Source: an uncultured delta proteobacterium (GTDB lineage Bacteria > Desulfobacterota > Binatia > Binatales > Binataceae). From it: a stretch of DNA of 64,000 nucleotides. The translations under genes and the position numbers were made by a program. The stretch covers positions 3,136,001-3,200,000 of the forward strand of contig CAWJET010000001.1 in the NCBI GenBank assembly GCA_963842085.1, given 5' to 3'. This document shows, in pieces, positions 1 through 64,000 of the stretch (within the stretch, counting starts at the first letter, position 1; each line of letters begins with the position of its first letter). The notes below the pieces were generated by a model that saw only the letters and a list, made by a program, of their open reading frames with translations, was not told the DNA's origin and searched no databases.

Positions 1-3000
1 ACGCGGCGGGCCTATCGCTCGGGCGAGTCGGAATACCTGCTCAACAAGATTCCATGCCGGCTGAAGGACATCACCGAGTTCTTCATGGCGGCGCAGATTC
101 ACAGCCGCGGCTACTCGCTGGTCGAGCAGGGCCGTATCGAGGAAATTATCCAGGCCAAGCCGCACGAGTTGCGCACGCTGGTCGAAGAAGCGGCCGGCCT
201 GTCGCTGTTCAAGGGCCGTCGCGAGATGAGCGAGCGCAAGCTCGAGCGCGTCAAAGAAAATCTCGCGCGCGTCGACGACGTGCTGAGCGAAATCGAGCGG
301 CAGTTAAGCTTCGCGCGCCGGCAGGCCAGGAAAGCCGAGACCTACAAGGTCGTCAAGGCGGAACTGGGCGAGCTGGAACGCTACGCGGCGGCACGGCGGC
401 TGCTCGATCAGCGCGAAGAGCTCGCTGTCCAGACCGGCCGCGACGCGGAGTTGAAGCGCGCGCTCGACGGCGCGCGCGCGGGCGCCGCTGCGATTCGCGA
501 GCAGGTCGAGGCGGCAGCATCGGCCGCGCAGTCGGCGCGGTCGGAGCTGGGCGGCGCTCAACGCGAACTCGAGAATCTTCATTCCGGCGCGAATGAACGC
601 GCGCGTGCGCGAGGATTCTTGCAGCGGCGGCTCGACGCCACCGCGCAGCTCGAAGTCGAGCTGGGCGCACGGCTGGTCGAGCTGGAAGCGAAGGCGACGC
701 TCGCCCGCGCGAATCGTGCCGAGGCGGGCGCGACCCTCGCGCGCGAACTCGCGGCGGGCGGTGGCGACGCCGACGCGGCGCTCAAGGAAATCTCGCTCAA
801 GCACGACACCGCCAACAACGAACTCAAGCTGGCCGAGCGCCGCGGCGAAGAATACAAGGACGACCTGTCCGACGTCGTGCGCGAGGCCGCGGTGATTCGC
901 GGCCGGCTCGGCGATCTGGCCGGCGAGCGCGCGGAACTCGAAAAGCGGCTCGAAGCAACGACGCTGGAGACGCCGACGGTCGCGGCCGCGCTCGAATCTG
1001 CACGCGAATCGATGCGCGACGCGGAAGCCGACCTGGAAGCGTCGCGCGCGGCGGCGGCAGAACTTGAAGGCAGGCGGCGCGAGGCAGCCGAGCGCGAGAT
1101 CGAGGCGCGCACCGCGCTCGACCATCTGACGGCGCGCGTCAATTCACTGCGCGGTGTGCTAAGCGCGCGCGGCGAACTTCAATCCGATCATTCGGCCAAC
1201 GGCGTCGATCTGAGACTTCGCACGATCCTCGAATCGCTCAACGGCGATCGTCCCGCCACCGATCCTTCGATCCTCAAGCAGGTCGTGCGCGCGCCGCTAG
1301 GGCTGGAGCCGGCTCTCAAAGCGGTGCTCGGCGACCAGATGGACGCGGTGATAGTCGAGTCGCCGCAGTTCGCTTTGCGCGCAATCGAGATCCTCAAAGA
1401 GAATCGCGCGGGCCGGATGGACTTTGTGCAGGAACCCGACGCCGCAATCGCGGCGCATCCGGCGATCGACGCGCCCGGCATCGCGGGACGGCTGGTCGAG
1501 ATGCTCGAAATCGAGCAGCGTTTCTCGCCGGTCGCCGAAGCGATGCTCGGTCACGTGATGCTGGCCGACGACCTGCATTCCGCGCTGGCGGCGTCGAACC
1601 TCAACGGTCACGGGACCGTTTTTGTAACGCGCGATGGCGACCTGGTGATGCCGGGCCGGATGATCAGCGGCGGCAGCGCCGAAGACAGTCACGCCGCCAT
1701 TGACGTCGCCGCAATCGAAGCAGAGACGCGCGAACTGGCGCGCGCGGAAGAAGAGCATCGCACGCGAGTCGGCCAATTCGCCGCGGTTCGCGCCGAGCGC
1801 GAGCGCGCCGACGCTGAGCTCGAGCAAGGCCGGAGCAAAGCGCGCGAGGCGGAGCGAGTCGCAATCGAGCGTCGCGGCGCGCTGGCCCGCGCCGAACAAG
1901 CGGTCGCGCTCGCGGAAGCGCACGGCGGTAATTCGCGCCGCCGGCTGAGCGAGCTGGCGGAACTGGTGATCACTTCGAACGCGCGCCTCGAGGAGCTCGC
2001 GAAAATCGAGCAGGAGGCGCGTGCGCGCTTAAGCGTGATGGCCGGCGAGATCGCATCGCTACGAGCGGCGGCGGAAGAGATCGGCGCCGTAATGCTGGAG
2101 GTCGCCTCCAAAGTCGAGGCGCGCAAGTCGCGGCTCGATGCGCTCGAAAGAGAACTGGCGCATGCGCGGCGCGAAGCGGACTCGTTCGAATCCCAGTTCG
2201 AAGAGAATCGCGCAAACCTGGAACGCGCGCATGCCGAACGCGCAGAGTTCGAGCGCGAACTCGAGACTCTTTCGGCGCAGGACGTAGCAGCGCGCGCTCG
2301 CGAGACCGAACTCGAAGCGGAACTCTCTCGTATGCGAGCGCAATGCGACGCGTCGGAGCATGAACTGGAAGCGCGCCGCGTCGATTACAAGAACGCGCAA
2401 GAGGCGCTGACGGCTCTGGAAGCCGAAGCCACCGACTGCGGCCTCAAGCGCGAACGCGCTCGCGCGCTCAGCGAGGAATTGGCGCGCGCGTTTATCGAAA
2501 AATTCGGCGCCGAGTTCGACGCGATGGCGGCGGAGATAATTCCCGCGCTCGACGGCAGAGTTGCGGCGGATGATGATGCGCGAATTGTCGAATTGCGCGC
2601 CAAGATGGAGCGAATCGGCGAGGTGAACCTGGCGGCCGACAGCGAAGTCAAGGAGCTCGAGGAACGCGCGGGAGTGCTCGGCACCGAACGCGCCGATTTG
2701 CAGAGTGCGCTCGACGACCTGACCCGGACGATCACGCACCTGAATCGCGAGGCGCGCAAACGCTTCGCCGAGACGTTCGAGGGCGCGGCGAAAAACTTTG
2801 CCGAGCTGTTCCCAAAGCTCTTGCGCGGCGGCAAGGGACGGCTTGAGCTGACCGACGCCGGCGACGTGCTCGAGGCGGGCGTCAACGTGCTCGTGCAGCC
2901 GCCCGGCAAGAAGGTCAAGGAAATAGGGCTGCTCTCAGGCGGCGAGAAGGCGCTGTCCGCGATGGCGCTGATTTTCTCGCTGTTCCTGCTCAACCCCAGC

Positions 3001-3216
3001 CCGTTCTGCGTGATGGACGAAGTTGACGCGCCGCTCGACGAGTTCAGCCTCGCCGCGTTCACGACGCTGATGGAGGAGCTGAAGCTGCGCTCGCAGTTCA
3101 TCGTGATCACTCACAACCAGCGCACGATGCAGCGCGCCGATCAAATCCACGGCGTGACAATGGATCGCCCAGGCGTGTCGCGAATCATCTCGCTGCGAAT
3201 CCCGCAAGCCGCGTAA
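1..3216 (+). CDS. smc: Chromosome segregation protein SMC (5' end outside window)
   Basis: Frame open from base 1 (TRRAYRSGESEYLLNKIPCRLKDI); long coiled coils and hinge; signature LLSGGEKAL; Walker B/D-loop VMDEVDAPLD; QFIVITH. Confidence 0.97.
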   Translation, partial: TRRAYRSGESEYLLNKIPCRLKDITEFFMAAQIHSRGYSLVEQGRIEEIIQAKPHELRTLVEEAAGLSLFKGRREMSERKLERVKENLARVDDVLSEIERQLSFARRQARKAETYKVVKAELGELERYAAARRLLDQREELAVQTGRDAELKRALDGARAGAAAIREQVEAAASAAQSARSELGGAQRELENLHSGANERARARGFLQRRLDATAQLEVELGARLVELEAKATLARANRAEAGATLARELAAGGGDADAALKEISLKHDTANNELKLAERRGEEYKDDLSDVVREAAVIRGRLGDLAGERAELEKRLEATTLETPTVAAALESARESMRDAEADLEASRAAAAELEGRRREAAEREIEARTALDHLTARVNSLRGVLSARGELQSDHSANGVDLRLRTILESLNGDRPATDPSILKQVVRAPLGLEPALKAVLGDQMDAVIVESPQFALRAIEILKENRAGRMDFVQEPDAAIAAHPAIDAPGIAGRLVEMLEIEQRFSPVAEAMLGHVMLADDLHSALAASNLNGHGTVFVTRDGDLVMPGRMISGGSAEDSHAAIDVAAIEAETRELARAEEEHRTRVGQFAAVRAERERADAELEQGRSKAREAERVAIERRGALARAEQAVALAEAHGGNSRRRLSELAELVITSNARLEELAKIEQEARARLSVMAGEIASLRAAAEEIGAVMLEVASKVEARKSRLDALERELAHARREADSFESQFEENRANLERAHAERAEFERELETLSAQDVAARARETELEAELSRMRAQCDASEHELEARRVDYKNAQEALTALEAEATDCGLKRERARALSEELARAFIEKFGAEFDAMAAEIIPALDGRVAADDDARIVELRAKMERIGEVNLAADSEVKELEERAGVLGTERADLQSALDDLTRTITHLNREARKRFAETFEGAAKNFAELFPKLLRGGKGRLELTDAGDVLEAGVNVLVQPPGKKVKEIGLLSGGEKALSAMALIFSLFLLNPSPFCVMDEVDAPLDEFSLAAFTTLMEELKLRSQFIVITHNQRTMQRADQIHGVTMDRPGVSRIISLRIPQAA

Positions 3217-3231
3217 GAAAAGACAGAAATG

Positions 3232-3270
3232 AAGCGGCGCGGCGATCGTACGATCGCTGCGCCGCTTTTT
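3232..3270. terminator. Intrinsic terminator between convergent smc and SDR genes
   Basis: Hairpin AAGCGGCGCGGCGATCG-TA-CGATCGCTGCGCCGCTT running into a T-tract. Confidence 0.8.
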
Positions 3271-3287
3271 GGCGGTCAAAATCGCGA

Positions 3288-4136
3288 CTAGATCAAGCTG
3301 TAGCCGCTGCCTTTGCGATCGAATCCGATGCCGACGCTGTTCACCTTGTGCCCGTACTGCTTCAGCAACGGCTGGCTGTAGGTCACCAGTCCCGTCACTT
3401 TGTCGATTGGTTCCGTTGCTAGAATCAGCGCCGACTCAGCCATCCATTCCGGCGGCTCGCCGCTCGGGTCGTCTTTGCCTCTGACCAGATGATGATGCAC
3501 CGTGCCCGGCGTGACGACGACCTGGGACGGCGATACGCACGTCACCGAGATTCCATAGTCGTAAACTTCCTCGGCGAGTCCTTGCGTGAAGCGCTCGAGC
3601 GCAGCCTTCTCGGCCCCATAGCATACGCCGCCGCGGAATACCGTCGCGTTCTTGTACGGTCCGCGGCCGGGCCCGATCGCGGCGCCCGACGAAATGTTGA
3701 CGATCGATCCCGACTTGCGCGGGATCATGTCCTTGAGCACCAGGTGCGCCAGCATGAACGGGCCGTGAACGTTGACGGCGAACGAGCGCATCCATCGCTT
3801 GGGCGGGAAATCCTTGACCTGGATGAAGTAGGTCAGCGCCGCGTTGTTCACCAGCACGTCAACCGGTCCGTAGAGCTTGTGCGTTTCCGCCACGAGTTTT
3901 TCGCAGTCGGCTTCCGACGAGACGTCGCAGGTGACGGCCGAGGCTTCGCCGCCCGCCTTCCTGATGCCGGCGACGGTGGTCTCGAGCGAGCCTTCCAGCG
4001 GATGCTCGCCCTCTTTGAGCGTGCGCGCGGAGCACACGACCTTCGCGCCTTCTTTGGCGAACAGTTCCGCGATTGCCTTGCCGATGCCGCGGCTGGCACC
4101 GGTTACGATTGCGACTTTGCCTCTGAGCTTGGCCAT
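3288..4136 (-). CDS. SDR family NAD(P)-dependent oxidoreductase
   Basis: TGASRGIG, NNAA and YGAEK (YxxxK) motifs. Confidence 0.93.
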   Translation of the reverse strand: MAKLRGKVAIVTGASRGIGKAIAELFAKEGAKVVCSARTLKEGEHPLEGSLETTVAGIRKAGGEASAVTCDVSSEADCEKLVAETHKLYGPVDVLVNNAALTYFIQVKDFPPKRWMRSFAVNVHGPFMLAHLVLKDMIPRKSGSIVNISSGAAIGPGRGPYKNATVFRGGVCYGAEKAALERFTQGLAEEVYDYGISVTCVSPSQVVVTPGTVHHHLVRGKDDPSGEPPEWMAESALILATEPIDKVTGLVTYSQPLLKQYGHKVNSVGIGFDRKGSGYSLI

Positions 4137-4247
4137 CTAGAGATCTCCCTTCGTCCCGGGTCCGCGTGAATTTGCGCTCCCGTCGCGGCCCGACACTTCT
4201 TATAGCGAGAACGATGCGGATTCGGAAAGCAGAGCTTCGCCTCTGTC

Positions 4248-4410
4248 GTCATTCTGAGCCGCCGCCGCGAAGAATCTCGACGGACGTTCCTGCGTCCGGC
4301 GTTGAAAAGGAGGCGCTTACGCGCATCGCAGAACCGGAACCGGCTTCGCATGGCGCGAAGCTGTCCGAGATCCTTCCTGCCGCTCGCGTTGCTCGCTTGG
4401 TCAGGATGAC
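4248..4410. repeat. REP/REPIN-like palindromic intergenic repeat (inverted doublet)
   Basis: GTCATTCTGAGC..GAAGAATCTCG at the left and CGAGATCCTTC..TCAGGATGAC at the right; right ~100 bp closely matches the reverse complement of 9443-9540. Confidence 0.8.
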
Positions 4411-4539
4411 GGATGCAGCATTGCGGCTTTAAGGGGCAGAATGACGGCAAGGGTGTGCGCGCTGGTTTCGGAGCGGGACCGCGACTGTTATTCTTGGCAT
4501 CGAAGTTTTTTCAGGATTGTTTTCCGGACGACGAAGCCC

Positions 4540-5730
4540 GTGACTCCTTTCGACATCGCATCCATTCTGATTATTGCGGCCGGCGGCGCCGCGGGCCTGG
4601 TTTTCATTGGAATCCTGATTCAGTGGAGCCTGCGCAAGGCGCGCCCGTCGCGTCCGCCGCAAGTTGAAGCCGCGCCTGAAGTCGAGTTGGCGCTGCCTGA
4701 AGAGGTCATCGCCGAGCCGACGCCCAAAATCGCCGAGCCTCCAGCGCCCGAGCCTGAGCAACTCGTAGCGCCGCCTCAGCCCGTTCGCGAACCCGTTAGA
4801 ATCGGTTTGGGGCTGCGCAAGACGCGCGAAAACTTCCTCGCGCGCATCAGGGCGGCACTGACCGGCAGCGCAAAGATCGACGACATATACGAGGGCCTCG
4901 AGGAAGCGCTGATCGCGGCCGACGTTGGCGTCGAGGCGAGCATGAAGATTACCTCCGCAGTGCGCGCCAAGTTGGGCAACGACAACCGCCCCGACGCTAT
5001 CCGCGATGCGCTCAAGGCCGAAATCGCGACTATAATGATGTCCGCTAATCGCCAGCCCGCCGACTCGGGCGATGTGCCGCTGGTGATCATGCTGGTCGGC
5101 GTCAACGGCGTCGGCAAAACGACGACGGTCGCGAAGCTCGCGGCGCGGCTCAAGGCCGAGCGCGGCAGCGTGATCGTAGCGGCGGCGGACACGTTTCGCG
5201 CCGCTGCAATCGAGCAGCTCGAGGTATGGTGCGAGCGCGCCGGCGCCGACATCATCAAGCAATCGCAAGGCTCGGATCCCGCGGCGGTGGCCTTCGACGC
5301 GGTCAAGGCGGCGGTTGCGCGCAAGACGCGCACGGTGCTGATCGACACGGCCGGGCGCCTGCAAACCAAGGTCAACCTGATGGAGGAACTCAAGAAGATT
5401 GCCCGCGTGGTCGCGCGCGAGTTGCCCGGCGCGCCGCACGAGACGTGGCTCGTGCTCGACGCCAACACGGGTCAGAATGCGCTCAGCCAGGCGTCGATTT
5501 TTGGCGACGCGGTGCCGCTGACAGGAGTGGTGCTGGCCAAGCTCGACAGCACGGCGAAGGGCGGAGTGGTGGTTGCAGTGGCGGAGCGGCTCAAGATTCC
5601 GGTGCGATTCGTCGGCGTGGGCGAGGCGCTCGAGGATTTGCGCGAGTTCGACGCGCGCGAGTTTGTCGATGCGCTGTTTGCAACTGACGACGGAGGGGAG
5701 CAGAGTGCGAGCGGTTCTTATGCAGCTTGA
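4540..5730 (+). CDS. ftsY: SRP receptor FtsY with N-terminal hydrophobic segment
   Basis: GVNGVGKTTT, DTFRAAA, DTAGR, KLDSTAKGG motifs; GTG at 4540 chosen as start (ORF open from 4441). Confidence 0.96.
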   Translation: MTPFDIASILIIAAGGAAGLVFIGILIQWSLRKARPSRPPQVEAAPEVELALPEEVIAEPTPKIAEPPAPEPEQLVAPPQPVREPVRIGLGLRKTRENFLARIRAALTGSAKIDDIYEGLEEALIAADVGVEASMKITSAVRAKLGNDNRPDAIRDALKAEIATIMMSANRQPADSGDVPLVIMLVGVNGVGKTTTVAKLAARLKAERGSVIVAAADTFRAAAIEQLEVWCERAGADIIKQSQGSDPAAVAFDAVKAAVARKTRTVLIDTAGRLQTKVNLMEELKKIARVVARELPGAPHETWLVLDANTGQNALSQASIFGDAVPLTGVVLAKLDSTAKGGVVVAVAERLKIPVRFVGVGEALEDLREFDAREFVDALFATDDGGEQSASGSYAA

Positions 5731-5756
5731 CAGCGCAGTTTATAGAAAATTAAACT
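5727..5756 (+). promoter_or_regulatory. Sigma70-type promoter for zapB/zapA
   Basis: TTGACA-N18-TAAACT in an AT-rich patch just upstream of 5777. Confidence 0.55.
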
Positions 5757-5776
5757 AAAGGTAGAAGATTTTTTTC

Positions 5777-6025
5777 ATGGCGACAGATGTCTTAAAGCAA
5801 TTAGACGAGCGAATTCAGGCTTCGGTGGCGCGTATCCAGCAATTGCGCAAGGAAAATGAGCAACTCGCTCAGAAACTCGCGGAAATGGAAAAACGCTACG
5901 CCGACGCGGCCGGCCAGGTGAAGCAGTTGAGCGCCGAGCGTCAGCAGCATGAAAACGAGCGCAATGACGTGAGAAACCGGATCGAAAAAATTCTCACCCG
6001 CTTCGACGGGATCGATCTTGGCTAG
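5777..6025 (+). CDS. zapB: ZapB-like coiled-coil cell division protein
   Basis: 82-aa all-coiled-coil protein (LKQLDERIQ...LRKENEQL...RNRIEKIL) directly upstream of zapA. Confidence 0.7.
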   Translation: MATDVLKQLDERIQASVARIQQLRKENEQLAQKLAEMEKRYADAAGQVKQLSAERQQHENERNDVRNRIEKILTRFDGIDLG

Positions 6026-6301
6026 ATGATGAAGGGCGTCAGCGTCCAGATCATGGGACAAAGCCTGACCGTCGCCAGCGACGCGGGCGACGACTGGGTC
6101 AGGTCCCTGGCCGAGACGGTGGACGAAAAGATCAGGGATATCCGCGCCGGGAGCCAGACGATCAATTCAGTGAACCTGGCAATCCTGGCTGCGTTAAATT
6201 TCGCCGAGGAGCTCGAACACCTGCGCCGGGAGCATCAGGAGCTGGTGGATCGGATCGCGGCGATGAATAAACGGCTGTCCGCGGCTATCGACGGCGATTG
6301 A
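6026..6301 (+). CDS. zapA: Cell division protein ZapA
   Basis: VSVQIMGQSLTV...LAETVDEKIRDI...LAILAALNFAEEL. Confidence 0.92.
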   Translation: MMKGVSVQIMGQSLTVASDAGDDWVRSLAETVDEKIRDIRAGSQTINSVNLAILAALNFAEELEHLRREHQELVDRIAAMNKRLSAAIDGD

Positions 6302-6358
6302 CGATGAGAGTGAATCGTCGCGACGGCGCGCGGCATCCGAGAGGTAAGCAGTTTCGGA

Positions 6359-6572
6359 CGGGAGCGGGAATTGGAATTGTGGATCTCGAGAGCAGCCTAA
6401 ACGCGGTGCTTACAAGCATGAGGCCCGTGCAAAATTTTTCAACCGCAACGAAGGCTTCCGCGACGGGACGTTTCGCGGATACAGGCCGGCTGTCAGCCGG
6501 TTCGAGAATTACAACGACATGCGCGCGTGACGGCAGCGAAAGCGCGCAATCGAGCAGTTAAACCCGCTCCCG
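6359..6572 (+). ncRNA. ssrS: Candidate 6S RNA-like structured RNA
   Basis: Canonical zapA-ssrS-ygfA position; perfect 10-bp closing stem 6359-6368/6563-6572 and inner stem 6377-6389/6502-6514; ~210 nt. Confidence 0.55.
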
Positions 6573-6574
6573 CC

Positions 6575-7291
6575 ATGGCAACGACTGTGGCGGACGAAAA
6601 GAAAAATCTACGCGCGATCATGATCGCGTGCCGCGATGCGCTCCCCGGCGAGCGCGCGGCGGCATGGTCGGAAAGCGTCGAGCGTCAGGTGATCGCGAGC
6701 GAGTTCTACCGCGACGCATCCGCAATCGTCCTCTACAAAGCTCACGGCAACGAAGTCTCGACCGATCGCATATTGGCTGACGCGCTGGCGTCGGGCCGCG
6801 CCATTTTCTACCCGCGCGTCGATACGGTGACGGGCACTATCGTCGCGCGAAGGATTCGCGATTGTTCCGAGCTTGCGCGCGGCGCGTATGGAATCCTGGA
6901 GCCGGCCGCGTCGTCCGAGCCTCTCGACAGCAAAAGTTTCGCGAAAATTCTGGTCTGTGTTCCCGGCGTTGCCTTCGGTGTCGAAGGACAGCGACTGGGT
7001 CGTGGCGGGGGTCATTATGATCGTTTCATCGGCCAACTCGGCGGCGAAGCGATCACTGTGGGGCTCGCTCATTCATTCCAGCTGCTCGATCGAATCCCCG
7101 AAACGGGACTAGACCGGCGGCTCAACTTCATTGTGACCGAGTCCGCCGTTCATCGAGCCTGCGAAGCGCCACTGCCAGCTCGCGGAACGCGGACCAAGGA
7201 GGTAAACCCGGGTGGCACTAATCACCGCAATCCTGGGATTCATAGTTGGTGGCGCGGTCTTTTTCATTTGGGGAATAACGAAACAGCGTAA
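6575..7291 (+). CDS. ygfA: 5-formyltetrahydrofolate cyclo-ligase (YgfA)
   Basis: VPGVAF...RLGRGGGHYDRF motif; C-terminal tail overlaps rny. Confidence 0.92.
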   Translation: MATTVADEKKNLRAIMIACRDALPGERAAAWSESVERQVIASEFYRDASAIVLYKAHGNEVSTDRILADALASGRAIFYPRVDTVTGTIVARRIRDCSELARGAYGILEPAASSEPLDSKSFAKILVCVPGVAFGVEGQRLGRGGGHYDRFIGQLGGEAITVGLAHSFQLLDRIPETGLDRRLNFIVTESAVHRACEAPLPARGTRTKEVNPGGTNHRNPGIHSWWRGLFHLGNNETA

Positions 7292-8771
7292 GGACGCCGT
7301 TAACCTGGAGGCCGCGCGCGCTCAGGCCGAGGAAATAACCAAGGAGGCTCAAACACGAAGCCAGCTGGCAGTAAAGGAGGCTGAACTCAAGGCCAAGGAC
7401 ATGGTGGTCGGCGCCAAGGCCGACGCCGAACGCGAAATCCGCGATCGCAGGCGCGAGATTGTCGCGATCGAACAGAAACTCGAAGCACGCGAAGAGACTT
7501 TCGAAAAGCGCCAGGAAGCATTCGAGCGGCGCGAAGCCGATCTGAACCGGCGCGATCAAAGCCTGCGCTCGCGCGAGAAAAGTCTCACCGACAAGGAAGA
7601 AGTCCTGCAGGCGCATATCGACGAGGCGCGCACCAAGCTCGAAGCCGTCGCCGGTCTGACGCGCGAGGAAGCCAAGCACTCGCTGATGGACGAGATGATC
7701 GGCCAGGCGCGCACCGACGCCGCCAAGCACATCCGCATCGTCGAGGAAGAGGCGCGCGAGGAGGCCGACCGCCGCGCCAAGCGGGTCGTCGCGATCGCGA
7801 TCGAGCGGCTGGCCGGCGAGTTCGTGGCCGAGCGCACGGTCTCGGTGATCGCGCTGCCCAACGACGAGATGAAGGGCCGCATCATCGGCCGCGAAGGACG
7901 CAACATCCGCGCGATCGAGGCGGCCACCGGCGTCGACATAATTATCGACGACACCCCCGAGGCAGTCGTAATTTCGTGCCACAATCCGATTCGCCGCGAG
8001 ATCGCGCGAGTCGCCCTCCAGCAGCTCATCTCGGACGGCCGCATTCATCCCGGACGGATTGAGGAAGTCGTGCGCAAGGCCGAGCAGCAGGTCGAGGAAT
8101 CGATTCGCGAGGCCGGTCAGCGCGCGATAATCGAAGTCGGCGTGCACGGAATCCATCCCGAACTGGTCAAGCTGCTCGGGATGCTCAAGTATCGCTACAG
8201 CTACGCGCAGAACGTGCTGATGCATTCGATCGAAGCCGCGTTCATCTGCGGCGCGATGGCGGCCGAGCTGGGGCTCAACGAAAAGCAGGCTCGCCGCGCC
8301 GCCCTGCTGCATGATATCGGCAAGGCGCTGACGCATGAGGTCGAAGGCTCGCACGCGTTGATCGGCGGCGAGATCGCGCGCAAGTACGGCGAGTCGGCGA
8401 AGATCGTAAACGCAATCGCGGCGCATCATGAGGAAGTCAAAGCCGAGACGATTCTCGCGCCGCTGGTCGATGCGGCAGATGCGCTCTCGGGCGCGCGTCC
8501 GGGAGCGCGGCGCGAGGTGCTCGAGAGCTACGTCAAGCGGCTCGAGGATCTCGAGACGATCGCGAAGTCGTTCAAGGGCGTCGAGAAATGCTTCGCCGTG
8601 CAGGCCGGGCGTGAGATGCGCGTGATCGTCGAGCCGACCCAGATCTCGGACGAGGACACTTCGATGCTGGCGCGCGACGTGGCGCGCAAAATCGAAACCG
8701 ACATGACCTATCCCGGACAGATTCGGGTCACCGTGATTCGCGAGACGCGCGCCACCGAGCTCGCGAAATAG
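7212..8771 (+). CDS. rny: Ribonuclease Y
   Basis: N-terminal TM helix, coiled coil, KH domain (MKGRIIGREGRNIR), HD domain (LLHDIGK), YPGQIRVTVIRE. Confidence 0.98.
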   Translation: MALITAILGFIVGGAVFFIWGITKQRKDAVNLEAARAQAEEITKEAQTRSQLAVKEAELKAKDMVVGAKADAEREIRDRRREIVAIEQKLEAREETFEKRQEAFERREADLNRRDQSLRSREKSLTDKEEVLQAHIDEARTKLEAVAGLTREEAKHSLMDEMIGQARTDAAKHIRIVEEEAREEADRRAKRVVAIAIERLAGEFVAERTVSVIALPNDEMKGRIIGREGRNIRAIEAATGVDIIIDDTPEAVVISCHNPIRREIARVALQQLISDGRIHPGRIEEVVRKAEQQVEESIREAGQRAIIEVGVHGIHPELVKLLGMLKYRYSYAQNVLMHSIEAAFICGAMAAELGLNEKQARRAALLHDIGKALTHEVEGSHALIGGEIARKYGESAKIVNAIAAHHEEVKAETILAPLVDAADALSGARPGARREVLESYVKRLEDLETIAKSFKGVEKCFAVQAGREMRVIVEPTQISDEDTSMLARDVARKIETDMTYPGQIRVTVIRETRATELAK

Positions 8772-8864
8772 CACTACGCAATTCCAGCCGAAGGCCCGAT
8801 CGCTTTAGTGTGGTCGGGCCTTCGTGCGTTAAAGCGACGCTTCCGTTACGTTCTCTATGTCGCA

Positions 8865-9416
8865 ATGTTTGAAGCAGAACGGATCGCCGGGACTGATTTC
8901 GAACCAAATCGCCTGCGCGAGTATCTCCGGCCGCCATTTCGCAAGTTCGAATTCTCGACGCCGATGAGCGTTGGCCATGCCACCAGGGTCCTCCAGGAGA
9001 TCGTCGAACCGCCGCGGAAGTGGGGATGGCGCACTTCTACCAAGCGCGGATTTTTCGAGGGCAAAGTCGCGGGAAGCCGCTTCAAAATTAATCGCATCGC
9101 CGGTTACCAGAACGCATTCTTGCCGATAATCGAAGGGAACTTCCGGCGCGACGGCTTGAGGACCATCGTCACTCTCAACATGCGCTTGGTGTGGCCTGCT
9201 GTGCCCTTCTGGATCGGCGTAATAGTGTTCCTGGGGTGGAGTTCCGTGGCGGTCGATTCGCGCGTGGCCGGTCCCTTTGGCGCTCGAATGGCCGTGCTCG
9301 GGATGACGCTGGTCATTTATCTTGTCGCGACTGTCCCTTTCGCTATCGAGGTGCGAATCGCGATGAAGCGCCTGCTGGAACTGCTGCGGTCGGGCCCCGC
9401 TCCTTTGTCATCCTGA
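8865..9416 (+). CDS. Hypothetical membrane protein (2 C-terminal TM helices)
   Basis: ORF with two hydrophobic stretches; stop codon lies in the adjacent repeat; start uncertain. Confidence 0.7.
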   Translation: MFEAERIAGTDFEPNRLREYLRPPFRKFEFSTPMSVGHATRVLQEIVEPPRKWGWRTSTKRGFFEGKVAGSRFKINRIAGYQNAFLPIIEGNFRRDGLRTIVTLNMRLVWPAVPFWIGVIVFLGWSSVAVDSRVAGPFGARMAVLGMTLVIYLVATVPFAIEVRIAMKRLLELLRSGPAPLSS

Positions 9417-9540
9417 ACGCAGCGAGCAACGCGAGATAGTTTGTCATCCTGACAAAGCGAGCAACGCGAGCGGCAGGAAGGATCTCGGACAGCTTCGCGT
9501 AAGCGAAGCCGGTACCGGTTTCTGAGATCGCGAAAGCGCT
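9407..9540. repeat. Second copy of the REP-like repeat, with a partial tandem duplication
   Basis: GTCATCCTGA..GCGAGCAACGCGAG occurs twice (9407, 9443); inverted match to 4310-4410. Confidence 0.8.
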
Positions 9541-9613
9541 CCTTGGCGCCAAGCCATCAGTGCCGCGTTCGCGCTTTACCGCGCGGGAAGGCAGAAGCTA
9601 TCATCCATCCACG

Positions 9614-10153
9614 ATGCCCACGACGCGTGAAGTTCTCGATGCGACGATCGCATTGGAAAAACAGAGCATGGCTTTGTACGCGCGCTTCGCGAAGATCTTT
9701 GCGAACGAGCCGACTCTGCAGGATTTTTGGTTCGGAATGGCGCGTGACGAAGCGCGGCATGTCGGCGCATTGGACCTGGTGACGACCGTGCTTGATCAGG
9801 AAGAGATGCTCGATAAGCCCAGTCCAATTTCGCTCGAAGACGCCACCATCGTGCGGCTGCGGACCTTGCTCGAAAAATCTCAGGCCGATGCAACGCCGGG
9901 AATCAAACTCGATCGCGCGCTCGAGATCGCACTCGAAGTCGAGGAAACCGAACTTGAGGATCTCGTCTCGGATCTGCTGAAGGCCTTGCAGGCGCCCGAC
10001 GAGTACGAACGATGCCTGCGACTGCTCATCCACGACCTCGGCGAGCTGAGCTACATGATCGAGCGCCACTCGGCCAATCCCGCACTGCTGTCGCGATGCG
10101 ACGCGCTGGTCAATCGCCACGCCGAGACGCTGCGCCACACGGCAATCAGGTAG
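9614..10153 (+). CDS. Ferritin/rubrerythrin-like four-helix-bundle protein
   Basis: IALEKQSMALY...MARDEARH...ALEVE, an ExxH-type pattern. Confidence 0.75.
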   Translation: MPTTREVLDATIALEKQSMALYARFAKIFANEPTLQDFWFGMARDEARHVGALDLVTTVLDQEEMLDKPSPISLEDATIVRLRTLLEKSQADATPGIKLDRALEIALEVEETELEDLVSDLLKALQAPDEYERCLRLLIHDLGELSYMIERHSANPALLSRCDALVNRHAETLRHTAIR

Positions 10154-10212
10154 CGTCGCGCGCCGACGCGGTGGCGCGCGTGATGGCCGTTGGTTATATT
10201 TCAGGGCTGCGC

Positions 10213-10288
10213 TGAGGAGTGGCCAAATTGGTAAGGCACCTGACTCTGGATCAGGCGATTGCAGGTTCGAGTCCTGCCTCCTCAGCCA
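10213..10288 (+). tRNA. tRNA-Gln(CTG)
   Basis: Cloverleaf; anticodon arm CCTGA-CTCTGGA-TCAGG; GGTTCGAGTCC T-arm; encoded CCA. Confidence 0.96.
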
Positions 10289-10326
10289 ACGATTCCGCAG
10301 GCGCGCCGACGATGACGCGCGACGAT

Positions 10327-10401
10327 GGTCCCATCGTCTAGTGGTTAGGACACCGGCCTCTCACGTCGGGAACGCGGGTTCGACTCCCGCTGGGATCACC
10401 A
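10327..10401 (+). tRNA. tRNA-Glu(CTC)
   Basis: GGTCCCATCGTCTAGTGGTTAGGAC start; anticodon arm CCGGC-CTCTCAC-GTCGG; CCA end. Confidence 0.96.
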
Positions 10402-10667
10402 AACAAATCAAAGGGTTGTAAGCGATGCTCAGATTGCGCCTGAGGCTGGTGCCAAATAGGTGCCGTCTTTTCCCCGTTTTGAGGCATTAACAATCAAACA
10501 TACGATCGCGCACTGTAAACGTAGGACACCTTAAGGTCCGTTGAGACCCGCGTCCGATAGTCGAGCGCGATTGACGCGAACGACGGCACGCCGCTAGAAG
10601 CCAAGCCATGAAGCTTCGCCATGCTGCCGCACTCGCGATTGCGGGATTAAGGTAAGCGGCTCGCTCG

Positions 10668-12005
10668 ATGCCCGTTCTTTCGACTCGTCGTGTCCAGCTC
10701 GCCGCGGTCGTGGTGCTCGCGTTTATCCTTCGCGCGATATGGCTCGTGCGATCCGGTTCCGGTTGGGCGGTCGGCGCCGACTCACATCTGTATCTCGCGC
10801 TCGCTCGGGGACTCAGAGCCGGCTGCGGCTTCGCGCCGTACATCGAGCGCTGCGGCGCTCCCGAGCTGATGCGCACGCCGGGATATCCGGTCTTTCTAAT
10901 TTCGTTTCTCACTCATCTTCGTTTAGCGATTGTGATACAAGCCGCGCTTGGTGCGCTGGTATGCTTCATGGTCGCTAATTTTGCCGGACGCCGCGGCAGC
11001 CCGATCGCTGGGATTCTCGCTGCGGCGATCGTCGCGGTTGATGTTCCAACGATCCTGAATAGCAAGGAGCTCATCACCGAAGCGCTTTTCCAGGCGGTAT
11101 TGACCCCTGCTATCTTCGCCGCGCTCGAGGGTAACCCGTTCCTTGCCGGCGCGACGCTCGGCCTTGCCGCCATGATTCGCCCTGTGGCCGAAGTGCTCGT
11201 CCCGCTCGTGGCGATGCCATTTATCGCGAATCGAAGTTGGCGCGGCGCTGTCACTGCTCTGTCGGTAGCAATTTTGATCATCGCTGCGTGGGCGGTTCGC
11301 AATGATCGCGTGGCCGGCGTCTTTACCTTGACCGTCGAAGGTCCGCTCAATCTCTATTTGTACACGGCGCCTGCGGTTATCGCGCGTCACGATGGAGTGC
11401 CGCTTGAAAATGTCAAGCTTTCGTTCGCCCGCGATGCCGCGGTGCTCGTTCCCGCGCGACAAACCCGCGGCGATGCTCAATTCGAGGAGCTCTATGGCTC
11501 CGACCCGACTATCTCAGCGCTCGAAACCGATCCTGCACTTTCAAATTTCATGCTTTCCAGGTCGGTAGCGGTAATTCTTGCGCATCCAGTCGACTTCGCG
11601 ATCAATACGCTCGAGGGATTCATCAAACTCGCGATTGAGCCGTACGAGCTGCAAACAGGTTGGCAGGGATTGATCACGAACCCTCGCGCATTGGTGGCGA
11701 TTCGATTTACCGCGACTGCGTTCCAGTGCGTCATGCTCGCCGTGATATGGATCGGAGTATTTCGCACGCTATGGCGTCGGCCGCGAGATTGGCAGCAATG
11801 GATACTCCTCGGCGCGGCGCTGATGCTGATACTGCCGGCCTCGATCTACGCCGACGCGATCTCGATGCGATATCGCTCGCCGGCAATTCCTTTCCTCGCC
11901 GTGCTGGCCGGTATCGGCTGGTTTCCCGCAACCAGTTCCGGCGTTTGTAATCAGTCTGGCAGTAATCGGGTTGGCGGCGGCGACACTGGTTTCGACCCCC
12001 CGTGA
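10668..12005 (+). CDS. GT-C fold membrane glycosyltransferase (ArnT/PMT, GT39-like)
   Basis: Multi-TM protein with DSHLY, RTPGYPVFL, LITEALF and IRP motifs. Confidence 0.75.
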   Translation: MPVLSTRRVQLAAVVVLAFILRAIWLVRSGSGWAVGADSHLYLALARGLRAGCGFAPYIERCGAPELMRTPGYPVFLISFLTHLRLAIVIQAALGALVCFMVANFAGRRGSPIAGILAAAIVAVDVPTILNSKELITEALFQAVLTPAIFAALEGNPFLAGATLGLAAMIRPVAEVLVPLVAMPFIANRSWRGAVTALSVAILIIAAWAVRNDRVAGVFTLTVEGPLNLYLYTAPAVIARHDGVPLENVKLSFARDAAVLVPARQTRGDAQFEELYGSDPTISALETDPALSNFMLSRSVAVILAHPVDFAINTLEGFIKLAIEPYELQTGWQGLITNPRALVAIRFTATAFQCVMLAVIWIGVFRTLWRRPRDWQQWILLGAALMLILPASIYADAISMRYRSPAIPFLAVLAGIGWFPATSSGVCNQSGSNRVGGGDTGFDPP

Positions 12006-12043
12006 AGGTCGCATCTGATTTTCCGGTAGGATAGTTCCCGCGA

Positions 12044-15000
12044 ATGACGAAGAGTTCCACACCTGATCCGGCAGTCGCGGCTGTGGCAACACCGCACCGC
12101 CGGTATCCAGAGACCGCCGGGCTTTTGCTGCTCGCGCTGGCGCTGCTCTTCAACGCAATTCTGCTCGCGCCCGAGCTACGTATCGAGCGTGCTCCGGTGA
12201 ACGATCTGCCATTTCATATCGCGGCCTCCCAAGTCCTTGGCCACAGCATCGCGCACCGCGAACCGTTCCTGGATCCGTGGGTCTCGCAATGGTCACTCGG
12301 GTTTCCACTGTGGCGCATCTATCAGCCGCTGCCCCACCTCGTCGCTGCGGCGGTAATCGCGCTCTGCCGCCCGTTCGCTTCGCCGGACTCAAGCTTCGCC
12401 GCCTTCTACTACCTGTTGTTGGTGTTGGTTCCTGCCAGCGTCTATCTCGGCGCGCGGCTGATGGGCCTCAACCCACTTGCCGCCGGGCTCGCCTCGATCC
12501 TGGTCCTGATGCCAAACGAGGGGGGAGACTTCGGACGCTATGGACTCAGCTACGGCGCCTACGTGTGGCGAGGTTCAGGTCTCTACACGGAATTGTTTGC
12601 TATTGAGGTGATGCTGCCGACGCTCGGCCTGGCGGCACGAGCGATCGACTCTGGCAGAAGGCAGACCATTGCCGCCGTCGGCCTCGCACTGACCGCTCTC
12701 TCGCACATATTTTTCGGCTACGTCGCCTTCGTATCGACCGCAGTTTGGGCGGTGGTAAGCCCGCGCGATGGCCGCTCGCAACGCATCGCCCGTGCAGCTT
12801 CGATAACGGTGATGGCGATGCTGCTGCTGGCGTGGTTTATCATCCCGATGCTCCTGGCTGGCGGCGAAGTCAACCGCAGCAGGTGGGACCCTGCCTACAA
12901 GTTCGATTCGTATGGCGCGCCGATCATTCTGCGCGAGCTTTTTTCCGGGCGCTTGCTCGATTTCGGCCGTGTCCCGGTGCTTTCATTGATGGTCGCGCTT
13001 GGAACCTTGATTGCCGCGTTTAATTTCAAGGATTCGCTGGCGCGGCGCTTGCTGGTTCTGACCGCCGTATGGCTCGGGCTCTTCTTTGGGCGCGAGACCT
13101 GGGGCCACCTCCTGGTACTCGCTGGAATTCCAAGCCAGTTCCATCTGCATCGGCTGCAGGCCGCCTTCGAGTTGTTCGCGGTGTTGCTGGCCGCATGGGG
13201 ACTAGAGCGAGCGATCTCCGCGGCGATGCGCGCTCCACGGCTCGTCACGATTGCGGCAGGCGCGGCGCTGGGTGCGGCAATCCTGCTGCTCGCGCTCGAC
13301 CGTGCAGAGTTCCTCAGACTCAATACGACGTGGGGCGAGGCCAATTTGGCTGCCTTCGACCGCGAGCGTGGTGATTTGGACGCCGCTCTGATCGATGTAC
13401 GCGCGATTCTCGCCGACCGCCCCGGCCGGGTGTCTGCCGGGAAAGCGGCGGACTGGGGCGGAACATTCAAGATTGGCGAGGCTCACGTTTACTCGTTCCT
13501 CAGCAGAGACGGATTCGATGAGGCCAGCTTCCTCTACCACACAATTTCGCGGACTTCTGACTACATGGTGCTGCGCGACGAGAACGATCCCGTGGAGGAG
13601 GATCTCTTCGGCATCAGGGCGGTGGTGGCTCCGGCCACTCTGAAAATGCCGTCCTATTTTCGCCGACGCTCGGTGCATGGCCGCTTCGCCGTGTACGAGG
13701 CCTCGCCGGAAGGTTACTTCAGTCTCGTCGATATCGGCGCCAGTTACGATGGGCCGCCCGCAACCTGGTACGACCCGATTTCCACATGGCTGCGGAGTTT
13801 GATGCTTCGCGCGGGCGAGGTCATCGCGCTTGATTCGGGGACTTTCTCCGGAGTCCCGGTCATCGGCCGCTGGCAGGCGCTGCCCAAACCCGACACCCGG
13901 TTCATCAGCCCGCGCGGTCAGATCCTCGCCGAATCGAAGGTCGATGAGACCTATCGAGCGACCATCGACGTTCAACGTCCCTGCTATGCGCTCGTCAAGA
14001 TCACCTACTTCCCGAGCCTGGCGGCAACCGTCGACGGCAAGCGCGAACGTCTCATCCGGGTTTCCCCCGACTTCGGCGCCATCGCGCTTACTCCGGGACA
14101 TCATGAGGTCGAGGTCAGCTACCAACCCGGCCCTTTGAAGCCTCTTCTGTTCGTCGCCGGGATCTTGATGTTCGCACTCGTCGCGCTGCCGTCATTCGGC
14201 GCGTATCGCGAGCGAGCTCAGAGTTGGCTGGCGGAGCGGCTCGGGCTGCTGGGCGAATGGCTTACGACCGACCGCGTGAAGATTGCCATCGCACTGGCAT
14301 TGTTGATCCTGCTGTTCACCCGCGCGCTTTTCAGGGGCCAACTGGTCGCCGGCCACGATTCGCTGGCATATCCGCCGCGCCTGGCCGAATTCGCGAAGAT
14401 AATTGGCGATCATCAATTCCCGCCCATCTGGGCCCCGGATCTCAGCAGTGGACACGGCCAGCCGTTGTTCGAATTCTCGCCGCCGCTGATCTACGCGGCG
14501 GCATTGCCGTTCTTCAAATGCGGGATGGGGCTGGCGGATTCCCTCCAGTTCGGGTTGATCGTGCTCTTCGCGATCGGGACGGTTTCCGTCTATTTGATCG
14601 GGAGAAAAATGTCATTTTCACGAGTCGCCTCGGTGGGCGGGGCGGCGGCGTGGCTGTTCGCGCCTTACCAGGCGCTTGATATGTATGTGTCGGTCCGAAT
14701 GGCCGAGGCCTCGGCGCTCTGCGTCGCGCCACTCGCATTGCTTGGACTCATGACGGTGTTGGAGCGCCCGACGCTGCTGAGCATCGTGCTCGGCGCGGCC
14801 GCGCTCGCATTGGTGCCGCTCGCGCATAGTGCGGTCGCGCTGCTGATGTTCCCGATTTTCGCAGTGATCGTTCTGGTCCGCGCCGCCATCTCCAGGAGCC
14901 CTATTCGGACGGGCGTCGCCGGGCTTGCGGCGCTCGCGGGTGGACTCGGACTCAGCGCGTTTTTCTGGCTTCCCGCCGTACTCGAAAAGGATTTCGTAAA

Positions 15001-15253
15001 GACCGACCTTTTGCTAACCGGCTTTTTCAATTGGCGTATCCACATAATCGCGCCATGGCAGTTGCTGTGGGGACACTGGGGCTTCGGCTACTCCGTAGCG
15101 GGCCCCAACGACGGCATTTCGTTCTCGCTCGGCCTGCCTCATATCGCGCTTGCAATTGTGGGATTTCTCATCGGGGTCCGGGCGCTCAGCTGTCAAATGA
15201 AATCTTTGGTTAGTTTTAACGCCAAAACGAATTTTATTTTGTCAAATTTATAG
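12044..15253 (+). CDS. Large multi-TM protein with two tandem YfhO/PTPS-related GT-C-like modules; second module appears truncated
   Basis: Module 1: DLPFH..W...SLGFPLWRIYQPL; module 2: HDSLAY..PIWAPDLSSGHGQPLFEFSPPL; last ~20 codons read through AT-rich non-coding-like DNA. Confidence 0.75.
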   Translation: MTKSSTPDPAVAAVATPHRRYPETAGLLLLALALLFNAILLAPELRIERAPVNDLPFHIAASQVLGHSIAHREPFLDPWVSQWSLGFPLWRIYQPLPHLVAAAVIALCRPFASPDSSFAAFYYLLLVLVPASVYLGARLMGLNPLAAGLASILVLMPNEGGDFGRYGLSYGAYVWRGSGLYTELFAIEVMLPTLGLAARAIDSGRRQTIAAVGLALTALSHIFFGYVAFVSTAVWAVVSPRDGRSQRIARAASITVMAMLLLAWFIIPMLLAGGEVNRSRWDPAYKFDSYGAPIILRELFSGRLLDFGRVPVLSLMVALGTLIAAFNFKDSLARRLLVLTAVWLGLFFGRETWGHLLVLAGIPSQFHLHRLQAAFELFAVLLAAWGLERAISAAMRAPRLVTIAAGAALGAAILLLALDRAEFLRLNTTWGEANLAAFDRERGDLDAALIDVRAILADRPGRVSAGKAADWGGTFKIGEAHVYSFLSRDGFDEASFLYHTISRTSDYMVLRDENDPVEEDLFGIRAVVAPATLKMPSYFRRRSVHGRFAVYEASPEGYFSLVDIGASYDGPPATWYDPISTWLRSLMLRAGEVIALDSGTFSGVPVIGRWQALPKPDTRFISPRGQILAESKVDETYRATIDVQRPCYALVKITYFPSLAATVDGKRERLIRVSPDFGAIALTPGHHEVEVSYQPGPLKPLLFVAGILMFALVALPSFGAYRERAQSWLAERLGLLGEWLTTDRVKIAIALALLILLFTRALFRGQLVAGHDSLAYPPRLAEFAKIIGDHQFPPIWAPDLSSGHGQPLFEFSPPLIYAAALPFFKCGMGLADSLQFGLIVLFAIGTVSVYLIGRKMSFSRVASVGGAAAWLFAPYQALDMYVSVRMAEASALCVAPLALLGLMTVLERPTLLSIVLGAAALALVPLAHSAVALLMFPIFAVIVLVRAAISRSPIRTGVAGLAALAGGLGLSAFFWLPAVLEKDFVKTDLLLTGFFNWRIHIIAPWQLLWGHWGFGYSVAGPNDGISFSLGLPHIALAIVGFLIGVRALSCQMKSLVSFNAKTNFILSNL

Positions 15254-15315
15254 GTTTATTTGTCAATTTGTAGGATTTCGGAGGTTCCAGTGAGGCGACT
15301 GGCCTTTACGAAAGA

Positions 15316-15378
15316 TGAATCCATTCAGGTTTATTGACAGACGCGGGGATTAGCGCTAGAAAATAATGAATGGATTCA
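15316..15378 (+). promoter_or_regulatory. Sigma70 promoter flanked by two TetR-type operators
   Basis: TTGACA(15334)-N17-TAGAAA(15357); TGAATCCATTCA (15316) and its exact reverse complement TGAATGGATTCA (15367). Confidence 0.7.
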
Positions 15379-16047
15379 GTTTCAATATCTAACCAGCCGC
15401 CAGGACTCCGCCACCGTCAGAAGCGGGAGCGCGAGCGCCGCATCGTTCAGGCCGCCGAAAAACTGTTCGCGAGCAAGGGTTACCCCGAGGCCGCGATGGA
15501 AGATGTCGCGGCGCACGCGGGCCTTGCGGTCGGCACGATCTACAACTACTTCTCGTCCAAGTCCGCGCTGCTGCTGGCGATCGTCAGGCGCGAAACCGAG
15601 GCGCTGCTCGCGCGCGGGCAGAAGATCCTTGACGACCCCGCGCGCGACCCGGCCGCGGCGGTGTCAGCGTTCACCGAGATTTTTCTCGACGACTTCACGC
15701 GTGACGACCGGCGGCTATGGCGCGAATTGTTCGGCGCGGCGATCGCCGAGCCGTCCACGGTCGGGCGGCGCCTGTTTGAAGCCGACACGCAACTGGTAAC
15801 GCAACTCGCGTCGCTGCTCGATCGATACCGGAGCGACGGCGTTCTCGCATCCGAGGTAGAGCCGATGCCCGCGGCGACGGTGCTCTACAGCGTGTGCTTC
15901 ACCTGGATGACCGCGTACCTGATGAATGACGCGATCAGCGCCGAGATGGTGCGCCACGAAATCCGGCGCGGCGTCGCGATTGCGATGCGCGGAATGTTTC
16001 CCCGCACCGGCGCGATCTCAACTGCCACAGGAGGACAGGAACCATGA
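15370..16047 (+). CDS. TetR/AcrR family transcriptional regulator
   Basis: HTH motif AAMEDVAAHAGLAVGTIYNYFSSK. Confidence 0.95.
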   Translation: MDSVSISNQPPGLRHRQKRERERRIVQAAEKLFASKGYPEAAMEDVAAHAGLAVGTIYNYFSSKSALLLAIVRRETEALLARGQKILDDPARDPAAAVSAFTEIFLDDFTRDDRRLWRELFGAAIAEPSTVGRRLFEADTQLVTQLASLLDRYRSDGVLASEVEPMPAATVLYSVCFTWMTAYLMNDAISAEMVRHEIRRGVAIAMRGMFPRTGAISTATGGQEP

Positions 16048-16409
16048 TCGAAATTATCGAAGGCCTTCCCGACAATGTAGTGGGACTCGTGGCCAGGGGC
16101 GAGGTAACGAGAAACGATTACCGCGAGGTGGTGATTCCGGCCATAGGCAAGGCGCTGAAGCGCAACGCCAAGCTGCGGCTTTATTACGATCTGGGTTCGC
16201 AATTCACCGGGATCGATCTCGGCGCCGAATGGGAAGATTTCAAACTCGGATTTGAGCATCTTTCACGCTGGGAACGGATGGCCGTCGTGACCGACGTCGC
16301 CTGGATCCGGCATCTGGTCGGCGCTTTCCGCTTTCTGATGCCCGGAGAACTGCGAGTCTTCGCGACCGCGCAGGCATCGGAGGCGCGGAAATGGATTGTC
16401 GCGGCCTAG
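16044..16409 (+). CDS. STAS/SEC14 (SpoIIAA-like) domain protein
   Basis: MIEIIEGLPDNVVG...WERMAVVTDVAWI...A.KWI family pattern; ATGA overlap with tetR. Confidence 0.88.
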   Translation: MIEIIEGLPDNVVGLVARGEVTRNDYREVVIPAIGKALKRNAKLRLYYDLGSQFTGIDLGAEWEDFKLGFEHLSRWERMAVVTDVAWIRHLVGAFRFLMPGELRVFATAQASEARKWIVAA

Positions 16410-16635
16410 CCTGACGCCGCGATCTGAGCTCGAAGGAGGAGGCGCGGGTATCGAGTCGAGCGCCAGGCGGCGTTAAGCCTGGAGTTGGCAACGAGTTTAG
16501 ACCCCCCCTATCTTTGCTGTTCAAAGTAGCGTATCCTCACAGCCTAACGCTCGGATTGTTCCATTCTCTAAGCCCGGGAATTGGCCCGGGTTTTCTGTAC
16601 GAGAGCTTCCCGGCAAATACTTACGGAGGGCAAAA

Positions 16636-16962
16636 ATGCCCAGCAAATTGTACGTAGGCAATCTGGCCTACTCGGTGTCCAACAGCGATCTGGAGGAACT
16701 GTTTTCACAAGCAGGCCAGGTCCAAAGCGTGGCGGTAATCACGGATAAATTTTCCGGCCAATCGAAGGGCTTCGGCTTCGTCGAGATGGCGAATGCGGAA
16801 GAGGCTTCCAAGGCAATTCAGACCCTGAATGACACGGAACTGAAGGGCAGAAACATCAAGGTTAGCGAGGCCAAGCCCCGCGAATCGAGCTTCGGCGGCG
16901 GCGGTGGCAACCGGCGCGGCGGCGGCGACAATCGCGGCGGCGGAGGCGGCGGCCGCTGGTAA
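16636..16962 (+). CDS. RRM RNA-binding protein with Gly-rich tail
   Basis: RNP2 LYVGNL and RNP1 KGFGFVEM; GGAGG RBS. Confidence 0.96.
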   Translation: MPSKLYVGNLAYSVSNSDLEELFSQAGQVQSVAVITDKFSGQSKGFGFVEMANAEEASKAIQTLNDTELKGRNIKVSEAKPRESSFGGGGGNRRGGGDNRGGGGGGRW

Positions 16963-16974
16963 ATTGATCTGAGG

Positions 16975-17008
16975 CTGGGCGGGCACCCAATGCCCGCTCA
17001 GTCGTTTT
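16975..17008 (+). terminator. Intrinsic terminator after the first RRM gene
   Basis: GCTGGGCGGGCA-CCCAA-TGCCCGCTCAGT followed by CGTTTT. Confidence 0.6.
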
Positions 17009-17114
17009 CAGGGGTCGCGTGGACTCTGAGTCCCGCTGCCTCGCCAATTCAAATTGTCTTCGAGCTCCCGTCCCGGGAAATGGCAGGAGTTCGCACGTCG
17101 TACGAGGAGGTTCG

Positions 17115-17435
17115 GTGCCCAGAATATATGTAGGAAATCTCGCCGAGTCAGTTACGCGCGACGATCTGCGGGCGCTATTCTCCAAAATCGGCCGGGTAAG
17201 CGGCGCGCTGGTGATCACCGACCGGGTTACCGGCAAATCAAGGGGCTTCGGCTTCGTCGAGATGGTCGAAGTCGATGATGCGATTAACGCGGCCGTCTAC
17301 TTCAGCGGCACCGAGCTCGAAGGCCGCAAGATTCACGTCGATCCATACCGTCCGCAGGAACCCGGCGCGCAAAAGTATCGCGGCGAACGCAAGCGGCGCG
17401 CGCCCGTCAAGCGCAGCAGCAACGGCGCCGGCTAG
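17115..17435 (+). CDS. Second RRM RNA-binding protein (basic tail)
   Basis: IYVGNL and RGFGFVEM; GTG start after AGGAGG. Confidence 0.92.
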   Translation: MPRIYVGNLAESVTRDDLRALFSKIGRVSGALVITDRVTGKSRGFGFVEMVEVDDAINAAVYFSGTELEGRKIHVDPYRPQEPGAQKYRGERKRRAPVKRSSNGAG

Positions 17436-17476
17436 CAGAGCAGCATCGGAGTTGGACAGTTCAAGCAGGAGGCTAT

Positions 17477-17767
17477 ATGCGCGATGAAGGGTTGACGCCG
17501 TGGCGAACGCACGACTGGAAGGTTCGCACCATCGAATCGATTGCCCCGGGAGGCGGTTCGCGGCTCGCCTTTACCTGCAGGAGCTGCGGCCGGGTGTTCA
17601 ATCAAACTACGATCAACAGCCGGACCTGGGCGGTTGATGCGGGCGGCGTTGCGCTGTCCGATACGGTTACGACGCGATGGCTCGCGGAAAGCTGCCCGCG
17701 TCGCCCGGCAGACGGCGACGAGGACGACCGCAAGCAATTCAAGAACGGTCCCACGCTTCAAAACTGA
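17477..17767 (+). CDS. Small hypothetical protein with HxW..CxxC..C possible metal site
   Basis: AGGAGG RBS then ATG; 96 aa. Confidence 0.65.
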   Translation: MRDEGLTPWRTHDWKVRTIESIAPGGGSRLAFTCRSCGRVFNQTTINSRTWAVDAGGVALSDTVTTRWLAESCPRRPADGDEDDRKQFKNGPTLQN

Positions 17768-17790
17768 CAATTTTTCGAACGGTGACGCGA

Positions 17791-18447
17791 TTGAAATTGA
17801 ATTTACCAACAGTCGCGCTCGGCGCGCTGATTTTATGTGCGACTACCGCTCCCGCGTTTGCGCAAGCCCTGGCGCAGGCATCTGTTCCACCCGACGCGAC
17901 GGATTCGGTGAAATCGATCATCGACCAGTCAATCGTCGTCTTCAAGGACACCCACATTCCCACGGCTGAGCGCGAGCAGAAACTTCGCGCGATTGCCGAG
18001 AGCCACTTCGATTTTGCCGAGATGTCGCAATCGGCGATCGGCTACCACTGGAAGACTTTCACTCCCGCGCAAAAGAGCGAGTTCGTGCCGTTGTTCACGG
18101 CGTTTATCGAAGACGCGTATTTGTCGCGGATCGAATCGTATTCGGTCGAGAAGATTAACCAGCAGATACAATCCTCGATAATTCAATTCACCCGGCAAAC
18201 CAACGACGGCCCCGACTACGCCGAAGTTTACAGCACGGTCGTGTTGAAGGATCAAAAGGATCCGATTCCCGTCAACTACCTGATGCGCCGCGACGCGGAC
18301 GAGTGGAAGATTTACGACATCACGATCGACGCGATCAGCGTGATCGCCAACTACCGCAACCAGTTCAATCGCGTGCTCAACAACGACGGCTACGACAAAC
18401 TCGTAAGCCTGATCCGCCAGAAGACCGCAGGCCTCCAGCGCAACTAG
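17791..18447 (+). CDS. MlaC/Ttg2D family phospholipid-binding periplasmic protein
   Basis: Signal peptide; FDFAEMSQSAIGYHW; WKIYDITIDAISVIANYRNQF; start approximate. Confidence 0.9.
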   Translation: MKLNLPTVALGALILCATTAPAFAQALAQASVPPDATDSVKSIIDQSIVVFKDTHIPTAEREQKLRAIAESHFDFAEMSQSAIGYHWKTFTPAQKSEFVPLFTAFIEDAYLSRIESYSVEKINQQIQSSIIQFTRQTNDGPDYAEVYSTVVLKDQKDPIPVNYLMRRDADEWKIYDITIDAISVIANYRNQFNRVLNNDGYDKLVSLIRQKTAGLQRN

Positions 18448-18545
18448 CGAAGCGGCGCGACAGTGTCGATGCGCGCCTGCGTTATTGCTTGCCCTCTTGT
18501 CATCTCCTAATCGGGCGAGACCAGGGAGGGGCGCATCGACGGCGG

Positions 18546-19637
18546 CTACGGCTTCAGTGCTATATGGATCGCTTCTTCGCCGGGGACCTTTCCGGCCAGC
18601 ATGTTGATCGCGCGTTCCGCCTGTTCGAGCGGGAGCGTGTGAGTGTGCATCTTTTCGAGCGGATAGCGCCCCGACTCGATGATCCGAATCGCGGGACCAT
18701 AGCCGCGAAAGTCGACCCCTAGCGCGCCTTGCACCCGGATCTCCTTGAAGATGATCTTGTCGCTCGCCAGTTCCGGGACGGGCTTGGTCTTTACGCCTGC
18801 CAGTATCACCGTGCCGCCACGTTTCACCATGTCGATCGCCTGAACGACCGTGCTGGTCGAGTACGCGGCCACGTCCACGACCACATCTGCGCCCTTGCCG
18901 CCGGTGATCTCGCGCACGGCCTTCACCGGGTCATCCGCGTCGACGTTGATGGTGTGCGTGGCGCCGAATTCGGAAGCGAGCGCGAGCTTGCGCTTGTCCC
19001 GCGCGAGTCCGGTCACAATGATTTTTCCGGCGCCCGCCTCCTTGCAGGCAATCACGCTGGCGAGTCCGCGCTGCCCCGGTCCCAGGATCGCGACCGTGTC
19101 ACCGATACTGGTGCCGGGCATCTGCACGGCCCAGCGAATTCCCGCGCCGAGCGGATTAAACATCACCGCCAACTCCGCGGGTATCGATTTGGAGACTTTG
19201 TGCAGGACGGTATGCGGGTCCAGGTACATGTACTGCGCATAGCCGCCCCACAGCGCGGGCTTCACGTCGATCGGCGTGTAGCCATACGCGGACATCCGGC
19301 CCTTGCCGGTGCAGAGCCGGTACGCGCCCGACAAGCACTGCGTGCAGTACCCGCACGGCAGCAGCACTTCGACGGCGACGCGGTCGCCTTCGGCGACACC
19401 CCATCGTTTGGCCGCGAGCGGACCGATCTTTTCGATGATACCCAGCGGTTCGTGTCCGGGGATTACCGGTGACGAGATCGCGATGCCGCCCTCGTATTGC
19501 TCGTAGTCGCTGCCGCAGATTCCGCAGACCTCGAGCTTCAGGAGTGCGTCGTCGGCGGCGATCTCGGGCAGCGGGAATTCGCGCATCTCGAGCTTGCGGG
19601 CACCGGTCTGAACAATCGCCATACTGCTGGCGGCCAT
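18546..19637 (-). CDS. Zinc-binding (MDR) alcohol dehydrogenase
   Basis: CGICGSD, GHE and CGYCTQC..C motifs. Confidence 0.93.
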   Translation of the reverse strand: MAASSMAIVQTGARKLEMREFPLPEIAADDALLKLEVCGICGSDYEQYEGGIAISSPVIPGHEPLGIIEKIGPLAAKRWGVAEGDRVAVEVLLPCGYCTQCLSGAYRLCTGKGRMSAYGYTPIDVKPALWGGYAQYMYLDPHTVLHKVSKSIPAELAVMFNPLGAGIRWAVQMPGTSIGDTVAILGPGQRGLASVIACKEAGAGKIIVTGLARDKRKLALASEFGATHTINVDADDPVKAVREITGGKGADVVVDVAAYSTSTVVQAIDMVKRGGTVILAGVKTKPVPELASDKIIFKEIRVQGALGVDFRGYGPAIRIIESGRYPLEKMHTHTLPLEQAERAINMLAGKVPGEEAIHIALKP

Positions 19638-19646
19638 GACGTCCTC

Positions 19647-20524
19647 CTATTCCGGCAGCACGATTCTGTAGATCACCGAGCCGAACGCGATGGTACGTGG
19701 TCGGGCGTCAGCACGTCGACCCGATTGAAGAATATCTCCTTGCGGCGGCCGACCGTGTGCGCATATGCGATCGCGTCTTTGCCGGCCGGAGACGAGCAGA
19801 AGCTCGCGTCGATCGAAACGGTCGAGACCTTCATTCCCGGCTTCGGCCGGACGTTGGACCACGCGGCGAGCGCACCGGCGGTGTCGATCAGCGCGCCGAG
19901 CGCGCCCTCATGGATCGAACCGTCGCTCGCGCGGATATCGTCGCGCACCGGCATGGTCAACTTGGAGTGGCCGTCCATGAAACGATCGAGCCGGATGCCC
20001 AGTGCGCTGATGAACGGTGCACTGGCGAGCGCGCGCGCGATCGAAGGCATCTCGCCTTGCTGCGCCAGTCCACGCTCGGCGGCGACCCGGGCCGGCGACG
20101 GGTCTTCGGAAGGGACGGTGCGAAACACGACCATCGCGGATGCCAGCGCCTTGCCGTCGGCCGAGATGAGCGAGCAGCGCACGTGAGTCAGTTCCTTGCC
20201 GCGCCGCGCGACCTGGCCCTCGGCGAGCATTCCTTCGCCGACGGCCGACGACAGATAGGTCACGTTGAGCTCGACGCTGCCCGCTGAGAACGGCGCCGCG
20301 AGCTCGCACACCGAGAGCGCGGCCACGCGGCCGGCGATACCCAGCATCGACGACATCACGCCGCCACGCACCTGGCGGCCGGGATTGCTGACCTCGTCGC
20401 GATAGGGAAGCTCGAGTCGCGCGGAGCCAGACTCGACGCCGAGCGCCCGCACGCCGAGAAATCGGCAGTACGGTTCATTCAGCGCGGCGTCGACCAGGTT
20501 GCGAGCGTTGGCGGCAATTGGCAT
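19647..20524 (-). CDS. Double hot-dog PaaI-type thioesterase (probable 1-nt frameshift near the 3' end)
   Basis: Two PaaI repeats (VRGGVMSSML; IHEGALGALID); the natural C-terminus TIAFGSVIYRIVLPE is in another frame ending at 19647. Confidence 0.8.
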
Positions 20525-20540
20525 GCAAATCGTACCTCGG

Positions 20541-21101
20541 CTAGATCCTGGCGCGCGGCGCCTGGCCCTCGGGCCAACCGGGCACGCCGCTGTCGAGCGG
20601 GACCGCAGCCGCCTTCAGATAGAGCGCGAAGAATCTCCAGTTCGCGGTCACCGCCAGCAACTCGATTAACTGCGGCGTGTCGAACGCCTTGGCGAGCGTG
20701 TCCCAGGTCGCGGGGGAGATCTCGGTTCCGCGCATCAGCTCGTCCGTGAGCCTGAGCACTGCGCGATCGGTCTCATTGTACGACTTGCACGACTCGGGAT
20801 CGCGCACGCCCAGAATGTCTTCGTCGGGGATCTTGAGGCGCCGTGCCACCGCGGCGTGCTGGCAGAACTCGTACTCGGAACCGCTGAGCCATCCGGTGCG
20901 CAGGATTACCAGCTCGCGCACGCGCGGGTCCAATGAGCCTTCGAACAGCAGCGTGACAAGCAGCTTCCCCACTGCGCCCGCCGTCTTGGGATTGTTGAGC
21001 AACGAACGGAACGCGTTGACGCCGGCGAGGTCCGGGCGGATTCCCACCTCCGCGGCGCGTCGTTTGGATTCGTCGGGCGCAAGCAATGGAATCATGACCA
21101 C
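20541..21101 (-). CDS. Carboxymuconolactone decarboxylase/AhpD family protein
   Basis: LDPRVRELVILRTG...YEFCQH. Confidence 0.88.
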   Translation of the reverse strand: MVMIPLLAPDESKRRAAEVGIRPDLAGVNAFRSLLNNPKTAGAVGKLLVTLLFEGSLDPRVRELVILRTGWLSGSEYEFCQHAAVARRLKIPDEDILGVRDPESCKSYNETDRAVLRLTDELMRGTEISPATWDTLAKAFDTPQLIELLAVTANWRFFALYLKAAAVPLDSGVPGWPEGQAPRARI

Positions 21102-21287
21102 ATCCTCTTACATGTCGCGATGCGAGCAACGAGCACTGGAATCGTCACGACACTAAACCCTGGCCGATGGTTTTCCAAGAAGTGATTTTCTGCCGCCGCG
21201 CCAGCAGTTCGTGATGATGTGTGCGAGAGCGAAGCGTTGCTACAATCAATTTTCCTCTTAAAATGCACGGCGAAATGAGGTTACGCG

Positions 21288-21836
21288 ATGATTCTGAAAG
21301 TTGCCCGTCTCGGATTCCCGTCGCTTCGGACCGTTGCCAGCCCGGTGCCGGCCGATCGGATCAAGAGCAAAGAGTTCCAGCGGCTGATCGACGACATGAT
21401 CGAGACGATGTACGAGTACAGCGGCGTCGGCCTCGCCGCCCCGCAGGTGCATCTGCCGATCCAACTGGCGGTGCTCGAAGTGCATGACCATCCGCGATAC
21501 CCCGACATGTCGGAGGTGCCGCTGACGGTGCTCGTCAACCCGGTGGTGACGATTCTGGACCGGACGTTCGTCGAGGACTGGGAAGGATGTCTGAGCGTGC
21601 CGGAGCTTCGGGGGCGCGTGCCGCGATTCAAGCAGCTACGCGTGACAGCGCTGGGGCGCGACGCAGAGCCGATGGAGATTGTCGCGTCGGATTTTCACGC
21701 GCGCGTAATACAGCATGAGACGGATCATCTGAAGGGCGAAATTTACCTGGACCGGATGCCGGATATGCGAGCGCGGGGGTTTTTGCAGGAATGGCAGAGA
21801 TACATGCTGAAGGAGGAGGGGGAGAAGAAGGAGTAA
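21288..21836 (+). CDS. def: Peptide deformylase
   Basis: GVGLAAPQ, EGCLS and QHETDHL motifs. Confidence 0.97.
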   Translation: MILKVARLGFPSLRTVASPVPADRIKSKEFQRLIDDMIETMYEYSGVGLAAPQVHLPIQLAVLEVHDHPRYPDMSEVPLTVLVNPVVTILDRTFVEDWEGCLSVPELRGRVPRFKQLRVTALGRDAEPMEIVASDFHARVIQHETDHLKGEIYLDRMPDMRARGFLQEWQRYMLKEEGEKKE

Positions 21837-21851
21837 AGGGGCCGAACGCGA

Positions 21852-22142
21852 CTACTTCGGCGGCGGGGGAACCACTGGCATCTTGCCGGTGGCCTTGAAG
21901 GTTGCGATCGCCTTGCGCATCTCTTCGTTCTGCGCGGCGAGAATGTTTTGCTCGTTCTGGACTTTCGAGAGTTCGGCTTTGAGCTGCTCGTTTTCATTTT
22001 GCAGCTTGAGCAGCGCGTCATTCAGCTGCGAGATCTGCTGGGTCTGCGCCTCGATGCGCGTGCGATAACTGCTCGAGTAGAAAAAGAACAGCAGCGCCGC
22101 GACTATCGCGACGATCAATCCGCCTATGAACAATCGTGCCAT
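21852..22142 (-). CDS. Small membrane-anchored coiled-coil hypothetical protein
   Basis: N-terminal TM helix followed by heptad repeats. Confidence 0.75.
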   Translation of the reverse strand: MARLFIGGLIVAIVAALLFFFYSSSYRTRIEAQTQQISQLNDALLKLQNENEQLKAELSKVQNEQNILAAQNEEMRKAIATFKATGKMPVVPPPPK

Positions 22143-22378
22143 CTACGCACCGTCCCTTGGAGGTGTCGAGCCGGTTCAGCCGGCGCGCGCATCGGGAAAC
22201 ATTAGCTCATCGGCAAGCAGAAAAACTGAATTGACTTCCCTGGCCGGCCATTCCTAAAATAACTGGATCGTACTTCTGGCCGGCCGCCGTTGGCACCACC
22301 TTGAGAATTATGCACACACCGCGGCGCCGATAACCTCGGGGTCGCTGAACTTCGCACACCGGCTTAAAGCAGGCTTTC

Positions 22379-23332
22379 ATGATAGAGGTCCAGGAGTTAA
22401 CCAAATATTTCGGCGCCACGCTTGCCGTAAACCACGTTTCGTTCAAGGTCGAGAAGGGCGAGATCATCGGATTGCTGGGTCCCAACGGGTCGGGCAAGAC
22501 GACGATCATGCGGATACTGACCGGATTTTTTCCGGCCACTTCCGGACGCGCGCTGATCGGCGGGCTTGACGTCGCCGAGCATTCGCTCGAGACGCGGCGG
22601 CGCGTCGGCTACCTGCCGGAAAACATGGTGCTGTACCCGGATCTCAGCGTCGATGCGCTGCTCGAATTCGGCGCGCGCGTGCGCGAAATCGATCCGAGGA
22701 CGACGCGCGATCGAATCGAATATTCGCTCGAGACCTGCGGGCTGAAGGACGTGCGGCGCAAGCTTATCGGCAAGCTGTCGAAGGGTTACCGGCAGCGCGT
22801 CGGAATCGCGCAGGCAATCCTGAGCGATCCCGAAGTGCTGATTCTCGACGAGCCGACGGTCGGGCTCGATCCACGGCAAGTGGTGGAAATCCGCGACCTG
22901 ATACGGTCGCTGGCGGGACATTCTACCGTGCTGCTCTCGACCCACATCCTGCCCGAGGTCAACATGACGTGCCGGCGCGTCGTGATTATCGATCGCGGAC
23001 GAATCGTCGCGCAGGACACGCCCGAGCACCTTACGGCGAAACTGCAGGGCACCGACCAGACGCTGATCACGGTGACCGGCCCGTCGCCGGCGGTGCGCGA
23101 GGCGCTGACCGCCGTCAAGTTCGTGCAGCGGCTCGAAGACCGTCCGGTCGACGGCGGCTCGAACGGCGTGTGCTCGTTCGTGGCGTACTCGAGCGGGCAT
23201 GGCGAAGAAGTCCGCTCGGCGCTGGCGGCGTGCGTCGTGCAGCACGGATGGGGTCTGCTCGAAATCAAACCGATGGCGCTCAGTCTTGAAGATTTGTTCA
23301 TGCGGCTCGTCACTAAGGAAGAGCGGGTCTAG
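22379..23332 (+). CDS. ABC transporter ATP-binding protein (GldA-like)
   Basis: GPNGSGKTT, LSKGYRQR and LILDEPT motifs. Confidence 0.95.
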   Translation: MIEVQELTKYFGATLAVNHVSFKVEKGEIIGLLGPNGSGKTTIMRILTGFFPATSGRALIGGLDVAEHSLETRRRVGYLPENMVLYPDLSVDALLEFGARVREIDPRTTRDRIEYSLETCGLKDVRRKLIGKLSKGYRQRVGIAQAILSDPEVLILDEPTVGLDPRQVVEIRDLIRSLAGHSTVLLSTHILPEVNMTCRRVVIIDRGRIVAQDTPEHLTAKLQGTDQTLITVTGPSPAVREALTAVKFVQRLEDRPVDGGSNGVCSFVAYSSGHGEEVRSALAACVVQHGWGLLEIKPMALSLEDLFMRLVTKEERV

Positions 23333-23373
23333 GCGCGTCGTGCGCGAAGGATCAACGTTGGTTGAGGTAGTCG

Positions 23374-24210
23374 ATGTCTGACGGTGCAGCCACGCTTGAA
23401 GTGGCGGGTTCCGCCGCCGAGACCCGCCGTGCCGCGATTCGCGCCGCGGGGACGGGCTTTTCGGTGGGCCGGATGCTCGCGGTGACGCGCAAGGAATTGC
23501 GCTCGTATTTCGCCTTTCCGCTGGTCTACGTGTTGTCGGGCGTGTTCCTGGTGCTGGCGGGATACTACGCGTACACCGACATGGTGTTCTTCGTCACGAT
23601 CGCGTTCGCCCGCGACATCATCCAGAACTACTGGCAGTTGCTGTTCTCGGACATCCGGCTGTGCCTGCTGCTGACGCTGCCGTTTATCACGATGCGGTTG
23701 TTTGCGGAGGAGCGGAAGCTCGGCACGATCGAATTGCTCTACACGTATCCGCTGCGCGATGGCGAGATACTTGGCGGCAAGTACCTGGCGTCGGTCGCGA
23801 TCTTCATCATGATGCTGGTGCTGACGGTGCTGTACCCGGTTTACGTTTACGGCATCCACTCGTTCCCGCTGTTTCCGCTGGTCGCCGGCTACCTGGGCTT
23901 GCTGCTGATCGGGTGCGCGTTTATCGCGTGCGGCGTGTTCATTTCGTCGCTGTGCGAGAGCCAGGTGATGGCGGGGATGGGCACGATCACGCTGTTGCTG
24001 TTCTTCTGGATTCTCAACTGGAACGAGGCCGCGTTCACCAGCTCGTGGCTGCAACCGATGCGCGCGTTCTCGCTGTTCGATCAGTTCGGCGGCTTCGCCA
24101 AGGGCGTGATCGATCTCGATCACGTAACCTACTTCATTTTCTTCGTCATCTTTTTTCTGTTTCTCACGCAGCGCTCGATGGAGGCACGCAAGTGGACGGG
24201 CCGGCGCTAA
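23374..24210 (+). CDS. ABC-2 type permease (GldF-like)
   Basis: KELRSYF and ITMRLFAEERKLGTIELL motifs; about 6 TM helices. Confidence 0.9.
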   Translation: MSDGAATLEVAGSAAETRRAAIRAAGTGFSVGRMLAVTRKELRSYFAFPLVYVLSGVFLVLAGYYAYTDMVFFVTIAFARDIIQNYWQLLFSDIRLCLLLTLPFITMRLFAEERKLGTIELLYTYPLRDGEILGGKYLASVAIFIMMLVLTVLYPVYVYGIHSFPLFPLVAGYLGLLLIGCAFIACGVFISSLCESQVMAGMGTITLLLFFWILNWNEAAFTSSWLQPMRAFSLFDQFGGFAKGVIDLDHVTYFIFFVIFFLFLTQRSMEARKWTGRR

Positions 24211-25628
24211 AGGAATCGACCACGGCCGGGCGCCGCTCGATCTGGATGAACTACGCGGTGCTGCTTTACACCGCGATCGCGTTCGGCGCCGTGCTGATCG
24301 TCGCCAACGGGATAATCTCCACGCGCAACGTCCGCTGGGATCTGACGCCGCAGAAACAATTTTCGCTCTCGGACTTCGACAAGCGCGTGCTCGGCGGACT
24401 GACGCACAACGTCAAGGTGATGGCGTTCGTGCGGACCGAGGATCCCGCCTACCTGGAGCTCGCGGACCTGCTGTTCCAGGCGGCCGCGTTCACGCCGCGC
24501 GTCACCTACCAGGTGATCGACGTCAACAAGGCGCCGGGGCTGGCGCGCGAGTACGGCGTGTCGAGTTACGGCGAGGTGGTGGTGGAATCGCAGGGGCGGC
24601 GCCGCGACTTCGACAACGCGCGCTCGGACGAGCTGATCCCGGCGATCCTGCAGATTTCCTCGGACGCCAACAAGCACATCTACTTCACCGTCGGGCATGG
24701 CGAGCGCGACCTGTTCAATACCGATCGCAGCCTGGGCTACTCGGAATGGCGCGGGCTGCTCGAACAGAACAACTATCAGATCGATAACGTCTCGCTGTTC
24801 GCCAGCGGCGTGCCCGACGACGCGAAGGTGGTGGTGTCGCTTGGGCCGCAAAAGGATTTTCTGCCCGAGGAATTGGCGGCGCTCGCCAAGTACCTGGGCC
24901 ACGGCGGCCATTACATCGCGATCATCGATCCCTATGGATCGCCATCGCTGGTCGAGTTCCTGAAAAAGTACTACCTCGATTTCATTCCGCAGGTCGTCGT
25001 TGATCCCGCGTATCGCCTGACCGCGGGCGAAATTCTCACGACGCAGATTCCGCTGCGCTCGGAAGATAATGCGATGAGCCGTTCGATGAGCGCGCCGGCG
25101 GTGTTCTCACTGGCGCGCGGCGTGATGATCGCCGGTGCGGTCGGCGCCATCGCGCCCGACGACTTGAAGGTCGCGGAAGAGAGCAAGTTCCTTTCGTCGT
25201 CGCATGAGAGCTGGGCGTCGGGCGATCCCAACGCGTTGACGACCGGAATCACCGAGTACAAGGCCGGCCGCGATATCAAGGGGCCGATTCCGGTGGCCTC
25301 CGAGCTGGATTTCGCGCCGGCGTCGAATCCGCACATCCCGGTGCAGCAGATGACGCGGCTGGTGGGGATCGGCAGCTCCGCCTTCGCCTCGAACCAGTTT
25401 ATCGAGATGCTCGGGAATCGCGATCTCGCGGTGAGCCTGATCAATGAGATGGCAGGCGATGAGATGCTGATCGCGAGCCGCGAACGGCTCAACAAGAGCG
25501 AAACCGCCGCCTTCTACATCAGCGATCAAGAGTCGCGGCACCTGCTGTTTTTCGGATCGGTGGTCGAACCGGCGATCCTCTTTCTGATCGCGATCACGGT
25601 CCTGGTGCGGCGGAGGTTTTTTGCGTGA
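24192..25628 (+). CDS. GldG family ABC auxiliary component
   Basis: RWDLTPQKQFSLS; IYFTVGHGE; N- and C-terminal TM helices; start approximate. Confidence 0.88.
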   Translation: MDGPALKESTTAGRRSIWMNYAVLLYTAIAFGAVLIVANGIISTRNVRWDLTPQKQFSLSDFDKRVLGGLTHNVKVMAFVRTEDPAYLELADLLFQAAAFTPRVTYQVIDVNKAPGLAREYGVSSYGEVVVESQGRRRDFDNARSDELIPAILQISSDANKHIYFTVGHGERDLFNTDRSLGYSEWRGLLEQNNYQIDNVSLFASGVPDDAKVVVSLGPQKDFLPEELAALAKYLGHGGHYIAIIDPYGSPSLVEFLKKYYLDFIPQVVVDPAYRLTAGEILTTQIPLRSEDNAMSRSMSAPAVFSLARGVMIAGAVGAIAPDDLKVAEESKFLSSSHESWASGDPNALTTGITEYKAGRDIKGPIPVASELDFAPASNPHIPVQQMTRLVGIGSSAFASNQFIEMLGNRDLAVSLINEMAGDEMLIASRERLNKSETAAFYISDQESRHLLFFGSVVEPAILFLIAITVLVRRRFFA

Positions 25629-26170
25629 GCGTGCGCCCGGCAATCTTCTACACGATCGTTTTTTTCATCCTGCTGCCGATTTACTTCTGGATTCAGCCGA
25701 GCATAAAGCCGGCGAGTGCGCTGGAGGAGACACAGGAGAGCCTGCTGAAGCTTGACGAGGGGATCGACGCGATCAGCCTTTCGAGCGGAGCGGAATCGCT
25801 GCGTTTCCAGAAGGCCAAGGACGGCAAGTTCTACGAGCTCGTAACCCCGCCGGGAAAATTTATCCCGCGTGACCTGATGGCAGCGATGGTCTCGCTGCTG
25901 ACCGGTGCGAAATCAGTCGAAGTGGTGGCGGACAATTCAAGTGACCTCGCGCAATTCGGACTCGACCATCCAAAGTCCGTGATGAGCATCGAGGCGCCCG
26001 GCAAGCCGCAGCCGATCAAGATCGCGTTCGGCAATGAAAACCCGACGCATACCGCGGTCTACGCGCAGATCGAGGGACTACCGAAAGTGTTTCTGCTCGG
26101 CGAGAACATCGAGTACTACCAATCGCTGATGTTCCAGTGGATCGAGGGCAAGCAGGGCAAGAACGCGTAA
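25625..26170 (+). CDS. DUF4340-like protein of the Gld-type ABC operon
   Basis: DLAQFGLDHP and FGNENPT..VYA motifs; GTGA overlap with the upstream gene. Confidence 0.75.
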   Translation: MSVRPAIFYTIVFFILLPIYFWIQPSIKPASALEETQESLLKLDEGIDAISLSSGAESLRFQKAKDGKFYELVTPPGKFIPRDLMAAMVSLLTGAKSVEVVADNSSDLAQFGLDHPKSVMSIEAPGKPQPIKIAFGNENPTHTAVYAQIEGLPKVFLLGENIEYYQSLMFQWIEGKQGKNA

Positions 26171-26193
26171 ACGTAATAAGCTTCGTAGATGAC

Positions 26194-26964
26194 TTAGTCG
26201 CGATCGCTGCGATCGGCCAGTGACCCGTCAGCGCGCTTGTGCGGACTGTGAAACGCAACCAATCGAGCGTCTGTGTAAGCGACCGTCCCGTGGTGGTTGT
26301 AAACGAAGCTAGTGATCCCGACGCCTGGCACGATGCGGAAAGTCATATCGTCGGGTCCAGTGTGCTGGAAGATCTCCCATCCGCGTCCGCTCGACCCCTT
26401 CACCTCTTTGCTCACAAACCAGCAATACATATGTGCCGCGAGCAATTCGGGGCTGTCAGTGCCTTCCGCGGCGACGCAGTCGCCAACGTGAACAGGAAAT
26501 TTCAGGAGTAGTTCCCCCACTTCCTGGCCGCGGCTCGCCTTCGCCGCGAGCGTTTCGCCTTCAGCTTCACTATCGGCATCGGCTTCGAACAGGCCCTTGC
26601 CATTTTCGACCAGAACGGTGAAGCCGGGCGTGGTCTTGGGGTTGTACCAGGCGAGTTCAAATGGAAAGCCTTTAATCACAGCCGCTGTCAAACCCGGCGC
26701 GGAAAAAGTTTTCACGATCTCCGTAGTCCACCGAAGATTGCCGCTACGAACTCCAGGAACATCAGTATTCATCCACTTTGCGCGACCTGCATAGCTCCAA
26801 GTCGTTCCCTCACTTAAAGGGTAGATCGGATCGCGCTGGGCCGCCGATGCAAGCGCCGCAAAGGTGACTAGCGCGGCGATACTGCAGACGACCCGACAGG
26901 CGGCTTTTGTCCGACAAGCGAAGGGACGCGACATCCCACCGGTCCGCATTTCGCTACTTTTCAC
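26194..26964 (-). CDS. Hypothetical secreted protein
   Basis: Signal-like segment; beta-rich body (YPLSEGTTWSY; IVPGVGI); start uncertain. Confidence 0.65.
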   Translation of the reverse strand: MKSSEMRTGGMSRPFACRTKAACRVVCSIAALVTFAALASAAQRDPIYPLSEGTTWSYAGRAKWMNTDVPGVRSGNLRWTTEIVKTFSAPGLTAAVIKGFPFELAWYNPKTTPGFTVLVENGKGLFEADADSEAEGETLAAKASRGQEVGELLLKFPVHVGDCVAAEGTDSPELLAAHMYCWFVSKEVKGSSGRGWEIFQHTGPDDMTFRIVPGVGITSFVYNHHGTVAYTDARLVAFHSPHKRADGSLADRSDRD

Positions 26965-27239
26965 TGAACAACGATTCGCTTTTCCTCGACGATGTGTTCC
27001 AGCGCGCGCAGGAAATGCTCGTAGTACTCGCCGTGATCCGAAGTGCCATCGCGGGCGCGGATTCGGTCTGACGCGCGGACTTCGGCAATCAGTCGATCGC
27101 GAAATTCATCCCAGGTGAAATGACCGGACTCTGAGAGTTTCAGCGCGATTGCAAATGCCCGCGCCTCCCAAGGCGCGCTGAAAACCTGGCCGGGGTCAAG
27201 GCGCGCTCCCTCGATCAAGTTGTCCAGCGCAGTGCTCAT
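26961..27239 (-). CDS. Nitrile hydratase accessory/activator protein (P14K-like)
   Basis: [13 protein letters not shown]...FTWDEF...[10 protein letters not shown]; directly downstream of nthA. Confidence 0.9.
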
Positions 27240-27841
27240 GCGTGCGGCGCGTCGACCTTCGCCACTCCGACCATCGAGTCCCGCGTCACGAGCGCGGCGA
27301 GGTCGTCCTCACTCATCCTCGCGGTTCCCTTTGGCCGCTGCGGAATGACGAGGTAGCGGATCTCCGCGCTCGAATCCCACACCCGTACTTCGACGTCGCT
27401 CGCCAGCTCGAGTCCGAAGTCCTTGAGCACGCCGCGCGGATCGCTGACAGCCCGCGAGCGGTAGGCGAAGCTCTTGTACCATACGGGCGGCAAGCCCAGC
27501 ACCGGCCACGGGTAGCATGAGCACAAAGTGCAGACGACCAGATTGTGGACGCGAGCGGTATTCTCGACGGCGACCAGATGGCCGCCTTCGGGACCTGCAT
27601 ACCCCAGTTCCGCCACGGCGGCGGTCGCGTCCGCCAGCAGGCGCTTGCGATACGCGGGATCGGTCCACGCCTTCGCGACGACGCGTGCGCCGTTGCGCGG
27701 ACCGACGCGGGTCTCGTAGGTGTCGACGATCGCGTCGATGGCGGCGGGATCGATCAGCCTCTTCTCCGTGAGCAGCGCTTCCAGAGCCTTCACGCGCGCG
27801 GCTGGTCCGGTGTCGTCGGTATTATGATGATCCCCGCTCAT
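27236..27841 (-). CDS. nthA: Nitrile hydratase alpha subunit, cobalt type
   Basis: Metal motif [11 protein letters not shown] (T/Y indicates Co type); GLPPVWYKS. Confidence 0.97.
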
Positions 27842-27845
27842 CGTT

Positions 27846-28562
27846 TCACCTTCTACCCGGGCGGCGCGGTGTCTTGCGCTTCGAAGTTTTAGGCCTGGAT
27901 TTCGACGCGAGCGGTTCCAGGTAGTCTTCCCACAAATCTACATACACCCGCTCCCGGCTGTTCGCTTTCGCTGATTTGCCCCACAGCTCGCGCGCATCGA
28001 ACGAGACCGAATAGCAATGTTGCGGCTTGGTCCCGGCGTGATGAGCGTTGGTATCGGGGAAGACGAACACGCCCCAGTCGCGCGCGATGACGCCGGCTTT
28101 GCCGCGCACGTAACGCGGCAGACGCGTGTGTCCGGAAGGATTCAGATTGCGCGCGCGCACGCGATCGCCTTTGGCATAGCGGACGCGCGGCGGCTTCGCG
28201 CCGGGTTTCTCTCTGACGGGAGCCGGACCTCGCGTCGTGACCGCGTTCGCGATCAGACTCGGATCGATCGCCGAGTCTTCTTTCGCGAGCAGTCCTTCGC
28301 GCGTCACGACGCCATGCTCGACGAGCAAAGTCTCGATCGCCGCGAGCCATCGTTCGTAGTAACTCGATGCGAGGTATCGCGCGGGTGGAATCCGCTCGAT
28401 GGCGTGACGATGCTCGTCGATATTGAACCCCGCCGAGCCCACCACGAGGCTCGCCAGCGCATACATTCGCCCCTCCCAGGCGGCGTGAAAGACTGGCTCG
28501 TTCTGTTCGCGGAGGACCGGCCCGAAACCGTCCATCCCGCCCATGCCATGGACCCCGTTCAT
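27846..28562 (-). CDS. nthB: Nitrile hydratase beta subunit
   Basis: [27 protein letters not shown] and DLWEDYLE motifs. Confidence 0.96.
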
Positions 28563-28685
28563 CGCGGTGATTATCGTGGAGACTTGCCCATACGGGCAAG
28601 CGCGTTGCTGCGAATCGCGTCGCTGGGTGGTAATTTAGCTACTCTTGTGAAGTCTAGCATAGCTCTGATAGGCTCCAAACGACCG

Positions 28686-29231
28686 ATGGAAACTGATCGC
28701 CAATCACGTCAACCGCAAGTTGCATGGCCCTTCGATCTTCGGGTCTTCGCCGTCATGGCGGGGCTATGGGCGCTGTGTCTGGCGATTAGCGCGTTCGTCC
28801 GCATTGGCGACGTGGACGTGGTCGATCCAATCGAAACCATTTTCGCCGGGGTGCGATTCAACGGCGAAGACGCGCGCCTGGTGCTGATCGTCGAGGCGGG
28901 AATATTCGCAGCGATGGCGGTTGGAGTTTTTGCGCATCGCCGATGGGGTTTGTTGCTGGCGCTTTGCTACATGGCCCAGCTCGTGATGAGCCATCTCGCA
29001 TTTGCGATCGCGTACCTGCCAGTTCGATCGGAATGGATGAATGTGCGTGCGGCCGCGTCGCAGGGGCCGATGTTGGTGCTGATCACGCTGTTCCTTTGGA
29101 TTCGCGCGTACGATTTGATTTTCGATTCGCCGCCGGCGGATGCGCGCCCGCGGCCGGCATCCGACGCTGATCATCGGGCGGCGGTTTGCGCGGATTCCGG
29201 CGCCCGCGATGCCGCCGCTATGGCGAAGTGA
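28686..29231 (+). CDS. Hypothetical membrane protein (about 4 TM helices)
   Basis: Hydrophobic ORF portion starting at ATG 28686. Confidence 0.7.
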   Translation: METDRQSRQPQVAWPFDLRVFAVMAGLWALCLAISAFVRIGDVDVVDPIETIFAGVRFNGEDARLVLIVEAGIFAAMAVGVFAHRRWGLLLALCYMAQLVMSHLAFAIAYLPVRSEWMNVRAAASQGPMLVLITLFLWIRAYDLIFDSPPADARPRPASDADHRAAVCADSGARDAAAMAK

Positions 29232-29327
29232 ATGTCCGATTTGTCGAAGGCTCTGCTAGAATTGCAATCGCTCAGTCGCATGTTGAGCGTTATGGTAATG
29301 CAGATGCCAGACCCTTCAGCAATAGAT

Positions 29328-30176
29328 TCACGGTTGGGTTGGGCCGTGCGTTTGCTGCAGCCTATCAATAAGGCTGTACACGGCTCCTATAGTGGCATGG
29401 CTTGTGCCGCGGTCGCACGCCGCCTTCCGTCGCTCTGACACGGCTGGATGAATGAGATTTCTGTAGTCCTTTGCGTCGAGGCAGCGGCCGTACAGTGGGT
29501 CGCCGATTTCTTTGAGGTCAGCGGCCACATGAACATAGTCGTGAAATCTCCAAGCGCTCGCGGTCAAATCGTCCGGTGGGGCGTTGCGACGCACACTCTT
29601 TGATTGGTCGACCGTCGCCAACGCCACGCTGATATCTGAAACCGAATGCTGTTGAAGCGTCCACAAAAGGAGCGCTTCGATGATGGACCCAGAGAGAACC
29701 GTGCATGCTTTCCAATCTCCGGCATTCAGCGCGCTCTCGGCAGAAGCCAGATCGATAAGAAGCGCCTCGCGTGATTCCGCATCAGAAATGAATGTCAGCC
29801 CCTTCGTCGATTTCGATGGCGCTTGATCCGGGCACGTCGAGAGAGCGTCCTTCACAAATACCAAGCAATCTTCTTGTTCTGACTGTCCGGGAACTACAAT
29901 CATCGGCCAATTAAATCTGTCCTCATGGTCTTTTCCCCGAGCGACGGCAACTTCCAGAGCTGCGATCGCCATAGTGAACAGCCCATACCTTACCGAGTCG
30001 AACGTAAGTAAATCTTCTGGAACTCCTTCGATCATTTTCAGGATGCCGGGCACGGCGTTCATGGCGTACCAACGCATCTCATTCTTCTTCGTTCCCTGAG
30101 CGCGCCAGTTGCCCCGAGTCCACGGAAACTGTCCTTCGATAACCTTCACCACATCGCTGGGCAAAACAGCACGCAT
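29328..30176 (-). CDS. Hypothetical protein with C-terminal HEPN/DUF4145-like domain
   Basis: LASAESAL..KACTVLSGSIIEALL...KDYRNLIHP; lower GC than flanks; next to the tRNA-Met 3' end. Confidence 0.65.
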   Translation of the reverse strand: MRAVLPSDVVKVIEGQFPWTRGNWRAQGTKKNEMRWYAMNAVPGILKMIEGVPEDLLTFDSVRYGLFTMAIAALEVAVARGKDHEDRFNWPMIVVPGQSEQEDCLVFVKDALSTCPDQAPSKSTKGLTFISDAESREALLIDLASAESALNAGDWKACTVLSGSIIEALLLWTLQQHSVSDISVALATVDQSKSVRRNAPPDDLTASAWRFHDYVHVAADLKEIGDPLYGRCLDAKDYRNLIHPAVSERRKAACDRGTSHATIGAVYSLIDRLQQTHGPTQP

Positions 30177-30316
30177 TGATCTACCTCGCCCCAGTGGATA
30201 ACTCTGCGCTCTGAAACCATAGCAGATCCGTAATCCGCGGAGGCGCAGCCGCAGCCGACGTCAGATGCGAATCTTCGCGTCCTGACGCGGCCGCAATCGC
30301 GAATGAGTTTTCAGAA

Positions 30317-30393
30317 TGGTGGCGACGGTAGGAGTTGAACCTACGACACTGCGGATATGAGCCGCATGCTCTGGCCAGCTGAGCTACGTCGCC
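30317..30393 (-). tRNA. tRNA-Met(CAT), elongator type
   Basis: GGCGACGTAGCTCAGCTGG start; anticodon arm TGCGG-CTCATAT-CCGCA; G1-C72 pair; CCA end. Confidence 0.93.
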
Positions 30394-30460
30394 ACCGGGA
30401 ATCGTCAAATGTAGCGTGAGCGCGCAAGGCGCGAAAGACCGCAAACAACGAACAGTTCGT

Positions 30461-31180
30461 TCAGCGCAGCGGGATGCTGCGGGTTTTGACCGCGCGATGC
30501 CCGCGCTGGACCTGGTAGAGCACGCCCTCGTTGAACTCGACGCAGGTCAGCTTGCCGCCGTACACCAGGCCGGTGTCGATGCCCAGTTTATACGGCAGAT
30601 CGATCATCACGCCGCGCATCGGAGTATGGCCGAAGACGACGGTGGCGTCGATTTTGTGCGGATTGAAAATGAACTCCTGCCGAATCCACAGCATGTCCTC
30701 GGTCTGCTGCTCCTCGAGCTGGCGGGTCGGCATGATGCCGGCGTGGACGAACAGGTAGGGCGGTCGGAGGTAGCTGGTGGCGAGGCGATTGAGGAAGCCC
30801 AGGTGCGCGTCGGGCAGGCGCGCGAAGGCGTCCTCGAGGTCTTCCTCGTGCACGCCGTAGCTGTCGAGCGTCGCGATGCCGCCGTTGAACAGGAACGACT
30901 CGCCGTAATTTCCGGGCATGCCGAGGAACGACATCATCATGTCCTCGTGATTGCCCTTCAGGAACACGCATTCCGCATCGCCGCGTTCAAGGTCCAGCGC
31001 GAGCTCGATAACCTCGCGCGCCGACGGCCCGCGATCGACGTAATCGCCGACGAACACCACGGTGTCGCCGGCGGCGGGCGCGATCGTCTTGAGCATCGCG
31101 GCCAGTTCGTCGGGGCATCCATGGATGTCGCCGATAGCGAACAGGCGTCCTTCGGTCTTCGATTTTTTGTTGGCGGTCAT
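30461..31180 (-). CDS. Metallophosphoesterase (PPP/PphA-like Ser/Thr phosphatase)
   Basis: GDIHG, GDYVDRG, GNHE and FGHT motifs. Confidence 0.94.
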   Translation of the reverse strand: MTANKKSKTEGRLFAIGDIHGCPDELAAMLKTIAPAAGDTVVFVGDYVDRGPSAREVIELALDLERGDAECVFLKGNHEDMMMSFLGMPGNYGESFLFNGGIATLDSYGVHEEDLEDAFARLPDAHLGFLNRLATSYLRPPYLFVHAGIMPTRQLEEQQTEDMLWIRQEFIFNPHKIDATVVFGHTPMRGVMIDLPYKLGIDTGLVYGGKLTCVEFNEGVLYQVQRGHRAVKTRSIPLR

Positions 31181-31198
31181 GGAGACGCGAGGTTGATG

Positions 31199-32260
31199 TC
31201 AGTCGGCGCCCGGCTTCGAGCTGCCGTTGTGGAGCAAATCGAGCAACGACTTGCGGTCTTCAATAATACGACGTGCGGCGCTGTAAGGATTCAGCTTGCC
31301 CGCGCGAACTTCGCCGAGCACGCCCGGCGCGCCGCCGTCGGCGACGGCGCGAGCGGCGCGCTCCTCGAGTTCCGCGGACAGCACTTCGACGAACTCGCGG
31401 GTGCGGCGCTCGGACTCGCGCGCCGCGTCGACATGCTCGCGCAAGTACGCGCCGTGCCTGGCGATCGCGGCGACCGCCGCGTCAACGCCTTTGTCGATCG
31501 CGGCTTGCGTCAGCAGCACCGGCGGACGCCATCCGCCGCCCGAGCGCAGGTGCACGCTGAGTTCCAGCTCGGCCTTGACCCGGTCGGCGCCTTCGCGGTC
31601 GGCCTTGTTGACGACGAAGATGTCGGCGATTTCGTTCAACCCGGCCTTCATCGCCTGCACGCCGTCGCCGGCCTCGGGCACGGTAACGACCACCGTGGTG
31701 TCGGCCAGATCCATGATCGAAAGTTCGGTCTGTCCCACGCCGACGGTCTCGATGATTATGACGTCGGAGCCGTAAGCGTCGAGCAGTTTGACGATTTCGC
31801 GCGCGGCGCGGCTGAGTCCGCCGTGGCTGCCGCGCGATGCGAGGCTGCGGATGTATACGCCGGTGTCCTTGTAATGGTCGGTCATGCGGACGCGATCGCC
31901 GAGCACGGCGCCGCCGGAAAACGGGCTCGACGGGTCGATCGCGAGAATGGCGATGGTTTTTCCGAGCGCGCGATACTTCGCAATCAAGCGATTGACCAGC
32001 GTCGATTTTCCGGCGCCCGGCGGCCCGGTTATTCCGACCACCTGCGCGCGGCCGGTTTTCGGGTAGATTCGCTCGATGATCGCGCTCGACTCGGGCGCAC
32101 GATTCTCGACCATCGTGATCAGCTGGGCGAGCGCGCGCATCTCGCCCGCCTCGAAGCGCCTGAGCAGGGCGTCCAGCCGCGCGCCTTTGGCCTTGGAGTT
32201 CGCGGCCGGCGCGGCCGGATGATGTGGGGATTCAGCAGGCATACGAGGTTGTTCAGTCAT
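31199..32260 (-). CDS. meaB: Methylmalonyl-CoA mutase-associated GTPase MeaB/ArgK
   Basis: GPPGAGKST, DPSSPFSGGAVLGDRVRM, ETVGVGQ and NKAD motifs. Confidence 0.95.
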   Translation of the reverse strand: MTEQPRMPAESPHHPAAPAANSKAKGARLDALLRRFEAGEMRALAQLITMVENRAPESSAIIERIYPKTGRAQVVGITGPPGAGKSTLVNRLIAKYRALGKTIAILAIDPSSPFSGGAVLGDRVRMTDHYKDTGVYIRSLASRGSHGGLSRAAREIVKLLDAYGSDVIIIETVGVGQTELSIMDLADTTVVVTVPEAGDGVQAMKAGLNEIADIFVVNKADREGADRVKAELELSVHLRSGGGWRPPVLLTQAAIDKGVDAAVAAIARHGAYLREHVDAARESERRTREFVEVLSAELEERAARAVADGGAPGVLGEVRAGKLNPYSAARRIIEDRKSLLDLLHNGSSKPGAD

Positions 32261-32367
32261 GATAGCGGCTTGCGATCGGACGGCGCAACAAAACCCTGCG
32301 CCGGTGAATAAATCGCGCGACGCGGCATTGTTTTCCCTGCACGAGCGCCCTAGTCTCGGATCTCGGA

Positions 32368-32793
32368 ATGAAGCTTCCTGACATCTATACCGACTGGAAA
32401 ATCGTGATCGGCCTGGGGCTTATCCTGCTGGGCGCCGCCAACTGGATCATCGGGGTGGAACGGACGCAGATTTACAGCCGCATAATCGTCGCGCACGAGC
32501 AGCAACCGGCCGCCGCCGCGACGGACTATCGGAGTTTCGACGAACTCGATGCGGGTGCGGGGGGCGCGGTGCTCGAACCGCTCACGGCCGAGCAGCGGCA
32601 GGCTTCGTACGCGACGGCGCGGATGGATTTTTATCACGCTGCGTTCCTGGCGGGTCGCGCGATGGTGTTGCTCGGGTTGCTGCTCACTTTGTTGGGCTTT
32701 ATCAGCGTGATTCAGCAGGACTCCCGCCGCGCGTTTCGCCGTCCCGAGGAAGACGCTCCGCTGCCGCGCGGATTGCCGCGGGCGCCTCAATAG
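32368..32793 (+). CDS. Hypothetical membrane protein (2 TM helices)
   Basis: Hydrophobic segments at both ends; directly upstream of ispE. Confidence 0.7.
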   Translation: MKLPDIYTDWKIVIGLGLILLGAANWIIGVERTQIYSRIIVAHEQQPAAAATDYRSFDELDAGAGGAVLEPLTAEQRQASYATARMDFYHAAFLAGRAMVLLGLLLTLLGFISVIQQDSRRAFRRPEEDAPLPRGLPRAPQ

Positions 32794-32803
32794 AATTTCC
32801 ACA

Positions 32804-33697
32804 ATGGCAACGGAGCTATGCGGGCGCGCGTGCGCGAAGATCAATTTGTTCCTGCGCGTGACCGGGCGCCGCGCCGACGGCTATCACGAACTCGACTCGG
32901 TGTTTATCCCGATCTCGCTCGCCGACGAAATCCGCGTCGAAGTCCGCTCTGCGGCTGAATCTTCGGTCGCCGTCAAATGCAACATCCAGGAACTCGCGAG
33001 GAGCCAGAACAACCTGGCGGCGCGGGCTGCGCGCGCATTCTTGAGCGAATTCGATTTGATCGGCGAAGTGTTGATCGACCTGGAGAAACACATCCCGGTC
33101 GGCGCCGGCCTCGGCGGCGGCTCGAGCGACGCCGCCACGGTCTTGTACATGATGGCGGCAGCAGCGCAGCTCAACGACGAAACCGCGGCGAGCAGGCTGC
33201 GTCGAATCGCGCCGTCGCTCGGCGCCGACGTGCCATTTTTTCTCGATCCGCGCCCGTCGCGGGTGACGGGAATCGGCGAGCGAATCGTCGCGATCGAAGG
33301 CGTCCCGCGTATGCCCATAGTGATCGCAGTGCCGCCGTTCGAGGTTTCGACCGCCGCGATCTTTCGCGCGCTCGAGCCCGCGGGTTGGAGCGGCGCTGCG
33401 CCGGACGCGCATATCGAAGCGATCGCGCGCGGCGACATCTCGCCGGAGTTGGCGGTAAACGATCTGGCGGCGGTGGCGATCGCGCAATTTCCGGAGATTC
33501 GCCGCCTTAAAGGATTACTTGAGAATTCTGGCGCGCGCACGGCGCAGATGTCCGGCAGCGGCGGCGCGGTGTTTGGCGTGTTCGATTCGATCGACGAGGC
33601 CGAGAGTGTGGCGGCAAAAATCGCGCGGCGTGCGCCGTTCGCGACGGTGATTGCGGCCACCACGCTCGATGGCGAACCCGATGACGAAGTAGCCTGA
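32804..33697 (+). CDS. ispE: 4-diphosphocytidyl-2C-methyl-D-erythritol kinase
   Basis: AKINLFL..R.DGYHEL; IPVGAGLGGGSSDAA; MSGSG. Confidence 0.97.
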   Translation: MATELCGRACAKINLFLRVTGRRADGYHELDSVFIPISLADEIRVEVRSAAESSVAVKCNIQELARSQNNLAARAARAFLSEFDLIGEVLIDLEKHIPVGAGLGGGSSDAATVLYMMAAAAQLNDETAASRLRRIAPSLGADVPFFLDPRPSRVTGIGERIVAIEGVPRMPIVIAVPPFEVSTAAIFRALEPAGWSGAAPDAHIEAIARGDISPELAVNDLAAVAIAQFPEIRRLKGLLENSGARTAQMSGSGGAVFGVFDSIDEAESVAAKIARRAPFATVIAATTLDGEPDDEVA

Positions 33698-33743
33698 AAT
33701 CTGCAAACGCGACGGGGCTGTGCAAGATTGCGGAAGCGGCGGA

Positions 33744-33772
33744 TTGACAGCGAAAAACCGCATCAATAACAT
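33744..33772 (+). promoter_or_regulatory. Sigma70 promoter for tRNA-Gln-prs-rplY
   Basis: TTGACA-N17-TAACAT. Confidence 0.65.
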
Positions 33773-33979
33773 CGCAATTCCTGCGCACCGGCTGCTAAAC
33801 TCGAAAGTCCGGGCAGGTCCGCTACGACACTCGAGCGGTGCAGTGTCGCGACGGTTCGGTCCGTAAAGATTGGATTGCTCGATTCGCCGGCTGAACGCCC
33901 CACATGGCGTTTCGCCGGTTGTCAGTTTTGACGGGTCGATTGGGAGACGCGGGCCCTGAGCCTTTGAATCCAAATGCGC

Positions 33980-34055
33980 TGGGCGGTCGCCAAGCTGGTA
34001 AGGCACCAGGCTTTGGACCTGGCATTCGAAGGTTCGAATCCTTCCCGCCCAGCCA
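33980..34055 (+). tRNA. tRNA-Gln(TTG)
   Basis: Anticodon arm CCAGG-CTTTGGA-CCTGG; canonical ispE-tRNA-Gln-prs synteny. Confidence 0.97.
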
Positions 34056-34118
34056 AGCTGACGGTGATTTGCGACAATTGAAGAATCGCATGACGATCGC
34101 GACGCAAGGAAATTAAAG

Positions 34119-35078
34119 ATGTCGGACAGGGTCAAGGACCAACTCGAAGTTTTCACCGGGAACTCCAATCCCGAGCTGGCGCGCGAGGTGACTCAGCATC
34201 TCGGCGTGAAGATGGGTGAAGCCGAGGTTGGCCGCTTTCCCGACGGCGAAGTGATGATCGAGATCCGCGAGAACGTGCGCGGCGGCGATTGCTTCATCAT
34301 CCAATCGATATGCACTCCGCCCAACGAGAACCTGATGGAGCTGCTCCTGCTCACCGATGCGCTGCGGCGCGCGTCGGCCGGGCGTATCACGGCGGTGATC
34401 CCGTACTTCGGCTACTCGCGGCAGGATCGCAAGGTCGCGCCGCGCGTGCCGATCAGCGCAAAGCTGGTAGCCGACCTGATCACGACGGCCGGCGTGAATC
34501 GCGTGCTGACGGTGGACCTCCACGCCGGGCAGATCCAGGGCTTCTTCAACATCCCGGTGGATAATCTGTACGCGATGCCGGTGTTGATTACCTACCTGCG
34601 CAAGCGAATCGACGGCAAGAAGGTTTCGGTGGTGTCGCCCGACGCGGGCGGGGTCGAACGCGCGCGCGCCTACGCGCGGCGGCTCAACGCGAACCTCGCG
34701 ATCATCGACAAGCGGCGCCGGCGTGCGAGCGAAGTCGCCGAGATGCAGCTGGTCGGCGAAGTGAAGGACTCGATCGCGCTGCTGGTCGACGACATGATCG
34801 ATACCGCCGGCACCATCACCGAGGCGGCCAAGGTCGTCGTCAACGCCGGCGCGACGGAAGTGATCGCGGTCGCGACGCATCCGATACTGTCGGATCCGGC
34901 GTGCGATCGCCTGAACAAATCGAACATCACAGAAATTGTTACGACCAACACGATTCCGCTGCGCGCCAAGGCCCAGGCCGAGCTCACCAAGCTGCACGGG
35001 CTGTCGGTCGCGAGCCTGCTGGCGGAAGCGATGAAGCGAATTCATAATGAGGAGTCGGTAAGCTCGCTCTTTTCATGA
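34119..35078 (+). CDS. prs: Ribose-phosphate pyrophosphokinase
   Basis: FPDGE, YSRQDRK, DLHAGQIQGFF and VDDMIDTAGT motifs. Confidence 0.98.
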   Translation: MSDRVKDQLEVFTGNSNPELAREVTQHLGVKMGEAEVGRFPDGEVMIEIRENVRGGDCFIIQSICTPPNENLMELLLLTDALRRASAGRITAVIPYFGYSRQDRKVAPRVPISAKLVADLITTAGVNRVLTVDLHAGQIQGFFNIPVDNLYAMPVLITYLRKRIDGKKVSVVSPDAGGVERARAYARRLNANLAIIDKRRRRASEVAEMQLVGEVKDSIALLVDDMIDTAGTITEAAKVVVNAGATEVIAVATHPILSDPACDRLNKSNITEIVTTNTIPLRAKAQAELTKLHGLSVASLLAEAMKRIHNEESVSSLFS

Positions 35079-35105
35079 GCGCGCGAACCATCAAGCGAGG
35101 ACACA

Positions 35106-35840
35106 ATGGAGACCGGTGAACTAGCCTGCGAGAAACGAGCGACCCGACCCAAGGGTCGCAACAACGCGCTGCGGCGCAATGGCCGCGTACCCGCGATATT
35201 GTACGGACCCAAGACTGCGCCGACGGCGCTGGCGATCGATCGTCTGGAATTGAAGGCCAGGATTTCGGCGGCCGCGCACACCCGTATCATCAGGCTCAAG
35301 TCGAGCACCGCGGAACTCGACGGCAAGCACGTGATCTTCAAGGATGTGCAGCGCGCGCCGGTGTCGGGCGAAATCCTGCACGCGGATCTGTACGAGGTCG
35401 ATCTCAACCGGCCGATTCGCGTCGAAGTGGCGTTCAAGTTCAACGGCAAGGCCAAGGGCGTCGCCAACGGCGGAATCCTGGCGCCGCTCGAGCGCACCGC
35501 GACGGTCGAGTGCCTGCCGCTGGAAATTCCCGATTCGATCGAGGTTGACGTATCCGACGTCGATATTCACGACGTCATTCACGTGTCGGCGGTCAAGTTC
35601 CCCGACAAGGTAAGGGCGATCTTCGATACCGACTATCCAGTGGTCACCGTGCTGCCGCCGACCGTTGCGGAAGTCGCTGTCGTTGCGGCTGCGGAGCCGG
35701 TCGAAGGCGCGGTTGTCGAAGGTGCTGCGCCTGCGGAAGGCGCCGCCGCGGCCGCTCCCGCCGAGGGCGCGCCGGCCAAAGAAGGTGGCGACAAGGACAA
35801 GGCTGCCAAGAAGCCAGAGGCGGCCGAAAAGAAGAAGTAG
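35106..35840 (+). CDS. rplY: 50S ribosomal protein bL25/Ctc
   Basis: LRRNGRVPAILYG; ILHADLY; CLPLEIPDSIEVDV. Confidence 0.96.
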   Translation: METGELACEKRATRPKGRNNALRRNGRVPAILYGPKTAPTALAIDRLELKARISAAAHTRIIRLKSSTAELDGKHVIFKDVQRAPVSGEILHADLYEVDLNRPIRVEVAFKFNGKAKGVANGGILAPLERTATVECLPLEIPDSIEVDVSDVDIHDVIHVSAVKFPDKVRAIFDTDYPVVTVLPPTVAEVAVVAAAEPVEGAVVEGAAPAEGAAAAAPAEGAPAKEGGDKDKAAKKPEAAEKKK

Positions 35841-35975
35841 TAGAGTTTTCGTTTTTCGTTGTGCTCGCGCGCGTCGCCATGCAATCGCCGGCCGGCGACG
35901 CGCGCGGGCAATATAGATGTGAGGGGAACGGGCGGGCAGTGCAGCTGCAAGTCCGGTGCAGGAGGAGGGGCCGCT

Positions 35976-38900
35976 ATGAGTTTCGTCCATCTTCACGTCC
36001 ACACGCAGTACAGCCTCCTCGACGGCGCCAACAAAATCGGGCCGCTCATCGACCACGCCAAGGCGTCGGGGATGGAAGCGATCGCGATGACCGACCACGG
36101 CAACATGTTCGGCGCGGTCGAGTTCTATCAGAAGGCGAGGGCGGCTGGGGTCAAACCGATCATCGGATGCGAGGTCTACCTTGCGCCGGGCAAGCGCACC
36201 GACCGCACGCAGGTTCCACGCAGTGACGACTTCGACGGCGGCGGCAATTTTCACCTGATACTGCTCGCGCAGAATCGCGAAGGTTACCGCAATCTGTGCA
36301 AGCTGCTCACGACCGCGTACCAGGACGGTCTCTACTACAAACCGCGCATCGACAAGGAAGTCCTCGGCGAGCTGTCCGGCGGCTTGATCGTGCTGTCAGG
36401 ATGCCTGTCGGGTGAGCTCGCGCGATGGCTGCGGCAGGATCGCATGGACAAGGCGCGCGAGACGGCCGAGTCGTACGCGATGATGTTTCCCGGCCGCTAC
36501 TATCTCGAACTCCAGGACAACAAACTGCATTCGCCGTACAACGAGGCGCTGCGAGAGATCGGCAAGCAGGTCGGGCTGCCGCTGGTGGCGACCAACGACT
36601 GCCACTACCTGCATCGCGACGACGCCAAGGCGCACGAGGTCCTGCTGTGCATCCAGACCGGCAAGACGATGGCCGACGAGACGCGATGGCGCTTCGACAC
36701 CGACGAACTTTACGTCAAGACGCCCGACGAGATGGCGAGCGCATTCGGCGCCGACTCCGAAGAGCTGCGCAACAGCGTGGAGATAGCGCGGCGAATCGAT
36801 TTCGAGTTCGAATTCGGCAAGTTTCATTTTCCTGTTTACAAATCGGGTCCGGGCGTCGACCTCGACGCCGAGATGGAGACACGGGCGCGCGACGGGTTGA
36901 CCGCGCGGCTGGCGGAGATTCGCGCGCGGCGTGCCGACGTCGACGAGTCGCAGTACCAGGAGCGAATCGATCGCGAGCTCCCGGTCATCCGCGACATGGG
37001 CTTCTCGGGCTACATGCTGATCGTCGCCGATTTCACTGGCTACGCGCGCGGGCTTGGAATTCCGGTAGGTCCGGGCCGCGGCTCGGTGGTCGGCAGCCTG
37101 GTTTCGTACGCGCTGGGAATCACCGAGGTCGATCCGGTCGAGCATCGGCTGCTGTTCGAGCGATGGCTCAACCCGGGGCGCAAGTCGATGCCGGATATCG
37201 ACGTGGATTTTTGCTTCGAGCGGCGCGACGAGGTGCTTGAGTACGTGCGCAAGAAGTATGGCGACGATCGCGTCGCGCAGATAATCACGTTCGGCACGAT
37301 CAAGGGCAAGCAGGCGATCCGCGACGTCGGCCGCGTGCTCGGGCTGTCGTTCGCCGAGACCGACAAGATCGTCAAGCTGTATCCGGCGCCCAAGCAGGGC
37401 CGCGATTTTCCGCTGGCCGACGCGCTCGAGATGGAGCCGCGGCTCAAGGCCGAGCGCAAACTGCATCCCGATCTTTTCAACTACGCGTTCAAGCTCGAAG
37501 GCCTGCTGCGCCACGCGTCGCGCCATGCGGCGGGCGTCGTCATTTCCGATCAGCCGCTCACCGACCTGGTGCCGTTGTACGTCGACAAGGAGCGCGACGA
37601 GGCGGCGCTTTCGATCACGCAGTATTCGATGAAGGGCGTCGAAGAGATCGGCCTTATCAAGTTCGACTTCCTGGCGCTCAAGAACCTGACGCTGATCACC
37701 GACACGCTTGCGCTGATCAAGGCCGGCGGTAAGGAGGCGCCCGACCTGAACCGCCTGCGGCTCGACGACGCCGACACTTACAGGATGCTCTCGCGCGGCG
37801 ACACGGTAGGAGTGTTCCAGCTCGAAAGCTCGGGCATGCGCCGGTTCATCACCGAGCTCAAGCCGACCTGCTTCGACGACGTGATCGCGGCAGGCTCGTT
37901 GTTTCGTCCCGGCCCGCTAGACGCGATCCAGGACGGCAAGACGATGGTCCAGCATTACGTCGATCGCAAGCACGGCAAGGAGCCGGTCGAGTACGATCAT
38001 CCGCTGCTGGAGCCGGTGCTGCGCGATACCTATGGCGTGATCGTGTACCAGGAGCAGGTGATGCGCGCGGCGCAGGCGCTGGCGGGATATTCGCTCGAGC
38101 AGGCCGACATCCTGCGCGCGGCGATGGGCAAGAAGAACCACGCCGTGATGGAAAAAGAGCGTGTGCGGTTTATCGACGGCGCGAAGAAAAACGGCGTCAA
38201 CCCCACGCTCGCCACTTCGATCTTCGAGAAGATCGAAACCTTCGCGTCGTACGGATTCAACCGGTCGCACGCCGCCGCGTATGCGCTGACCACCTACACG
38301 ACCGCATACTTGAAGGCGCACCATCCGCACGAGTTCATGGCGGCGCTGATGTCGCTCGACATGGACGACGTCGACAAGACCTACAAGAATATCGCGGCGC
38401 TGCGCGACATGAAGATTGCGATCCTGCCGCCGGACGTGAACCAGAGCCGGGTGAAATTCACGGTCACGGACGGCGCGATTCGCTTCGGCCTGGCCGCGAT
38501 TCGCGGCGTTGGCAGCAAGCCGGCGGAGGCAATTATCGCGGAGCGCGAGGCCAACGGCCCGTTCGAGAGCATGGCCGATTTCTGCATGCGCGTTGGCGCG
38601 CAACTGATCAGCCGCCGCGTGCTCGACGCATTGATCAAGTGCGGCGCGTTCGATTCTGTGAGCGCAGTGCGTGCTGCGCTGATGGCTGAGGCTGAGCAGG
38701 CAATCAAACTCGCGCAGAAGGCGCAGAGCGATGCCGAGAAAAATCAGATTGGCCTGTTCGGCGGCGCGGTCAAGGTACCCAAGCTGGCGGCGCGCGAGCC
38801 GATCCCCGAATGGGACGCCAGGGAGAAGCTTAAATTCGAAAAAGAAGCGCTCGGCTTCTACATCACGGCTCATCCGCTGGACAAGTACGAACGCGAACTC

Positions 38901-39449
38901 GCGCGAATCAGCAAGCTGACGACCGCCGACCTTTCTTCCGCTCCCGACGGTAGCCCGGTGCAGATTGCCGGCGTGATCCACGCGGTCAAACTGAAGAACA
39001 ACAAGTCGGGCAAGCGCTACGCGACTTTCTCGCTCGAGGATCGCGAAGGCGCGGTCGAGGCGATCGCATGGTCGGAGACCTACCAGAAGTTCGAGGCGAT
39101 CATCATGGGCGACGAGCCGGTGGTCGCGCGCGGCAAGCTGGACGTTGACGACGAGCGCGCGCAGATTATTTTAGAAAACTTGACGCCTCTCGATTCTGCT
39201 CTGCTCGACTCGATTCGCGAGGTGCGGATCACGGCGCCGATGAAACGTCTGGAGAACGGCGGCCTCGACGCGCTGAAGGCGATGCTCGCGCGGTATCGCG
39301 GCAAGTCGATGACGTACCTGCATCTCGGCCTCGACGACGGCCGCGAGGCGGTGATGCTGCTGGGCGACAGCTATCGGGTGACACCGACGGAGACGTTCGT
39401 CGCCGAGGTGGAGGAGATCTTGGCGCCCGGTGCGGTGGAGTTGAGATAG
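35976..39449 (+). CDS. dnaE: DNA polymerase III alpha subunit
   Basis: PHP domain HLHVHTQYSLLDG; GPGRGS; MPDIDVDF; YGFNRSH; OB fold; ATG after GGAGGAGG. Confidence 0.98.
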   Translation: MSFVHLHVHTQYSLLDGANKIGPLIDHAKASGMEAIAMTDHGNMFGAVEFYQKARAAGVKPIIGCEVYLAPGKRTDRTQVPRSDDFDGGGNFHLILLAQNREGYRNLCKLLTTAYQDGLYYKPRIDKEVLGELSGGLIVLSGCLSGELARWLRQDRMDKARETAESYAMMFPGRYYLELQDNKLHSPYNEALREIGKQVGLPLVATNDCHYLHRDDAKAHEVLLCIQTGKTMADETRWRFDTDELYVKTPDEMASAFGADSEELRNSVEIARRIDFEFEFGKFHFPVYKSGPGVDLDAEMETRARDGLTARLAEIRARRADVDESQYQERIDRELPVIRDMGFSGYMLIVADFTGYARGLGIPVGPGRGSVVGSLVSYALGITEVDPVEHRLLFERWLNPGRKSMPDIDVDFCFERRDEVLEYVRKKYGDDRVAQIITFGTIKGKQAIRDVGRVLGLSFAETDKIVKLYPAPKQGRDFPLADALEMEPRLKAERKLHPDLFNYAFKLEGLLRHASRHAAGVVISDQPLTDLVPLYVDKERDEAALSITQYSMKGVEEIGLIKFDFLALKNLTLITDTLALIKAGGKEAPDLNRLRLDDADTYRMLSRGDTVGVFQLESSGMRRFITELKPTCFDDVIAAGSLFRPGPLDAIQDGKTMVQHYVDRKHGKEPVEYDHPLLEPVLRDTYGVIVYQEQVMRAAQALAGYSLEQADILRAAMGKKNHAVMEKERVRFIDGAKKNGVNPTLATSIFEKIETFASYGFNRSHAAAYALTTYTTAYLKAHHPHEFMAALMSLDMDDVDKTYKNIAALRDMKIAILPPDVNQSRVKFTVTDGAIRFGLAAIRGVGSKPAEAIIAEREANGPFESMADFCMRVGAQLISRRVLDALIKCGAFDSVSAVRAALMAEAEQAIKLAQKAQSDAEKNQIGLFGGAVKVPKLAAREPIPEWDAREKLKFEKEALGFYITAHPLDKYERELARISKLTTADLSSAPDGSPVQIAGVIHAVKLKNNKSGKRYATFSLEDREGAVEAIAWSETYQKFEAIIMGDEPVVARGKLDVDDERAQIILENLTPLDSALLDSIREVRITAPMKRLENGGLDALKAMLARYRGKSMTYLHLGLDDGREAVMLLGDSYRVTPTETFVAEVEEILAPGAVELR

Positions 39450-39493
39450 GACGGGATTCAGTTGATCTAATGTGAAACCGACCGTGGGTTTCA

Positions 39494-39517
39494 GCAGGGT
39501 GACCCCCGCACCCAATG
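39494..39517 (+). repeat. Short REP-like palindrome, copy 1
   Basis: GCAGGGTGACCCCCGCACCCAATG, near-identical to 41587-41611. Confidence 0.5.
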
Positions 39518-39647
39518 TTGTGAAGAGAGAGGTGAGCGCTCTTGCCTAACCGCTTCTTCTCCGAGGAGAGGCTAGGAGGTGGCGTACCTCGGGTTGGTGG
39601 TATCTGATAGCATTGGGTAAAGGTTTTTCTGCGATTGAGGTAAAAAT

Positions 39648-40943
39648 CTGGCTAAGTCGTACGACGTTGCCCACGAGCATCACGAGAGCGCTGTCCTGGT
39701 CGGGATTGATCTCGGTGCCGACAACAAAGCGGGGATTGGCAGCGAAGAATCGCTCGACGAACTCAAAGCCCTGACTGAAAGCGCCGGCGCGGGAGTTGCC
39801 GGAGTTGTTCGGCAGCGCTTGAAGGCGCCTGATCCGCGCACGTTTGTCGGCAAGGGCAAAGCGGCCGAAGTGCGCGAACTGGCGCATGCGAAGGGCGCGT
39901 CGCTGGCGATTTTCGACGACGCGCTCAGCCCCGCGCAGGCGCGCAATCTCGAAAACGAACTGAAGATTCGCGTGATCGATCGCAGCCAGTTGATTCTCGA
40001 CATTTTCGCGCAGCGCGCGCATACGCTCGAGGGCAAGCTGCAGGTCGAGATCGCGCAGCTCAGCTACCTGCAGCCGCGGCTGACGCGCCAGTGGTCGCAT
40101 CTTTCGCGCGTTCGCGGCGGTGGCGCGGGCGGCGGCGGCGTGGGCACGCGCGGACCCGGCGAAACGCAGCTTGAAGTTGACCGGCGGCGGTTGCGCGAGC
40201 GGCTCACCCGGCTCAAAGCGCGGCTGGGCGAGGTCGAGCGCACGCGCACGATTCAGCGCCGGCGCCGTCTCGAGGTTCCATTTCCGACCGTCGCGCTGGT
40301 GGGTTACACGAACTCGGGCAAGTCGACGCTGATGAATGCGCTGACGGCAGCCGGCGTCGAAGTCGCCGATCGCCCGTTCTCGACGCTCGATCCCACGATT
40401 CGGCGCCTAAAGCTGCCCGGCGGTATGAACGTCATGCTCGTCGATACGGTCGGATTTATCCATCGCCTGCCTCATATGCTGATCGACGCGTTCAAGGCCA
40501 CGCTCGAGGAGGTGCGCACGGCGACGATGCTGCTGCACGTCGTCGATGCGAGCTCGCCGCTGGCGGCCGAAAGGATGACGATTGTCGACGAAGTGCTGCA
40601 GGAAATCGGCGCGGGCGCCGCGCCGCGTATCGTCGTCATGAACAAAACTGACCTCGCCGAGCACGGATCGAATCGTAACGGCGCGCATGACGCGGTCTCG
40701 ATCTCGGCGCTGGAAGGCGAGGGCCTTGACGAGTTGCTCGACGCGATCGAACGCCATCTAGGCGGCTCGCGCGAGGAAGTATCCGTCACCTTTCCGGCCC
40801 GGCGCGGGGACCTGGTGGCAATGGCGCGACGCGATGGAGAAGTGCTAAGCGAGGAATACCGAGACGGCCTGGTTTCGGTGCGGGCCCGCGTCAGCGCGCC
40901 CGTTGCCGGGCGCCTGCGCAAGGCTGCGCACGCCGCAATCTGA
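39648..40943 (+). CDS. hflX: GTPase HflX (apparent CTG start)
   Basis: HflX N-terminal AVLVG..SLDELKALTESAG is in frame upstream of the TTG at 39819; GYTNSGKST, DTVGF, NKTD motifs; in-frame stop at 39636. Confidence 0.95.
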   Translation: MAKSYDVAHEHHESAVLVGIDLGADNKAGIGSEESLDELKALTESAGAGVAGVVRQRLKAPDPRTFVGKGKAAEVRELAHAKGASLAIFDDALSPAQARNLENELKIRVIDRSQLILDIFAQRAHTLEGKLQVEIAQLSYLQPRLTRQWSHLSRVRGGGAGGGGVGTRGPGETQLEVDRRRLRERLTRLKARLGEVERTRTIQRRRRLEVPFPTVALVGYTNSGKSTLMNALTAAGVEVADRPFSTLDPTIRRLKLPGGMNVMLVDTVGFIHRLPHMLIDAFKATLEEVRTATMLLHVVDASSPLAAERMTIVDEVLQEIGAGAAPRIVVMNKTDLAEHGSNRNGAHDAVSISALEGEGLDELLDAIERHLGGSREEVSVTFPARRGDLVAMARRDGEVLSEEYRDGLVSVRARVSAPVAGRLRKAAHAAI

Positions 40944-40966
40944 GCTCGGGTTGAAGCCGATTGACA

Positions 40967-41587
40967 ATGGCAGCGCCTTCACATAGTCGCCTTCAAGCGC
41001 ATCATGGCGCCGAGCCCGCGGTTTCGTACGGCCATCTGCTGAATCTGCCGAACTTCCTGACCCTGTGCCGGCTCGGCTCGATTCCGATCTTCCTGATATT
41101 TCTAACCCGCCAACGCTACACGGAGGCGCTATACGTTTTTGCGGCGGCTGCGGTGACCGACGGACTGGACGGCGCGGTCGCCAGATGGTTCGACTCGCGC
41201 ACCGAATTGGGTGCGTTTCTCGATCCGTTCGCGGACAAGCTGATGCTGGTGTCGGCGTTCGTCGTGCTGACGATCGACGGCGACTTGCCCGGATACCTGC
41301 TGAGTGTGGTCTTGATCCGCGACATCGTAATTGTTGTCGGCTACCTGATGATTTCGTTTTTCACCGGCGAACGGGTGCCGGTCCGGCCGAGCTATCTAGG
41401 CAAAATCAGCACGTTCATGCAGCTCGCGTGCGTAATTGCGGTGCTGGCGCGGGCCGGACACTACTGGCCGGGCGATTTCGACGCGCTGCTGGTGGCGACG
41501 GTCGCGGTCACTGCGGCGTCGTTCGTACATTACATGTATCGCGGGCTGGTGTGGCTGCGCTCGCGGGAGCCAGAGATGTTCGCGTAG
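40967..41587 (+). CDS. CDP-alcohol phosphatidyltransferase (PgsA-like)
   Basis: NLPNFLT..R; TDGLDGAVAR...GAFLDPFADK. Confidence 0.93.
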   Translation: MAAPSHSRLQAHHGAEPAVSYGHLLNLPNFLTLCRLGSIPIFLIFLTRQRYTEALYVFAAAAVTDGLDGAVARWFDSRTELGAFLDPFADKLMLVSAFVVLTIDGDLPGYLLSVVLIRDIVIVVGYLMISFFTGERVPVRPSYLGKISTFMQLACVIAVLARAGHYWPGDFDALLVATVAVTAASFVHYMYRGLVWLRSREPEMFA

Positions 41588-41611
41588 CAGGGGTGACCCC
41601 TGCACCCAATG
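41587..41611 (+). repeat. Short REP-like palindrome, copy 2
   Basis: GCAGGGG-TGA-CCCCTGC then ACCCAATG, at the stop codon of the pgsA-like gene. Confidence 0.5.
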
Positions 41612-41669
41612 AAAAGAAAAGATGCGGGACTTCGTCCCCGTCAGAACTCTGTGGGGCTGAAAGGCGGGC

Positions 41670-42851
41670 TCAGACAATCACTTTGGCGGCGCGGAGTTCT
41701 TCTACCTGGGTGCGTTCGATTCCGGCTTCGCGCAGGATTTCGTCGGTGTGTTCGCCGAGCTTTGGCGGCACGCGCCACATCTTCATCGGCGTTTCCGAAA
41801 ATCGAGCGCCGGGATTCACCGCGCGCACGCGGCCCGCGCTCGGATGTTCGTAGACCGAGAAGCTCTCGTTCTCGACGATTTCCGGATCCTTCAGCAGGGT
41901 TTCGTAGTTGTGGACCGGGCCGCATGGAATGTCGGCCTGCTCGAGTACGGGCAGCCATTCGGCGGTGGTTTTTTCCGGGAAGAGCCTGGCCAGGCCGCGC
42001 ATGAGATTGCGTCCACGCTCGGCGCGCTCGGTGCGATCCGAGGTCTCGGGCCACCATTCGGGATGCCCGACCGCCTCGGCCAGCCGCTTTGACTGCGCGT
42101 CGGTGAACGGAGCGATCGTGAGCCATCCGTCCTTCGTCTTGAAAGGATCGAGTGTGGTGCTCTTGGGTGCGAGATGCTTGAACTCGTCCTCGGGCAGCAG
42201 CGTGTAGCCGTAGATCGAATCGTTGGCGGTGAATGCCATCATCGCCTCGAGCATCGGGACCTTGATGTACTGGCCGACGCCGCGGGCGCGCGCCGCGTGC
42301 AGCGCACTAACCACGGACAGCGCCGCGGTCATCCCGCTTACTTTGTCCGCCAGCGCCATCTTGACCGCCGTCGGCTGGCCGGCTTTGAGGCCCTGAACGT
42401 AGGCCATGCCGGAGTAGCCCTGGATGACGGGATCGTAGGCCGGGAAATTTGCGAGGCGGCCCTTGGGCGGAAAGCCGCAAATCGAACAATAGACAACCTT
42501 GGGGTTGGCGCGGCGGATGTCGGCGTAGCCGATTCCGAGACGGTCGGCGACGCCGGGGCGATTGTTCTCGACCAGGGCGTCGGCCTTGACCGCGAGCCGG
42601 CGGACGAGGTCGCGGCCGTGCTCCTTCTTGATGTCGATGACGATGCTGCGCTTGTTGCGATTGAAGTTGAGGTACGCGGCAGTGAGGCCGCCGCGCTGTG
42701 GGCCGACGTTCCGGCGCATCGAGTCGCCCTCGGGCGGTTCGATTTTGATGACGTCGGCGCCGAGGTCGCCCAGCAACTGAGTGCAGAACGGCCCCGAAAT
42801 GACGGCGGTCAAATCAAGGATGCGAAAACCAACCAGCGGTCCATCAGCCAT
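41670..42851 (-). CDS. CaiB/BaiF class III CoA-transferase
   Basis: LGDLGADVIKIEPP.GD; NRNKRS; ENNRPG; PPKLGEHT. Confidence 0.95.
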   Translation of the reverse strand: MADGPLVGFRILDLTAVISGPFCTQLLGDLGADVIKIEPPEGDSMRRNVGPQRGGLTAAYLNFNRNKRSIVIDIKKEHGRDLVRRLAVKADALVENNRPGVADRLGIGYADIRRANPKVVYCSICGFPPKGRLANFPAYDPVIQGYSGMAYVQGLKAGQPTAVKMALADKVSGMTAALSVVSALHAARARGVGQYIKVPMLEAMMAFTANDSIYGYTLLPEDEFKHLAPKSTTLDPFKTKDGWLTIAPFTDAQSKRLAEAVGHPEWWPETSDRTERAERGRNLMRGLARLFPEKTTAEWLPVLEQADIPCGPVHNYETLLKDPEIVENESFSVYEHPSAGRVRAVNPGARFSETPMKMWRVPPKLGEHTDEILREAGIERTQVEELRAAKVIV

Positions 42852-43090
42852 GATGAAAATCCTTCAAGCGCGAGCAACGGACGCTTGGGCGTCAGAGATA
42901 CTAGCCGCGATGAAGCGGTGAGTCACGGAGCGCGGAGTCAAATGCGGTTTTGGTCAACTATCGAGCCGAAATTCCATCCGCCGCCGCAGTTCCGCTGTTT
43001 ACCCGTCGCAGTTCGTCAGATCATGACGCGAAGCCTGCTTAACCCGCGCGGGCGGGCGGCGTCAAGGCGTTTTTCAGGGAACTGGCGGCC

Positions 43091-43915
43091 TCAGTTGGCG
43101 GGAGGTTTCGGCACGCTCATGCCGAATGCCACTTTCAAGTCGTCGCCGTTGAACGGATAAACGTGGACCATCCAGCCGAACGCCTGCTTGAGGAAGTGGC
43201 CGCCCGCGGCTTCGCACGCGGAGGCGTCGGCGATTTTGCCGGTGAAACCGAAACGCCCATCGGCCAGGAAACCAAGGCGCTGGTTGATTGCCGGTGCGGA
43301 GGGGCTGGACGACACCGGCAGCATGCCGGGCATGTCGAGATGCGACGCGCCGACGTCGCCGCGCAGGACGTCGCCCAGCGTAATGCCGTTGGGCAGGCAG
43401 ATATTGGTGTGAGCGTGCCAGTGCGCCACGCTCAGCGGAATTATCGCGTCGAGCCGATCGAAGGTGTAGTCGGCAGGCGCGCTGTACATCGCGCCAACCA
43501 GCACGTAATCGCCGCTCGAATTTTTTAAGTAAAGGATCGAGCCCGGACGGGTCAGATCGGAATGGCCGATGTATTCCTCTTGCGACGCGCTGTAGTCGGT
43601 AAAATGGTAAACCTCCTGCGGAACTGTCGGCAGAAAAATCCGGAAGCCTTCCGCTAATGCTACGCGGGGATCGTGATACTTGACCAGCGCGCGGCGAAGC
43701 GTGGCAATCACGTTGCGCGCGCGCTCGATGTCTTGCGGCGTTTGCGGACGCGACGGCGTCATCACCATGTGCGCGCCCATGCCCATCTGCCCGCCCATCG
43801 CGTTGGGGGCACCGTCGTGGCCGTCCATGTCAGCCATCGCGGCCATCTCGTGCGCGAAGGCAGGTGCGTTGATCGAAAGAGCGAGCGCGACGATTAGAAG
43901 AATGAGCTTGTTCAT
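43091..43915 (-). CDS. Secreted hypothetical protein with Met/His-rich N-terminus
   Basis: Signal peptide; AHEMAAMADMDGHDG..MGMGAHM; WHAHTNIC; WMVHVY. Confidence 0.75.
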   Translation of the reverse strand: MNKLILLIVALALSINAPAFAHEMAAMADMDGHDGAPNAMGGQMGMGAHMVMTPSRPQTPQDIERARNVIATLRRALVKYHDPRVALAEGFRIFLPTVPQEVYHFTDYSASQEEYIGHSDLTRPGSILYLKNSSGDYVLVGAMYSAPADYTFDRLDAIIPLSVAHWHAHTNICLPNGITLGDVLRGDVGASHLDMPGMLPVSSSPSAPAINQRLGFLADGRFGFTGKIADASACEAAGGHFLKQAFGWMVHVYPFNGDDLKVAFGMSVPKPPAN

Positions 43916-43936
43916 GCGATACGCCGACCTACAGCT

Positions 43937-44755
43937 TCACTCGCGATCGCCCCGCAGACGTGCGTGTTTCAACGCCGGCAGTTCGCGCCGTACGCGCTCC
44001 TGATATTCGAGATCGATTGGCGCAACGACGACGCCTTCCTGATCCGCCGCGCGCGCAATGACGCGTCCCCAGGGGTCGATGATCATTGAATTGCCGTAGT
44101 CGCTGTAGCCGTAAATGTTGGGACCGAACTGCGCGGGCGCGATCACGTACGCCTGGTTCTCGATCGCGCGGGCGCGGAGCAGCGGCTCCCAGTGCGCCTC
44201 GCCTGTGGGGAAGGTGAACGCGCTCGGCACGGCGATAATTTGTGTGCCGGCAAAAGCCAGGCGGCGATAGAGTTCCGGGAAACGGAGGTCGTAACAGATG
44301 CTGAGCCCGATTGCGCCGAGCGGAGTCGCGGCGGTGACGACCTCCGCGCCGGCGAGCTTCGCATCCGACTCGCGCACCGTCACGCGGCCCGCAAGATCGA
44401 CGTCGAAGAGGTGAATCTTGCGATAGGCAGCGATCTGGCCGCCGTCGGGGCCGAGCAGCACAGAGGTGTTGTAGCATCGCGAATCGCCGGTGACCTGCTC
44501 GGTGATCGATCCGGCGATGAGGTGGATTCCCAGCTCGCGCGCGAGCCGCGACATCAGCGCCAGCGATTGACCGTCGAGCGTTTCCGCCGCCGCCGCCTGC
44601 TCATTGCGTTTGCCGCGCCAGTTGAAGACTTCGGGCAGCGCGACCAGGTTTGCACCGCGAGCAGCGCCGACGCGGACGAGCCGTTCGGCGCGTTCCAGGT
44701 TTGCCGCTTTGTCGGAGCCGGCGCTCATCTGGATTGCGGCTGCCAGGTAGGTCAT
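43937..44755 (-). CDS. Carbon-nitrogen hydrolase (Nit1/YbeM-like amidase)
   Basis: LPE, YRKIHLFD, ICYDLRFPE and RARAIENQ motifs. Confidence 0.95.
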   Translation of the reverse strand: MTYLAAAIQMSAGSDKAANLERAERLVRVGAARGANLVALPEVFNWRGKRNEQAAAAETLDGQSLALMSRLARELGIHLIAGSITEQVTGDSRCYNTSVLLGPDGGQIAAYRKIHLFDVDLAGRVTVRESDAKLAGAEVVTAATPLGAIGLSICYDLRFPELYRRLAFAGTQIIAVPSAFTFPTGEAHWEPLLRARAIENQAYVIAPAQFGPNIYGYSDYGNSMIIDPWGRVIARAADQEGVVVAPIDLEYQERVRRELPALKHARLRGDRE

Positions 44756-44797
44756 CGCGGGATTTCCCTTCGGCATTATTGCGCGTTGAGCGTCGGG

Positions 44798-45124
44798 TTA
44801 GTAGCGCGGCGTCGCCGGATCCGCGGTCTCGGACCATGCGTCGATTCCGCCTGACAGATTGAGCACGTGCGCGAAACCCATCCGCAGAAGGTACATCGCG
44901 ACCTGCGCGCTGCGGACGCCGTGATGGCATACGACGACGGTCTCGCGGTCGGGATCGAGCTCGGTCAGGCGCGAGGGAATGTCGCCCATCGGGATGTGAC
45001 TCGCGCCGGGGAATGGCGCCAGCGAAACTTCAAATGGCTCGCGCACGTCGAGGATGAAGATACGCTCGCCTTGATCGAGGCGGGCCTTGAGCGCCGCCGG
45101 TTCGATTGCGCCGATGTCAGGCAT
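44798..45124 (-). CDS. Rhodanese-like sulfurtransferase
   Basis: LDVRE; CHHGVRS; LSGGIDAW. Confidence 0.93.
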   Translation of the reverse strand: MPDIGAIEPAALKARLDQGERIFILDVREPFEVSLAPFPGASHIPMGDIPSRLTELDPDRETVVVCHHGVRSAQVAMYLLRMGFAHVLNLSGGIDAWSETADPATPRY

Positions 45125-45148
45125 CAGGCGACCGGGGCGCGCGCCGCG

Positions 45149-45661
45149 CTACTCTTTGATGTCGTTTGAAAACAGCTCGACCTTCGAGAACACCGGCAGC
45201 TCGGTGCATGAAATCGAAAATCCGAACGTGTCGCTCTGACCCGGCTGGATCGGATCGAAATGCGGCTTCTCGTTCAGGATTTTCTGTATATAGGGGTCAT
45301 CAGCCAGGCTCTCGGCATGATGGTTGTAAAGGCTCTCGCCGTGAAGCACCTTGCCGTCCTGATCCTCGAACGCGAAGTGCAGGCGGACATAGTCTATCGG
45401 CCGACCGCTGACGTTGGTTATTTTGCCCGCGATTACCAGGCTCGGCGGCATGCAGCACGAATGCATAATCACGTCGCGCGTGATTACAACTTTAAGCTGG
45501 TCGTTGGGAACGACCTGGGTCTTGGGATGATCGTAGCGAGCGTGCATGTCCGCTTCCGCTGCGGCATCCTCGCTATTCTTGAACTGGACGTGAGTGGCGG
45601 CAAAGGTAGCGCTGGCCACAGCGAAGACCAGAAAAGTCGCGATTGCGATTGGCTTTTTCAT
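45149..45661 (-). CDS. Secreted hypothetical protein (FxLYD-like Ig domain)
   Basis: Signal peptide; IAGKITNVSGRPIDYV..F.D.DG; IQPGQSDTF. Confidence 0.7.
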   Translation of the reverse strand: MKKPIAIATFLVFAVASATFAATHVQFKNSEDAAAEADMHARYDHPKTQVVPNDQLKVVITRDVIMHSCCMPPSLVIAGKITNVSGRPIDYVRLHFAFEDQDGKVLHGESLYNHHAESLADDPYIQKILNEKPHFDPIQPGQSDTFGFSISCTELPVFSKVELFSNDIKE

Positions 45662-45751
45662 GTCCTTGACCCCTGTCAGCCGATCTTGGTGCGGGGCTTC
45701 GCCAATGTCAATCTGCTAATTGAAGGCTAGTGTAGCCGTGGCAAGAATCAC

Positions 45752-46225
45752 ATGAGGGCCGCTGAACACCTGCAGTTTATGGCCAAGGCTATTGCTGAAG
45801 CCCGTCGCGCTGACGCCGAGGGTGAAGTTCCGGTCGGCGCGATCGCGGTCGCGAATGGGCAAATAGTCGGCGCAGGGCACAACCGGCCGATCGGGCTTGG
45901 CGACCCGACGGCGCATGCGGAAATTCTGGCAATCCGCGCGGCCGCCTCGACGCTCAAAACGTACCGGCTTACCGCCGTGTCGATATACGTCACGCTCGAG
46001 CCGTGCGTCATGTGCGTCGGTGCGATGCTGAATGCGCGAATTGCGCGAGTGGTGTACGGGGCGCGCGACGACAAGGCAGGCGCGCTCGGCTCGGTGTACG
46101 ATATCGGCCGAGACGGCAGGTTGAACCATCGATTGGAAGTCGTCGGCGGGGTGATGGAGTCCGAGTGCGCGGAGCTGATGCGCGGATTTTTTCGCGCGCG
46201 GCGCGGTGCGAAGAGCGCCGATTAA
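45752..46225 (+). CDS. tadA: tRNA adenosine(34) deaminase
   Basis: GEVPVGA; DPTAHAE; TLEPCVMC. Confidence 0.96.
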   Translation: MRAAEHLQFMAKAIAEARRADAEGEVPVGAIAVANGQIVGAGHNRPIGLGDPTAHAEILAIRAAASTLKTYRLTAVSIYVTLEPCVMCVGAMLNARIARVVYGARDDKAGALGSVYDIGRDGRLNHRLEVVGGVMESECAELMRGFFRARRGAKSAD

Positions 46226-46242
46226 GAGAAGCGGGCGGGGCA

Positions 46243-46584
46243 ATGGGCAACTTCAGATTCTATCGGCGCGTCTCGATCTTTCCGGGACTGTCGGTCAACG
46301 TCTCGAAATCGGGACCGAGCGTGACGGTCGGGATGCGCGGCGCGCACTTCACGTTTGGCAGCAAGGGAATTCGCAGGACGGTCGGCATCCCGGGCACCGG
46401 CATCTACTATACGTCGCACAGCGGATACCATTCGGGGGTGCATTCGGCGCACGTCGAGCAACCGATTTCTGAAAGTCAGCAGACGACGGCGCACGGGATC
46501 GCGCAGTTGATCGGGTTGATGGTCATCATCGGCGCCGTGGCGTTTGCAATCGCGCTGGTCGGCTCGATCGCCGGCCGCAAGTGA
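46243..46584 (+). CDS. DUF4236 domain protein
   Basis: FRFYRRVSIFPGLSVNVSKSGPS..G.RRTVGIPGTGIYY plus a C-terminal TM helix. Confidence 0.85.
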   Translation: MGNFRFYRRVSIFPGLSVNVSKSGPSVTVGMRGAHFTFGSKGIRRTVGIPGTGIYYTSHSGYHSGVHSAHVEQPISESQQTTAHGIAQLIGLMVIIGAVAFAIALVGSIAGRK

Positions 46585-46623
46585 TTCCGGGTGCGATCCC
46601 GAAATCTCGTCCATTCGGGAAAG

Positions 46624-47409
46624 CTACAGCGTCAGGCCGCCGTCTACGACTAATTCCGCGCCCGTGATGTATTGCGCCTCATCGGAGGCGAGAAAGAGCG
46701 CCGCGTGCGCTGCGTCCCAGGCAGTGCCCTGGCGGCCCATCGGGCAGTGCGCATCGCGCTGGTGCATGATCTTGGCGACTTCGTCGGGCGGCAGGTCGCG
46801 GTAATAGGTGCGGATGTGCGGCGTATCCATCATGCCGAGCAGGATCACGTTGCAGCGGATTTTCTTTGCGGCGTACTGGCGCGCAATGACGCGGGTCATG
46901 TGATTCAGCGCGGCCTTGGAGGTGTGATACGAGAAGTACGGCACCGGGCTCCATCTGATACTGGCGACGGAGGAGACGTTGATGATCGCGCCGCCGCGCG
47001 CCTCCATGTGCGGAATCGCATACTTGCACATCATGAAGACGCTCTTGAGATTGACCGCGTGTACGCGATCCCAGTCCTCCTCGGTGGTTGAAACGGGATC
47101 GCCGGCGATCTCGATTCCCACGTTGTTGTGAATGACGTCGATGCGGCCGAAGCGCGCAATGGTTTGATCGACAATCGCGCGGACGTCTTCCGAGCGGCTG
47201 ACGTCGGCGGCGATCGCGATTGCGCGTCCGCCCTCCGCTTCAATCGCGCGCACGGTTTCCTGCGCCGCCGCGAGATTCTGGTCCACCGCGACGATCGAGG
47301 CGCCTTCGCGCGCGAACAACATCGCGGCCGCCTTGCCGTTGCCCATGCCGTCGCCGGAGGTGCCGGCGCCGGTAACAATCGACACTCTGTCCTTGAGGCG
47401 CGTGCCCAT
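46624..47409 (-). CDS. SDR family oxidoreductase
   Basis: TGAG..GMGNG; NNVG; YHTSK. Confidence 0.93.
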   Translation of the reverse strand: MGTRLKDRVSIVTGAGTSGDGMGNGKAAAMLFAREGASIVAVDQNLAAAQETVRAIEAEGGRAIAIAADVSRSEDVRAIVDQTIARFGRIDVIHNNVGIEIAGDPVSTTEEDWDRVHAVNLKSVFMMCKYAIPHMEARGGAIINVSSVASIRWSPVPYFSYHTSKAALNHMTRVIARQYAAKKIRCNVILLGMMDTPHIRTYYRDLPPDEVAKIMHQRDAHCPMGRQGTAWDAAHAALFLASDEAQYITGAELVVDGGLTL

Positions 47410-47433
47410 AGCCTTTCTCCGATCGATATTTGT

Positions 47434-48219
47434 TCAGGCCGTGCCCGCCGGCCGCAATCCCAAAAGCCGGTCGGGCGCCTGCGGTATGGTCTTCCAAAGG
47501 TCCGGGTCGTGTCCCGTGATGATCATCGCGCCGCCGTCGCGCAGCGCGCGCAGGCGCCGTATCGACTCGAGCATCTGCTCGCGATTGTACATCGCGGTTG
47601 GCAGATGGAAGTTGTCGAGCGTGCGGCGCAGGTAGCAGGCGTCGCCGGTCATCACTATTTCTTCGGAGCCGATTCGCACGCGCAGAGATTGATGGCCAGG
47701 AGTGTGGCCGGGCGTGGGGATGCACACGACCGAACCGTCGCCGAAGACGTCGTGCTCGCCGTCGATCATTTTCACTTTGTGCCCGTGGTCGTAGTCGTGC
47801 GGATCGTAGTAAACGCTTTCGATCAGCTCGGCATTGTGGCCGGCCTCCCACTCGCGGCGCTGAATCAGCAAGGTCGCGTTAGGCAATTGCTCGTTGCCGC
47901 CGCAGTGGTCGAAATGGAGATGCGAATTGATGATGAAATCGATCTTCGACAGCGCCATGCCGAGCGACTCGAGACGCGCCGCGATCTCCTCGCCGGGCTT
48001 GAATCCCACCGTGTGATAAGGGGCGAGCCGTCCGAGGCGGCGATTCGGATCGGTTTGCGTCTCGAGGTGGAGGCCGCTGTCGAAGATCGCACGCCCTTTC
48101 GGATGCTCGATCAGATATGCAGGCACGGGCACCGTGAGGCTTCCCTTTTCGCCCGCGAGCAGAAGCGCGGCCGGAAGAGTCAACCATCCGCACGTGAACG
48201 CATAGACGTTGAGCGACAT
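47434..48219 (-). CDS. N-acyl-homoserine lactonase family MBL-fold hydrolase
   Basis: SHLHFDHCG; TPGHTPGHQS; GDACY; GHD. Confidence 0.88.
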   Translation of the reverse strand: MSLNVYAFTCGWLTLPAALLLAGEKGSLTVPVPAYLIEHPKGRAIFDSGLHLETQTDPNRRLGRLAPYHTVGFKPGEEIAARLESLGMALSKIDFIINSHLHFDHCGGNEQLPNATLLIQRREWEAGHNAELIESVYYDPHDYDHGHKVKMIDGEHDVFGDGSVVCIPTPGHTPGHQSLRVRIGSEEIVMTGDACYLRRTLDNFHLPTAMYNREQMLESIRRLRALRDGGAMIITGHDPDLWKTIPQAPDRLLGLRPAGTA

Positions 48220-48350
48220 ATAAACCTCGTCTGCGAATGCCGGCGCGCGCCGGACGAGCCGATTTACAGTCTGGCAAATTTCCCTTACACCAAACAGCGG
48301 CCCCGCGCGATCAACAGCGCCGGCGCCTAACGCTCTCGCAGGAGGTTGTC

Positions 48351-48902
48351 ATGAGCCTGGTCGCGTATCCCGATATTGCGAGCCTGCCCGAAGAAGTGCG
48401 CACTGCTATTGCGCGGGCTCCCGTTCAGCTCAACATCTTCAAGATGATGGCGAACGCCGAGACCTGTTTCATCCCGCTGACCCGGCTGGGCGGCACGATT
48501 CTCAGCCGCCAGCAGCTCGACGCGAAGTTGCGCGAGCTGGCCATCCTGATGGTCGCGAAGATCGAAGGCGGCGAGTACGAATGGATTCAGCACGTGCCAA
48601 TCGCGATTTCCGTCGGCGCGACGCCGGCGCAGGTCGATGCGCTCGAGCACGACGCGATCGATTCGCCATGCTTCAGCGAGGTCGAGCGCGCGGCGCTGCG
48701 CTTCACCGAAGAAGTCGTAAATCGCGTCAAGGCTGACGAGGGGACAGTCAGGGAACTGACGAAATTTCTGTCGCCGCGCGAAATCGTCGAACTGATCCTC
48801 GCGATCGGATTCTACATGACGATGGCGCGGCTTACGGAGACGACGCGCACCGATCTCGATCCGTCGGCCGGCACCAAAATCGTGGATGCAATCCGCCGAT
48901 GA
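48351..48902 (+). CDS. Carboxymuconolactone decarboxylase/AhpD family protein
   Basis: LDAKLRELAIL...YEWIQH; AGGAGG RBS. Confidence 0.88.
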   Translation: MSLVAYPDIASLPEEVRTAIARAPVQLNIFKMMANAETCFIPLTRLGGTILSRQQLDAKLRELAILMVAKIEGGEYEWIQHVPIAISVGATPAQVDALEHDAIDSPCFSEVERAALRFTEEVVNRVKADEGTVRELTKFLSPREIVELILAIGFYMTMARLTETTRTDLDPSAGTKIVDAIRR

Positions 48903-48971
48903 CGGAGCGTGAACTCCTGCGCGGCGCCGTATAGTTCGTCCATCGCTCGCGAGCGTGTTACATATTGAGCA

Positions 48972-50102
48972 GTGAGCACAACGGATTCGATCGTCATCGA
49001 TTGCGACTCGCATGTGATGGAGCCGCCGGACCTCTGGGAGAAGTACCTCGAGTCGAAGTTTCGCGATCGCGCCATCCGGATCGTCAAAGATCCCGGTGAC
49101 GGGCTCGAGGTCCTGATGGTCGACAATCAACCGCTCCTGAAAGGGATGCTCGCCGGACTTGGCGGCGCCAATCAGCCGCGCCAGGAACTTTTCATCCCGG
49201 GCCGGCTCGGCTACCTCGATGGATGCCCGCCCGCGAGCTATCTCCCCGCCGAGCGGGTCAAGCTGCTCGACGAATGGGGCGTGAACGCTGGCGTGCTGTT
49301 CCCGACGGTCGGAATTCTTTGGGATGTCGCGGACCACGAACTGGCGGCGGCCTACGCGCGCGCCTACAACAACTGGGTCAACGACTTCGCCAGCTCGGTG
49401 CGCAGCCGCGTAATTCCGATCGCGCACATCGCGTTGCAGGACGTCGATGCGGCGCTGGTCGAGCTCAAGCGATGCCTCAAGCTGGGATTCAAGGGGATCT
49501 TCCTCGCGCCTGAAAATGTAGCTGGACGACGCTTCTCTCATCCTGACTTCGATCCGATCTGGCGCGAGTGCGAGGAAGCGGGAATCCCCGCCTGCCTGCA
49601 TGTGATCGTGCGCTTCAACCGCCCGCCGGGAATTATCGGGCAGTTCTACCAGCCCGGCGAGTTTCGCACCGTGTTCGGATTCGCGCTCGGCGGGTTTGCG
49701 CAGGTAGTGCCAGCCGCGATGACGATGGTTGCCGACGGTCTGTTCGATCGCTTTCCCCGCCTCAAGGTCCTGTGCGTCGAGGCGGGATGCGGTTGGGCGC
49801 CCTACATCATGGACCGGATGGATCAGAAGTATGAGTTGCTCGGGTGGACCTATCCGACCAGGTTGAAGCCTTCGGACTACTTCCGGCGCAACCTGTGGGT
49901 GGTTGCAGAGCCCGAGGAGCGCACCATCGGTGCTGTGATGGATTTGCTCGGCGAAGATCGCGTGCTCTGGGGCTCGGATTTTCCGCACGTCGATTCCAAC
50001 CTCGAAGCGCCGCAGCTGATTCGAAATTCAATCTCGAATTTGAGCGTATCCCGGCAACGCAAGCTGCTCGGCGAGAACGCGCGCATCGTGTTCCCGGCAT
50101 AG
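48972..50102 (+). CDS. Amidohydrolase family (Amidohydro_2) protein
   Basis: DCDSHVMEP; AYNNW; EAGCGW; WGSDFPH. Confidence 0.92.
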   Translation: MSTTDSIVIDCDSHVMEPPDLWEKYLESKFRDRAIRIVKDPGDGLEVLMVDNQPLLKGMLAGLGGANQPRQELFIPGRLGYLDGCPPASYLPAERVKLLDEWGVNAGVLFPTVGILWDVADHELAAAYARAYNNWVNDFASSVRSRVIPIAHIALQDVDAALVELKRCLKLGFKGIFLAPENVAGRRFSHPDFDPIWRECEEAGIPACLHVIVRFNRPPGIIGQFYQPGEFRTVFGFALGGFAQVVPAAMTMVADGLFDRFPRLKVLCVEAGCGWAPYIMDRMDQKYELLGWTYPTRLKPSDYFRRNLWVVAEPEERTIGAVMDLLGEDRVLWGSDFPHVDSNLEAPQLIRNSISNLSVSRQRKLLGENARIVFPA

Positions 50103-50156
50103 CTAGACATCGGGGTAGGAATGAAATGACATCTTCAGAACCGTGGTGCGGACGCG

Positions 50157-50360
50157 ATGCCGAGTGACAAGGCCAAGGCAAACAAGGCGCTGACCGCGAC
50201 CTGCGTCGCGTGCAAGAAATCCGTATCAACGGAGAGCGCGGTCGCGCTGACGGGCGTCGAGGACGGACACCGCCAGCAGTACGTCGTGTGCAACGCATGC
50301 GCGAACGGCGGATGGCGTCCGCCGGGCTTCGTCGGCTTGTATGCGTTCCGCCGCGAGTAG
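50157..50360 (+). CDS. Small Zn-finger-like hypothetical protein
   Basis: CVAC...CNAC pair; fills the gap between two confident genes. Confidence 0.55.
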   Translation: MPSDKAKANKALTATCVACKKSVSTESAVALTGVEDGHRQQYVVCNACANGGWRPPGFVGLYAFRRE

Positions 50361-50370
50361 CGAGCGAGAG

Positions 50371-51723
50371 CTAAACTTTGTACAGGCGTTTGGCTTCCGC
50401 TCGTAGTTCCGATCTGAAGTCGGGATGCGCGATCGAGACCAATTCGTCGATGCGTTGACGAATCGATTTGCCCTTCAGAGTCGCGATGCCGTATTCGGTC
50501 ACCACATGATGCACGAAGCCGCGCGGCGACGTCACCACGCTGCCCGCGTCGAGCACCGGCACGATGCGCGATACGCGCTTGCCATTGACCGTCGAGCTCG
50601 ACGGCACCACGATTACCGTCTTGCCGCCCGCCAGGCACGCGGCGACGACGAAGGCCGTCTGCCCACCGGTGCCGGTGTACATCAGCGGTCCGATCGACTC
50701 GCCGTTGGTCTGCCCGGTCAAATCTACCGCCAGCGCGTTGTTGACCGAGATGAGCCCTTCTTCTTGCGCGACGAAACGGATGTCGTCGGTGGTGTTGAAA
50801 TCGTAGAGCGCGAACGCGGGATTGCCGTCGATGAAATCCAGCTCTTCGCGCGGTGTCAGCGGCGCGAAACCGGCGCCGACCACCAATCCCGGAAATAGCT
50901 TCTTGTGCTTGCCGGTCAGCACGCCCGCCTCCACCAGCGGCGCAGTGTGCAGCGGAATAATCTCGGTCTGCATCCCGAGCTCGTGATGATTGAGGAGATG
51001 CTGGCACAGCTTGCCGGACATCGAGCCGACGCCAATTTGCAGCGTCGCGCGATCGGGGATCAGTTCCTTGGCGACCGTCGCGCAGACCGTCGCGATATTT
51101 CGCGCTTCCTCTTCACCGGGCTCGGGCAGGTTGATCGCCGGCAGCTCGACGGTGCGCTCGACGAAGTAGTCTATTTCCGAAATATGGATCGAGTTGTCGC
51201 CGCCGACGCGAATCGAATTCTTGTCGATCTCCGCAATCACCAGGTTGGCGTTGCGCGCGAGCAGCTTCGACATGATCTGCGCTTCGCCGAAGTTGCAGTA
51301 GCCATGCTCGTCGGGCGGCGACACGGTCATCAGGTACACATTGAAATTGTCCAGCGCGGGCGGCAGATGCCCGGCGCGATAGTACTGAATCGGCGTGAAG
51401 TCTGCCGCGCCGCGATGGTAAATCGCGCGGTCGTACGGCGACAGGTACATCGACTCGAGGCGGAAGCGCTCGCCCAGCCCGGGCAAATCCCAGTTCATCA
51501 CGGCGGCGCCGTGATTGACAACGACGTTATCCAACTCCATCAAGCGCCCCGCGAGCGCGGGGCAGAGCTCGAACGGCGTCGCCTGCGCGATCGACAGACA
51601 CACCCGGTCGCCCGACTTGATCTGCGCGACAGCTTCGTCCGCCGCGACCAGCCGCGCACCTAGTTGTGCGCGCCAATCGCTCCCGGATTTTTGGCCGCGA
51701 TGCTGGCTCGATGCGGTCGCCAT
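50371..51723 (-). CDS. Acetyl-CoA hydrolase / 4-hydroxybutyrate CoA-transferase family
   Basis: VSPPDEHGYC; TLQIGVG; VDLTGQ; GTGGQ; VVTEYGIA; IAHPDFR. Confidence 0.93.
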   Translation of the reverse strand: MATASSQHRGQKSGSDWRAQLGARLVAADEAVAQIKSGDRVCLSIAQATPFELCPALAGRLMELDNVVVNHGAAVMNWDLPGLGERFRLESMYLSPYDRAIYHRGAADFTPIQYYRAGHLPPALDNFNVYLMTVSPPDEHGYCNFGEAQIMSKLLARNANLVIAEIDKNSIRVGGDNSIHISEIDYFVERTVELPAINLPEPGEEEARNIATVCATVAKELIPDRATLQIGVGSMSGKLCQHLLNHHELGMQTEIIPLHTAPLVEAGVLTGKHKKLFPGLVVGAGFAPLTPREELDFIDGNPAFALYDFNTTDDIRFVAQEEGLISVNNALAVDLTGQTNGESIGPLMYTGTGGQTAFVVAACLAGGKTVIVVPSSSTVNGKRVSRIVPVLDAGSVVTSPRGFVHHVVTEYGIATLKGKSIRQRIDELVSIAHPDFRSELRAEAKRLYKV

Positions 51724-51724
51724 C

Positions 51725-52717
51725 TCAGGCGGCAGCAGCGAGCGTGGGGTTGATTCCCATCTCGCGCATGAAGGCTGAAGTGCGCTCGTTCAGCAACCCC
51801 ACCTTTTGCATGTTACTGACGACGGTCTGATGCATCTCGCGGCGGAAAAGTTTACGGAACAATGCGTATTCGCTGCCGAGCGCGATTTCCTTACGCGCCT
51901 TGCGGACGGCTTCGATATCGGCTGCGCTCATGCCGATCGTTTCGTAGGCTTCGCGTGGAAATTGCCCGGTCATAACGAGCACCAGCGCCTCGCGCGTGAA
52001 GTCCTCGAGTTCGTGCAGGTCACCGGGGCTGAGGCCGCGAATCTCGTCGGGCAGGCTCAGGATCGAGAAGCCCATGTGGCGCGATTCGTCAGCCAGGATG
52101 CGCCGGCAAATTTCGCGCAGCAGCGGATCCTTTGCGGTTTCCATCAGCATCCGGAACAGCGCCACCGCAAACGTCTCGGCCAGCAATTGCAGACCGACCG
52201 TTTTGATGAACCATTTGCCATTGCCGAGGATGTAGTCGAACAGCGTCTTGATATTCCCGGTTATCGGATAAATCCGGCCGCCGCACTTCTCGAGCAGGTA
52301 GCGGCTCAGCACTTCGGCGTGCCGCGCTTCATCGACGACCTGCGTCGCCTGGAAAAACTTCGCGTCGTTGCCCGGCACCATGTCGACCAGTTGGCTGCAC
52401 GCGAGCATCGCGCCTTCCTCGCCATGGAGCAGTTGCGACAGCCGCCAGCATGAGAACTCGACGTTGAGCCGCTGGAACTCGCGCGGTTCGAGGCGCTCGA
52501 GCGTGGGAGTGCCGTGGCCGTCGACCAACTCGTCGGCGAAGATGCCGTGCTCCGGGTCGACTTCGAGTTTCCAATCGATGTCGCTCGACGCGTTCCACTG
52601 GTCGCGCTTGGCATTTTCGTAGAGACGGCGGAGGTCGGGAGCCTCGACCGCGTAGTAGCGCTGGAAGGTGGTGTCGAATGAAGTCGGGATTCGGTCGGCG
52701 ATCGAATTCGATGACAT
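51725..52717 (-). CDS. Ferritin-like diiron protein (AurF/CmlI-like oxygenase family)
   Basis: LYENAKRDQW; SQLLHGEEGA; DEARH; DESRH. Confidence 0.85.
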   Translation of the reverse strand: MSSNSIADRIPTSFDTTFQRYYAVEAPDLRRLYENAKRDQWNASSDIDWKLEVDPEHGIFADELVDGHGTPTLERLEPREFQRLNVEFSCWRLSQLLHGEEGAMLACSQLVDMVPGNDAKFFQATQVVDEARHAEVLSRYLLEKCGGRIYPITGNIKTLFDYILGNGKWFIKTVGLQLLAETFAVALFRMLMETAKDPLLREICRRILADESRHMGFSILSLPDEIRGLSPGDLHELEDFTREALVLVMTGQFPREAYETIGMSAADIEAVRKARKEIALGSEYALFRKLFRREMHQTVVSNMQKVGLLNERTSAFMREMGINPTLAAAA

Positions 52718-52877
52718 AAGAACGCGCTCCTGGGCTCGCTTGAGAAACCTCATCAACGCTAGCAAATTCCAGCATGATCGGAAAATCGGCGGCAACGCGG
52801 CTAATCGGCGCATCGAAATCAAGGCGACGCAGGTCAGCTTGACTGCGCCGGAGCAAACATCGATGCTCGTCTGTCGC

Positions 52878-52967
52878 GGAGAGGTTCGGGAGTCTGGTTT
52901 AACCGGCCTGACTCGAAATCAGGTGAGCCTAACGGCTCCGGGGGTTCGAATCCCTCCCTCTCCGCCA
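52878..52967 (+). tRNA. tRNA-Ser(CGA); island integration site
   Basis: Anticodon arm CCTGA-CTCGAAA-TCAGG; long variable arm; GCCA end. Confidence 0.95.
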
Positions 52968-54358
52968 CACAGTTGGTAGTGTTTAGCTACAGCCCGGAGA
53001 TGGCGACAAATTCGCGCGTGGGCGGGCCGATTCGCGCAGCTCGTGGCACCGGAGAGCGCGACCAATCTTGCAAATCGCCAATTCGCCGCGATTCCTCTCT
53101 GTTCCGAAGAGATTCGGTGCCACGAGCGGATTCTGTGCGATCGCCCCTTGACGCTTCTCGCTTCGCTAGATCGATTGGTCCTTAGTGGGTAAGTAGCAGA
53201 GAGGCCCGGCCCTCTAATCCGCAAGGAGCCGCTGCTGCGCGTCCCATTCGATCGGAAGACCGGCCTGAGTCTTGAGACGCTCGGCAGAGAGACAGACCCC
53301 TTGCCGCCCCGCGCAGATGGATTCCACGACTGCTGGAGCGAGCAGGGCTAGCGGCACCATATGACGCACATAGCTTTCGCTCACACCTTCTCGAATGGCG
53401 ATCTGACTGGTTAAAGTGGCAGTTCCTGCCGCGAGTTCGCCGAACCACTGGTACCCGCGGGCCAATGCTCGAAGCAGGGCAGGATCTGTCCGCGGAGCTA
53501 CGACCGCTTCGCTTGGGAGCACCAGCGCGTTTCCACGCCACGACGCCTCATCTGCAGCGGAACAAGACGGGTCATTCGGAGGTTGGCTCCGCCGGCGGGG
53601 AACCGATCGGGTGGCAGAAGCGCTCGTAGATTGAGTGTGATCTGCATTCCGTCCCGCCTTAGCTCGACTCGCTCTATGAGCGTCCCCGTATCCTCTGCCG
53701 TCTCGACCCGCTGATGAGATTTGACCTTCGAATCGATTGCCCCGACCGCCTGCTTGAGTTCTGCAGCAGCGAAGCCAAAAGCTCTGAGGGTTGAGGCCAG
53801 CGCCCCGCGATCCGAGAGCATTGGTCTTGTGCCGGCCATTACCGCCAGTTCAGTTCGTTCGGCAGGCAGGCGCCACCCACGTTCATCCGGCTTCGCGGTT
53901 CCCCTGACCAGCCTCTTCGAGACGAAGTACCTGTAGCGCCGCTGTCCTTTTTTCGCCCAGCAGGAATACAGCGGCTCGCCGCTCTGATCGAAGAGTTTGC
54001 CCATGAGGAGGCCAGGGCTTCTTCTGACCGTTCGTCCCCGAGGGTGAGCGGCTTTCTGGCTCAGCATCTCCTGAACCTGCTGCCAAGTCACTCTTTCGAT
54101 TATCGCTTCGTGCTGACCCGGGTAGGTGACATTCTTGTGCCGGATCTCGCCCACGTAGACCGGATTGGCGAGCAGGTGATAGAGCGCGCAGCGTCCGAAA
54201 GGGAAACCGCCGTGCCGTACACTACCTCTCGACACCCGTTGCTTGGAGAGAATCGACCTGCGGTCCAGTTCTTTTTTGACCCTACGCAAGGTCTTGAATT
54301 CGAGATAGAGCTTAAAGATCAATTGCACCGTCTTAGCTTCGGCTTCGTTTACCACTAG

Positions 54359-55634
54359 CAGGCTGCGGAAAAAGTCCGGTTAGTTATGAATTTGTCCACT
54401 CCGGGTAGTTGTTAGTGTTATTGAGCGAGCATCTAAGGGCCAGCGCAGTGGAGCGCCGACAGGTTCTGGTGTTCGCTTCAGGTGGCGATTGGCAAGAGGT
54501 TGCGCATCCTCACCAAGTTGTAGGCGGCGGCCGCGAAGGTAAACACCCAACCGACCCGGGCGGCACCCCGATGCCGGGTTTTGCGCAAGCCGCCGATGGT
54601 CTTCATCCAACCGAAGATCTCTTCCACCCGTTTGCGCTTGATCTGACTGATGGCGTAACCCGGATGGCGAGTTGTGCGGTGGTCGATGGCGCTGTGCACT
54701 TTGCGCGCGACGTGCGGAGTAACCTGATGCGCGCGCAACTCACGCACCAATTCCTTCTGATCGTAACCCTTATCGGCGCCCAGCGTGACTCGATGCTGGC
54801 CCGCGATCTGGGCCGCCATCGCGAGGGCCGCCTCGGGTTCGGCGCTGCCGCTGGCCTGAGTCAGCCGGGTGTTGACCACCAAGCCATGGCGATTGTCCAT
54901 CTGCACGTGCCCGGCGTAACAGAGCTTGGCCTCTTTGCCCGACCCTTTGCGGGCCAGCCGTGCCTGGGGATCGGTGGTCGATTGGTGCGTGGCGTTGGTG
55001 CGTCGCTCACCATGGAAGTCCACGCTCGGGTTACCGGGATCATCGGGCGGGGTTTGCTGGTCGTCTCCTTTGCGCTTGAAACTCTTGTGTCCGGCCCAGG
55101 CCTCGATCAGGGTGCCGTCGACGGTAAAATGCTCGTTGGAGAGCAGGTCTTGGGCACGCGCTTGCTCGAGCACTGCGTTGAAAAAGCCCTGCGCTACCTC
55201 GGCCACCAGCAAGCGCTCGCGGTTCTTGGTGAAGACGGTCACGTCCCATACTGGGTCGTCGATGTTGAGCCCCACAAACCAGCGAAACAGGAAGTTGTAA
55301 TCGAGCTGCTCCATCAAAAGTCGCTCACTGCGCACCGTGTAGAGCACCTGCAAGAGCAGCGCCCGCAGCAGCTTTTCGGGCGCGATCGACGGCCGCCCGC
55401 AGTTCGCGTAGACCGCGTCGAAGCGCCACGACGACTCCTTAAGGGCGGCGTCCACCATTACCCGAATCGCTCGCAACGGATGATCCTTGGGTACTCGCCG
55501 CTCCGCCGATATGTAACTGAACATTCCGCTCTGCTGATGGTCCACCCCACGCATCACCGTCACCTCCTCCTACAACCTCTTCCTACTCCACTATATCCGA
55601 TCGAGCGGAAAACTCCTCGTTTTTCCACAGCCTG
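54359..55634 (-). mobile_element. IS5/IS1182-like insertion sequence (1276 bp)
   Basis: IRs CAGGCTGCGGAAAAA / TTTTTCCACAGCCTG; CTAG target duplication at 54355-54358 and 55635-55638. Confidence 0.95.
54478..55563 (-). CDS. IS5-family DDE transposase
   Basis: RVPKDHPLR; VDGT; GADKGYD; RKRVEEIFGWMK; AAYNL. Confidence 0.95.
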   Translation of the reverse strand: MTVMRGVDHQQSGMFSYISAERRVPKDHPLRAIRVMVDAALKESSWRFDAVYANCGRPSIAPEKLLRALLLQVLYTVRSERLLMEQLDYNFLFRWFVGLNIDDPVWDVTVFTKNRERLLVAEVAQGFFNAVLEQARAQDLLSNEHFTVDGTLIEAWAGHKSFKRKGDDQQTPPDDPGNPSVDFHGERRTNATHQSTTDPQARLARKGSGKEAKLCYAGHVQMDNRHGLVVNTRLTQASGSAEPEAALAMAAQIAGQHRVTLGADKGYDQKELVRELRAHQVTPHVARKVHSAIDHRTTRHPGYAISQIKRKRVEEIFGWMKTIGGLRKTRHRGAARVGWVFTFAAAAYNLVRMRNLLPIAT

Positions 55635-56161
55635 CTAGACGACGATCGCGCAGGTCGTAGCCCAGCGGCGGCGTGCCTCCCATCCACATCCCTTTCTGCT
55701 TGGACGCCGCGATCTTGTCGCGGATGCGCTCGCCGGTCACCTCGCGTTCGAACTGTGCAAATGAGAGCAGCACGTTCAGGGTTAATCGGCCCATCGACGT
55801 GGTGGTGTTGAACTGCTGCGTGACCGTGACAAACGACACGCCGTGGGTATCGAAGACTTCCACGATCTTGGCGAAGTCGGCCAGAGAGCGGGTCAGGCGG
55901 TCTACCTTATAGACCACGACCACGTCGATCCGCTTTTCCTTGACGTGGGCGAGCAGGGCTTTCAGGGCCGGTCGCTCCATCGTCGCGCCGGAAAATCCGC
56001 CGTCGTCGTAACCCGTTTTAATCAGACGCCAGCCCTCGCCGGTCTGACTTTTGACGAATGCTTCGCAGGCCTGACGCTGTGCGTGCAGGGAGTTGAAGTT
56101 CTGCTCGAGCCCTTCTTCCGAGGACTTGCGCGTGTAGACTGCGCAGCGTTTGGGAGCGCCG

Positions 56162-56644
56162 TCACTTCGAGCCATGACTCGCCTCCCGTCGCTTGCTGCG
56201 CAGACCGAAGAACTGTGGCCCGTTCCAGTGCGCGCTGGTGATTACCTTGGCGACCTCGGTGAGTGACCGGTAGCGCTTTCGTTTGTACAGCACTCCCTGA
56301 TCAAGCACTCGCACTTCGTGCGTCACGCCGTGCCACCCGCGCATCAGGACTGTTCCTGCAGGCGCTGCTGCGGCCGGCTCAAGTTTAAGGGGCTGTCCTG
56401 ACCGTGCGTCGTTGGCGAGGCGAATCAGCAGTCTTCGGGTGGAGGGTCTGAGTCCTCCGTGGAGTTGCTCCTGAATTCGATACGCCACGGCACGGGTCAG
56501 CAGTTTGCGGCTGATGCGAAGCGGCGGCTCGGAGTTGTAGAGCGCCCGCCACTGCTGCTTAAGCTCGGCGATCGCAGACGATTTCAAGAAAGCAACTCGC
56601 TGCGGGATCATCTCCGCCGATTTAGTAAATCTCTGGTCCTCCAT
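56162..56644 (-). CDS. DUF2924 domain protein
   Basis: AVAYRIQEQLHGGL; GTVLMRGWHGVTHEV; YRSLTEVAKVIT..WNGPQFFGL; overlaps the recombinase start; AGGAGG RBS. Confidence 0.9.
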   Translation of the reverse strand: MEDQRFTKSAEMIPQRVAFLKSSAIAELKQQWRALYNSEPPLRISRKLLTRAVAYRIQEQLHGGLRPSTRRLLIRLANDARSGQPLKLEPAAAAPAGTVLMRGWHGVTHEVRVLDQGVLYKRKRYRSLTEVAKVITSAHWNGPQFFGLRSKRREASHGSK

Positions 56645-56678
56645 GTGTGCCCGGCCTCCTGGCGGGCAGACACACACA

Positions 56679-56795
56679 TTGCTCTGGTTCGCCACCGAAG
56701 CCAGTCGACGTGTTCATGCCCATTCGCCTTCCCATCGCCTTCCGGGTCTCACTAAATGAGCGCTCATCGCTCGCTTCGTGCGCGCAACAGAGCAA
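56679..56795. promoter_or_regulatory. Two divergent copies of CTnGCTTCG-N9-CAGAGCAA
   Basis: Minus-strand copy at 56679-56708 faces DUF2924; plus-strand copy at 56767-56795 faces the Zn-finger gene. Confidence 0.65.
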
Positions 56796-56836
56796 GCATC
56801 CGAGGCCAGCCGTTATGGCTGAAGGAGAGCAAGAGA

Positions 56837-57076
56837 ATGGAACGCGCGAAATTGACAAACGGTGAAAAGATTGAGCCGGTAAACATCAAGTCTGCACGAG
56901 CGCCACGGGAGAAGACCGAGCGTAAGCCCAAAGCGGAGAAGCTCGTGTGCCGCTACTGCGGGAGCGACGATCTGGCCCCGAGCTTTATCAAGCGACGCGA
57001 TCGCCGTTGCCGGAAGTGTTTCAGCAAACGCTATGGATCGGCGGCGCGCGGGAAGAAAGCAACCGCAAAAAAGTAG
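56837..57076 (+). CDS. Small basic Zn-ribbon protein
   Basis: CRYC...CRKC, K/R-rich; AAGGAG RBS; terminator follows. Confidence 0.75.
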   Translation: MERAKLTNGEKIEPVNIKSARAPREKTERKPKAEKLVCRYCGSDDLAPSFIKRRDRRCRKCFSKRYGSAARGKKATAKK

Positions 57077-57094
57077 CTGCACTACCACAAGATC

Positions 57095-57130
57095 AGAGAC
57101 CGCGCCCGAAAGGGCGCGCTCTCTTTTTTC
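57095..57130 (+). terminator. Intrinsic terminator
   Basis: CGCGCCC-GAAA-GGGCGCG followed by CTCTCTTTTTT. Confidence 0.85.
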
Positions 57131-57362
57131 GTTGTTACGCTGTGCCCCGACACCGTCTGTTCCAGGGCTCCTACAGAAGTCGCCTGATGGGATGGACCCA
57201 GCCCTCACTTTTCAGTGCGGCCTCTGGATGGGCCAGTATTTACGGCTGGCCGAGATCAATCGCTAGACTTTTCAACGGTTTCGGAGTTTTAGTGGGGACA
57301 GGGATGATGCGGCGCTATTTCGAGGTTCGCATGCAATCGTGCTGACGTGAGGATGTCTGGCA

Positions 57363-58685
57363 ATGGCTGAAACAGCGATCAACGATGACGGCGATTTTTT
57401 TCGGGTGCCCGCCAACGAGGCGTGGACTCTTCTGCAGTTCACCACGCTGCTGTACTACCTGCACGAAACCAATCCAGACAACCTACTGGTCCGCGACAAG
57501 ACTGACCCGAAGACCCCGGTAAGTATTGCGGCCGTCGGAATGGCATTGGCCACGATCCCGGTGATTGTCGAGCGCGGCGTCTTCATCCGCGAATTCGCGG
57601 CCAAGCACACCTTGAAACAACTGCGATACCTGCTGCAATGCCCGCAGGGTCCCGAGCCCGAGGCCTCCGGCTACAACGGCTTCTTCTATCATTTTCTGGA
57701 CATCGAAACAGGCCGGCGCGTTTGGCAGTGTGAGCTGTCGACCATCGATTCGGCCTTTCTGTTCGCGGGCGCGTTGACGGTCGCCACCTATTTTGACCGC
57801 GGCACCGCCGACGAGGCCGAGATCCGCAGGCTCGCCGATGCGCTCTACCAGCGCGCCGATTGGAACTGGGCTCGCGATGGCGCAGCCACACTCACGCACG
57901 GCTGGCGGCCGGAGAGCGGATTCATCCCACACCGGTGGCAAGGCTACGACGAAGGCCTGCTGCTCTACATCTTGGGGCTGGGCTCGCCCACACATCCATT
58001 GCCGCCGGAGAGTTATCGCGCCTACTGCGCAACCTACCAATGGAAAAGCATCTACGCCCGCGAGTTGCTCTACTCGGGCCCGCTATTTACCCATCAACTG
58101 TCACACATGTGGATCGACTTTCGCGACATTCGTGACGAATTCATGAGACAGCATAGCAGCGACTACTTCAAGAACAGCCGTCAGGCGACCTTTGTGCAGC
58201 AAGAGTACGCAGTTCGCAACCCCATGAACTTCGCCGGCTACGGGAAAGACTGCTGGGGATTCACGGCATGCGATGGACCGGGATGGATCAAACGAGTCGT
58301 CAACGGTGTTGAGCGCCAGTTCTTCGACTACACCGCTCGCGGCGCCCCCTTCGGTCCCGATGACGGCACCGTCGCACCCTGGGTGGTCGTCGCCTCCCTG
58401 CCTTTCGCTCCGGAGATTGTCATACCGGCTGTGCGCAATTTTGCCCAACTGGATTTGGGCATGATAAGAAAATACGGATTCTTGCCTTCGTTCAATCAAT
58501 CGTTCGCCGTAGAAGGCAGTCCGACCGGCTGGTGGGTTTCGCCGTATCACTTCGGTGTCGATCAAGGTCCGGTGGTGCTGATGATCGAGAATCATCGCAC
58601 CGGGTTGTTGTGGGAGATCATGCGCCGTTGCTCGCCAATCTTGACCGGTTTGCGTCGGGCAGGCTTTACCGGAGGCTGGTTGTAG
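57363..58685 (+). CDS. Glucoamylase-family / GH144-like glycoside hydrolase (possible beta-1,2-glucanase)
   Basis: GFFYHFLD; ELSTIDS; WQGYDE; GPLFTHQLSH; WGFTACDGP; GVDQGP. Confidence 0.85.
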   Translation: MAETAINDDGDFFRVPANEAWTLLQFTTLLYYLHETNPDNLLVRDKTDPKTPVSIAAVGMALATIPVIVERGVFIREFAAKHTLKQLRYLLQCPQGPEPEASGYNGFFYHFLDIETGRRVWQCELSTIDSAFLFAGALTVATYFDRGTADEAEIRRLADALYQRADWNWARDGAATLTHGWRPESGFIPHRWQGYDEGLLLYILGLGSPTHPLPPESYRAYCATYQWKSIYARELLYSGPLFTHQLSHMWIDFRDIRDEFMRQHSSDYFKNSRQATFVQQEYAVRNPMNFAGYGKDCWGFTACDGPGWIKRVVNGVERQFFDYTARGAPFGPDDGTVAPWVVVASLPFAPEIVIPAVRNFAQLDLGMIRKYGFLPSFNQSFAVEGSPTGWWVSPYHFGVDQGPVVLMIENHRTGLLWEIMRRCSPILTGLRRAGFTGGWL

Positions 58686-58908
58686 TTCGGTGATCCGGGC
58701 GCCTACAGTCAGAGGAGCCTTGATATCTTTATCTTTAGGGGCACCTCGTTGCGTTCGGGCCCATGCACCGCCAAGGCCCATGGCGTCCTTCCAGAAGAAT
58801 GCGGGCTTGGAGTACTCATTGAGCGAACACCCTGCACCGTTCAAACACCAGACTATTCCCCTGTTCGTCCTCAAAACTTGGTCCGCACGAATTCGTTGAT
58901 GGTAGTGT

Positions 58909-58938
58909 TTGACTCAATTGGTTGGACCACTGTATAAG
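58909..58938 (+). promoter_or_regulatory. Promoter with FadR-type operator
   Basis: TTGACT-N18-TATAAG with TGGT-N3-ACCA (58919-58929) in the spacer. Confidence 0.6.
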
Positions 58939-58949
58939 TGGACCACCGA

Positions 58950-59705
58950 ATGACCTCTGTCGTGAAAATCGTTGACTTCCGGCCCGCCGTGCGCCGCCGC
59001 GTCCATGAGGATATCGCCGAGCAACTTCGCGACGCGATTCTCGACGGGCGCTTTCCCGCCGGAAGCAAACTGCCGCCTGAGCGCGAGCTGGCGACTGAAT
59101 TCAGGGTGAATCGCACGTCCATCCGCGACGCCATCAAAGTTCTCGAAGGACTAAGTCTAATACGCGTACGGCAGGGCGACGGGGCGACGGTGCAGCCGCT
59201 GGTTGACGCCTCGTTCGATCTGCTGCCGGCTATGATCTTTCACGGCGGACGCCTTGATGTTCGTGTGCTACTCGAGCTGCTGGAAGTTACAAGGCCGCTT
59301 TTGTTCGAGATGGCCAAGCTCGGACTGGAGCGATCAACGGACGCGCAAATTGAAGGTCTGTGCGCCTTGAGCGATCAGATGGCTGACGAGGATTTGAAAG
59401 ACGAGGAGCGCGCAGCCGCAGGACGCGAGCTGCTGGTCGCGATCGCGGATATGACGGGAAATCGCGTCTGGCGGATGCTTGCGCGTCGCTTGCGCGCTCT
59501 GCTCGCTTCCGATCCTTTGCAGGAGGCCAGGCGCAGAGTCCGCAAGGACCATGGACGTCTCGCCGCCTTTGTCAACGATTCGATCAGGCATCACAAGGCG
59601 GGCCGTCAAGAAAAGGCGCTGGCAGCGCTTCGTCGCGCGCTCGAAGTTCTCGGTCAAGGGTTCAACGATTACGCGCAAATCAGACCCGCGAAGGGCAAGC
59701 AATGA
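58950..59705 (+). CDS. FadR/GntR family regulator
   Basis: KLPPERELATEFRVNRTSIRDA..RQGDG; start approximate. Confidence 0.93.
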   Translation: MTSVVKIVDFRPAVRRRVHEDIAEQLRDAILDGRFPAGSKLPPERELATEFRVNRTSIRDAIKVLEGLSLIRVRQGDGATVQPLVDASFDLLPAMIFHGGRLDVRVLLELLEVTRPLLFEMAKLGLERSTDAQIEGLCALSDQMADEDLKDEERAAAGRELLVAIADMTGNRVWRMLARRLRALLASDPLQEARRRVRKDHGRLAAFVNDSIRHHKAGRQEKALAALRRALEVLGQGFNDYAQIRPAKGKQ

Positions 59706-59781
59706 TCCATTCATAAGCAGCAAGCACATTCCAGGAACTCAACCAACAAGATGGAAATTCCACACAGCTGAAGGAGGCTTC

Positions 59782-60879
59782 ATGAGCACCAATTCCGATA
59801 GCAACCCCGCCGGACTGTACCCTTGGCAGGAGCTTGCCGGATACGAGACTGCGATGGACGTCGCCTGGAACTTTTCTTACGAGATCGACAGCGAAAAGCT
59901 GCGCAACCTTTACTCGAAGGCGAAGCAAAACCAGTGGGACGCCGAGACTCAGCTCGACTGGTCGATCGAGATCGACCCGTCAAAGCCGATCGTCGGCGAG
60001 GGTCGCTTTCCGTTCCTGAGGGTGCCGTTCTTCCAGAAGTTGTCGAAGACCACGCGCGAGACGTTCGTCGCGCATGCGACCTGCCAGTTGCTGTCGCAGT
60101 TTTTGCACGGCGAGCAGGGGGCGCTGATGACCGCCGCCGCCGTGACGCACGCCGCGCCCGACTATGAGGCCAAGCTCTATTCCGCCAGCCAGACCTTCGA
60201 TGAGGCTCGCCACGTTGAGGTCTACGATGCCTACATCAGGAAGCTGGGACTGGTGTATCCGATCTCCGTCTGGCTGAAGGAGCTGATCGACGCGACGCTG
60301 CAGTCGCACAGCTTTGCCAAGACGATGGTCGGCATGAACATGATTGTTGAGGGGCTCGCCCTCGCCGCATTCCACAATATGCGCAAGCAGGCGTCTTGTC
60401 CGTTGCTGCGCTCGCTGACGGAGTACGTTCTGCGCGACGAATCGCGTCACGTGGCCTTCGGCAACGTTTACCTGCGAAAGACGATTGCCGACATGCACCC
60501 TGATGATCGCGAGGATGTCGCCCAGTTCGCATTCGACGCGGTCAAGGCGATGGCGGACGCTACCGGCGGCGCCGATGGGAAGGGTATGCCCAAGCCGGAC
60601 CCGGGTTTTCAGCTCGTCCTCGAGCGCAGCGGTATTGCCCTCGAAGACTTTCTCAAGGGACTGATGGAAGCGGGCGGCGCGGGTTTCGCCGCTCATCTGC
60701 CGCCGGGGCATATCCACGCCTTCCGCGATCTGATGATGCCCGCGCTTGTGCGTGTAGGTGCCGTGACCGAGCGAACACGCGAGCTCTACAAGAACGCCGA
60801 CATCCCGGTGTGGGACGATGTCCGCGTGCTCGAGTCGATGGAGGATGCCACCACCGGCGACATCCAGATGCCAAACTGA
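59782..60879 (+). CDS. Ferritin-like diiron protein (AurF-like), paralog of 51725-52717
   Basis: LYSKAKQNQW; SQFLHGEQGA; DEARH; VEGLA; DESRH; AAGGAGG RBS. Confidence 0.88.
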   Translation: MSTNSDSNPAGLYPWQELAGYETAMDVAWNFSYEIDSEKLRNLYSKAKQNQWDAETQLDWSIEIDPSKPIVGEGRFPFLRVPFFQKLSKTTRETFVAHATCQLLSQFLHGEQGALMTAAAVTHAAPDYEAKLYSASQTFDEARHVEVYDAYIRKLGLVYPISVWLKELIDATLQSHSFAKTMVGMNMIVEGLALAAFHNMRKQASCPLLRSLTEYVLRDESRHVAFGNVYLRKTIADMHPDDREDVAQFAFDAVKAMADATGGADGKGMPKPDPGFQLVLERSGIALEDFLKGLMEAGGAGFAAHLPPGHIHAFRDLMMPALVRVGAVTERTRELYKNADIPVWDDVRVLESMEDATTGDIQMPN

Positions 60880-61073
60880 TCTGAAGAGGGGCGGCACGAT
60901 CGAAGAGGCGCGGTGTCACCGCTCCGGCCTCGTCGCTGAGAGTCTGAGCTGGCGTGCCCGATGACGGTGAGCCACAAGGGACCATCACCGCCTGGGATGG
61001 CTCGCGGTTGCCGCTGGCTCGACTAGAGCCGCGACCGACCCCATTTCAGAAAGGCGATGGATGAGCGAATTTT

Positions 61074-61266
61074 GCTCGAAGCGTGAAGCGAACCGGCTTT
61101 TCTGCGCCTGGAGACAAACCCGAGAAATTCGCCGAATCGGCTGCAGGACTCGCGCTCTCCGGTTCGCATCGAGCGCACACGCGCCGCGTCACGCGGGGAT
61201 TTTCCGCTCACTCCAGATTGTGGGGAAGCACTACAGACTGTGTGGCGGAGCGAGGCGGATTCGAAC
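61074..61266 (-). repeat. Degenerate tRNA-Ser 3' end plus downstream hairpin, inverted copy of 52944-53127
   Basis: Reverse complement reads GTTCGAATCCGCCTCGCTCCGCCACACAGT..GTAGTG..CGCGTG..ACCGGAGAGCGCGA, collinear with 52944-53061. Confidence 0.85.
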
Positions 61267-62212
61267 TGTGCCTTCTCAAAACTTAATCTGCAGTGATTGA
61301 TTGGCGATTTCAAACGCCTGGCGATAGCCTGCCTGCAGGACAATGCCGACCGCCGACGCGCGTAACGAGCCTCGAACTCATACCGATCTGGTCCTGGAAG
61401 CGATTGCGCTGCGCCATCAGATTGCGGTGCTGAAGCGAAGCGGAACCCGCCGCCCCTGTTTCCGTCTTTGGGATCGATTGTTTTGGATCTTTCTGTCGTG
61501 GTGGTGGCCGAACTGGCACGAGAGCCTGCTGATCGTACAACCGGCAACGGTGCAGCGCTGGCGGTGTAATGGCTGGTCAGGGCTCTGGAGATACCGTTCA
61601 CGCGGTCGCTGGCGAGGCGGGCGCCCGAGAGTATCTCGGGAAGTACGTTGCTTGATCACCCGGATGGCCCGCGAGAACTTTCTGTGGGGCGCACCACGGA
61701 TCCACGGCGAGCTTCTCATGCTCGGGTTCCAAGTCTCTCAAGCAACGGTTTCGCGCTACCTGTCGACTTCAGGCCGGAGCACGGGCCAGTCGTGGCGAAC
61801 GTTTATTCGCAATCAGGCGATTGCCTTCAGCGACAAGGACATCACGGAGCACGAATACGGTGCAGAAGACCTGGGTTTGTCGGAGCATTTTGGTGGCGGC
61901 AGACCCATGCACTTTGGTGCAGGGATTGCGAGATTAGAGGCTGCCCCTTGGATCTCGCATGAGCCGATAAGACCTAGGCGGCATGCGGAAGGACTCACCG
62001 AGCGTCCTGGATGGCGCGCACGAGGTGCTCTGGTCCCCGTCCAGCGCTTGGGCTCCCCGTCTGGTCGCACGCTCAATTCTCATCTGAATCCTTTTCTAAC
62101 CGAGGTTCAGATGCGAGGTCCTCCTCATCACGCATGGGCGTCATCCAAGCTGCAGTAACGCTCGAATCGACAGGGTCGGTCTTTTGTGCGGACCAAGTTT
62201 TGAGGAGCGACA
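61267..62212 (+). mobile_element. Defective IS (rve-integrase/IS481-IS3-like) with TGT...ACA ends
   Basis: Left end TGTGCCTTCTCAAAACTTAATCTGCA; right end GTGCGGACCAAGTTTTGAGGAGCGACA. Confidence 0.75.
61343..62158 (+). pseudogene. Transposase N-terminal/HTH part lacking the DDE core
   Basis: LRHQIAVL; DRLFW; IVQPATV; ENFLWGAPRIHGELL; WRTFIRN, then unrelated sequence. Confidence 0.8.
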
Positions 62213-62432
62213 GCCCCACCGTAAGTGGCTCACGCAGCAACGGGTTTTCCTTGAGGTACAGCATTCCGAGGCACAGATAGAGGCTGGCGCGCCAGTAGGC
62301 GTCGATGTCGCGCAGCTCGTCCGGGCTGAGCGGCGTCCCTTTGATCGTCGAGCGGGCGGGACCATACGCCGATATCGTAGATGTCTTTTCGTCGTAAGGG
62401 ACGGCCTCCGACTTTCTTGCGACTGTGGTCAT
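62213..62432 (-). pseudogene. xfp: Phosphoketolase N-terminal fragment cut by the IS end
   Basis: IDAYWRASLYLCLGMLYLKENPLLREPL ends abruptly at the IS right end. Confidence 0.85.
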
Positions 62433-62478
62433 GGCCCGCACCTTCTCCTTTGAGCCCCGTGAAGCGAGGTAAGCACCC

Positions 62479-63651
62479 CTACAGGACAAATTCGGGCTGC
62501 GACGTACCCAACAGATATCCGCCCACCGCCTTTGCGAGCGGATCCGGAGACAGGTAGGCGTGCGCCATCGCCGCCTCGATGTCTTGAAAGCGCTGTTGTA
62601 GCGGGTGATCGACGAACACCGCGCGTCCAGTTGACGCCCGAAACAGATCGTTGATCGCCTGTGCGACCAAGTCGCATCCGTGGTTCATGTTCCAGCGCAC
62701 CTGCGCCTTGAGTTGCATCGGAACCGGCGCGCGGTCCTGCGCCATCTGCCACAATTCCGCTATGTCGGCTCGCAGTTGCCCGATCGTGACGTCGATAAGC
62801 CAGATCGCCTCGGCGAGCCGCCGCTGCATGAGAGCATCGTCGGCCGCCCTTCCGCCCAAGCTCAACTTGCGCTCGCGCGTCTGCGAAATCCACGCATCGA
62901 CGAACCCGCGTGAAGCGCCCAGCATCGAAGCAACCAGCGCCGTGTTAAAGACTACCGACCAGGGTAGCCGATAAAGCGGACCGCTGTTGCGCTCTTGCCC
63001 CGGCAGCGGCGCATTCATCGCGTAATCGATGAGAGACTGAGATCGATAATCAGGTACGAAAGCGCTTTCGACAATGATGTCTTTGCTGCCGGTGCCCTTG
63101 AGTCCGGCAACGTGCCAGTTGTCGTCGATGCGATATTGATCGCCCAACAAGAGAAAAGACCTGAAGTCCGGCACTGGTCTGCCCAGCACCTCGCGCGTGC
63201 CGCAAATCGCTCCCAGCATCACGCCGTGACAATGATCGCATCCGGACGAGAACGACCATCGCCCCGAAAGCTTGTAGCCGCCGGCCACCTTCTCCGCCTT
63301 GCCGGTAGGATTGTAAGACGAGGAGTGCATCAGGGCGGGGTCCTTACCCCACATCTCCTGCTGCGCTCTTTCATCAAAGAGAGCGAGCTGCCAGGGATGT
63401 AGCCCGATTACGCCGGCGATCCATGCAGCGGAAGGCGAAACGCGCGCGAGCTCGATCGTGGCGTCGACAAATTCCATCAGCGGTACTTCGCCGCCGCCCC
63501 ATCGCGCCGGCTGTAGCGATCGCAAAAAGCCGTTGTCCATCAGGATATTCCAAGTGCGATCGCTGAGCCTCCGGAGTGCGTTGTCCTCGGCGGCGGTCTC
63601 GCCAAGCTCCGGCGCGATCCGTCTTGCGGTCTCTACGAGTTCGTTCGTCAT
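62479..63651 (-). CDS. Flavin-dependent monooxygenase oxygenase component (HsaA-like)
   Basis: LQPARWGG; HPWQLALF; GRWSFSSGCDH; WHVAGLKGTGS; LQQRFQD. Confidence 0.9.
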   Translation of the reverse strand: MTNELVETARRIAPELGETAAEDNALRRLSDRTWNILMDNGFLRSLQPARWGGGEVPLMEFVDATIELARVSPSAAWIAGVIGLHPWQLALFDERAQQEMWGKDPALMHSSSYNPTGKAEKVAGGYKLSGRWSFSSGCDHCHGVMLGAICGTREVLGRPVPDFRSFLLLGDQYRIDDNWHVAGLKGTGSKDIIVESAFVPDYRSQSLIDYAMNAPLPGQERNSGPLYRLPWSVVFNTALVASMLGASRGFVDAWISQTRERKLSLGGRAADDALMQRRLAEAIWLIDVTIGQLRADIAELWQMAQDRAPVPMQLKAQVRWNMNHGCDLVAQAINDLFRASTGRAVFVDHPLQQRFQDIEAAMAHAYLSPDPLAKAVGGYLLGTSQPEFVL

Positions 63652-63657
63652 TGACTA

Positions 63658-64000
63658 TTACCTCCAGGATGAAGCGGCTTGGCTGGCACGCTCAGGCTGC
63701 ATTTCAGCCTCGATGGATCCGATGCGGTCTATCTCGACACGCACCTTGTCGCCTGCCTTGAGCCACTGCGGCGGCTGCATCGCAAGCCCGACGCCACCTG
63801 GAGTTCCCGTAAAGATTATGTCGCCGGGTTCCAGCGTCATGGCGCGGCTCAGGTGCGCGATCTGATCGTACACGTTGAACACGAGGTTCTGGGTATTCGA
63901 ATTCTGGCGCCGCTCGCCATTGACGAAACATCGGATGCCCATCGTGTGGGGATCGCCAATCTCCCCCGCGGTAACAATCCAGGGGCCGATCGGCGCGTGC
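63658..64000 (-). CDS. Fumarylacetoacetate hydrolase family protein (5' end outside window)
   Basis: APIGPWIVT..DPH; TLEPGDIIFTGTPGGVG; LKAGDKV. Confidence 0.92.
   Translation of the reverse strand, partial: HAPIGPWIVTAGEIGDPHTMGIRCFVNGERRQNSNTQNLVFNVYDQIAHLSRAMTLEPGDIIFTGTPGGVGLAMQPPQWLKAGDKVRVEIDRIGSIEAEMQPERASQAASSWR

Follow-up and report, generated by a model that had tools for sequence, protein, structure and literature searches.

This locus raises the question of why the 3' end of a tRNA-Ser gene, followed by a long hairpin, occurs twice and in inverted orientation within the window (the whole 64,000-nucleotide stretch of DNA that was analysed). The earlier note had described a unit that starts at the tRNA-Ser T-loop (52944) and is repeated on the minus strand from 61266. 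An inverted-repeat comparison confirms this description, since no inverted repeat in the region is longer than the one that pairs 52944-53020 with 61190-61266 (77 nt, 74% identity). When 276-nt stretches of the two copies are aligned with MAFFT, the mean column identity is 76% and the previously listed shared blocks are recovered. In this unit a tRNA-Ser 3' core (CTCCGCCA) is followed by a spacer of 65 nt and an imperfect palindrome of 97 nt, and the unit is always found on the recombinase stop-codon side of an element that encodes a large serine recombinase (LSR). Copy 1 and its element comprise the following features:

52878..52967, + strand: intact tRNA-Ser(CGA) gene (ARAGORN; Rfam tRNA, 48.7 bits)
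52944-52967, + strand: putative recombination core of copy 1, the last 24 nt of the tRNA from T-loop to CCA, ending CTCCGCCA
52968..53032, + strand: proximal tail of copy 1, 65 nt (alignments; CCA-to-hairpin distance)
53033..53129, + strand: imperfect palindrome of copy 1, 97 nt (model R1, 107.5 bits; -42.4 kcal/mol, z = -3.70 against dinucleotide shuffles)
53182..54354, - strand: C-terminal part of the LSR gene, frameshifted (Pfam Recombinase PF07508)
54355..55638, - strand: IS of 1284 bp within the LSR gene (DUF772 + DDE_Tnp_1 transposase, 19-nt terminal inverted repeats)
55639..56175, - strand: N-terminal catalytic (Resolvase) part of the LSR gene (Pfam PF00239, E = 1.4e-40)
56162..56695, - strand: DUF2924 protein gene, upstream of the LSR gene (Pfam PF11149, E = 6.4e-41)
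56837..57076, + strand: small basic zinc-ribbon ORF of 79 aa with CRYC..CRKC, divergent from the DUF2924 gene (translation)
57101-57128: intrinsic terminator behind the zinc-ribbon ORF (terminator scan)
57159..57187, + strand: right-arm remnant of the element (GTTCCAGGGCTCCTACAGAAGTCGCCTGA; compared with 6 other right ends)

The perfect 13-bp stem reported for copy 1 (53039-53051 / 53115-53127) is real, and the palindrome as a whole is made up of a 13-bp outer stem, a GGAGAG/CTCTC inner stem, an apical part of about 42 nt and a 15-nt 3' bulge. The proximal tail carries CACAGT.. beside the core, presumed to be a recombinase half-site, together with a GGAGA box and a AAATTCGCGCGTG box. The LSR stop codon lies 52 nt past the hairpin, the frameshift splits the C-terminal part between ORFs 53182-53541 and 53498-54355, and the IS has four more copies in the genome (95-100% identity). 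At the far end, the right arm stops 2 nt short of where intact copies enter a tRNA-like GTTCGAA...CTCCGCCA core, and a repeat starting at about 57182 recurs at two other places. At the intact tRNA-Ser(CGA) gene, copy 1 forms the predicted left junction (attL) of an element whose LSR is broken by the IS and the frameshift and whose right arm is truncated.

The proposal that the unit belongs to DUF2924/LSR elements and is tied to a tRNA-Ser attachment site is supported by block homology and by linkage to LSR genes. Tail, LSR gene, DUF2924 gene and small ORF are homologous as one block to C2:1613577-1616430 (85-93%) and to C1:522852-525709 (81-88%). Intact sister LSRs of 554 and 561 aa contain Resolvase and Recombinase domains, both of which the broken gene in the window retains, as expected of a large serine recombinase, and the LSR matches PHROG 95, annotated as 'integrase'. 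In these elements, which are about 3 kb long and encode a DUF2924 protein and a small zinc-ribbon protein besides the LSR, the unit makes up the arm on the recombinase side. The genome contains seven full-length matches to DUF2924, all of them adjoining an LSR gene, and one partial match fused to an LSR frame; the zinc-ribbon ORF is conserved at 10 of the 15 loci examined. By position only, the DUF2924 and zinc-ribbon proteins are candidate recombination directionality factors. A partial match of DUF2924 to the RAMA DNA-binding domain is described in an excerpt of PMC11342252.

The tail itself is borne by the element. Tails come after tRNA-Ser cga, gct and gga genes in relatives, and where tRNA-Ser(gct) is unoccupied, as in this genome and in genome G087, the gene passes directly into unrelated flanking DNA with no tail. 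One relative (L098) carries a complete 3.1-kb element at an intact tRNA-Ser(cga) gene, with a second core on the far side. Several junctions share a core dyad, GACT at -11..-8 and AGTC at +8..+11 around the point between CTCC and GCCA. Among the loci compared, no empty/occupied pair of a single locus was found.

Copy 2 and its surroundings are made up as follows:

61019..61080, - strand: distal tail of copy 2, to the relic LSR stop (homology to an intact sister element)
61081..61177, - strand: palindrome of copy 2, 97 nt, second subfamily (GCGAACCGG/CCGGTTCGC; model R1, 64.9 bits; fold z = -1.49)
61178..61242, - strand: proximal tail of copy 2, 65 nt (alignment; CCA-to-hairpin distance)
61243..61266, - strand: tRNA-like core of copy 2 (GTTCGAATCCGCCTCGCTCCGCCA), of the element-borne type, abutting an IS-like terminal inverted repeat at 61266
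61266..62213, no strand assigned: IS-like element (inverted repeats 61266-61292 / 62187-62213, HTH_32 ORF)
62214-62432, - strand: phosphoketolase N-terminus, truncated by the IS-like element (XFP_N, profile positions 2-38 of 364)

The hairpin described for copy 2 holds up in part: its GCGAACCGG/CCGGTTCGC stem is present, but its fold is unexceptional by itself. At G000:C1:1260351, the closest relative of copy 2 (94% over 248 nt, 61019-61266) immediately adjoins the 3' side of an intact recombinase gene, and homology to this intact sister element stops 2 codons into the lost LSR gene, of which a relic stop codon is left (TAG, + strand positions 61024-61026). The genome has four tRNA-Ser genes, and the tRNA-like part of copy 2 (..CCGCCTCGCTCCGCCA) corresponds to none of them. 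The IS-like element cuts copy 2 at the T-loop on one side and the phosphoketolase N-terminus on the other. Copies 1 and 2 are members of two different subfamilies, the second being represented by copy 2 as a decayed orphan that has lost its LSR gene. The case that the earlier note had set against its own interpretation, in which copy 2 is the decayed end of a separate element that lost its recombinase, is therefore the one we find, since the core is cut by an IS-like element and the LSR is gone. Because copy 2 is an orphan of another subfamily with a lost LSR, it is incidental that the copies lie inverted to each other, and this arrangement would be a by-product of IS-driven scrambling.

Nor are these the only two copies, as had been supposed, since a covariance model of the hairpin detects 11 in the genome. 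The same tail precedes all 11, and the CCGCCA core precedes 10 of them. A MITE or other independent palindromic repeat was rejected because every genomic hairpin lies inside a tail at the same offset. Six of the copies sit 3' of LSR genes; three of the nine LSR genes in the genome have no hairpin 3' of them, which counts against the explanation that we favor below. The unit is present in 72 of 151 sampled Binataceae genomes and in none of the 150 other genomes of the phylum that were searched. Membership, architecture and distribution of the unit are direct observations.

The geometry of the unit is rigid. Of 44 units, 37 have exactly 65 nt between CCA and hairpin and 42 have 64-66 nt, and the hairpin is 97-98 nt long in 46 of 49 distinct sequences. 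The spacer between hairpin and LSR stop varies by tens of nt across loci, a rough figure measured from the end of the protein match. As had been claimed, sequence differs between the hairpin arms of the subfamilies while the long palindrome is kept. The associated claim of structural selection stands insofar as pairing potential is retained (80.6%, versus 43-51% in slid controls), but selection is weakly shown when relatedness is considered, with 5 compensatory branch events where about 10% of random-pair null sets reach 5 (p about 0.1). Stem columns are more conserved than others (3.6 changes per stem column versus 8.2 per other column).

Taken together, we consider it probable that the copies are end-pieces of LSR elements and that the 162-bp stretch behind the core is a double-stranded DNA accessory arm of the attachment site. 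We favor such an arm because the length of the stretch and its distance from the core are rigid, its sequence drifts, and the DNA beyond it varies in length. Our best guess is therefore that spacer and palindrome form a candidate recombination accessory arm. The elements would insert at tRNA-Ser 3' ends and also at the tRNA-like cores of resident copies, giving rise to tandem and nested arrays. The recombination core would extend from the tRNA T-loop to CCA, as genuine tRNA sequence at a tRNA gene and as a mimic at other places. The 162-bp arm would be bound by the LSR, the DUF2924 protein or the zinc-ribbon protein, and the bound arm would set synapsis or directionality; this job of the conserved long hairpin is putative. 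Against such an arm, sites of about 50 bp suffice for known serine integrases, so that one of about 170 bp would be unusual. The palindrome also differs from known dimer-binding sites, since its two halves are separated by 63 bp and are asymmetric (15-nt bulge). Only tentatively do we suggest the more specific model of a serine-integrase system with a geometry-locked att arm that is read by a RAMA-like DUF2924 protein and/or the zinc-ribbon protein for synapsis or direction.

The foremost alternative, which we judge unlikely, is that the tail acts as RNA, read from the strong tRNA-Ser promoter once the native T-rich trailer has been displaced. The hairpin might then stop or process read-through and so shield the convergent LSR gene, it might stabilize the 3' end of the LSR mRNA, or the tail might yield a trailer-derived small RNA made only in the integrated state. 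A T-rich run does follow the unoccupied tRNA-Ser(gct) gene and is absent from occupied genes, and in every attL the hairpin is flanked by the tRNA and LSR genes, which converge on it. The retained pairing and rigid length would suit a structured RNA, and a metatranscriptome contig of one relative covers the tRNA plus 49 nt of tail, a very weak indication given that only contigs are involved. Orphan tails also persist at tRNA genes: an LSR match is absent for 12 of the 20 hairpin units behind tRNA-Ser genes that have enough downstream sequence, and tails that outlast the recombinase there might instead reflect some advantage for tRNA expression. Against an RNA, an intrinsic terminator (GC-rich stem plus T-run) was rejected, with 0 sites on both strands of both units in a scan that does find one behind the small ORF, and no promoter was found in either copy on either strand. 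The two strands fold alike (mean energy difference -0.18 kcal/mol, p = 0.55), wobble pairs are not enriched (37 G-T versus 24 A-C), and folding z-scores are modest, with a mean of -1.54 and values below -2 in 17 of 49 sequences. In Rfam 15 the only match at the gathering score is the tRNA, with none for the tail; a sub-threshold sX4 match overlapping the tRNA scores 29.1 bits against a cut-off of 70. Finally, an insulator would not require a fixed distance from the core.

Far less credible is the idea, raised in the earlier note, that the unit is an attC-like single-strand site tagging cargo for capture at tRNA-Ser, or that the two copies invert the 8.3-kb segment between them. The long, imperfect hairpin with subfamily-specific arm sequences and the assorted genes beside the copies would fit such a site. 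An integron attC site was nevertheless rejected, given that the shared core falls outside the hairpin, 65 nt away, and that neither strand folds better; serine recombinases, moreover, work on duplex DNA. The inverted copies are not a functional pair, since the core of copy 2 is cut by an IS-like element and cannot recombine as a full site, its recombinase is gone, and the sole recombinase between the copies is broken. Orphan copies do not behave as cargo tags, as they adjoin unrelated ordinary genes and their deletion end-points are scattered, at 63, 87, 127 and 144 nt inside the tail, elsewhere within the hairpin, or in the LSR gene, of which remnants of 84-131 aa are left. Twenty hairpin loci without an LSR match were checked, and the 60 largest ORFs downstream of them include none with a recombinase domain. 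The elements decay at random.

We can dismiss as highly improbable a native tRNA-Ser trailer or terminator beside which recombinase elements merely land, since, although a tail-like trailer follows six of six tRNA-Ser(cga) genes examined in the genus (own genome, L014 and four of five further relatives), the unoccupied tRNA-Ser genes contradict it, with no hairpin module at tRNA-Ser(gct) and tRNA-Ser(tga) of the genome, tails follow three different tRNA-Ser isoacceptors and are also present away from tRNA genes, joined there to the right arms of elements, and tail and LSR gene are homologous as a single contiguous block.

If the accessory-arm explanation is correct, serine integrases that act at tRNA genes, repair them through an element-borne 3' mimic and retain a long, length-locked arm beside the crossover would widen the known range of these enzymes, which are valued for genome engineering for their short sites and independence of host factors. 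Accessory-site control could then be tested on these elements. For annotation, the repeat behind many Binataceae tRNA-Ser genes would represent relic element ends, not a host RNA gene. To our knowledge, tRNA genes as a target class have long been credited to tyrosine integrases only.

Known elements and prophages moved by LSRs include those of the phiC31, Bxb1, TP901-1 and A118 integrases, TnpX, and CcrAB of SCCmec. The Binataceae elements resemble them in the Resolvase and Recombinase domains, the specific sites and the core dyad of several junctions. They differ in that they target tRNA genes at the 3' end, carry a tRNA 3' mimic, and are tiny, cargo-free and multi-copy. We know of no counterpart of the conserved 162-bp arm beside the core. 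A phage case at tRNA-Met is mentioned in PMC6536676.

As in the tDNA islands of tyrosine integrases (Islander), an element-borne 3' fragment regenerates the tRNA, the integrase gene adjoins the junction, and elements accrete in tandem with the displaced core as a direct repeat in relatives (L098); the enzyme, however, is a serine and not a tyrosine recombinase. The Islander displaced-fragment signature is found in relatives L098 and L048. In the window the direct-repeat partner is absent, the only second core being inverted and IS-cut and the right arm being truncated at 57187.

In the recombination module of phage WO of Wolbachia, an excerpt of PMC10299305 places the DUF2924 gene immediately before the recombinase gene, the same order as here. 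WO is, however, a 65-kb prophage, for which that excerpt describes neither a tRNA-Ser site nor a structured arm. The flanks of five alphaproteobacterial DUF2924 loci contain neither a tRNA nor the hairpin.

In the res sites of Tn3/gamma-delta-type serine resolvases, crossover takes place at one end, with some 100 bp of accessory DNA to one side at fixed spacing. The Binataceae unit likewise has its putative crossover core at one end and a candidate accessory stretch on one side at fixed spacing, but with one long imperfect palindrome in place of two short dimer sites. Arm-dependent control is known from lambda-type tyrosine integrases, and the Binataceae elements, if their arm works as proposed, would be its serine-recombinase counterpart.

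Sequence comparison identifies the unit that starts at the T-loop of tRNA-Ser(cga) (52944, plus strand; copy 1) and has a counterpart on the minus strand from 61266 (copy 2) as an att-linked end-piece of small large-serine-recombinase (LSR) elements, a widespread family at tRNA-Ser. Each unit consists of a tRNA-Ser 3' core followed by the element's tail, which holds a 65-nt spacer and a 97-nt imperfect palindrome (the hairpin). The two copies lie among the following features.

52878-52967, plus strand: tRNA-Ser(cga), whose 3' part from the T-loop (52944) onward is the first part of copy 1
Right of copy 1, minus strand: LSR gene, split by a 1284-bp insertion sequence (IS) and frameshifted as well
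54355-55638: the IS inside the LSR gene (1284 bp; DUF772 and DDE_Tnp_1; 19-nt terminal repeats at 54355-54373 and 55620-55638)
56162-56695, minus strand: DUF2924 gene, next after the LSR gene
56837-57076: small zinc-ribbon ORF of 79 aa, divergent from the DUF2924 gene, with a terminator behind it
61266-62213: IS-like element bordering the tRNA-like side of copy 2, its other end truncating a phosphoketolase gene
Bordering the far side of copy 2: AurF-like gene

BLAST finds further copies of copy 1 in the whole genome, and a covariance model of the hairpin finds 11 hairpins there. Across the family the same model has matches in 18 of 30 genera, or in 72 of the 151 genomes sampled (70 of 149 without two unpublished genomes, G044 and G077); in 150 genomes from elsewhere in the phylum it has none. 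The unit is thus not confined to the two copies on which the earlier note relied. A tail of like kind precedes all 11 genomic hairpins, and a CCGCCA core lies at a fixed offset in 10 of them; therefore, the hairpin is not an independent repeat. Six of the hairpins lie immediately 3' of an LSR gene. There are nine LSR domain matches in the genome and seven full-length DUF2924 matches, each of the latter adjoining an LSR gene; one more DUF2924 match is partial and is fused to the reading frame of an LSR. Tail, LSR, DUF2924 and small ORF are homologous as a single block across copies (the small ORF is kept in 10 of the 15 loci examined). The earlier proposal of an att-like unit of DUF2924-recombinase elements is supported. 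The copies divide into subfamilies: copy 1 clusters with units at C1:522858 and C2:1616415 (C1 and C2 are contigs of this genome), and copy 2 with C1:1260351 (94% over 248 nt), which sits immediately behind an intact 561-aa LSR. The nearest DUF2924 relatives are in Candidatus Binataceae/Binatus MAGs; the DUF2924 loci of five Alphaproteobacteria, whose genes are more distant, lack both a tRNA and the hairpin in their flanks.

The tail itself is part of the element. In this genome and in a relative, G087, tRNA-Ser(gct) has an unrelated T-rich flank directly 3', and in relatives tails stand behind tRNA-Ser of three anticodons (cga, gct and gga). One relative's locus, L098, holds a complete 3.1-kb element without cargo, in the order tRNA-Ser(cga), tail, LSR, DUF2924, small ORF, terminator and second tRNA-like core, the last followed by a truncated older tail. 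Cores at non-tRNA junctions end ..GCTCCGCCA, whereas tRNA cores end ..CTCTCCGCCA or ..CCCTCCGCCA; given these endings, the predicted crossover for elements with non-tRNA cores must fall within CTCCGCCA or close to it. Several junctions have GACT and AGTC placed symmetrically about CTCC|GCCA. The core of copy 2 is of the element type and matches none of the genome's four tRNA-Ser genes. A search by synteny with G087 did not recover the native flank, the G087 DNA past the LSR remnant mapping elsewhere.

Other tRNA-Ser loci show variants of this arrangement. On contig C3 of G087 (loci L016/L073), a tRNA-Ser(gct) fragment reaching back to the anticodon loop precedes one tail, even though another tRNA-Ser(gct) of G087 is intact and unoccupied; long tRNA fragments are therefore carried by some elements. 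The post-CCA flank of tRNA-Ser(tga) at C2:61911-61990 (GGGAGTCC...ACAATCTCAGG) bears a faint likeness to tails over their first ~45 nt and may be a very old relic. The tails at C1:2178446 (tRNA-Ser gga) and C2:1677933 form a mosaic, because they are near-identical flanking the hairpin and for >1.2 kb downstream but diverge over the hairpin's 5' two-thirds; at C2:1677933 the 5' arm does not pair with the 3' arm, and an alternative stem, GCGCAC/GTGCGC, is present instead.

The conserved blocks earlier described as shared by the two window copies are present in a 276-nt alignment of both, and no inverted repeat in the region is longer than 52944-53020 / 61190-61266 (77 nt, 74% identity). Compared with dinucleotide shuffles, the long fold of the copy 1 hairpin (53033-53129, 97 nt) has a z of -3.70, and the similar fold of the copy 2 hairpin (61177 to 61081) is unremarkable (z = -1.49). 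RNAalifold returned no consensus structure for a MAFFT alignment of 30 tails because the subfamilies are out of register, and a covariance model with a structure set by hand was used in its place.

The earlier note held the unit to be under structural selection, for which the evidence is mixed. In the model alignment of 49 distinct sequences, paired cells amount to 80.6%, as against 74.5% in column shuffles (none of 500 as high as observed) and 43-51% with slid partners. Cells changed on both sides number 56 versus 27.8 expected (again reached by 0 of 500 shuffles), and the arms vary among subfamilies yet remain complementary (GCTCGTGGCACCG, CTCGCGGCACCAG, CATCGGCACCG, ATCGGGACCG, GCGAACCGG). 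Any double change, however, occurs in 10 of the 18 stem pairs, a count reached by 82 of 500 shuffles. Pairing is kept, but compensatory branches are few: a parsimony count on the tree gives only 5 branches with a compensatory double change (0-1 for slid pairs). Random non-stem column pairs give a mean of 2.4, and 5 or more such branches turn up in 10.4% of the random sets. Raw covariation is inflated by subfamily structure, since isolated non-helical column pairs score equal to true stem pairs in a pairwise column scan. Stem columns are conserved, with 3.6 changes per column versus 8.2 in other columns.

The geometry of the unit is nearly invariant. CCA and hairpin are 65 nt apart in 37 of the 44 units that could be measured (64-66 nt in 42), the hairpin is 97-98 nt long in 46 of 49 distinct sequences, and this geometry persists across subfamilies with strongly diverged spacer sequence. 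The spacer from hairpin to LSR stop varies by tens of nt among loci, as measured roughly from the protein-match end. Folding shows no strand preference (mean difference -0.18 kcal/mol, p = 0.55), and G-T pairs (37) barely exceed A-C (24). The 162-bp stretch of spacer and hairpin is more consistent with an accessory arm of duplex DNA than with a terminator, because its length is locked, it is tied to the recombination core, its arms are conserved in sequence and it lacks strand preference. Alternatively, the stretch may be a structured RNA. The unit has no Rfam match and no promoter or terminator pattern was found in it; contigs of one soil metatranscriptome (0.05 word share) cover relatives' AurF gene and tRNA and leave hairpin and LSR uncovered, which is uninformative either way.

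Copy 2, earlier taken as the inverted partner of copy 1, is a decayed orphan: its core is cut by the IS-like end exactly at the T-loop and its LSR is lost. Copy 2 stays homologous to its intact sister element along the tail as far as a relic stop codon (TAG, 61024-61026), and the match stops two codons inside the lost gene. Of the 48 hairpin loci that were examined, 23 are followed by an LSR or a remnant of one; in 22 the next 1.4 kb holds neither, and for three the sequence is too short. A tRNA was called upstream of 24 loci, in two cases not tRNA-Ser. No recombinase domain was found in the 60 largest downstream ORFs of 20 no-LSR loci checked. Right-hand tails end at 63, 87, 127 and 144 nt, others break off within the hairpin, and LSR remnants of 84-131 aa occur as well; such scattered end-points fit random decay rather than a second recombination site. 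With copy 2 a relic and deletion end-points scattered, the attC-like capture and inversion readings are unsupported.

Mobile sequences have also altered the neighbourhood. The 1284-bp IS has four further genomic copies, one adjoining another recombinase element (C1:1263474), and is probably active, as two of the four are 100% identical. A frame break ~110 codons before the LSR stop (53498-53541) is common to the C2 copy (C2:1614994-1616430); the copy at C1:523143 is continuous (554 aa). The common break would be either an inactivating mutation that both copies share or a shorter isoform. At 57182-57239 a ~58-nt repeat (GCCTGATGGGATGGACCC...) breaks into the element's right arm; its end recurs at C1:1628680, where it forms a short unit with inverted repeats, and at C1:1495603, immediately upstream of an ORF whose start presumably resembles an IS110-family transposase. 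A former junction of the truncated right arm (57187) with copy 2, whose first bases are precisely GTTCGAA, is unsupported, since the space from 57188 on is taken up by ~1.7 kb of other sequence and by a different repeat. A solo terminal repeat of the IS-like element at 58861-58898, between glucoamylase-like and GntR genes, is oriented as the repeat at 61266, which hints at an IS-mediated rearrangement of 58861-62213; a fuller copy of this IS-like family seems to lie at C1:538846-540268. The AurF-like di-iron oxygenase genes near the two copies (51725-52822 and 59683-60879) are only 32% identical, and so are old paralogues rather than a recent duplication.

The retrieved literature passages on DUF2924 contain no description of att sites, and those on serine recombinases and tRNA-Ser describe no such element. 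The excerpted text of the Islander paper reports no known tRNA-gene targeting by serine-family integrases. In excerpts on other systems, integration at tRNA-Met is predicted for a Paracoccus phage with a serine recombinase (PMC6536676), DUF2924 has a partial match to the RAMA DNA-binding domain (PMC11342252), and a Wolbachia phage region has a recombinase directly downstream of a DUF2924 gene (PMC10299305).
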